From positions 1 through 7,652 of the forward strand of contig PWLL01000002.1 of NCBI GenBank assembly GCA_003559395.1: a stretch of 7,652 bases of DNA. The letters run 5' to 3'. Within the stretch, counting starts at the first letter, position 1. Each line of letters begins with the position of its first letter. The notes below the pieces were generated by a model, which ran no database searches, was not told where the DNA came from, and saw nothing but the letters and a program-made list of their open reading frames with translations. Shown here in pieces: positions 1-7,652 of the stretch. The translations under genes and the position numbers were made by a program. Origin of the DNA: Candidatus Iainarchaeum sp. (lineage in GTDB: Archaea; Iainarchaeota; Iainarchaeia; Iainarchaeales; CSSED10-239).

Positions 1-17
1 ATCTCTCCGTTCAGTTC

Positions 18-755
18 GTGGATGATGGTGTCATCTATGATCTGTACGGCAAGAACGGGATGCAAATGATCGGAACCGAAGGTCACACCAAGAACGAGAT
101 CTACGAACGCCTCACTGAAGGACTCCGCTCTTGCGACGAGTGTGGTCGTTGGACCGATGCAGGCGCGTACCCGGACTGGGTCAACGGCGTCTGTGAAGAA
201 TGCGATCCGAGCATCCTGGAAGACGAGCCAAGAGGGGACGACATGACCGAAGAAGATGCCGACCTTCACGAGCGCGACACGCTCCGCAGAACCAAGCCCA
301 TCGGGTACTTGGTCATGCGCGCGTGGGAGGAAGGCAAGCTCCGTTACCAGGATGCGAAGCCTGATCTCTTGAAGGAAGCTCTTCACCTGGATCTCAGGAC
401 CTCGATCGGGTCTGGGATCGAGTTCGGGTACGAGCCTTCCACCGATCTCGTTCGTTACGCGTGGCGGACCATCGATGGAGTGGAGGAGGACATCGATGGA
501 TTCATCCATGTGCTTGCCGATGCTGTCGGTGAAGATAGTCCACTCCGTGAGTACATCGTGACTGAGCTGACGACTGTGAGCGCAACCAGCGAAGATGACG
601 CGATCGAACGGGTCGTCAACCGGATCGGTAACCAGGAAGTCGTCGCTCAGGAAGCCGAGTTGACGGACGATGAGCTTCTGGAATATCCACGCCCTGACCC
701 ACTTCCGATGGGCGTCAAGCAGGCTGAGGAGAAGAATGATGACGACCAGGGATGA
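18..755 (+). CDS. Hypothetical acidic protein with a CxxC-x16-CxxC zinc ribbon; may be 5'-truncated by the window edge
   Basis: ORF 18..755 starts at GTG, but the frame stays open back to base 3, so the true start may lie upstream. Cys pairs CDEC (132-143) and CEEC (192-203) are 16 residues apart. The C-terminal half is rich in D/E. Stop TGA at 753-755. No family recognised. Confidence 0.6.
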   Translation: MDDGVIYDLYGKNGMQMIGTEGHTKNEIYERLTEGLRSCDECGRWTDAGAYPDWVNGVCEECDPSILEDEPRGDDMTEEDADLHERDTLRRTKPIGYLVMRAWEEGKLRYQDAKPDLLKEALHLDLRTSIGSGIEFGYEPSTDLVRYAWRTIDGVEEDIDGFIHVLADAVGEDSPLREYIVTELTTVSATSEDDAIERVVNRIGNQEVVAQEAELTDDELLEYPRPDPLPMGVKQAEEKNDDDQG

Positions 756-1194
756 ACTCAACGAGCTGGTTCTCTTCCACGAGGCATTCGCAGAAGAGAT
801 GGGATGGGAGCAGCCACCGGTCATGCTCGTGTCCGATCTCAAGGACCAGTTGATGATCTACATCTTGGCCGAGGGTCATCCCGCTGATGCTCTGAGGACC
901 CTGGAGCCCTTCGAGGATGTCAAGTGGGTCGTCTTGGTGTCTGAAGGATGGACATATCCCGAGTTCCTCATGGATCAGTACACCACTGAAGAGGGTGTCA
1001 GGAACCTCTACAAGTTGCAGCCTCCGTCTCAACATCCACAGCGGGTCGAGGTGCGTCACGTGGTTGGGGTTACACCCGATCATGTCGCGATGGCTCATCG
1101 AAGGCGTGGAGAGGAGCCTACGCTCTTCACTGACGACGAGGATGAGCTTGAAGGAAGAGTCACTGAACAGCTCGTCCGGATCGTAAGAGGATGA
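736..1194 (+). CDS. Hypothetical protein
   Basis: In-frame ATG ATG at 736/739 follows GAGGAG (726-731) and overlaps the upstream stop by 20 nt. The tracked start at 670 would lie deep inside the previous gene. Product starts MMTTRDELNELVLFHEAF; no motif recognised. Confidence 0.6.
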   Translation: MMTTRDELNELVLFHEAFAEEMGWEQPPVMLVSDLKDQLMIYILAEGHPADALRTLEPFEDVKWVVLVSEGWTYPEFLMDQYTTEEGVRNLYKLQPPSQHPQRVEVRHVVGVTPDHVAMAHRRRGEEPTLFTDDEDELEGRVTEQLVRIVRG

Positions 1195-1649
1195 AGGCTG
1201 TCATCATCGACATGGATGGGACGCTATGTGATGTGTCATCCATCCGTTACTTCGTCAACCCGGACCACCCTGATTTCCCAGGGTTCAAGGACTGGGAGTC
1301 GTTCCATGGCGGGGCGATCGATTGCCCGCCGAACGAGGAAGCGCTCACTGAGTACCGACGTGCGAAGGACGAGGGTCTTGCGATCCTCATCGTGACCGCG
1401 CGTATGGAGCAGTGGGCGCTTCCTACGTTGTTATGGCTTCGCGAGAACGACATCGAGCATGATGCTCTGTTCATGCGTGCCCAGAACGATTATCGTAAGG
1501 ACTACGTCATCAAGAGGGAGATCTTGGAAGAGATCAAGGAACAGGGCTATGAACCTGTCAGAGCCGTGGACGATAACCCTGCGGTCATCGAACTCTGGGA
1601 AGAGGAGGGGATCGAGACCATCAAGATCCCAGGTTGGGAGGAACAGTGA
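1191..1649 (+). CDS. HAD-superfamily phosphatase, polynucleotide 3'-phosphatase (Pnkp phosphatase domain)-like
   Basis: All four HAD motifs are in order: I IIDMDGTL (DxDGT), II LIVTAR, III basic RKDYVIKREIL, IV AVDDNP. The 152-aa size matches a capless stand-alone phosphatase domain. ATGA start/stop overlap with the upstream gene. Confidence 0.8.
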   Translation: MKAVIIDMDGTLCDVSSIRYFVNPDHPDFPGFKDWESFHGGAIDCPPNEEALTEYRRAKDEGLAILIVTARMEQWALPTLLWLRENDIEHDALFMRAQNDYRKDYVIKREILEEIKEQGYEPVRAVDDNPAVIELWEEEGIETIKIPGWEEQ

Positions 1650-1984
1650 ACTGGATGTTCTGGATCTGGCTTTTCCTTTGGATCGGTTGGGGGCAGAGCT
1701 TCGTTCGTTCTGTTCCTCCGATGGTGAGGTCGCGTAGATACGACAAGCGATCGAAGATCATCCTGGACAAGATGGTGGCTCATGCATCCGTTCTTGCTTC
1801 AGGTGTCAGCTCGATCGAAGAGCGAGAGCATCACGAGCGCGAGTTCGAGAACACAAGCGTTGCTCTCGACGCTGTCTTCGATCAATGGAAGATGGAGCTA
1901 GAACATGCGAGGAAGCTGAACAGACGCCAGTTCGTGTGGTTGGGATCCATGTTGCTGGTGTTGCTCTTCCTGCACATCACATAG
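1646..1984 (+). CDS. Small membrane protein with a Trp-rich N-terminal TM and a C-terminal TM
   Basis: GTG 1646 overlaps the upstream stop (GTGA) and follows GGGAGGAA (1636-1643). ATG 1655 is an alternative start. Hydrophobic segments are WMFWIWLFLWIGWG and FVWLGSMLLVLLFL, separated by a charged helical middle. Confidence 0.55.
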   Translation: MNWMFWIWLFLWIGWGQSFVRSVPPMVRSRRYDKRSKIILDKMVAHASVLASGVSSIEEREHHEREFENTSVALDAVFDQWKMELEHARKLNRRQFVWLGSMLLVLLFLHIT

Positions 1985-1995
1985 AGGAGAAGAAG

Positions 1996-3237
1996 ATGGG
2001 GAAGCCCCAGGAGAACCATATCAAGGCAGCCCGAGCTGTCTGGGAAGTCATGCAGAAGGAAGCAAGCTCACGAGGGATGGCTCTGTCGAAGAACAAGCAG
2101 TTCGGAGATGGCAGGGTCATCATCGGAGCCGTCAAGACGTTCATCAAGGTGCTCAACGACGAGCGTGGATGGAGGTTCAACGACACGGACTTCGATCTGG
2201 TCCGGTCGTACCTCAAGTCGACCGGGAACGTCGTCGTGCTTTCCAAGGTGGAGAAGTACCGCTACCGGATCTTCATCCGAGAGGAGTGGAACGAGACCCC
2301 TCTCGTGAAGGGGTCTCCGAAGGAGCCGGACTCGATCGATCGACGTGCGGAGAAGCTCACCGCCGATGAAGCAGGAGAGACACGCGAACCTGCTCCTGTC
2401 GAGTTCAAGTGCGTGAGGTGTGTCCCTCCTTCAGTCTGGGGTTCTCAGCCTGCTCTCAATGCGCACATGGCCTTGCACAAGAACGATCAGAAGAAAGAGA
2501 CGCCAAAGCCGAAGATCTACGCAGTGTCTCTTGGTGAGTCTCAGGCTGCGATCCTGACCGTGCTCCTCAAGAACGGCGGCATCGTTTCTCATGTCAAGGG
2601 TGCAACGACCCAGAAGATCGCGAGACAGGATCCTCGGCTTCGGGGCAAGACCAACCAGTCGCTCGGATCGACGATGATCAAGCTGGAGAACGATGGTCTG
2701 ATCACCAGGGATGTGCGTAAGAAGCGGACCTACCGGGTCGAGTTGACCGAGTATGGAAAAGAGGTTGCTGCCGATATCAACAGCTATCGCGCAGCTACTC
2801 AGGTCATCCTTGACTACCTCAAGGAGAACCCGGTGACCGAGTGGAACACCGCGACCATGAAAGATGATCTCGGGGCGTCCGCAGGAGTGGTACCTGATCG
2901 GGTGAGAAGAGCGCTGACCACTCTTGAACATGAGGGGGAGATCACCAGAGGGCAAGCGTCGATGAAGAAGACCCGTATCGTTCTCGCTGGTGCGGAGGGT
3001 CAAGTAGCTGAGCCAGTGAAGGACGCGGAGTCCTTGCCCGCTCCCTCTGGTTTGTTCGAAGAACTCGACGACGCGGTTCTCTTGACGATCTTGGAGAGGA
3101 GGCTCAACAGGAAGGAAGAGGTCGCTTCTTACAAGGAGAAGGTCGAGTTCATCGATTCGATCGTCAGTGAAGCCAACGACGGGAAGATCTCCCCGCTGAA
3201 GGCTCTGGCCGACATCCAGGAAGCGCTGAAGCTCTAG
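1996..3237 (+). CDS. DNA-binding protein: C2H2-like zinc finger followed by two MarR-like winged-helix domains and a C-terminal helical tail
   Basis: ATG 1996 follows GAGGAGAAGAAG and lies 11 nt after the upstream stop. Finger FKCVRC-x14-HMALH at 2404-2478. wHTH-1 is about 2536-2775 (ESQAAILTVLLKNGG..LENDGLITRDVRKKRTYRVELTEYG). wHTH-2 is about 2794-2986 (VILDYLKENP..LTTLEHEGEITRGQASMKKTRIVL). Confidence 0.75.
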   Translation: MGKPQENHIKAARAVWEVMQKEASSRGMALSKNKQFGDGRVIIGAVKTFIKVLNDERGWRFNDTDFDLVRSYLKSTGNVVVLSKVEKYRYRIFIREEWNETPLVKGSPKEPDSIDRRAEKLTADEAGETREPAPVEFKCVRCVPPSVWGSQPALNAHMALHKNDQKKETPKPKIYAVSLGESQAAILTVLLKNGGIVSHVKGATTQKIARQDPRLRGKTNQSLGSTMIKLENDGLITRDVRKKRTYRVELTEYGKEVAADINSYRAATQVILDYLKENPVTEWNTATMKDDLGASAGVVPDRVRRALTTLEHEGEITRGQASMKKTRIVLAGAEGQVAEPVKDAESLPAPSGLFEELDDAVLLTILERRLNRKEEVASYKEKVEFIDSIVSEANDGKISPLKALADIQEALKL

Positions 3238-3245
3238 GAGGAGCT

Positions 3246-3620
3246 ATGTCAGAAGAACTCGTGGACGAGATACTCACGAGACTCGATCGAGCAGGTGAGC
3301 TTGCAGGAGACGGGTTCGAGGTTCTGATCAGGCAGGTCTACCTCTCGGTCGTCACGGATGTCCTCTGGATGATCTTCCTGGGCGTGATCACAGCCTTCTT
3401 CGTCATCACGATCCGGCGTTGTGGCTACATGGGTGGAGAGCACCGGTGGCACGTCAACAAGGGGCCGTACAACGAGTCAAGGGAGCTTGCGGTGATCGGA
3501 TCATCGATCGGTCTCTTGCTCTCGACAGGCGTGATGTTCGCGCTCTTGATGGCTGTGATCCGCAAGCTGATCAACCCAGAGTTCTATGCCATCAGGTACA
3601 TCTTCCAGGCGGTGTCGTGA
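3246..3620 (+). CDS. Membrane protein, 2 predicted TM helices
   Basis: AGGAGGAG RBS (3236-3243) precedes ATG 3246. TM segments are VLWMIFLGVITAFFVITI and LAVIGSSIGLLLSTGVMFALLMAVI. Confidence 0.7.
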   Translation: MSEELVDEILTRLDRAGELAGDGFEVLIRQVYLSVVTDVLWMIFLGVITAFFVITIRRCGYMGGEHRWHVNKGPYNESRELAVIGSSIGLLLSTGVMFALLMAVIRKLINPEFYAIRYIFQAVS

Positions 3621-3769
3621 TGGTCGTCATCGTCGTTGCGTTCTTCGTCTCCTTCGTTGTACTCTTCCTGGGGCTCATGTTCATGGCACTGTTACTTGAA
3701 GCGTGGCCTCTTGTCGCGCTCCTAGTGCTGGTGTTCTGGGCTATGAGTAGAACGAAAGTGCCTCGCTAG
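3620..3769 (+). CDS. Very small (49 aa) hydrophobic membrane protein
   Basis: ATG 3620 shares one base with the upstream TGA (TGATG). Product MVVIVVAFFVSFVVLFLGLMFMALLLEAWPLVALLVLVFWAMSRTKVPR looks like a TM hairpin with a basic tail. The tracked start at 3419 would overlap the previous gene by 200 nt. Short length keeps confidence moderate. Confidence 0.5.
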   Translation: MVVIVVAFFVSFVVLFLGLMFMALLLEAWPLVALLVLVFWAMSRTKVPR

Positions 3770-3774
3770 GGGTA

Positions 3775-3803
3775 TTGCAAGATAGGGCGTTATGTGCTAG
3801 AAT
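3775..3803 (+). promoter_or_regulatory. Sigma70/SigA-type promoter with extended -10
   Basis: TTGCAA (3775-3780), a 17-nt spacer, then TGc-TAGAAT (TG 3795-3796, hexamer 3798-3803). It lies in the largest AT-richer gap of the window. Predicted TSS is about 3809-3811. Confidence 0.5.
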
Positions 3804-3828
3804 AGAGGGCGTCGGAAGAGGTATGCCC

Positions 3829-3866
3829 AAGGCCGGTACCAACAGGTACCGGCCTTTCCTCGTTTC
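3829..3866 (+). terminator. Rho-independent terminator hairpin
   Basis: GGCCGGTACC (3831-3840), AACA loop, GGTACCGGCC (3845-3854). The stem extends by AA/TT to 12 bp and is followed by TTTCCTCGTTTC. Confidence 0.6.
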
Positions 3867-3890
3867 GTGACGAGCCCACTAGGAGACCGG

Positions 3891-4511
3891 ATGACACTAG
3901 CAACTGATGTCATCGCATATCACGTGGATCTGAGCGATGAACTCTATCGTCTCAGGTTCGCCGAGGATTTCGCTGACTGGTTGATGGACCACCGCAGGGA
4001 AGAAGAGGCGCGTGAGTTCCTTCACCTGGTCAAGACGTACGAGGAGTCAACGGAGGAGTACGACCTTGAGGACGTGATCGCGATCGCCGAGGGGTTCAAC
4101 CCGATCGTCGATGTCAACGAGGAGATGGCCGGAGGCAGGAACGCTTCGGATCTCGCGATCCAGATCCTTGAGGAACAAGAAGGCAACCTGAGATGGGATC
4201 AGGAAGCTGCGTTGATCAACCAGTACATCCGTGATTCTGAGCCTGTCTCAGCAGTGCCACGGGATCTCCTCGAACCCGAGTTCCCGAACGTCGATGTGTA
4301 CTTCGATCTCAACCGACCGATCGTGCGCAACGTCCTCGGGATCCCGTTCCATCTCGCAGCCCATGGTCATCATCGCGGCGCGAGAGCGTTCATCCAGGAC
4401 ATGAAAGCCCTACTCAGGACCAAGCCGACGAACTACGCTCTGTTTCAGTTGGCTTGGTCTTACGTCATGATCTACCCAGATCCAGATCAGTACGGACAGG
4501 ACGATTGGTAA
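3891..4511 (+). CDS. Hypothetical, strongly acidic protein
   Basis: AGGAG (3881-3885) lies 5 nt upstream of ATG 3891. The tracked GTG 3867 sits in the terminator tail with no RBS. Hand count is about 41 D/E versus about 17 K/R in 206 aa. No motif recognised. Confidence 0.7.
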   Translation: MTLATDVIAYHVDLSDELYRLRFAEDFADWLMDHRREEEAREFLHLVKTYEESTEEYDLEDVIAIAEGFNPIVDVNEEMAGGRNASDLAIQILEEQEGNLRWDQEAALINQYIRDSEPVSAVPRDLLEPEFPNVDVYFDLNRPIVRNVLGIPFHLAAHGHHRGARAFIQDMKALLRTKPTNYALFQLAWSYVMIYPDPDQYGQDDW

Positions 4512-4547
4512 GCACCCGCGCACCGCGCACCAGCTAAGGAGAACGCC

Positions 4548-4868
4548 ATGGAGAAGGCAGCACCGGTCTATCCGCCACAGCCCGAGTCGATCGATGTCGA
4601 CATGACGACCGTGTACACGGTGATGTCGTTGTTGACCGTCTCGACCGTCGGGCTCGGGATCTCCACGACCTTGTTGTGGAGGAAGGCCCGGAAGAACGAG
4701 GAGTACATCACCGCTCTGGGGGACTACGTCTCGCGCCTGGTGAAGGACACCGAGTGCGGGAAGGTTGCTTACCAGACCTTCCTCGATGACGAGGAGGAGG
4801 ATGAGGTCGTCGTGTGGGACGACGAGAGCGGTTCGCCGTTCCCAACCGAGAGCCAGGAGGTTGAATGA
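4548..4868 (+). CDS. Single-pass membrane protein with an acidic C-terminal tail
   Basis: AAGGAG (4536-4541) precedes ATG 4548. TM segment is VYTVMSLLTVSTVGLGISTTLLW, followed by RKARK and then DDEEEDE. Stop overlaps the next start (ATGA). Confidence 0.7.
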   Translation: MEKAAPVYPPQPESIDVDMTTVYTVMSLLTVSTVGLGISTTLLWRKARKNEEYITALGDYVSRLVKDTECGKVAYQTFLDDEEEDEVVVWDDESGSPFPTESQEVE

Positions 4869-6748
4869 GCATCCTTGATGAGTTGATCCCGGATGCGTCC
4901 ATCGCTGAGGAGTATGTTGGGCGCAAGATACACGGAGGGCACGAAGACCTGGAGATCCTCGACTGGGCACGTCTGGTCGGGGACAACGTCCTGATCAAGG
5001 GACCGACCGGGCCAGGGAAGCGTCAGCCTCTCTCGATTCCTGTGTTGACCCCTCACGGCTGGACCACCAATGGTGATCTATCGATAGACGATGAGATCAT
5101 CGGACGGAACGGATGTCCGACCAAAGTCATCGGCCTTCATCCGATAGAGAAGGCTCTTGCATATCGGATCACCTTCAATGATGGCACGAGCACGCTCGCT
5201 GACGGTGATCATCTCTGGACCGTTCAGAGTCGTAAACAGCGCCGTACCACCGGCAGGTACCAGATCTTGACGACCAAGGAGATCCTTGACCGAGGGATCC
5301 TTGAGCATGGATCGGATCGTGCAACGTCCTACAACTGGTACCTGCCACTCGTAGACCCGATCCAGCACGACAAGGTCGAATTGGAGATCGAGCCGTACCT
5401 GCTCGGAGTCCTGCTCGCGAACGGATCGCTGACTGAGACCTCTGCGGTCTTCACAACCAACGACGAGTTCATCGCTGATCGTGTGCGTAGCGAGACCGAT
5501 GTCAACGAGACCACTCATGCAACTTCCACTGCGAAGCGATGGTTGGTCTACAACAAGGTTCCTGCGCTGAAAGATCTCGGTCTTTACGGTCTGAAGTCCA
5601 GGGAGAAGTTCATCCCCGATCACTACCTCGTGGCGCACGAGGACGCTCGTCGAGATCTTCTCGCCGGGTTGATGGACTGTGATGGGTCTTCTCGCGAGAA
5701 CCGACGTGATCGTTACTCCACCTTCAGCGTCCAACTGGCAGAAGGAGTGGCAAGTCTTGTTCGCTCGCTTGGTGGTGTTGCCAAGGTCTCAACCAGAGAC
5801 CGAAGCGACGGTGACATTGAGTACGAGGTCTCACTCTGGATGCCGGAGACTCCGTTCACTCTCCCAAGGAAGGCAGCACACTCCCCTGGCGAAGAGTGGT
5901 TCCGTGCCATCGCCTCCATCGAACCTGATGGTGACCGCGAGATGCGCTGCATCACCGTGGACGCAGATGACGGTCTGTATGTGATCGAGCATCACATCGT
6001 CACCCACAACACGATGCTGTGCCGTGCGTACTGTGCTGCGCGCGGTATCCCGTTCGTCAACATCAACCCTGGCACGGCGGTCGAGCCGTCGATGCTCACG
6101 GGGAAGGAGGTTCTGCGTTCAGCGTCGTCGTACTGGGTCGATGGGATCCTCACGGCGGCGCTTCGTCGTGGAGACGTGGTGATCCTCTTCGATGAGTTGA
6201 ACTTCTGGCCTCCAGGGGTGACGGGTTTCCTCCACTCGCTCACCGACGATCAGCGCTACATCTACCTCTACGATCATCTCGTGGAGTACGAGGACGAGGA
6301 AGGCAACAAGCAGGCGATGCCGGAGATCATCAAGGCTGCTCCTGACACGCTCATCGTCGCGGCCTACAACCCGCGCTACGAAGGGACGTTCCGCCCGAAC
6401 CAGGCGTTCGAGAACCGGTTCAACGTGCAGTTCAGGTGGGACTACTCGGAGAAGGTCGAGAACACCCTGATCTCGTTGCCGACGCTGAAGGCGATCGCGA
6501 AGGAGCTTCGGCGTATGCATGGCACCGGTGAGATCACGGTCCCGATCTCGACGAACAAGCTGATGCATTTCCAGAAGATGACCGATGATCTAGGATTGAC
6601 CGCAGCGATCGACAACTTCATGTCGTACTTCGATGGCTCCGAGCACGGTGCTGTCGAGAACGTCATGAACCTGAACCGGTCGCGTCTCAAGGAGGAGGTC
6701 AGGTCTGAGACGGGTGTCGATCCTGACAAGGGACGGTTCGTGAAGTAG
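4865..6748 (+). CDS. AAA+ ATPase of the MoxR/CobS (AAA_5) type, interrupted by an intein; predicted spliced product 297 aa
   Basis: AGGAGG (4855-4860) precedes ATG 4865. Walker A GPTGPGK (5000-5020) is completed by T at 6011-6013. Walker B VVILFDE is at 6176-6196. The AAYNPRYEGTFRPNQAFENRF segment matches the AAA_5 sensor/Arg region. Confidence 0.9.
   Translation: MSILDELIPDASIAEEYVGRKIHGGHEDLEILDWARLVGDNVLIKGPTGPGKRQPLSIPVLTPHGWTTNGDLSIDDEIIGRNGCPTKVIGLHPIEKALAYRITFNDGTSTLADGDHLWTVQSRKQRRTTGRYQILTTKEILDRGILEHGSDRATSYNWYLPLVDPIQHDKVELEIEPYLLGVLLANGSLTETSAVFTTNDEFIADRVRSETDVNETTHATSTAKRWLVYNKVPALKDLGLYGLKSREKFIPDHYLVAHEDARRDLLAGLMDCDGSSRENRRDRYSTFSVQLAEGVASLVRSLGGVAKVSTRDRSDGDIEYEVSLWMPETPFTLPRKAAHSPGEEWFRAIASIEPDGDREMRCITVDADDGLYVIEHHIVTHNTMLCRAYCAARGIPFVNINPGTAVEPSMLTGKEVLRSASSYWVDGILTAALRRGDVVILFDELNFWPPGVTGFLHSLTDDQRYIYLYDHLVEYEDEEGNKQAMPEIIKAAPDTLIVAAYNPRYEGTFRPNQAFENRFNVQFRWDYSEKVENTLISLPTLKAIAKELRRMHGTGEITVPISTNKLMHFQKMTDDLGLTAAIDNFMSYFDGSEHGAVENVMNLNRSRLKEEVRSETGVDPDKGRFVK
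5021..6010 (+). mobile_element. Intein (330 aa) with class 3 signature and a LAGLIDADG homing-endonuclease domain, inserted in the P-loop
   Basis: Removing 5021-6010 restores GPTGPGK|T. The C-terminus is THN followed by +1 Thr. Block A-like sequence is PVLTPHGWTTNGDLSIDDEIIG. Block B is ADGDHLW, with His at 5210 and Trp at 5216. Block F is MRCITVD, with Cys at 5948. Thr precedes HN at 6002. LAGLIDADG motifs are LLGVLLANGS (5399-5428) and LLAGLMDCDGS (5657-5689). Confidence 0.85.
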
Positions 6749-6825
6749 CACTGCTCGGAGTGATCCGAGAGCTGATGGGGTACTCCGCCCGCGATCGGCG
6801 CTCCTGTACTCCAGGGGCTCGTCAA

Positions 6826-6858
6826 GGAGGGGGGAGGTCTTCTCCGCCTCCCCCCTCC
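6826..6858. repeat. Perfect 12-bp G/C-rich inverted repeat (hairpin) in the ATPase-partner intergenic gap
   Basis: GGAGGGGGGAGG (6826-6837), 9-nt loop TCTTCTCCG, CCTCCCCCCTCC (6847-6858). No U-tract follows. The structure is seen directly; its function is unknown. Confidence 0.8.
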
Positions 6859-6880
6859 GATGAACCTTCGAAGGGGAACC

Positions 6881-7652
6881 ATGAGAGGGAAACTGACACA
6901 ACGACAGATCGACAACGTCAAGGATGTACGCAGGTATGGAGTGATCTCTGTTCTGGAGAAGACGAACAGGATCCTCGGATCGCAAGATTCGGTCGTCAAG
7001 GTCGAGTACGAGAACGGGATCCCGGCTCCAGCGATGACGGATGGCAAGAAGATCATCATCAACACGATGTATGAGCCGGTTCGCGGAGCGCTTGAGAAGG
7101 GGTTCGACCCATCGTCGATGATGATCGCGACGGGGTTGAACTACCACGAGCTTGCGCACTGTCTGTTCATGCCACGGATCACCTCGCCATACATCAAGAA
7201 GATCCGCGAGAAGGGCATGTTCGAGACGTGGAACATCCTCGAAGATCAGACGGACGAGACTCGGTTCGTGAAGCTCTATGAGCCTGCGAAGCACTACTTC
7301 TCTGCGCTCGTTTCGAACTTCATCATCGGCTCGGATGCGTTCACGGCAGGGTCGAACTACCTGCTCGTGTCCGGGCGGAGGTTCATCCCTCAGAGGATGA
7401 GACTCAAGCTGATGGACGACTTCTCTCATCCAGATCTGATCCCGGAGATCGATGCCCTGATAACCGAGTACAAGTCTCTGGTCTATCCAGATGATGAGGA
7501 TCGGATGTTCGAGGTCGTGACCGAGTTCCATGACCTGATCAGAGCTGTTCGACCACCGGACATGGGTGGGATCTTCCACGAGAACATCAGTGTTGGTCAG
7601 CCGAAGAAAGGGCTCTCCAAGGAGCTTCTCGAAGCCCCTGAACCTTCTTCAG
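6881..7652 (+). CDS. Metallopeptidase-like (HExxH) protein resembling the CobT/DUF2201 N-terminal domain; likely partner of the ATPase; 3'-partial
   Basis: I translated this frame by hand from ATG 6881 and found no stop to the window end. That explains its absence from the ORF track. AAGGGGA lies upstream. Motifs are AMTDGKKIIINT (7031-7066), HELAH (7145-7159) and WNILEDQTDETR (7229-7264). Alternative ATG at 6860 has no RBS. Confidence 0.8.
   Translation, partial: MRGKLTQRQIDNVKDVRRYGVISVLEKTNRILGSQDSVVKVEYENGIPAPAMTDGKKIIINTMYEPVRGALEKGFDPSSMMIATGLNYHELAHCLFMPRITSPYIKKIREKGMFETWNILEDQTDETRFVKLYEPAKHYFSALVSNFIIGSDAFTAGSNYLLVSGRRFIPQRMRLKLMDDFSHPDLIPEIDALITEYKSLVYPDDEDRMFEVVTEFHDLIRAVRPPDMGGIFHENISVGQPKKGLSKELLEAPEPSS

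Follow-up and report, generated by a model that had tools for sequence, protein, structure and literature searches.

A terminator-like leader hairpin behind an extended -10 promoter: a proposed modular cassette in DNA of an uncultured actinophage

In phage lambda the constitutive promoter PR' is followed by a terminator, tR', at +194, and 6S RNA is made unless Q antiterminates. The lambda oop RNA and 6S RNA have a layout that is comparable to a promoter-plus-terminator unit. The 5'-terminal stem-loop stabilisers and the hairpins of the T7 R0.3 type are also located just past early promoters; they carry no U tract and cause no termination.

In the PeSL elements of T4-like phages about 100 bp of intergenic DNA contain a promoter of the host type, a stem-loop that is a terminator or an attenuator, and a Shine-Dalgarno/ATG (Arbiol et al. 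2010, PMC2839356; Comeau et al. 2014, PMC4122927). [quoted passage not shown] With respect to termination, imperfect U tracts are used more effectively by the RNA polymerase of mycobacteria than by that of E. coli, with the help of NusG (PMC3993855), although the actinobacterial polymerase still requires a U tract (Czyz et al. 2014, PMC3993855). Type II hammerhead ribozymes flank phage genes (Perreault et al. 2011, PMC3088659).

Here we analyzed an operon junction in a stretch of 7,652 nucleotides, called the window in the following. The window is DNA of an uncultured actinophage, and its lineage consists of uncultured actinobacterial siphophages. We propose, with a probability of roughly 45%, that this junction contains one of the copies of a modular promoter-leader-terminator cassette, which, judged from its sequence, would end the upstream operon, attenuate its own transcripts and cap the mRNA that reads through.

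Promoter and leader hairpin at the junction

No intergenic gap on the + strand of the window is larger than the one with the promoter and the hairpin, 121 bp between the end of the 49-aa ORF at 3769 and the ATG at 3891. The features of the junction are the following:

3620-3769, + strand: 49-aa hydrophobic ORF, last of the upstream operon (gene call, L001:9730-9879)
3775-3780, + strand: -35 hexamer TTGCAA of a 'class B' promoter
3795-3803, + strand: extended -10 TGc-TAGAAT (TG 3795-3796, TAGAAT 3798-3803), with a predicted start site at 3809-3811
3813-3821, + strand: 5' arm of a basal helix, CGGAAGAGG, which can pair with 3858-3867
3822-3828, + strand: motif TATGCCC (family consensus YRTGYC), 19 nt past the -10; contains the ATG of a micro-ORF at 3823
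3829-3856, + strand: perfect 12-bp hairpin AAGGCCGGTACC / AACA / GGTACCGGCCTT (arms 3829-3840 and 3845-3856), a terminator-like leader stem
3857-3867, + strand: pyrimidine/U-rich tail TCCTCGTTTCG, an imperfect U tract that doubles as the 3' arm of the basal helix
3868-3877, + strand: conserved box TGACGAGCCC, kept in the relative L005 and in most cassettes
3881-3886, + strand: Shine-Dalgarno AGGAGA, 4 nt 5' of the ATG; AGGAGACC is identical in L005
3891-4511, + strand: 206-aa gene without assigned function, the first behind the promoter

The ATG of the 49-aa ORF overlaps the stop of a gene for a 124-aa membrane protein (3246-3620, phrog_1486). On the other side of the junction the 206-aa gene is followed, without an intervening terminator, by a 106-aa ORF and then by the gene of an intein-containing AAA_5 ATPase. 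The AlphaFold model of the 206-aa protein, which was obtained from a two-sequence alignment, has low confidence (pLDDT 62.8). An in-frame GTG at 3867 was rejected as the start of this gene; it has no Shine-Dalgarno, and the gene callers as well as the AGGAGA-N4-ATG context favour 3891.

A sigma-70 scan of the window returned TTGCAA-17-TGc-TAGAAT at 3775-3803, the promoter already read from the sequence in an earlier note, as its sole match and as the only extended -10 promoter. The spacer of 17 nt is within the allowed range of 16-18 nt, and the TGn directly abuts the TAnnnT-type -10 hexamer. The pattern TTG-N17-TGNTANNNT occurs once in the window compared to 0.06 expected occurrences, and 11 of 200 shuffled sequences contained at least one match. 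At the homologous junction TGTGnTAnnnT is present in all 12 related genomes (12/12), and in most of these relatives the promoter overlaps the end of the upstream ORF; relatives also have -35 elements of the TTGCAN type there. On these sequence grounds we consider the promoter at 3775-3803 as real, with a predicted start site at 3809-3811.

The two arms of the hairpin are 100% complementary and form eight G:C and four A:T pairs with a folding energy of -23.1 kcal/mol; the window contains no other perfect inverted repeat with arms of 12 bp. Relative to shuffled sequences the leader (3809-3895) folds with a z of -3.25. Counted from a start at 3809-3811, the stem occupies about +19/+20 to about +46/+47, and release 7-9 nt past the G:C core would give an RNA of about 51-56 nt. 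This geometry agrees with the calculation in the earlier note, and a short transcript of about 50-56 nt is a reasonable prediction.

The stem can be extended by the basal helix. RNAfold predicts -29.9 kcal/mol for 3809-3867, compared to the value of the apical hairpin alone, and an equivalent helix (AACACAC/GUGUGUU) is found in L005; longer folds favour pairing of 3858-3863 with 3869-3874 over the basal helix. The folds of the leader revealed no competing antiterminator helix that involves the 5' arm of the stem. A second small hairpin in the leader fold (CUCGUU/GACGAG) was discarded; it is not kept in L005.

Together with the stem Ts at 3855-3856 the tail reads UUUCCUCGUUUCG, that is three U followed by CC. 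A terminator scan of the window, which asks for 5 or more T among 8 positions, did not call the hairpin 3829-3856 since this tail fails the U-tract rule. The description of the element as a strong terminator was hence overstated by the standards of E. coli, because the run of U breaks off after the third. With -3.9 the tail has almost the same score as the mean of gene-end terminators (-3.93) in the same phage lineage. We propose that the 12-bp apex with UUUCCUCGUUUCG may serve as an intrinsic terminator with a moderate strength, which is typical for the lineage. Termination could still be weak, because the U tract is interrupted and the actinobacterial polymerase needs a U tract.

The cassette in related genomes

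The leader hairpin was compared with that of the closest diverged relative, L005, in which the downstream protein is 52% identical. The 12-bp stem and the AACA loop are kept in L005, while 6 of the 12 pairs differ in both bases and no pair differs in a single base; two pairs are G:U, which corresponds to A:C on the opposite strand. The covariation check recommended in the earlier note thus finds the hairpin maintained by compensatory changes. The tail of L005 (UUUUUUGUGUG) has a canonical U6 tract and was called by the terminator scan. Furthermore, the sense strand folds better in 19 of 24 cassette leaders. As judged from these comparisons, the hairpin is selected as RNA.

The same data bear on the possibility that promoter and hairpin are juxtaposed by chance, or that the inverted repeat is a palindrome which acts at the DNA level and is bound by a protein. 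The promoter pattern alone reaches only about p = 0.05 in one window, and the stem in the window, a perfect palindrome, folds equally well on both strands. Such a reading is nevertheless highly improbable: the layout is conserved and recurrent in 12 genomes, and unrelated stem sequences keep pairing, with G:U pairs and with the sense bias just described.

At this junction the hairpin occurs without a U-rich tail in 7 of 12 relatives, and this indicates that termination here is dispensable for the downstream gene. It also leaves an antitermination switch, one of the functions suggested in the earlier note, without support as a conserved feature of this junction. In 11 of 11 other relatives a terminator is located just 3' of the homologue of the 206-aa gene. 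The window and L005 have no terminator 3' of this gene and instead a terminator-like hairpin 5' of it, so that one terminator is always kept in the neighbourhood. An S2-type leader is present at the S1 junction, and a terminator has changed its place from behind the gene to in front of it.

This shift is relevant for the view that the hairpin is only a structure of the 5' UTR. It would then stabilise the 5' end of the mRNA or be a site of RNase III-type processing, as T7 R0.3 is; termination would be negligible and the tail just the 3' arm of the basal helix. In agreement with this view every predicted promoter of the family has a 5'-proximal hairpin, including class A and the 7 of 12 copies at this junction that have no U-rich tail. 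In the window and in L005 a segment past the start, rich in purines or in AC, can pair with the 'tail', which gives a stem of about 21 bp, and the hammerhead-processed mRNAs of the same phages begin with an analogous hairpin and a CUGACGAG box. We still regard a role in the 5' UTR alone as unlikely, since L005 and the S2 cassettes have genuine tracts of U4-U6 that are conserved across genomes, and since the swap of a terminator 3' of the gene for a hairpin 5' of the gene indicates a role in termination.

The complete cassette is made up, in this order, of the promoter, a YATGYC motif, a GC hairpin, a U-rich tail, a UGACGAGCCC box and a ribosome-binding site. It heads at least two further operons per genome, giving at least three cassettes per genome, and at least 15 units from promoter to hairpin plus U tract were found in 11 loci of about 13-21 kb each. 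The cassettes precede NADAR/PNK, AAA/VWA and replication blocks. A second copy is present on the same contig as the window element, 4.6 kb upstream (L001:5262-5394). The window cassette (3775-3893) aligns colinearly with seven other copies; its leader is colinear with the cassette leaders found in relatives at the start of the NADAR/PNK-phosphatase block, and GGCGTCGGAAGAGGTATGCCC of the window aligns with GGCGTCAGGAGAGGTATGCCC of L139.

At the other junction the cassette terminator (T2) comes after a separate upstream terminator (T1) in 7 of 8 genomes. The U tracts of T2 have a mean score of -4.5, compared to a mean of -3.78 for the upstream terminators, and are at least as good. With U tracts of this quality and the order T1-promoter-T2 in 7 of 8 genomes it is hard to accept that the cassette only marks a boundary. 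The sequences suggest that efficient termination of the transcripts initiated at the promoter is itself selected, which would favour regulated read-through or a functional short RNA. The order of promoter and then terminator appears deliberate, because the cassette recurs and follows a separate terminator in most genomes at one junction. What the earlier note had singled out as an unusual order is therefore not accidental; the promoter is present in all 12 relatives and the layout repeats at other operon starts.

A functional short RNA would imply that the terminated transcript of about 51-56 nt is itself the product, a small RNA of the phage. The unit of promoter plus terminator is indeed conserved and recurrent, in a layout comparable to that of lambda oop or 6S RNA. 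Its single-stranded parts, however, are not conserved save for YRTGYC, and the stems are fully different between copies, so that the copies show no shared base-pairing target. Directly 3' of the unit there is moreover always a ribosome-binding site with a gene, and a search of the 20.6-kb contig with Rfam at E<=1 found no family at the element. A small RNA is for these reasons very unlikely.

Database searches were performed with the window and its proteins. Neither the window in a megablast nor its 206-aa and 124-aa proteins in a tblastn matched any of the INPHARED phages; IMG/VR contained no relative of the 206-aa protein, and the homologue search with the 124-aa protein returned only the query itself. 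The JGI metagenomes provided only 5 loci. The genome contigs searched contained no relatives and hence offer no prophage or host clue. The DNA pattern of the cassette had only 4 matches in IMG/VR, which were judged to be unrelated; they are on low-GC contigs without an equivalent leader hairpin. The loci of the nearest cultured phages, Gordonia phage GMA6 and Brevibacterium phage Cantare (ATPase with 35-42% identity), have no such promoter and no hammerhead, and no cultured model of the cassette was found among them. The sequence features of the element, their conservation, the compensatory change, the recurrence and the sense-strand bias are established.

Candidate functions of the leader terminator

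In the cassette reading, which we prefer, a host RNA polymerase of the sigma-A type would start at about 3810 at the extended -10 promoter, and the first 60 nt of the transcript would fold as a long 5' stem-loop. The hairpin would stop transcription coming from the upstream operon; as there is no other terminator between this operon and the next genes, it would be the operon boundary, and it very probably ends the upstream operon. The earlier note had considered that the hairpin merely does this and that the promoter match is fortuitous. The first part very probably holds, but a promoter found in 12 of 12 relatives is not fortuitous. A part of the promoter's own transcripts would be stopped early as RNA of about 51-56 nt, and this early termination would throttle the 206-aa gene and the AAA ATPase/VWA block. 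In transcripts that read through, the UGACGAGCCC box and the ribosome-binding site would be preceded by a stable stem-loop at the 5' end. We infer in this way the start site, actual termination with its efficiency, and the stabilising role.

The cassette could also be a regulated switch, which we consider somewhat unlikely. The cassette promoters would be constitutive and their transcripts would stop at the leader terminator until an early protein of the phage or a modified polymerase overrides it; the factor is possibly loaded at the fixed YRTGYC about 12 nt past the start site. The override would turn on the middle and replication operons, in a logic like that of lambda Q or N, though the cassette would belong to neither system. 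Such a switch would fit the T1-promoter-T2 order in 7 of 8 genomes, where the U tracts of T2 are as strong as or stronger than those of true operon-end terminators. It would also fit the motif, which occurs 14-27 nt past the -10 in 25 of the 31 promoters of class B, against 2 of the 19 of class A and 5% of random windows. In 18 of these 25 motifs the position -10, counted from the U, is a G; this resembles the consensus pause, reportedly defined by Larson and colleagues in 2014 as G-10/Y-1/G+1. Many terminators are furthermore located inside co-directional gene arrays and must be read through, and the early small-gene array, a possible source of an antitermination factor, is under strong TTGACA promoters of a class of their own. 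On the other hand, Pfam and PHROGs gave no match to an antiterminator in the neighbouring genes, the motif occurs also at class B promoters without a downstream U-tract hairpin, and the U-rich tail is missing at this junction in the majority of relatives mentioned above. The downstream genes are also not late, and there are several copies per genome and not one late promoter.

These last points also undermine the likeness to lambda PR'-tR' and Q that had been drawn in the earlier note. Pfam and PHROGs detect no Q-family gene directly upstream, where the genes encode the phrog_1486 membrane protein and the 49-aa hydrophobic ORF. Besides the lack of late genes downstream and the several copies, no TAnnnT-type pause element occurs past the start site; the conserved YRTGYC, which is TATGCC here, has no final T.

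A more far-reaching and doubtful proposal is a two-tier programme on the host polymerase, with early class A promoters and with class B promoters that combine a leader terminator with a phage antiterminator. This would be an independent Q-like switch in Actinobacteria, and its cassettes would be hammerhead cassettes in which the 5' half is replaced by a promoter. A processive antiterminator of the phage would load at the class B pause and override the leader terminator. Class A promoters, of the form TTGACA-17-TGnTAYAGT and with a 7-bp 5' hairpin that has a GAAAUA/GAAGCA loop, would drive small early genes whose common transcript is cleaved by hammerhead ribozymes; class B has the fixed, pause-like motif GGAGAGGUAUGYC at about +12, and in many copies a leader terminator comes after it.

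The micro-ORF described in the earlier note exists (ATG 3823 to TGA 3868-3870, 15 codons, MPKAGTNRYRPFLVS), but its frame is not conserved across the 24 cassettes. In 21 of the 24 the distance between the -10 and an RTG is constant, and in the other 3 the motif is missing; the frame behind the RTG has between 2 and 354 codons, its stop is not conserved, and a Shine-Dalgarno is often missing. In an attenuation by a leader peptide, translation of the micro-ORF through the hairpin would melt the stem and allow read-through. The existence of the ORF and the purine-rich GGAAGAGG just 5' of it speak for this mechanism, as does L005, where an ATG at the equivalent place starts a 13-codon ORF that stops at the same TGA of the box. 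In addition to the variable frame, however, L005 and others have no Shine-Dalgarno (ACACACGU before the AUG), the purine run of the window is only 1 nt from the AUG, the AUG of simple hairpins is located in the loop, and the predicted folds contain no alternative antiterminator helix. The comparison with relatives largely refutes a leader peptide, which is scarcely credible and was rejected.

If the proposed cassette is true, a portable unit of about 120 bp would set operon boundaries, the expression level and the 5' structure of mRNAs in uncultured actinophages. The PeSL concept, which to our knowledge has so far been described only in T4-like phages, would be extended to another phage group and to a geometry with the terminator inside the transcript. 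The conserved T1-promoter-T2 units, with good U tracts and a fixed motif, would give grounds to test for pausing near the promoter or antitermination in Actinobacteria, for which we know of no established phage antitermination system. The apparent descent from hammerhead cassettes would show that ribozyme-processed and promoter-initiated mRNAs converge on the same 5' UTR. The cassettes are also candidates for insulated promoter parts in actinobacterial synthetic biology.

Comparison with hammerheads, lambda and PeSL cassettes

Genuine type II hammerheads are arrayed between the small early genes of the same phages; a descriptor finds 19 in relatives and 0 at the window element. Class A promoters are located ahead of the early small-gene array, with hammerhead ribozymes between these genes. 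The window leader shares with type II hammerheads the order of hairpin, (C)UGACGAG(U/C)CC, CA and Shine-Dalgarno, and its predicted start site is located approximately where cleavage would make the 5' end of the mRNA; the box TGACGAGCCC resembles the CUGACGAG-UCC 3' strand of the type II hammerheads of the lineage. In contrast to these ribozymes the window reads GUGACGAG, without GAAA, stem III or C3 and with 11 nt from hairpin to box. The hammerhead covariance model R1 gave no match at 3800-3890 even at E<=10. The leader was therefore rejected as an active or split ribozyme; it is at most a derivative.

In lambda PR'-tR'/Q, as predicted here, a constitutive promoter is followed by a terminator, which gives a short RNA unless it is overridden, and a promoter-proximal sequence element is found at a fixed position. 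The terminator would be at about +50 here and is at +194 in lambda, and each genome has at least three cassettes ahead of early/middle genes and not a single late promoter. The 5' stem-loop stabilisers and T7 R0.3 likewise have a stable hairpin in the first tens of nt of the transcript, ahead of the first gene, but they differ in that they carry no U tract and no termination. Actinobacterial terminators with an imperfect U tract (Czyz et al. 2014, PMC3993855) share the GC-rich hairpin followed by an interrupted U tract; here the putative terminator is in a 5' leader just past a promoter and not at a gene end.

The PeSL cassettes again unite a promoter, a stem-loop and an SD/ATG in one conserved intergenic cassette with many copies per genome. 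Here a cassette of one junction type is found at another junction, which may reflect modular shuffling. The present cassettes differ in host and phage group, since these phages are actinobacterial siphophages, and in the stem-loop, which is wholly inside the transcript from +19 to +47; they have in addition the fixed YRTGYC and the hammerhead-like UGACGAGCCC box.

Promoter and hairpin ahead of the 206-aa gene

The window is part of L001, a 35.5-kb metagenomic contig (window position = L001 position minus 6110), and the junction sequence is identical in three shorter contigs. The gene content is phage-like. A phrog_1486 membrane protein and a PNK-type HAD phosphatase are encoded, as is an AAA_5 ATPase of CobS/MoxR-like type that a LAGLIDADG intein interrupts; downstream of the ATPase come genes for a VWA protein and for HTH proteins, and to the left lies a DnaB/primase block in divergent orientation. 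The flanking genes had no nucleotide or protein match in deposited phages. Gordonia phages (GMA6, Chidiebere, others) and Brevibacterium phage Cantare share synteny with the window lineage and encode ATPases at 35-42% identity to that of the window; in closer uncultured relatives the identity is 70-84%. Because these closer relatives carry WhiB genes, the host is taken to be an actinobacterium. The comparison drew on 13 related loci (L005, L132, L133, L137-L146). The element is real and conserved, in a phage lineage without a cultured member.

The ATPase (4865-6748) has 627 aa, versus 295-308 aa in intein-free relatives. The intein, which contains a LAGLIDADG endonuclease and is ~330 aa long, interrupts the protein directly after the P-loop GPTGPGK. 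Since it starts with R, not C/S, and ends THN|T, it looks like a class 3-type intein, judged by these residues. One relative (L142) has a separate intein in DnaB. The ATPase-VWA spacers of L001 (12859-12990; window 6749-6880) and L005 (3095-3281) hold very stable G/C-run hairpins, GGAGGGGGGAGG...CCTCCCCCCTCC, without a U tract.

Elements of the junction in the window
3775-3780, + strand: -35 element TTGCAA; 17-nt spacer ending in TGc
3798-3803, + strand: -10 element TAGAAT, 25 nt from the hairpin start
3829-3856, + strand: hairpin AAGGCCGGTACC-AACA-GGTACCGGCCTT
directly 3' of the hairpin, + strand: tail TCCTCGTTTCG
3868-3877, + strand: box TGACGAGCCC
3881-3886, + strand: Shine-Dalgarno sequence AGGAGA
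3891, + strand: ATG of the downstream gene

The earlier note had described a strong promoter followed by a strong terminator. The promoter, TTGCAA-17-TGc-TAGAAT (3775-3803), is present and is the sole match in a sigma-70 scan of the window; the stricter pattern TTG-N17-TGNTANNNT occurs once, versus 0.06 expected. The 12-bp hairpin is likewise there, with a folding energy of -23.1 kcal/mol; the window contains no other perfect 12-nt inverted repeat. "Strong terminator", however, was an overstatement: the tail is three U and then CC, below the criteria of the terminator scan. A functional small RNA ending at this hairpin, also suggested in that note, appears quite improbable. By E. coli rules the hairpin is a marginal terminator; the host is actinobacterial. 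Mycobacterial polymerase, aided by NusG, terminates more efficiently than the E. coli enzyme at imperfect U tracts, and it still requires a U tract (Czyz et al. 2014, PMC3993855).

The junction and its putative terminator in related genomes

The junction is shared by 12 genomes, and every one of them carries an extended -10 promoter (TGTGnTAnnnT) there. This promoter usually overlaps the final codons of a small upstream ORF and is followed in each genome by a hairpin, a box and a ribosome-binding site. The box, (CU)GACGAG(U/C)CC, is recognisable in most of them. The uncultured relative L005, whose downstream protein is 52% identical to the 206-aa protein, has the same 12-bp, AACA-loop architecture, and there the hairpin runs into UUUUUUGUGUG, a canonical terminator. 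Covariation with this relative, the kind of check named in the earlier note, bears the hairpin out: half of the 12 pairs are the same in the two stems, and each of the other six differs in both of its bases, so that one-sided changes are absent (L005 has two G:U pairs).

Tails differ among the other genomes. In two (L137 and L139) CUUCUUC accompanies a GC hairpin of 10 bp, and in one (L143) UUUCCUG accompanies a long AU-rich palindrome. A U-rich tail is absent in the remaining seven, six of which show a plain 7-8-bp hairpin abutting the box, e.g. GGUAGGAG-AGCUAUGC-CUUCUACC, and one (L144) a different, long-range stem. Such tail-less hairpins would suit a pure 5' stabiliser or processing site, and the U tract of L005 would not; we consider this reading unlikely. 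The tails of the window and L005 can pair with the segment just after the predicted start site (CGGAAGAGG/CCUC-G-UUUCG and AACACAC/GUGUGUU, respectively), and therefore their GC hairpin looks as if it had been inserted in the loop of an ancestral simple hairpin.

The most telling comparative evidence on termination comes from the other end of the gene. A terminator of the GGCCCC...GGGGCCUUUCUCAUGC type directly follows the homologue of the 206-aa gene in 11/11 other relatives (e.g. L133:9358-9437). It has been lost in the window (4512-4547) and in L005, the two genomes with the 12-bp, AACA-loop leader hairpin; both keep CGCGCACCGCGCA, a mini-hairpin in the window, which normally lies 3' of that terminator. 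The pattern suggests a swap, and thus that one terminator is always kept in this neighbourhood. In the window it has apparently relocated 5' of the gene and lies between promoter and coding sequence.

Best supported, with a probability of about 0.45, is the reading of the element as an internal promoter. Its leader hairpin would be a boundary terminator for the upstream operon, would partially attenuate transcripts from its own promoter, and would form a 5' cap structure on read-through mRNA.

Recurrence of the cassette and its fixed motif

An extended -10 promoter scan over 11 loci gave 50 sites in two classes. Class A (19 sites, TTGACA-17-TGnTAYAGT) stands at the head of early small-gene arrays, in most copies with a 7-10-bp hairpin at about +7 without a U tract. 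The loops are GAAAUA, GAAGCA or AGAUAGA (e.g. L001:2236-2292 and 2748-2811), and these structures are similar to boxB-type sites. The first class A promoter is immediately followed by a gene-free stretch of ~400-450 nt (L001:2271-2700; L133:3571-4005; L137:2444-2835; L139:2843-3295; L138:2711-3128) that contains the conserved blocks GTAAGTAGCGCACCGCGCATWCCGTGA, GAGGTCTTCGGATCCGTTA and AGACAACCTTCGGGATCT and ends in a terminator. This stretch had no Rfam match at E<=1 and is a candidate phage non-coding RNA.

The window promoter belongs to class B (31 sites, TTGCAN-like -35). Class B promoters with a GC hairpin and U-rich tail within 20-45 nt occupy two further conserved positions: S2, ahead of the NADAR/PNK-phosphatase block in 8 genomes (one of these copies is L001:5262-5394, on the contig that carries the window), and S3, after the primase gene in 5 genomes. 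At S2 a separate terminator ends a few nt before the -35 in 7/8 genomes, so that the layout is T1-promoter-T2-CUGACGAGCCC-SD-ATG. U-tract scores are better for T2 (mean -4.5) than for T1 (mean -3.78) and gene-end terminators (mean -3.93); the window scores -3.9. The window leader can be aligned colinearly with the S2 cassettes of relatives, which makes the cassette a portable unit. Sense-strand folding is better than antisense in 19/24 cassette leaders, which argues for a function at the RNA level; chance or a DNA palindrome is a very improbable explanation.

The micro-ORF reported in the earlier note (3823-3870) exists. In 21/24 cassettes an RTG follows the -10 at a distance of 17-21 nt, but the frame behind it varies from 2 to 354 codons, has no conserved stop and often lacks a Shine-Dalgarno sequence. 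A leader peptide is therefore unsupported, and control through one is hardly credible. What is conserved is the motif YRTGYC (TATGCCC at 3822-3828 in the window), found in 25/31 class B promoters, 2/19 class A promoters and 5% of random windows. Its distance from the -10 is fixed at 17-21 nt, GGAGAGG often precedes it, and 18 of the 25 motif-bearing class B promoters have a G ten positions upstream of its U. This spacing resembles the G-10/Y-1/G+1 consensus pause, and the motif looks like such a pause or a factor site. A similar YAUGY follows gene-end terminator stems by 6-9 nt in many copies. Mainly because of the fixed motif, a factor-dependent antitermination switch stays alive as a possible, though doubtful, alternative. 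The T1-promoter-T2 units also favour it; against it, Pfam and PHROGs searches of the neighbouring genes gave no antiterminator homologue and most relatives lack the U-rich tail at this junction.

Hammerhead-like box and known systems

Type II hammerheads of the form GGAC-GAAA-[stem III]-UC-[stem I]-CUGACGAG-UCC make up the spacers of the early small-gene arrays. With a strict descriptor 19 copies were found, versus 0 in shuffles. Their covariation is strong (99.6% of cells paired; both bases changed in 11 pairs), and ~29 copies in relatives are recovered by a covariance model. They occupy 68-92-bp spacers between small early genes (66-89 aa), with six consecutive copies on the window's contig (L001:3082-4580, ~2.3-3.8 kb upstream of the window's left end) and further arrays at L133:4193-5066, L137:3141-3800, L139:3610-4315 and L144:171-1638. 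Arrays of hammerheads flanking phage genes are already known (Perreault et al. 2011, PMC3088659); those of this lineage are unusually dense.

Flanked by the hairpin on its 5' side and by CA-SD on its 3' side, the cassette box UGACGAGCCC mirrors the 3' part of these hammerheads, and in L138 the match (CAUCUGACGAGUCCCACAAGGAGACC) is complete. The window element itself is ruled out as a ribozyme: it lacks GAAA, stem III and C3, and the hammerhead covariance model does not match it even at E<=10. The cassette may plausibly derive from a hammerhead cassette in which a promoter took the place of the 5' half. Between hairpin and Shine-Dalgarno sequence, the box (Y)UGACGAG(Y)CC is conserved in the window (3868-3877) and in most copies of the cassette, even though C3/U4 are often lost and the hammerhead core is thus incomplete; this points to a function other than self-cleavage.

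The earlier likening to lambda PR'-tR'/Q holds for the common logic, but three of the four defining features examined here are absent. Among described systems the closest is the PeSL cassette of T4-like phages (PMC2839356, PMC4122927), a repeated, recombinogenic unit of promoter, terminator stem-loop and Shine-Dalgarno sequence. Its stem-loop overlaps the promoter, whereas that of the window cassette lies in the transcript.

Follow-up and report, generated by a model that had tools for sequence, protein, structure and literature searches.

The window, the whole stretch of 7,652 nucleotides analyzed here, carries four genes on the plus strand behind a sigma-70-type promoter (Table 1), coding for an acidic protein, a small membrane protein, an AAA+ ATPase precursor and a vWA-domain partner of the ATPase. 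As a sequence-only reading of this DNA had described, the genes are co-oriented, the first three are tightly packed (a 36-nt gap, then an ATGA overlap), and a 132-nt gap precedes the fourth. The operon goes on beyond the window end, a point absent from that reading, in the order acidic protein, membrane protein, ATPase, vWA partner, two HTH proteins and a protein of ~260 aa.

Table 1. Features of the locus, in window coordinates.
Feature	Position	Strand	Details
Sigma-70-type promoter	3775..3803	+	TTGCAA, 17-nt spacer, TG-extended TAGAAT; sole match of consensus scan
Leader hairpin	3829..3856	+	AAGGCCGGTACC-aaca-GGTACCGGCCTT, 3′ of promoter
Leader motif GACGAGCCC	3869..3877	+	~22 nt 5′ of ATG
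Acidic-protein gene	3891..4511	+	206 aa; ATG at 3891 with GGAG ribosome-binding site
Gap between acidic-protein and 106-aa genes			36 nt
Acidic single-pass membrane protein gene	4548..4868	+	106 aa; stop overlaps ATPase start (ATGA)
MoxR/CobS-like AAA+ ATPase precursor ORF	4865..6748	+	627 aa; N-extein 4865-5020, C-extein 6011-6748
Class-3 intein	5021..6010	+	330 aa; exact 330-residue gap against 298-aa L008 orthologue
Intein block B DGDHLW	5201-5218	+	
LAGLIDADG homing-endonuclease domain in intein	5396..5689	+	Pfam LAGLIDADG_3, Hom_end; motif alignment
Intein block F MRCITVD	5942-5962	+	
Intein block G HHIVTHN	5990-6010	+	+1 residue Thr
Gap between ATPase and vWA partner genes	6749-6880	+	132 nt
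Conserved structured RNA element	6800..6858	+	two hairpins around invariant GGGGCTCGTCA
Small hairpin of element	6800-6818	+	
Invariant GGGGCTCGTCA of element	6814-6824	+	
12-bp G/C hairpin of element	6826-6858	+	
vWA partner gene, 5′ part	6881..7652	+	ATG 6881; 257 of 611 codons; runs off window
Partner HELAH (residues 89-93)	7145-7159	+	
Partner NILEDQTDE	7232-7258	+	

The promoter had been called the one clear promoter of the window, and it is indeed the only match of our scan, although by count this is not above chance (1 match found vs 2.5 ± 1.4 expected). We take it as real because its position is conserved in related loci and not because of the scan count: the extended −10 element TGnTAnnnT lies at the equivalent position in all eight related metagenomic phage loci, with a TTGnnn hexamer 17–18 nt upstream in most of them and the orthologous gene at a distance of 55–95 nt. 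The leader hairpin (fold z = −3.26), previously missed, is found at the matching place in every related locus. It is terminator-like in the window and in locus L008, without a conserved U-tract, and Rfam gave only generic terminator stems. The leader motif GACGAGCCC is the motif that forms the core and the stem II half in hammerheads located upstream in the same genome, occurs nine times in contig L001 (1.15 expected), and precedes the orthologous gene in seven of the eight related loci. Hammerhead ribozyme arrays are present upstream of the window.

The acidic protein (pI 4.4, 41 D+E vs 17 K+R), which could also start, less probably, at a GTG (3867), gave no match in Pfam, PHROG, NCBIfam or PADLOC. 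Its AF2 model is poor (pLDDT 60.6), and its orthologues, with 26–53% identity, belong to the same phage clade only. The 106-aa protein has one hydrophobic segment (residues 25–43), as expected for the single-pass membrane protein previously proposed, and its clade-restricted orthologues keep PVYPP, a TxCG motif and the TM segment with LWRK after it. Translation of its gene and of the ATPase gene is probably often coupled through a start/stop overlap. The order acidic, TM, ATPase, vWA held in the seven related loci examined upstream (L008–L012, L033 and L034); homology of the upstream genes was tested for L008–L012, and in L033 and L034 they were assigned by gene size and position. The gene preceding the ATPase overlaps its start by 4 nt in five loci (window, L008, L009, L010 and L034) and by 29 nt in L011, the overlapping gene in L010 and L034 being an inserted ORF and not the TM homologue. 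Extra ORFs lie between TM and ATPase in L010, L033 and L034, and between ATPase and vWA in L008, L011 and L033. The genes flanking these four on both sides are also conserved within the syntenic clade.

The 627-aa ORF consists of a 297-aa ATPase and a 330-aa intein that had gone unnoticed. The intein sits exactly between Lys52 and the Thr of Walker A (GPTGPGK|T, K52|T383), and its boundaries could be fixed to the residue because the intein-less L008 orthologue, 80% identical over the exteins, aligns with one clean 330-residue gap. Since Walker A is split, the ATPase would need splicing to work. Pfam LAGLIDADG_3 and Hom_end fall within the AAA_5 protein, and AAA_5 matches with 56 bits once the intein is removed; Walker B (VVILFDELN) lies at 6176–6202. 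The ATPase also matches phrog_249 (E = 5.9e-34). The solved structures nearest by sequence are midasin, NorQ and CbbQ, with NorQ 9qh4 (E = 4e-14) and CbbQ 6l1q (E = 5.5e-12) as the nearest bacterial ones, which bears out the earlier MoxR-like assignment. Residues K52, T53, E114 and R188 (spliced-ATPase numbering) are invariant in 29 homologues. Intein-less orthologues measure 297–298 aa, and all 35 homologue clusters (295–330 aa; 30 of them at 71–84% identity) are without intein.

Regarding the intein itself, position 1 is Arg, which is non-nucleophilic. Ten related inteins conserve the WCT triplet (W at B12, C at F4, T at G5), HN, and Thr or Ser at +1 (THN|T/S). In position 1, WCT and +1, the intein matches the definition of class 3 (PMC5050341). 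The splicing residues W118, C362, T380, H381, N382 and T383 are all present; judged by sequence, all the features needed for class-3 splicing are there. The GC3 of the intein is 0.65, compared with 0.75–0.82 in the exteins. Motif 2 of the endonuclease reads LLAGLMDCDGS, and motif 1 (YLLGVLLANGS) replaces the expected catalytic Asp by Asn, so the enzyme may be a nickase or dead. Some full-length inteins elsewhere (P0077, Kwan gp48 and P0139) carry this Asn too. The intein-bearing allele, rare among close relatives, was also found in three other assemblies, and the 627-codon frame is intact in four. The four variants show no intein polymorphism, and their C-exteins differ by 6–8 synonymous and 0 non-synonymous changes.

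The complete partner, recovered from the 35.5-kb contig L001, is a 611-aa protein in which an acidic linker joins the N-terminal HExxH domain to the C-terminal vWA domain. The sequence-only reading had suggested looking for a vWA/MIDAS domain in the full protein: it gave VWA and VWA_2 matches, with an intact DxSxS MIDAS (FLLDMSSSM). Thirty homologues keep the MIDAS residues (DxSxS, Thr and Asp), the HExxH and the D/E residues without exception; N87, H89, E90, H93, D122 and E126 of the N-domain are invariant. The N-domain was modelled by AF2 with a pLDDT of 89.6, in a fold common to the N-termini of viral vWA/CobT-like proteins. Against solved structures it gave no significant match (best Foldseek E = 0.83, minigluzincins), and the N-terminal 250 residues matched no Pfam family, CobT-N included, in searches with the first 257 residues or the whole protein. 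The HExxH motif and a weak fold resemblance hint at a “zincin-like” domain. The partner matches phrog_5298, and its best PDB sequence match is CobT 9uka (E = 6e-14), in an alignment that runs from the linker through the pre-vWA stretch into the first part of the vWA domain and takes in the MIDAS. ATPase and partner are adjacent in Gordonia phages, Brevibacterium phages, a Dermacoccus genome and all metagenomic relatives examined, in line with the predicted pairing of the ATPase with a vWA or metallopeptidase-like protein.

The gap between these two genes is more structured than shuffled sequences (MFE −69.7 kcal/mol, z = −3.65), as had been claimed. Its RNA element recurs in ten related loci, where the stems have changed in compensatory fashion or wholesale and U.G wobbles occur on the plus strand; it matched no Rfam family.

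The nearest cultured relatives of the carrier infect Gordonia and Brevibacterium. There, as in this phage, the pair adjoins DnaB helicase, primase, a PNKP-like phosphatase and HTH regulators, and lies outside the structural module. ATPase–vWA pairs of this kind are already described in tailed viruses (PMC8651126, PMC7824862). Our best explanation, which we hold to be probable as a whole, is a viral “cobST”-type pair with an intein-split ATPase: the locus would form the promoter-proximal stretch of an operon that counts seven genes or more and lies in the replication/early region of a tailed phage not yet cultured, its conserved core being a MoxR-family AAA+ ATPase and an HExxH/acidic linker/vWA adaptor, and the two upstream genes would be lineage-specific companions, neither demonstrably belonging to the machine. 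We infer splicing, ATPase activity, ATPase–adaptor binding and any peptidase activity as follows. The 627-aa precursor would neither bind nor hydrolyze ATP before splicing. The block-F Cys would attack the N-junction, Thr+1 would resolve the branch and the Asn would cyclize, yielding a 297-aa ATPase with the GPTGPGKT loop restored. On the model of CobS/CobT, CbbQ/CbbO and NorQ/NorD, the ring of the ATPase would dock on the adaptor, whose MIDAS would grip an acidic group of a target protein, and the target would then be remodelled through ATP hydrolysis. The invariant HExxH...E site of the adaptor might bind metal or cut.

One could argue that the pair truly serves as a cobaltochelatase helper, an auxiliary metabolic gene, with viral CobS/CobT assembling with host CobN to raise cobalamin synthesis in infection; this has been suggested for viral cobST clusters (PMC8651126). 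The PHROG names (“porphyrin biosynthesis” for phrog_249, “cobalamin biosynthesis protein” for phrog_5298) and the CobT match point that way, but this match is confined to the linker, pre-vWA stretch and MIDAS, CobT-N was not matched at the N-terminus, and the 50 PDB fold matches listed do not include CobT. The NCBIfam CobT equivalog reached 26.8 bits against a cutoff of 759 and the CobS models gave no match at E ≤ 0.01. Neither protein would pass as a bona fide CobS or CobT. Besides, the ATPase is nearer to midasin, NorQ and CbbQ, cobN or B12-dependent genes were not seen in the 22 kb examined, and the partner N-domain has its invariant HExxH, a site that cellular CobT is not known to have. 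We therefore consider this explanation unlikely. It is also doubtful that the pair acts as chaperone and processing protease in virion morphogenesis, the role proposed for the MoxR and metallopeptidase-vWA pair of T4-like jumbo phages (PMC7824862). The domain architecture described there matches, HExxH...E is invariant, the top fold matches are (non-significant) gluzincin peptidases, and the MoxR-vWA tail-assembly system of Acidianus two-tailed virus offers an analogy; gene position, itself weak evidence, argues against it, since the pair neighbors replication genes and HTH regulators and is preceded by an early-type sigma-70 promoter.

The sequence-only reading had raised the idea of a four-gene NTP-dependent conflict module, for defence or counter-defence, with the acidic and membrane proteins as dedicated, module-specific accessories. 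Acidic proteins of phages are often mimics or inhibitors, and the gene order kept in seven loci and the overlap with the ATPase start in six would fit such a module. However, clade synteny is non-specific, as neighbors on both sides are kept too, and in some loci ORFs are inserted on either side of the ATPase gene. The upstream genes go with the pair in a single, closely syntenic clade: where the pair is kept at 34–41% ATPase identity, no homologues of them were detected beside it (Gordonia and Brevibacterium phages, Dermacoccus; tblastn E > 0.2, hhalign probability < 1%). This speaks against a role as module-specific accessories. Within the clade, synteny is compatible with a functional link. 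None of the four proteins matched PADLOC, so no tie to known defence systems was found, and with no positive evidence and a locus in the phage replication/early region, we regard a conflict system as improbable. Finally, the intein might be a decayed insertion, leaving the ATPase gene of this phage effectively dead. The Asn in motif 1 and the rarity of the allele would suit decay, but the intact frame, the complete set of splicing residues, the same Asn in other full-length inteins and the purely synonymous C-extein differences make this very improbable.

In the cobST two-gene cluster known from tailed viruses of bacteria and archaea (Liu et al. 2021, PMC8651126), an AAA+ “CobS” gene is likewise followed by a “CobT” gene with C-terminal vWA/MIDAS. 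The pair here matches PHROG families 249 and 5298, and proteins named VWFA/CobT from haloarchaeal virus and uncultured Caudovirales have the same predicted fold as the partner N-domain. The present locus differs in the intein, the longer operon, the two clade-specific upstream genes and the conserved structured spacer. The pair of T4-like jumbo phages (Iyer et al. 2021, PMC7824862) is similar by its described architecture, a MoxR ATPase and a vWA protein with N-terminal HExxH; here, the phage group is another one (contigs up to ~72 kb, Gordonia-phage-like relatives) and the context is replication instead of morphogenesis. Cellular aerobic CobS/CobT (PDB 9uka; TIGR01651) also joins an AAA+ ATPase to a protein whose acidic linker, pre-vWA segment and MIDAS vWA align, whereas the N-terminal domain here is unrelated by sequence and the equivalog score is far below cutoff. 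CbbQ/CbbO and NorQ/NorD provide the nearest solved bacterial ATPases and adaptors with C-terminal vWA/MIDAS, although outside the vWA domain CbbO and NorD show no similarity to our adaptor. In the vWA-MoxR NTP-dependent conflict systems, reportedly described by Kaur, Burroughs, Iyer and Aravind in 2020, a MoxR ATPase also adjoins a vWA protein; here, no VMAP/effector components were recognised.

Regarding the intein, class-3 P-loop inteins of actinobacteriophages (Kelley et al. 2016, PMC5050341; 2025 survey, bioRxiv 10.1101/2025.01.02.630785) share the Lys/(Thr/Ser) insertion in Walker A, the WCT triplet and the LAGLIDADG endonuclease, and differ from it at position 1, Arg here. MoxR/CobS-like AAA+ ATPases are absent from the 19 extein types of the 784-intein survey. 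The intein of the Mycobacterium phage Alice gp175 helicase is 35% identical to ours, the closest one (55% identity) resides in a DnaB-like helicase, and related inteins occupy the same site in other metagenomic AAA_5 ATPases (P0087, P0139 and P0219).

The main new fact in this window is a class-3 intein that splits the P-loop of the MoxR/CobS-like AAA+ ATPase. In the 627-aa ORF, Pfam placed the endonuclease domains LAGLIDADG_3 (30.4 bits) and Hom_end (26.3 bits) mid-way in an AAA_5 protein, and a tblastn search of this ORF against phages gave matches almost only within residues ~40–400, in helicases, terminases and other P-loop proteins of unrelated phages. The orthologue from a related metagenomic phage locus (L008) has 298 aa and is 80% identical across the flanks, leaving a single clean gap of 330 residues between K52 and T383. 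Hence, the boundaries of the intein are unambiguous, with the junctions GPTGPGK/RQPLSIPVLTP and HHIVTHN/TMLCRAY. At the insertion point, the intein-less allele of a second related locus (L009) reads AAGGGCCCGACCGGGCCGGGCAAG/ACGATGCTGTGCCGG. Using the spliced protein as the query, we retrieved 35 homologue clusters, 30 of them at 71–84% identity and all 35 intein-less, with lengths of 295–330 aa.

Compared with the published definition (PMC5050341), the intein shows every class-3 sequence hallmark, and splicing itself is predicted. Position 1 is non-nucleophilic, that is, not Cys, Ser or Thr (Arg53 of the precursor; R, A, M, V, G or E in 10 relatives). The WCT triplet consists of W118 (block B12, DGDHLW), C362 (block F4, MRCITVD) and T380 (block G5, HHIVTHN), all three invariant across a 10-intein alignment, and the C-terminal H381-N382 is followed by the +1 nucleophile T383, also conserved in that alignment. 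The insertion point, between Lys and Thr of Walker A, is the ‘classic’ P-loop intein site (PMC5050341), and with Walker A interrupted in the precursor, ATP binding and hydrolysis would need prior splicing. Regarding the endonuclease, LAGLIDADG motif 2 (LLAGLMDCDGS) keeps its Asp and motif 1 (YLLGVLLANGS) has Asn at the expected catalytic Asp, a variant also present in three of nine related inteins; because of this replacement, activity is uncertain. Third-position GC (0.65 in the intein versus 0.75–0.82 in the exteins) and GC skew (−0.03 versus +0.06 to +0.18) are consistent with a foreign origin.

The intein belongs to a family of 18,505 representative proteins (E ≤ 0.001), whose carriers include DnaB-like helicases, primase-helicases, AAA_24, RuvB and other proteins, and its nearest relative (55% identity) sits in a DnaB-like helicase. 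A 2025 survey of 784 actinophage inteins (bioRxiv 10.1101/2025.01.02.630785) covers 19 host proteins, with AAA-ATPase or CobS-like proteins absent from them. At least three divergent metagenomic AAA_5 ATPases (P0087, P0139 and P0219; extein identity 34%, 30% and 21%) carry a related intein at the same site, so its combination with a MoxR/CobS-like ATPase is new to curated lists, yet not unique. The list of phage proteins invaded at Walker A Lys/Thr gains a MoxR/CobS-like AAA+ ATPase, in keeping with the idea that class-3 inteins can move from one host gene to another because their nucleotide-binding loops are alike. For annotators, a double-length ‘MoxR ATPase’ ORF is a reason to check for an intein. 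Besides, in the same phage clade we observed a class-3-type intein (GQGK/ALANG..., EDHLW, LAGLIDADG) in the P-loop of a DnaB helicase (locus L035, 6136–7280), only 29% identical to that of the window; different members of one phage lineage have been invaded at different P-loop genes.

Once spliced in silico, the ATPase scored 56.1 bits against AAA_5 (cutoff 22) and showed the Walker A, Walker B and Arg finger of the MoxR family, with K52, T53, E114 and R188 invariant in 29 homologues. Its nearest PDB sequences are midasin AAA domains, NorQ and CbbQ. The NCBIfam search returned no qualifying family, and no CobS model was among its matches at E ≤ 0.01; the sole match on the CobS side was PHROG 249 (phrog_249), annotated as ‘porphyrin biosynthesis’.

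The four co-oriented genes and their spacings are exactly as the sequence-only reading had described them, with a 36-nt gap between the acidic and membrane protein genes, an ATGA overlap with the ATPase gene, and a 132-nt gap before the fourth ORF, which leaves the window. The most likely start of the acidic protein (206 aa, pI 4.4) is ATG 3891, with a GGAG ribosome-binding site ahead, and the membrane protein (106 aa) has one hydrophobic segment at residues 25–43. Long antisense ORFs (e.g. 6590–7579 and 5078–5734, minus strand) were dismissed: the sense genes all have homologues or domains, and the DNA has 55–60% G+C.

Features of the window and of related loci (window coordinates unless a locus is named)
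Feature	Position	Placement	Remarks
PNKP-type HAD phosphatase	1191–1649	same strand as operon	phrog_415, E = 5e-43
414–450-aa protein	1885–3237	same strand	L010/L012 counterparts have weak or faint C2H2 zinc-finger Pfam matches
124-aa membrane protein	3246–3620	same strand	phrog_1486
49-aa very hydrophobic peptide	3620–3769	same strand	ends 6 nt ahead of promoter
Promoter	3775–3803		TTGCAA-17-TAGAAT with TG extension
12-bp leader hairpin	3829–3856	downstream of promoter	recurs before orthologous gene in relatives
Leader motif GACGAGCCC	3869–3877	about 22 nt before ATG	recurs before orthologous gene in relatives
Acidic protein gene	3867/3891–4511		
Membrane protein gene	4548–4868		
ATPase precursor gene	4865–6748		
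Small hairpin	6800–6818	sense strand	U.G wobbles are mismatches on the opposite strand
Invariant GGGGCTCGTCA	6814–6824	spacer element	11-mer, also written GGGGCUCGUCA
Long hairpin	6826–6858	spacer element	sequence varies with compensatory changes
vWA partner gene	from ATG 6881		
Partner N-terminal domain	~250 aa	full 611-aa partner	contains HELAH
Partner acidic low-complexity linker	residues ~255–330	611-aa partner	
Partner C-terminal vWA domain		611-aa partner	Pfam VWA 27.3 bits (cutoff 23.8), VWA_2 27.2 bits (cutoff 27)
Candidate hammerhead array	L001 2109–3603	about 1.5–3.0 kb upstream of window position 1	
Candidate hammerhead arrays	L009 142–797; L012 850–1704		

The whole window had no megablast match among 50,697 phage records; at the DNA level it has no close cultured phage relative. 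An exact-protein look-up of the 627-aa product led to three metagenomic contigs, to which the window is 98.5–99.6% identical. The longest is a 35.5-kb ENA contig, 21.9 kb of which (L001; window position = L001 position − 5136) completed the fourth gene at its 3' end. There, three further genes extend the operon past the vWA gene, two encoding HTH proteins and the last a 257-aa product, and each overlaps the one before it, the first HTH start with the vWA stop; upstream, small ORFs, a NADAR gene and the PNKP-type HAD phosphatase lie on the same strand, and a DnaB helicase is divergent. Between the window and these contigs, positions 3043–6150 (3.1 kb, including the whole intein) show no difference, the next 1.45 kb (6151–7594) holds 16–18 SNPs, and 17 mismatches cluster at 3002–3042, a recombination-type mosaic. 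Differences in the C-extein among the near-identical variants are all synonymous, and as the intein is identical in the four of them, SNPs are uninformative on selection or homing tracts.

The DnaB/primase neighbourhood also surrounds the homologous pair in the Gordonia phages Chidiebere, DalanDe and GMA6 and in the Brevibacterium phage Cantare. Scanning GTDB genomes with the ATPase profile, we found nothing closer than 39% (Dermacoccus abyssi), which gives neither a host assignment nor a prophage copy; a scan of IMG/VR with the vWA partner as query gave no relative. An actinobacterial host is likely, though unproven, given that the Gordonia and Brevibacterium phage relatives infect actinobacteria, that one relative has a WhiB gene and that Dermacoccus is the nearest genomic match.

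The ATPase and its partner are co-conserved, adjacent or with one or two small ORFs between them, in all metagenomic relatives examined (L008–L012, L033–L036; ORFs are inserted in L008, L011 and L033), and are likewise neighbours in 16 cultured-phage records and one D. abyssi contig. Conservation is 53–84% for the ATPase versus 32–46% for the partner. The sequence-only reading had also proposed the acidic and membrane proteins as accessories of the module, a proposal that we could not support. In the related loci tested, their orthologues (26–53% and 25–54% identity, respectively) are arranged in this order too, but genes further up- and downstream are likewise conserved there, so this is synteny of the whole region. 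Furthermore, no homologue of either was detected upstream of the pair in the Gordonia, Brevibacterium or Dermacoccus loci (tblastn E > 0.2, hhalign probability < 1%). The acidic protein has one detectable relative only in an index of 5.8 billion proteins, and its AF2 model from a two-sequence alignment (pLDDT 60.6) is too poor for a fold search. The sole hint of a functional link between the upstream genes and the pair is stop/start coupling: the ATPase start is overlapped by the preceding stop by 4 nt in the window, L008, L009, L010 and L034 and by 29 nt in L011. L010, L033 and L034 have additional ORFs separating the membrane protein from the ATPase, and it is such an ORF, not a membrane-protein homologue, that overlaps the ATPase start in L010 and L034. 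We therefore treat both upstream genes as lineage-specific companions.

The single clear promoter noticed ahead of the cassette is probably real, on grounds of conservation rather than of the scan count, which alone proves nothing because 2.5 matches to the consensus are expected by chance and one was found. An extended −10 (TGnTAnnnT) lies at the equivalent place before the orthologous gene in eight of eight related loci, usually with TTGnnn 17–18 nt upstream, and such sequence conservation is good evidence of a real promoter. The hairpin that follows is more likely a stem of the 5' leader than a terminator, since the U-tract after it is not conserved. A second promoter of like design (TTGCAT-17-TGcTAGAAT) precedes the NADAR gene in L001 (4236–4420); it is followed by a hairpin with a T-tract, CTGACGAGCCC and AAGGAG, and preceded by a strong terminator-like hairpin. 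This copy makes the promoter-hairpin-GACGAGCCC leader a repeated regulatory unit of the genome.

The 132-nt gap is structured, as had been suggested (−69.7 kcal/mol, z = −3.65 versus shuffles). Within it, an element on the sense strand (6800–6858) is conserved at the equivalent position in L008–L012 and L033–L036, its long hairpin being wholly different in L033 and absent in L035. At the gathering score, Rfam gave nothing in 95 kb of the window and its relatives, and in E-value mode the matches in window 3600–7100 were to generic hairpins only. The invariant 11-mer of the spacer, GGGGCUCGUCA, is the exact complement of the leader motif UGACGAGCCCC (3868–3878) and also of the catalytic core and stem II of the hammerhead candidates of this phage.

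These tandem type II hammerhead candidates occupy spacers that separate small early ORFs; L001 has six of them, L009 three and L012 two, and their layout is GGAC-GAAAC-[stem III]-GUC (cleavage)-[stem I]-CUGACGAG-UCC, with the next ATG ~20 nt on. The six L001 copies share invariant GACGAAAC...GTC...CTGACGAGTCC and have covarying stems I and III. Judged by their sequences, they present the type II features (CUGANGA and GAAA cores, a GUC cleavage site and three stems, with stem II open), and with Rfam Hammerhead_II they reached 26.5 bits, short of the gathering score (37). Prophage genes flanked by clusters of hammerheads have been described (PMC3088659). The full pattern has no match inside the window, where two GACGAG/CTCGTCA elements were rejected as complete hammerheads, the GAAAC/GUC half being absent. 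A joint reading, in which the intein is a conditional post-translational switch and the spacer element a new cis-regulatory RNA, is a long shot in our estimation. In that case, the P-loop intein would be more than a selfish passenger and would delay or gate activation of the MoxR-type ATPase during infection, and pairing of the 11-mer with the leader motif or the hammerhead would link expression of the vWA partner with the processing of RNA.

The decisive check on the pair was whether the remainder of the downstream gene encodes a vWA/MIDAS domain, and it does: the C-terminal domain carries FLLDMSSSM, a perfect DxSxS. Its MIDAS residues D444-M-S446-S-S448, T514 and D542 are invariant in 30 sequences, as are N87, H89, E90, H93, P98, D122 and E126 of the N-terminal domain in the 30 homologues, a set that reaches down to 21% identity and includes Gordonia and Brevibacterium phage proteins. 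The best PDB profile match of the partner was the cobaltochelatase CobT (9uka, E = 6e-14), covering the linker, the pre-vWA segment and the MIDAS only. Against the CobT model TIGR01651 it scored 26.8 bits versus a cutoff of 759, over residues 257–490 only, and Pfam CobT-N had no match in it. The N-terminal domain, a candidate zincin (gluzincin-like) metallopeptidase, gave a confident AF2 model (pLDDT 89.6), for which Foldseek found no significant match in the PDB (E ≥ 0.8); CobT was not among the matches listed, and the non-significant ones, led by minigluzincins, thermolysin and M1 aminopeptidases, included selecase and abylysin. The fold does match the N-termini of viral ‘VWFA/CobT’ proteins from uncultured Caudovirales, Cantare, haloarchaeal tailed viruses and Gordonia phages, with E down to 8e-11. 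For annotation, ‘CobT-like’ labels overstate present knowledge.

Engagement of a client through an acidic group by the MIDAS is established for CobST, CbbQO and NorQD. From the observed anatomy of the pair we infer its working by analogy with these systems: class-3 splicing would restore GPTGPGKT, the MoxR-type ring would then dock on the vWA adaptor, the MIDAS of the adaptor would engage an acidic group of the client, and the HExxH...E site would bind metal or cleave. A cobalamin role, as a cobaltochelatase helper, is weakened by the failure of both proteins to classify as CobS and CobT and by the unrelated N-terminal domain of the partner, and a role in virion assembly by the early-region context of the pair. 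As for the conflict system that had been proposed, we found no positive evidence in its favour, with no component of PADLOC-DB 2.0 matching any of the four proteins at E ≤ 0.01.

The sequence-only reading was right in its core: a MoxR-like ATPase is paired with a vWA/HExxH protein, and the two correspond to an already known viral gene pair. This clade, with closely related intein-bearing and intein-less alleles and invariant HExxH and MIDAS motifs, is natural test material, and the cultured Gordonia and Brevibacterium phage relatives make knock-outs feasible. The CobS/CobT-like pair is widespread in tailed viruses, where its role is disputed between a cobalamin auxiliary and a chaperone-protease, and the same architecture, a MoxR ATPase with a vWA protein fused to a metallopeptidase domain, was described by Iyer et al. 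(PMC7824862).

Follow-up and report, generated by a model that had tools for sequence, protein, structure and literature searches.

The window analysed here, a stretch of 7,652 nucleotides, carries on its forward strand an uninterrupted open reading frame of 1884 nt (positions 4865-6748) for a MoxR/NorQ-like AAA_5 ATPase. Public gene calls treat this gene as one long 627-aa ATPase. Two parts of the ATPase are separated by an in-frame insert of 990 nt (5021-6010), a predicted intein of 330 aa (R1 to N330, or R53 to N382 of the precursor) with a nested LAGLIDADG domain; this assignment draws on relatives of the insert, matches to PDB sequences, an AF2 model and a BLASTP comparison with the Bethlehem intein. 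The translated N-extein (aa 1-52, 4865-5020) aligns with intein-less homologues and ends in the first part of the Walker A motif, GPTGPGK (5000-5020). The C-extein (aa 383-627 and the stop codon, 6011-6748) begins with the Walker A threonine, includes the Walker B motif VVILFDELN (6176-6202) and was recognized through Pfam AAA_5, PHROG 249 and homologues.

Downstream, on the same strand, the gene calls place a VWA partner gene, which starts at 6881 and continues past the window end (6881-7652). On the full contig (L001:12017-13849) its product has 611 aa, with a C-terminal VWA domain (Pfam VWA, 27.3 bits, cut-off 23.8). The order of ATPase gene followed by VWA gene was also found in the syntenic intein-less contig L007 and in Gordonia and Brevibacterium phages. 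The intergenic region between the two genes contains a GC-rich hairpin on the forward strand (6826-6858) with a perfect 12-bp stem and a 9-nt loop, and a hairpin of other sequence occupies the equivalent place in contig L007. No RNA genes were revealed when the window was scanned with Rfam and for tRNAs, and megablast of the whole ATPase gene against 50,697 phage records gave no match.

The extein matched Pfam AAA_5 with an E-value of 4.5e-9 (36.9 bits, cut-off 22) and PHROG 249 with 6e-34. It has a Walker B motif of the hhhhDE type, and its Walker A motif, GxxxxGK[ST], becomes whole only once the insert is removed. Removal produces the junction GPTGPGK|TMLCRAY, within the predicted ligated peptide GPTGPGKTMLCR, and a spliced extein of 297 aa. 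The calculated masses of 33.4 kDa for this extein and 37.1 kDa for the free intein agree with earlier estimates of about 33 and 37 kDa.

The insertion point is fixed by two kinds of empty site. In each of the 35 intein-less homologues, which have 295-330 aa and 44-84% identity, GPTGPGKTMLCRAY or a close variant of it runs without a break; 30 of them had 295-308 aa and 71-84% identity to the spliced extein. The AAA-ATPases of Gordonia and Brevibacterium phages aligned over the junction without gaps. These comparisons are pairwise alignments with the spliced extein, as a five-sequence MAFFT alignment of the precursor and intein-less proteins spread residues of the short N-exteins over columns that belong to the intein. 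At the nucleotide level, contig L007 represents the empty-site allele: its blastn alignment stops at 5020 and restarts at 6007-6011. The original prediction of a 990-nt insert at 5021-6010, whose removal restores GPTGPGK|TMLCRAY, was thus correct in all coordinates and residues; the split of the Walker A lysine from its threonine was confirmed by the empty-site allele and by the comparison with intein-less homologues that had been proposed as a check, every one of which was continuous over K|T. An identical intein protein was found on four contigs, and it is the single allele of the intein found. The GC content of 56.3% in the intein versus 59.2% in the extein gives no clear foreign signature.

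Class 3 inteins are defined by the lack of a nucleophile at position 1 and by the triplet of Trp at B:12, Cys at F:4 and Thr at G:5 (Tori et al., 2010, PMC2807308; for definition and mechanism see also PMC7664689). Block A of the insert, RQPLSIPVLTPHGW (5021-5062), opens with Arg1 (CGT, 5021-5023), and a nucleophile is therefore absent there. Block B, GTSTLADGDHLWTVQ (5183-5227), contains D61 (B:7, 5201-5203), H64 (B:10, 5210-5212) and W66 (B:12, 5216-5218), which align with D62xxH65xW67 of the Msm DnaBi1 intein (PMC6195587). Block F, REMRCITVDADDGLYV (5936-5983), has at F:4 the predicted initiating nucleophile, Cys310 (5948-5950), aligned with Cys320 of the Bethlehem intein. Block G, HHIVTHN|T (5990-6013), includes Thr328 (G:5, 6002-6004), His329, Asn330 (6008-6010) and the extein Thr+1 (6011-6013). 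All four blocks, recognized in the translation and among the relatives, lie on the forward strand. The insert thus has the general features of inteins, with the block B His, a C-terminal His-Asn pair, a +1 nucleophile and blocks A, B, F and G, together with those of class 3: a non-nucleophilic Arg1, the W66/C310/T328 triplet, the HN pair and Thr+1. The class 3 residues named in the original prediction (Arg1, the Trp of DGDHLW, the Cys of MRCITVD, the Thr of VTHN, and HN followed by Thr) are all present, and the Trp, the Cys and THN align with those of the Bethlehem intein. At the sequence level, every class 3 criterion supports the assignment of the insert to this class. Splicing-domain models of Pfam and NCBIfam gave no significant match to the insert, for which these databases returned endonuclease models and weak intein-containing equivalogs; the class assignment therefore rests on the homologue alignment, the PDB matches and the structural model.

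Relatives of the insert were contained in 649 phage records, and E-values of full-length relatives went down to 8e-112; together with the 35 gap-free homologues, this puts the observation well outside chance. Among the best 120, the block B His was invariant, Trp B:12 and Cys F:4 were each conserved in 119, and Thr G:5 in 117; the block G His and Asn were each found in 118, and Thr or Ser at +1 in 116. Position 1 was occupied mostly by Ala (69) and Gly (24), followed by Glu (5), Arg (4) and others. It was non-nucleophilic in 108 of the 111 aligned relatives, of which four share the minority state Arg1. Lys preceded the intein in 71 of the best 120, mostly as the GK|T of a P-loop, and the host genes of the closest relatives are DnaB-type helicases.

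The class 3 prototype, the Bethlehem "DnaB" intein (MP-Be DnaB), is homologous to the insert from end to end (BLASTP E-value 2e-25 over residues 4-330, about 27% identity). In AY500153, tblastn and a motif search gave no match in the right arm, which holds the annotated "DnaB-like helicase" gp62, and the intein was located in the left-arm gene gp11. W66, C310 and T328 align with W67, C320 and T339 of the Bethlehem intein, and the two elements share a non-nucleophilic residue 1, the block B His and Trp, Cys F:4, the THN sequence, Thr+1, a nested LAGLIDADG endonuclease, a phage host and a similar size (341 aa in Bethlehem, 330 aa here). They differ at position 1 (Pro1 in Bethlehem, Arg1 here) and at B:7 (Ser and Asp, respectively), and the Bethlehem intein is inserted at VSQDQ|TKNTF of the 903-aa gp11, whereas the present one occupies the GK|T of a Walker A motif.

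The best PDB sequence matches were the inteins Msm DnaBi1 (6BS8) and M. chimaera DnaB1 (MchDnaB1; 6RIX/6RIY), with E-values from 2e-11 to 7e-11. Both share with the insert the DxxH-x-W arrangement of block B, Cys F:4, T-H-N and an ATPase P-loop site (PMC6195587), but they are endonuclease-free mini-inteins, their host is the bacterial DnaB helicase and their +1 residue is Ser. The K|T insertion of class 3 inteins in the P-loops of phage ATPases has already been termed "classic" (Kelley et al., 2016, PMC5050341). Mycobacteriophage TerL1-a and the other K|T inteins of that study have in common with ours the invariant Walker A Lys/Thr site, a phage-borne and sporadic distribution and a LAGLIDADG endonuclease; however, the hosts of the TerL1-a type are terminases or helicases of mycobacteriophages, whereas the present intein sits in a VWA-partnered AAA_5 ATPase of the MoxR/NorQ-like type on an uncultured, phage-like metagenome contig.

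The AF2 model of the intein had a pLDDT of 94.4. In Foldseek searches, the best whole-chain match was PI-SceI, the Sce VMA1 intein (1EF0/1VDE; E-value 4e-19, TMq 0.69), and I-DmoI was also matched. The splicing domain superposed on MchDnaB1 (TMt 0.83) and Msm DnaBi1 (TMt 0.78). PI-SceI likewise combines HINT and LAGLIDADG domains and is inserted in an ATPase, but it belongs to class 1 (Cys1, Cys+1), has an additional DNA-recognition region and shares about 17% sequence identity. Sequence and model together show a HINT splicing domain into which a LAGLIDADG homing-endonuclease domain is nested. We are highly confident that 4865-6748 encodes a MoxR/NorQ/CobS-like phage ATPase of the AAA+ type whose partner is a VWA-domain protein, and that a mobile 330-aa class 3-type intein splits the Walker A motif of this ATPase between Lys52 and Thr.

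By analogy with the Bethlehem, Msm and Mch class 3 inteins, splicing would begin after translation with an attack of Cys310 on the Lys52-Arg53 peptide bond, giving a thioester branch at block F. Class 3 splicing has an absolute need for the block F Cys, as it proceeds via a branched thioester intermediate, and Cys320 of the Bethlehem intein is essential (Tori et al., 2010, PMC2807308). The N-extein would then move onto the hydroxyl of Thr+1, cyclisation of Asn330 would free the intein, and an O-to-N shift would yield the 297-aa ATPase with a whole GPTGPGKT P-loop. Before splicing, the precursor should lack ATPase activity. The DNA of the intein was presumably acquired through homing by its endonuclease or through ectopic transfer out of a different P-loop gene.

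An insertion in the P-loop must presumably block nucleotide binding before splicing, for which a RadA precedent is cited in PMC6195587, and the post-translational gate is a general hypothesis of the intein field (PMC6195587). The intein could accordingly be viewed as a selfish element that is also an adaptive conditional switch, responsive for example to redox state or metals via Cys310 and keeping the phage ATPase inactive until conditions allow. In line with this, the class 3 intein Msm DnaBi1 is reversibly inhibited by oxidation via its F:4 Cys (PMC6195587) and, according to PMC7360933, by zinc; the same catalytic Cys is found here, together with Cys32 and with extein Cys residues at +4 and +8. 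However, Cys48, the regulatory redox partner in Msm DnaBi1, is not conserved and aligns with Ala. In addition, the 35 extein homologues recovered all function without an intein, and the gate is therefore dispensable; the choice of target by a homing endonuclease suffices to explain insertion at a conserved site. The gate idea stays at the level of a hypothesis to which the intein sequence lends no specific support, and we consider an adaptive switch unlikely.

Two Pfam models matched the insert above their cut-offs (LAGLIDADG_3, 30.4 bits; Hom_end, 26.3 bits), and the domain shows the alpha-beta-beta-alpha-beta-beta-alpha fold with two LAGLIDADG motifs, at intein residues 126-137 and 212-224. 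The motifs were identified on the forward strand by Pfam and column statistics. The second, DLLAGLMDCDGSS (5654-5692), retains the catalytic Asp221, whereas the first, YLLGVLLANGSL (5396-5431), reads LLANG and has Asn134 (5420-5422) at the usual place of the catalytic Asp, so that an acidic residue does not close both motifs. The Bethlehem intein has the canonical Asp in its first motif (LGDG). Among 118 relatives, the catalytic column of motif 1 contained Asp in 82 and Asn in 33, and that of motif 2 contained Asp in 116. With Asn in place of the catalytic Asp, present homing activity is uncertain: by its fold the domain is a member of the LAGLIDADG family, but its sequence makes double-strand cleavage doubtful.

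This substitution could also be a sign that the insert is a decaying, splicing-dead remnant and the ATPase gene effectively a pseudogene, a situation with a precedent in the class 3-like intein pseudogene Arth_1007 of Arthrobacter reported in PMC3196547. We regard such decay as very unlikely. H64, W66, C310, T328, H329, N330 and T+1 are all intact, the reading frame is unbroken over its 1884 nt, both exteins are full length and as close as 71-84% identity to their nearest intein-less homologues, and the intein model folds confidently. Moreover, the Asn variant is common to all 32 nearest relatives, which reside in many host genes, whereas 82 remoter relatives have Asp; the substitution is therefore a lineage trait rather than decay.

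A reading of the insert as a standard class 1 intein, or as a bacterial intein-like domain, with other boundaries is hardly credible: although a Ser occurs four residues into the insert (RQPLS) and three of the 111 aligned relatives with the Trp/Cys/Thr triplet begin with Cys or Ser, the block A alignment puts Arg at position 1, any other boundary leaves surplus residues in the P-loop while homologues and the empty-site allele fix K52|T383, and bacterial intein-like domains are not found in conserved catalytic motifs before a +1 nucleophile. A class 1 start at Ser5 was ruled out by the empty-site junction.

If the class 3-type intein is taken together with the distribution of its relatives, a more far-reaching picture could be drawn, although we think it rather improbable. 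In this scenario, a class 3 sublineage with Asn in motif 1 would have spread through the P-loops of DnaB, RecA, RuvB-like and AAA_24 proteins and of two AAA_5 subfamilies, which could mean nicking or atypical homing at a generic GK|T-coding site; at the present locus, splicing via Cys310 might also time the MoxR-VWA module in response to redox state or metals.

Overall, our analysis supports the picture drawn in the literature, in which class 3 inteins move between P-loop NTPases of phages, and no concept is altered by it. The list of class 3 hosts gains a MoxR/NorQ-like, VWA-partnered phage ATPase, and the natural Arg1 variants gain one example; a literature search for intein and MoxR returned incidental co-mentions only. 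The practical value lies in annotation, since recognition of the intein yields the true 297-aa ATPase product. As had been anticipated, annotation misses such inteins: GenBank phage records label intein-bearing genes "AAA domain protein" or "TerL". The intein alone also matched the PHROG families "terminase", "primase" and "helicase loader", which shows that intein sequence contaminates family models.

The window contains a single long ORF on the + strand (4865–6748, 627 aa; ORF listing), and its translation confirmed an insert at 5021–6010, with every residue and coordinate of the original prediction borne out. GPTGPGK, the first part of a Walker A motif (5000–5020), is followed by intein position 1, Arg1 (CGT, 5021–5023). 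Block B has the form D61-x-x-H64-x-W66, with His64 at B:10 (5210–5212) and Trp66 at B:12 (5216–5218); Cys310 occupies F:4 (5948–5950) and Thr328 G:5 (6002–6004), and the terminal Asn330 (6008–6010) precedes Thr+1, the first C-extein residue (6011–6013), all on the + strand. The insert (990 nt, 330 aa) has a mass of 37.1 kDa, and without it the ORF encodes a 297-aa, 33.4-kDa protein containing GPTGPGKTMLCRAY.

According to Pfam, LAGLIDADG_3 and Hom_end endonuclease domains lie within the insert and an AAA_5 domain covers the C-terminal part of the precursor. The spliced 297-aa query recovered 35 proteins (295–330 aa, 44–84% identity over ~100% of the query), all of which aligned without gaps through the junction, almost all reading GPTGPGKTMLCRAY there. 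Among cultured phages, Gordonia phage UBSmoodge (GPTGSAKT) and Brevibacterium phage Cantare (GPSGAGKT) encode AAA-ATPases that likewise aligned gaplessly through it. In addition, an empty site is present in the ATPase gene of L007, a related intein-less contig with the same gene order as the window (HAD/PNKP phosphatase, 298-aa AAA_5 ATPase, 600-aa protein, HTH genes); here, blastn paired window 4866–5020 with L007 6002–6156 and window 6007–7484 with L007 6153–7623, so that the alignment breaks at the proposed intein boundaries. The predicted insertion point is thus corroborated by intein-less homologues, and the homologue and L007 comparisons exclude that the family runs continuously through this region with the insert as part of it.

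[quoted passage not shown] The insert carries all of the defining sequence features, which supports the predicted class 3 identity as far as sequence can indicate it. Our analysis further demonstrates the intein architecture, with its residues and exact boundaries, and homology to characterised class 3 inteins. The Bethlehem prototype (341 aa, VSQDQ/P...THN/TKNTF) was found in gp11 of AY500153; its BLASTP alignment (E 2e-25) spans residues 4–330 of the insert and places His/Trp, Cys F:4 and THN in register. The closest solved structures by sequence were the class 3 inteins MchDnaB1 (6RIX/6RIY, E 2e-11) and MsmDnaBi1 (6BS8, E 7e-11), the latter sharing the DxxH block B variant (D62, H65, W67; PMC6195587). 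An AlphaFold2 model of window 5000–6031, built from a 70-sequence alignment (mean pLDDT 94.4, pTM 0.92), matched PI-SceI best among PDB entries in Foldseek (E 4e-19, TMq 0.69), followed by other intein endonucleases; its splicing domain matched MchDnaB1 (TMt 0.83) and MsmDnaBi1 (TMt 0.78), and its middle domain matched I-DmoI. The host of the prototype, gp11 (7260–9971, 903 aa), is annotated as a hypothetical protein, and the annotated DnaB-like helicase of that phage, gp62 (273 aa), has no intein; the historical "DnaB" in the intein's name, "MP-Be DnaB," seems to be a misnomer.

With tblastn, the insert matched 649 phage records, 621 of them at a query coverage of at least 80%, in helicases, terminases, PhoH, primase-helicases and AAA proteins. 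The best 120 proteins in a large collection (E 8e-112 to about 1e-40; DnaB, primase-helicase, AAA_24, RecA, RuvB-like, SNF2, DEAD helicase, PhoH and AAA_5 hosts) were each aligned to the junction-flanked insert. Conservation was complete at B:10 (His 120/120) and nearly so at B:12 (Trp 119/120), F:4 (Cys 119/120), G:5 (Thr 117/120) and G:6–G:7 (His-Asn 118/120), and +1 was Thr in 104 and Ser in 12. The −1 residue was Lys in 71, mostly of a P-loop GK, and Arg in 37, representing a second site in PhoH. Position 1 was Ala (69), Gly (24), Glu (5), Arg (4), Gln (2), Pro (2), Cys (2), Ser (1), Met (1) or Asp (1). Arg1 is a minority state, but has precedents in the relatives P0005 and P0006 (GK/R); P0010, P0012, P0014 and P0017 are other AAA_5 proteins, from metagenomes, with related inteins at the same site.

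The intein was absent from all 35 recovered extein homologues, a sporadic occurrence of the kind that mobile elements typically show. The nearest relatives of the intein (47–55% identity) reside in DnaB-type helicases and AAA_24 proteins, not in AAA_5 proteins, suggesting transfer between P-loop genes. The P-loop K/T position is a "classic" insertion site (PMC5050341), and phage ATPases are well-documented class 3 hosts (PMC5050341, PMC2807308). The intein is a new, unannotated member of the class; the contig that carries it (ERZ27301261 k141_2289986, 35.5 kb) is phage-like and uncultured, and our literature search found no link between inteins and the family of its host protein. As anticipated, annotation overlooks such elements: in GenBank phage records, these genes bear no label beyond "AAA domain protein" or "TerL." The insert alone matches the PHROG families terminase large subunit (E 2e-31), DNA primase and DnaC-like helicase loader; intein sequence has evidently entered these profiles, and any gene bearing an intein can be mislabelled by them.

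By analogy with characterised class 3 inteins (PMC2807308, PMC7664689, PMC6195587), Cys310 would attack the Lys52-Arg53 peptide bond to form a block F thioester branch, Thr+1 would receive the N-extein, Asn330 would cyclise, and an O-to-N shift would regain GPTGPGKT. With its Walker A Lys and Thr 330 residues apart, the unspliced precursor should have no ATPase activity; the RadA P-loop intein has been cited as disrupting ATPase function (PMC6195587). That splicing serves as an adaptive, conditional gate on the ATPase is a legitimate proposal, since oxidation reversibly inhibits Msm DnaBi1 through its F:4 Cys (PMC6195587), but we consider it improbable: the regulatory Cys48 of Msm DnaBi1 aligns with Ala in the insert, and all 35 recovered extein homologues function without an intein.

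The first LAGLIDADG motif of the intein (5396–5431) reads LLANG, with Asn134 (5420–5422) at the usual catalytic Asp position. Asn is common to all 32 nearest relatives (38–55% identity, many different host ATPases), whereas 82 more distant relatives have Asp; it is therefore a lineage trait and not decay. Homing activity is uncertain, and the Asn134 group could represent a sublineage whose endonuclease is nickase-like or atypical in some other way.

The mature protein is, judging from its homologies, a MoxR/NorQ/CobS-like AAA+ ATPase: it matches PHROG 249 (E 6e-34), and its homologues are listed at JGI as "NorQ" or "MoxR-like." A VWA-domain partner gene follows. Compared with the ATPases of the Gordonia and Brevibacterium phages, an acidic stretch of 13 residues, LVEYEDEEGNKQA (6269–6307, precursor aa about 469–481), is inserted in the extein; the close metagenomic homologues of 297–298 aa seem to share it. 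The ATPase start codon overlaps the stop of an upstream 106-aa ORF (ATGA, 4865–4868), suggesting translational coupling. Among the upstream genes of the window are one for a HAD/PNKP-type phosphatase (1191–1649; Pfam HAD_PNKP E 7.5e-18) and several ORFs that matched no family. The 146-nt stretch between the ATPase and VWA genes (folding z = −3.45) contains a hairpin (6826–6858) with a perfect 12-bp G/C stem, GGAGGGGGGAGG / CCTCCCCCCTCC, a 9-nt loop and no T-run on its 3' side. A hairpin of different sequence occupies the same position in L007 (6973–7004), and thus the element appears to be kept in structure rather than in sequence.

What the first reader, a model, noticed from the sequence alone, without database searches (positions are those of the whole stretch)
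6881..7652. Real gene missing from the ORF track: HExxH protein with a CobT/DUF2201-like N-terminal domain
The frame from ATG 6881 is open to the last base, 257 codons, so a stop-bounded ORF finder omitted it. The track shows only a 329-aa antisense ORF and a 104-aa out-of-frame ORF. The product has TDGKKIIIN, HELAH and NILEDQTDE in the order seen in the putative metallopeptidase domain that precedes vWA domains in MoxR/CobS partner proteins. Whether the HExxH is catalytic or structural in this family is not settled.
Basis: partly seen in the sequence, partly recalled or inferred. Interest (0 to 1): 0.7.

Follow-up and report, generated by a model that had tools for sequence, protein, structure and literature searches.

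The report
Truncated phage CobT-like adaptor gene
The open frame at the window's end is a real gene: the first 257 codons of a 611-residue phage protein with a metalloprotease-like head, an acidic linker and a VWA tail, which always follows an AAA+ ATPase gene; this kind of pair is known in phages but its function has not been tested.

Summary
The + frame from ATG 6881 is open for 257 codons. It has the codon bias of the neighbouring genes, and the antisense 329-aa ORF is its mirror image. A public contig that is 100% identical to window 6388-7652 carries the frame on to a stop, giving 611 aa.

The full protein has three parts: an N-domain (about residues 1-235), an acidic linker of about 90 residues, and a C-terminal region with a VWA domain and a DxSxS MIDAS motif.

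It belongs to a large phage family: 664 cluster representatives, and Gordonia and Brevibacterium phage genes annotated "CobT-like". The gene sits directly downstream of an AAA+ ATPase gene in 80 of 80 viral loci examined.

H89, E90, H93, E121, D122 and E126 are invariant or nearly invariant, and HExxH is present in 148 of 150 representatives.

The N-domain does not match Pfam DUF2201_N or CobT. It shares only the TDG…N…HExxH core with DUF2201_N. Its fold and topology match the newly solved, M48-like N-domain of bacterial CobT, where the motif has decayed to HDxxxH.

The thing is a new member of a known kind (viral cobST, or MoxR with a peptidase-VWA partner). Its function is untested.

The parts
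6881..7652 (+). First 257 codons of a 611-codon gene encoding a phage CobT-like VWA adaptor protein. The window ends inside the gene, at the start of the acidic linker.
   Evidence: Open frame. Codon bias favours this frame. L096 is 100% identical over window 6388-7652 and continues the ORF to 611 aa. There are 664 family representatives at E below 1e-3, and P0001 is 100% identical over residues 1-257.
6870..6877 (+). SD-like purine run GAAGGGGA, 3 nt upstream of ATG 6881.
   Evidence: Read directly from the sequence. Gene callers on L006, L007 and L096 use the same start.
6899..7063 (+). Backing helix (residues 7-31) and three-stranded beta-sheet (residues 38-61). The sheet carries the TDG…N motif (T53-G55, nt 7037-7045).
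   Evidence: AF2 model with pLDDT 93.6 and pTM 0.92. G55 is nearly invariant. This segment aligns with DUF2201_N and with Wss1p.
7145..7159 (+). HELAH (H89 E90 L A H93), on the long helix 77-96. This is the putative zinc-binding and catalytic motif.
   Evidence: HExxH is present in 148 of 150 family representatives. E90 and H93 are invariant and H89 nearly invariant among 120 sequences.
7238..7258 (+). LEDQTDE (L120-E126) on helix 114-132. It is the candidate 'glutamate helix' that would supply the third metal ligand.
   Evidence: D122 is invariant. E126 is invariant in A4 and nearly invariant in A2. E121 and L120 are nearly invariant. A LEDQxxE-type motif occurs in 126 of 150 representatives, most often 31 residues after the first His. 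It aligns with VEQARVE of CobT_N.
7373..7378 (+). Invariant G165-R166 (GRRF/YLP motif) in the helical C-terminal half of the N-domain.
   Evidence: Invariant in alignments A2 and A4. Its role is unknown.
7586..7652 (+). End of the folded N-domain and start of the acidic, low-complexity linker, which continues beyond the window to about residue 330.
   Evidence: pLDDT dips at residues 221-240. P0001 residues 257-330 are rich in Glu, Asp, Gly and Gln. The linker aligns with the CobT linker.
4865..6748 (+). Partner gene: a MoxR-class (AAA_5) ATPase of 627 aa, interrupted by a 330-aa intein (nt 5021-6010) inside Walker A. The spliced product is 297 aa.
   Evidence: Pfam AAA_5, LAGLIDADG_3 and Hom_end. 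The spliced sequence hits AAA_5 at 5e-15. PDB hits: midasin 3e-24, NorQ 4e-14, CbbQ 5e-12. With the family profile: NorQ 3e-28, CbbQ 4e-25, CobS 1e-10. An ATPase lies directly upstream in 80 of 80 viral loci.
6749..6880 (+). Structured 132-nt spacer between the two genes, including a 13-bp G/C hairpin (6826-6838 pairing with 6846-6858).
   Evidence: RNA fold energy -76 kcal/mol, z = -3.6 against shuffles. No Rfam family matches and no U-tract terminator is found.
6590..7579 (-). Antisense 329-aa ORF. It is a non-coding shadow of the + strand gene.
   Evidence: GC by codon position mirrors the + frame, and its codon score is lower. It has no Pfam or PHROG hit. SNPs split 3 synonymous to 5 non-synonymous.

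Best explanation
Window 6881-7652 encodes the N-terminal domain of a 611-residue phage adaptor protein. This protein works together with the AAA+ ATPase encoded just upstream.

Shown here:
- The protein has three parts: a zincin-like N-domain (about residues 1-235), a disordered acidic linker of about 90 residues, and a C-terminal region ending in a VWA domain with a DxSxS MIDAS motif.
- The two genes form a strictly conserved pair in tailed phages.
- The metal-site residues H89, E90, H93, E121, D122 and E126 are conserved across the family.

Inferred, by analogy with the solved CobS-CobT, NorQ-NorD and CbbQ-CbbO machines:
- The ATPase forms a hexameric ring.
- The N-domain docks on the ATPase small (lid) subdomain.
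- The conserved segment before the VWA domain inserts into the ring pore.
- The VWA MIDAS grips an acidic residue of a target protein, which is then remodelled using ATP.

The phage family keeps an intact HExxH…E site, including the catalytic Glu, whereas bacterial CobT has HDxxxH. I therefore think the N-domain most likely binds zinc and cleaves a protein (about 55-60%) rather than serving only as a docking module. The target is unknown.
For: Real, full-length gene.

Architecture: P0001 passes the Pfam cut-offs for VWA_2 (27.5 bits against 27) and VWA (25.3 against 23.8) at residues 439-571, with LLDMSSSM as the MIDAS motif. DxSxS occurs in 140 of 150 relatives.

Family size: 664 representatives at E below 1e-3, median length 647 aa. 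Phage homologues are annotated 'CobT-like' or 'vWF protein'.

Gene pairing: an ATPase lies directly upstream on the same strand in 80 of 80 IMG/VR loci, with a median gap of about 61 nt, and in the Gordonia and Brevibacterium phages inspected.

N-domain fold: the AF2 model has pLDDT 93.6. Its order of elements (one helix, a three-stranded sheet, then helices) equals the CobT_N crystal structure as described in 10.64898/2026.07.21.739949. A model of bona fide CobT_N (pLDDT 92.2) retrieves largely the same BFVD phage proteins as the window model, including Cantare gp56, a sequence homologue of the window protein.

C-terminal half: the family profile's best PDB hit is CobT chain 9uka_G at E 2.9e-12, covering the linker, the pore-insertion 'shaft' region and the start of the VWA domain. 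P0001 alone gives E 1.3e-3.

Active-site conservation.

Weak zincin signals: selecase and abylysin are the top PDB fold hits, Wss1p scores E 0.05 by profile, family members hit phrog_459 'peptidase' over the HExxH region, and hhalign links the core to DUF2201_N.
Against: No fold match to a solved zincin is significant; the best has E 0.3 and TM-score below 0.5.

I could not inspect model coordinates, so the geometry of H89, H93 and E126 is inferred from motifs and secondary structure only.

Sequence similarity of the N-domain to CobT_N is not significant on its own (hhalign E 0.035, probability 1.5%).

The ATPase is closer to NorQ, CbbQ and midasin than to CobS, so transferring CobST interaction details is an analogy.

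No target, no complex and no activity has been shown for any member of this family.
Confidence: 0.75

Rival explanations
1. It is a true viral CobT. Together with the ATPase acting as CobS, it hijacks the host CobN to form a cobaltochelatase and raise cobalamin supply. This is the auxiliary-metabolic-gene reading proposed by Liu et al. 2021 (PMC8651126).
For: The best solved homologue of the family's C-terminal half is CobT. P0001 hits PHROG 5298 'cobalamin biosynthesis protein' at 1.8e-9. The ATPase hits phrog_249 'porphyrin biosynthesis' at 1.9e-26. The tripartite architecture is the same as CobT. The N-domain fold is shared. The literature describes the cobST pair as widespread in tailed viruses.
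Against: No member reaches Pfam CobT (PF06213). NCBIfam gives no CobT call for the fragment or the two phage homologues scanned. The ATPase profile scores NorQ at 102 bits and CbbQ at 92 bits but CobS at only 44 bits. The family conserves an intact HExxH…E site that true CobT has lost; a chelatase adaptor would not need that site. No cobN or other cob gene appears in the 35-kb contig or the loci examined.
Confidence: 0.2
2. It is a virion-assembly chaperone and protease. The MoxR-VWA pair assists folding or assembly of structural proteins, and the peptidase domain processes them. This was proposed for jumbo phages by Iyer et al. [quoted passage not shown]
For: The domain architecture is the one described in that paper: a MoxR AAA+ ATPase next to a vWA protein with an N-terminal metallopeptidase domain. 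The catalytic motif is conserved.
Against: In this contig and in the phage genomes inspected, the pair lies among replication and nucleotide-metabolism genes (DnaB helicase, primase, PNKP-type phosphatase, SSB, pyrimidine-dimer glycosylase, HTH regulators), not in the structural module. Gene position is only weak evidence about timing.
Confidence: 0.15
3. It is a member of the DUF2201 family (PF13203 plus PF09967, the type represented by phage N4 gp25).
For: hhalign between A4 and A5 gives E 1.4e-5 over the TDG…N…HExxH core. One relative gives a sub-threshold PF13203 hit. Both families sit downstream of a MoxR-like ATPase.
Against: The fragment and 73 of 74 relatives do not hit PF13203. Only 37 columns align. 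DUF2201_N has HExxHxxxxH plus ADYxIN, has no LEDQxxE, and joins its VWA-like domain without a long acidic linker. The fold match to a DUF2201-type phage protein is weak (E 0.06, TMq 0.27) compared with E 1e-11 to 1e-6 and TMq 0.6-0.8 for CobT-type phage proteins.
Confidence: 0.05
4. The frame is not a gene: it is open by chance, a pseudogene remnant, or the antisense ORF is the real gene.
For: Only that stop-bounded ORF lists show the antisense ORF and omit this frame.
Against: all argue against it: codon bias, hundreds of homologues, synonymous-biased SNPs, a confident fold, and a complete 611-aa ORF.
Confidence: 0.01

Closest known systems
Viral cobST gene pair and the actinophage 'CobT-like cobalamin biosynthesis protein' (for example Gordonia phage DalanDe gp69, GMA6 gp62, Brevibacterium phage Cantare gp56)
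   Same: These are direct sequence homologues (tblastn 3e-22 to 2e-8, 24-30% identity). They have the same length class (581-637 aa), the same invariant GLNYHELxH and LEDQ..E motifs, the same acidic linker and VWA domain, and the same position directly after an AAA_5 ATPase.
   Different: The window protein is only 24-30% identical to any isolated-phage protein. Its close relatives (42-49% identity) are all unnamed metagenomic sequences. Its ATPase partner carries an intein, whereas the five phage ATPases inspected are of normal length, 340-411 aa.
CobT, the adaptor subunit of aerobic cobaltochelatase CobNST (PDB 9uka, 21vu, 21vt; preprint 10.64898/2026.07.21.739949)
   Same: Both have a tripartite build: an M48-like N-domain (one helix, a three-stranded sheet, then helices), a disordered linker of about 90 residues, and a pore-insertion 'shaft' plus VWA domain with MIDAS. 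The middle and C-terminal regions are detectably homologous (E 2.9e-12). The N-domain folds retrieve the same phage proteins. LEDQRIE lines up with VEQARVE.
   Different: CobT_N has HDxxxH (H85, D86, H90) where the phage family has HExxH. N-domain sequence similarity is not significant (E 0.035). There is no PF06213 hit. The partner ATPase is nearer to NorQ and CbbQ than to CobS. No CobN gene appears in the genomic context.
DUF2201_N-DUF2201 proteins (PF13203 plus PF09967), such as phage N4 gp25-like proteins (EcP1 gp34, phage G gp576), paired with MoxR-like N4 gp24-like ATPases
   Same: Both have an HExxH zincin-like domain N-terminal to a VWA-type domain and are encoded after a MoxR-like ATPase in phage genomes. 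They share the TDG-strand, N and HExxH core.
   Different: DUF2201 proteins are about 400 aa with no long acidic linker. Their motif is HExxHxxxxH followed by ADYxIN, and they lack LEDQxxE. Only 37 columns align and the fold match is weak.
NorQ-NorD and CbbQ-CbbO (MoxR-class AAA+ ATPase with a VWA adaptor)
   Same: NorQ and CbbQ are the closest solved single-domain relatives of the ATPase (3e-28 and 4e-25). NorD's VWA domain is hit by the family profile at 1.9e-4. The logic of a motor plus a MIDAS adaptor is the same.
   Different: No similarity was detected between the N-domain and NorD or CbbO. Those systems act on defined cellular enzymes (cNOR, rubisco), and no peptidase motif is known in them (this last point is my own knowledge and was not tested here).
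Jumbo-phage MoxR plus metallopeptidase-vWA pair (Iyer et al. 2021, PMC7824862; ASV44729.1 and ASV44728.2)
   Same: The described architecture and gene pairing are the same.
   Different: I did not retrieve ASV44728 itself, so whether it belongs to this sequence family or to DUF2201 is untested. The window comes from a smaller actinophage-like genome and the pair lies in a replication-type gene block.

Membership tests
DUF2201_N (Pfam PF13203) | Match to the Pfam model at or above the gathering score (23.2 bits) | tested here: not met
   The fragment gives no hit at E up to 1. Full-length P0001 and the phage homologues give none. Among 74 relatives, 1 hits at 19.5 bits, below the cut-off. Positive controls score 127-165 bits.
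DUF2201_N (Pfam PF13203) | HExxHxxxxH motif followed by ADYxIN (invariant H69, E70, H73, H78, D95, N99 in reference alignment A5) | tested here: not met
   The window has HELAHCLFMPR with no third His. It has LEDQxxE instead, about 31 residues downstream.
DUF2201_N (Pfam PF13203) | TDG…N strand shortly before HExxH | tested here: met
   hhalign between A4 and A5 aligns PAwTDGxxIxiN…HELaH with TAxTDGRxxYYNP…HEVLH (E 1.4e-5, 37 columns).
DUF2201_N (Pfam PF13203) | Directly followed by the DUF2201 VWA-like domain (PF09967) in a protein of about 400 aa | tested here: not met
   P0001 is 611 aa with an acidic linker of about 90 residues and hits VWA_2 and VWA, not PF09967. Only 2 of 74 relatives give weak PF09967 hits.
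CobT (aerobic cobaltochelatase subunit; PF06213 plus PF11775) | N-domain matches Pfam CobT (PF06213) | tested here: not met
   There is no PF06213 hit in the fragment, in P0001, in the phage homologues, or in 74 relatives. hhalign against a PF06213 alignment gives E 0.035 and probability 1.5%.
CobT (aerobic cobaltochelatase subunit; PF06213 plus PF11775) | N-domain fold: helix, three-stranded sheet, then about eight helices (M48C-like) | tested here: met
   The window model has helix 7-31, strands 38-42, 51-53 and 57-61, then helices. The CobT_N model has helix 16-33, strands 39-43, 48-50 and 53-57, then helices. The two models share more than 12 of their top 20 BFVD hits. The crystal structure is described. 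A direct superposition was not possible.
CobT (aerobic cobaltochelatase subunit; PF06213 plus PF11775) | Disordered linker, then 'shaft' plus VWA domain with MIDAS, homologous to CobT_C | tested here: met
   The family profile against 9uka_G gives E 2.9e-12 over CobT residues 223-463. P0001 alone gives 1.3e-3. CobT_C (PF11775) is hit by 21 of 74 relatives, but not by P0001 itself at E up to 0.1. This part lies outside the window.
CobT (aerobic cobaltochelatase subunit; PF06213 plus PF11775) | Partner is CobS, and the complex acts on CobN | tested here: inconclusive
   The partner ATPase profile scores CobS at 1.2e-10 but NorQ at 3e-28 and CbbQ at 4e-25. No cobN is seen in the loci. Interaction with a host CobN cannot be tested with these tools.
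Zincin / gluzincin metallopeptidase fold | HExxH on a helix preceded by a mixed beta-sheet, with a third ligand (Glu) on the following helix | tested here: met
   HELAH lies in helix 77-96 and LEDQTDE in helix 114-132, with the sheet at residues 38-61. The residues are invariant or nearly invariant. The three-dimensional juxtaposition was not inspected.
Zincin / gluzincin metallopeptidase fold | Significant structural or sequence match to a characterised metallopeptidase | tested here: not met
   The best PDB fold hits are selecase, abylysin and jannalysin at E 0.3-2 and TM-score at most 0.5. The profile against PDB sequences gives Wss1p at E 0.05. One of 74 relatives hits WLM at 0.003.
Zincin / gluzincin metallopeptidase fold | Zinc binding and peptidase activity | not testable with these tools
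   This needs metal analysis and protease assays of the purified protein.
MoxR-class AAA+ / VWA adaptor two-gene systems | AAA_5 ATPase gene adjacent to and co-oriented with a gene for a VWA protein carrying a MIDAS motif | tested here: met
   Window genes 4865-6748 (AAA_5) and 6881 onward. The pairing holds in 80 of 80 viral loci. P0001 has VWA_2 and VWA above cut-off and the motif DMSSS.

The most novel reading that the evidence does not exclude
The pair is neither a cobalamin helper nor an assembly chaperone. It is a split, ATP-driven targeted protease. The VWA MIDAS captures a specific host (or phage) protein, the MoxR-class ring unfolds or strains it, and the intact zincin site on the adaptor's own N-domain cuts it. 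This would make it a phage host-takeover or counter-defence device. Bacterial CobT would then be a derived, catalytically dead descendant of such a peptidase-adaptor.
Probability: 0.2. Interest if true: 0.7.

Novelty: new member of a known kind. Interest (0 to 1): 0.33.

Why it matters
For annotation, this is a reminder that stop-bounded ORF lists drop genes cut by a window edge. The gene is real and its full length was recovered.

For biology, the cobST-like pair is among the more widespread unexplained gene pairs in tailed phages. The literature offers two untested readings: a cobaltochelatase helper, or an assembly chaperone with a protease.

This analysis adds three points:
- This large actinophage-type family keeps a complete HExxH…E site (148 of 150 representatives), whereas bacterial CobT_N carries a decayed HDxxxH.
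- Its ATPase is closer to NorQ and CbbQ than to CobS.
- The N-domain is not covered by Pfam, and PHROGs did not match it in the window protein.

These points weaken the "cobalamin biosynthesis" label now carried by many phage records. They also give clear mutational targets: H89, E90, H93, D122, E126, and the MIDAS D444, S446 and S448.

Tried and rejected
1. Direct family scans of the 257-aa fragment (Pfam, PHROGs, NCBIfam, PDB sequences) gave nothing.

2. The word-indexed protein search with the fragment found nothing. With the N-domain profile it found only 14 fragmentary, unannotated hits. The exhaustive representative search was what opened up the family.

3. Megablast of the whole window against isolated phages gave no match.

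4. Foldseek against the PDB gave no significant hit. The CobT entries were not among the 50 hits shown, and I do not know whether the Foldseek library holds them, so no direct model-to-crystal comparison was possible. As a substitute I modelled CobT_N and compared the BFVD hit lists of the two models.

5. hhalign against a single CobT_N sequence and against a 38-sequence CobT_N profile was not significant (E 0.13 and 0.035). I therefore treat N-domain homology to CobT as supported by structure and architecture, not by sequence.

6. My first by-eye alignment put CobT 'SMALR' under HELAH. hhalign instead pairs HExxH with CobT H85-D86…H90, and I adopted that pairing.

7. The promoter and terminator scan of 6500-7652 found nothing, and Rfam found nothing.

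8. PADLOC found no defence-system match for either protein.

9. Clustering the neighbours in 80 loci showed that only the ATPase and the VWA gene are universal. The other neighbours are lineage-specific, for example a pyrimidine-dimer glycosylase.

10. The antisense-ORF and pseudogene readings were rejected.
Full report
**1. The observation**

The + frame from ATG 6881 runs without a stop to the last base of the window, 257 codons, and contains TDGKKIIIN, HELAH and NILEDQTDE as reported. The ORF lister omits it because it runs off the end. Over the same DNA it shows an antisense 329-aa ORF (6590..7579) and an out-of-frame 104-aa ORF.

An open run of this length has a probability of about 4e-5 at this base composition. 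GC at codon positions 1/2/3 is 0.54/0.35/0.74, the pattern of all eight neighbouring + strand genes. The antisense ORF has the mirror pattern, 0.76/0.35/0.53. A codon-usage log-odds trained on the neighbours gives +0.49 per codon for this frame and +0.12 for the antisense frame.

An SD-like GAAGGGGA ends 3 nt before the ATG. An alternative in-frame ATG at 6860 has no such site.

**2. Extension beyond the window**

The upstream ATPase protein occurs on three public contigs that are 98.5-99.6% identical to the window. On the two that extend far enough (L006 and L007), the downstream gene is 611 aa.

The exhaustive protein search returned P0001, which is 611 aa and 100% identical over residues 1-257. 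Its contig L096 is 100% identical to window 6388-7652 and carries the ORF to a stop.

Ten SNPs between the window and the variants fall 7 synonymous to 3 non-synonymous in this frame, and 3 to 5 in the antisense frame.

**3. What the protein is**

P0001 has three parts:
- an N-domain of about 235 residues;
- a stretch of about 90 residues rich in Glu, Asp, Gly and Gln;
- a C-terminal region with VWA_2 (27.5 bits against a cut-off of 27) and VWA (25.3 against 23.8) at residues 439-571, and a DMSSS MIDAS motif.

The family is large, with 664 cluster representatives at E below 1e-3 and a median length of 647 aa.

Among isolated phages, 16 records match. They are Gordonia phages (Bendigovirus, Chidieberevirus and others) and Brevibacterium phage Cantare, annotated 'CobT-like cobalamin biosynthesis protein', 'putative von Willebrand factor protein' or 'hypothetical protein'.

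In each phage genome inspected, the gene directly follows an AAA_5 ATPase gene. In 80 IMG/VR loci found with the N-domain profile, 80 have the ATPase immediately upstream on the same strand, with a median gap of about 61 nt. No other neighbour is universal.

**4. The N-domain**

Alignments of 120 and of 30 relatives show E90, H93, D122, G165 and R166 as invariant. H89, E121, E126, N87, P98 and G55 are invariant or nearly so. HExxH is present in 148 of 150 representatives. A LEDQxxE-type motif is present in 126 of 150, most often 31 residues after the first His.

AlphaFold2 with this alignment gives a confident model (pLDDT 93.6, pTM 0.92). It has helix 7-31, a three-stranded sheet (38-42, 51-53, 57-61), helix 77-96 bearing HELAH, helix 114-132 bearing LEDQTDE, and then further helices. 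This is the layout of a minimal gluzincin.

No solved structure matches significantly. The best PDB fold hits are the minigluzincins selecase, abylysin and jannalysin at E 0.3-2. A profile search of PDB sequences gives the WLM protease Wss1p at E 0.05.

**5. DUF2201_N or CobT?**

*DUF2201_N.* Pfam, PHROGs and NCBIfam do not recognise the fragment. Of 74 relatives, only one gives a sub-threshold PF13203 hit.

I collected six bona fide DUF2201_N-DUF2201 proteins from phages: phage G gp576, EcP1 gp34 (N4 gp25-like), PAC2, SCTP-2 gp169, Phosso and SABI. The four I scanned against Pfam score PF13203 E-values of 1e-36 to 1e-48. Profile-profile comparison aligns only 37 columns, covering TDG…N…HExxH (E 1.4e-5, probability 80%). 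DUF2201_N continues as HExxHxxxxH…ADYxIN and has no LEDQxxE.

*CobT.* The full-length family profile's best PDB hit is cobaltochelatase subunit CobT (9uka_G, E 2.9e-12), over the linker, the pre-VWA segment and the start of the VWA domain. A July 2026 preprint (10.64898/2026.07.21.739949) describes CobT as follows:
- an N-domain of one helix, a three-stranded sheet and eight helices that resembles peptidase M48C and binds the small subdomain of CobS;
- a disordered linker of about 90 residues;
- a C-domain whose 'shaft' enters the CobS ring pore and whose VWA MIDAS faces CobN.

That is the same architecture as the phage protein.

I recovered the CobT_N sequence from PDB 21vu and built a PF06213 alignment. 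hhalign between the two N-domain profiles is in register over 141 columns. It pairs H89/E90/H93/P98 with CobT H85/D86/H90/P95, and LEDQRIE with VEQARVE. It is not significant, however (E 0.035, probability 1.5%).

As a structural test, I modelled CobT_N (pLDDT 92.2) and searched BFVD with both models. The two hit lists share most of their top entries: A0A6J5NJV0, A0A8S5PAI4, A0A516LB66, the haloarchaeal virus proteins, Cantare gp56 and A0A6J7WRJ1. DUF2201-type phage proteins match the window model only weakly (E 0.06, TMq 0.27).

My conclusion is that the domain is a CobT_N-like, M48-like zincin fold that keeps the catalytic motif. It shares only the zincin core with DUF2201_N.

**6. The partner ATPase**

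The upstream ORF (4865-6748) is an AAA_5 ATPase split in Walker A by a 330-aa intein that carries a LAGLIDADG endonuclease.

The spliced 297-aa product hits midasin AAA modules (3e-24), NorQ (4e-14) and CbbQ (5e-12). A six-sequence family profile scores NorQ at 3e-28, CbbQ at 4e-25 and CobS at 1e-10.

The motor is therefore MoxR-class, nearer to NorQ and CbbQ than to CobS, while the adaptor's nearest solved relative is CobT.

**7. How it most likely works**

Shown here:
- a conserved two-gene module;
- the three-part architecture of the adaptor;
- a MIDAS motif;
- a conserved HExxH…E constellation.

Inferred by analogy with CobST, NorQD and CbbQO:
- a hexameric ATPase ring;
- the N-domain docked on the lid subdomain;
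- the conserved pre-VWA segment (PGW…GRLN…F..W.EG) in the ring pore;
- the MIDAS holding an acidic residue of a target that is remodelled with ATP.

The catalytic Glu is invariant in the phage family but replaced in CobT. For that reason I favour a working metallopeptidase (about 55-60%) over a purely structural docking domain. The target is unknown.

The pair lies among replication and nucleotide-metabolism genes rather than structural genes. This speaks mildly against a virion-assembly role.

**8. What is already known**

Liu et al. 2021 (PMC8651126) report that the cobST cluster is widespread in tailed viruses of bacteria and archaea. [quoted passage not shown]

Iyer et al. 2021 (PMC7824862) describe a phage MoxR-vWA pair in which the vWA protein has an N-terminal metallopeptidase domain, and propose virion assembly with proteolytic processing.

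The kind is therefore known and the function is untested.

What this analysis adds:
- recovery of the full gene;
- the finding that this family's N-domain lies outside current Pfam models, and that PHROGs did not match it in the window protein;
- the contrast between intact and decayed motifs relative to true CobT;
- the NorQ/CbbQ affinity of the motor.

**9. Verdict**

This is a real gene, correctly spotted and largely correctly interpreted. It is a new (metagenomic, actinophage-like) member of a known kind. Interest is modest: it is ordinary as an annotation matter, but the family is a good and tractable test case for whether viral 'CobT' proteins are proteases.

Noticed in passing
window 5021-6010 (within ATPase gene 4865-6748): A 330-aa intein sits inside the Walker A motif (GPTGPGK|RQPLS…IVTHN|TMLC) and carries a LAGLIDADG endonuclease. 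It has no N-terminal Cys, Ser or Thr (its first residue is Arg). It does have Trp two residues after the block-B His (DGDHLW), Cys in block F (MRCITVD) and Thr-His-Asn at its end. From memory, this is the W-C-T signature of class 3 inteins. The five isolated-phage homologues of the ATPase that I inspected have no intein.
   Followed up: partly
window 6749-6880: The 132-nt spacer between the ATPase and adaptor genes is unusually structured (-76 kcal/mol, z = -3.6). It has a 13-bp G/C hairpin (6826-6838 pairing with 6846-6858) just upstream of the SD, and no U tract. It could be a tail-less terminator or attenuator, or a translational coupling element. No Rfam family matches.
   Followed up: partly
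alignments A6 and A7 (bacterial CobT_N, PF06213): True CobT N-domains have invariant H85, H90, P95, E108, Q109 and R111, and near-invariant D86 and E113 (HDxxxH … VEQARVE). This looks like a decayed HExxH…E zincin site. The CobSTN preprint notes the resemblance to M48C but does not mention the words zinc or HExxH.
   Followed up: partly
L009-L015 (phage G gp576, EcP1 gp34, PA5oct-like phages): N4 gp25-like DUF2201_N-DUF2201 proteins (PF13203 at 1e-36 to 1e-48) are labelled 'HNH endonuclease' or 'homing endonuclease' in several phage records (RefSeq among them) and in phrog_1314. This appears to be a propagated mis-annotation.
   Followed up: partly
window 1191-1649 and L006 4421-4873: A HAD/PNKP-type phosphatase (phrog_415 'polynucleotide kinase', 5e-43) lies in the window. 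On the longer contig, a NADAR-domain gene lies 1.9 kb upstream of it, and a DnaB-type helicase lies at the contig's far end. These are nucleic-acid repair and replication functions in the same + strand block as the pair.
   Followed up: no
L006 13849-15377 and L096 2326-3854 (just downstream of the gene, outside the window): Two overlapping HTH_3 (Cro/C1-type) regulator genes and an unannotated 257-aa gene follow the adaptor gene with overlapping stop and start codons, suggesting one operon.
   Followed up: no
P0093 and P0122 (family members): Two of 150 family representatives lack HExxH; P0093, for example, has LNYQEVAH. The site can therefore be lost occasionally without loss of the protein.
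   Followed up: no
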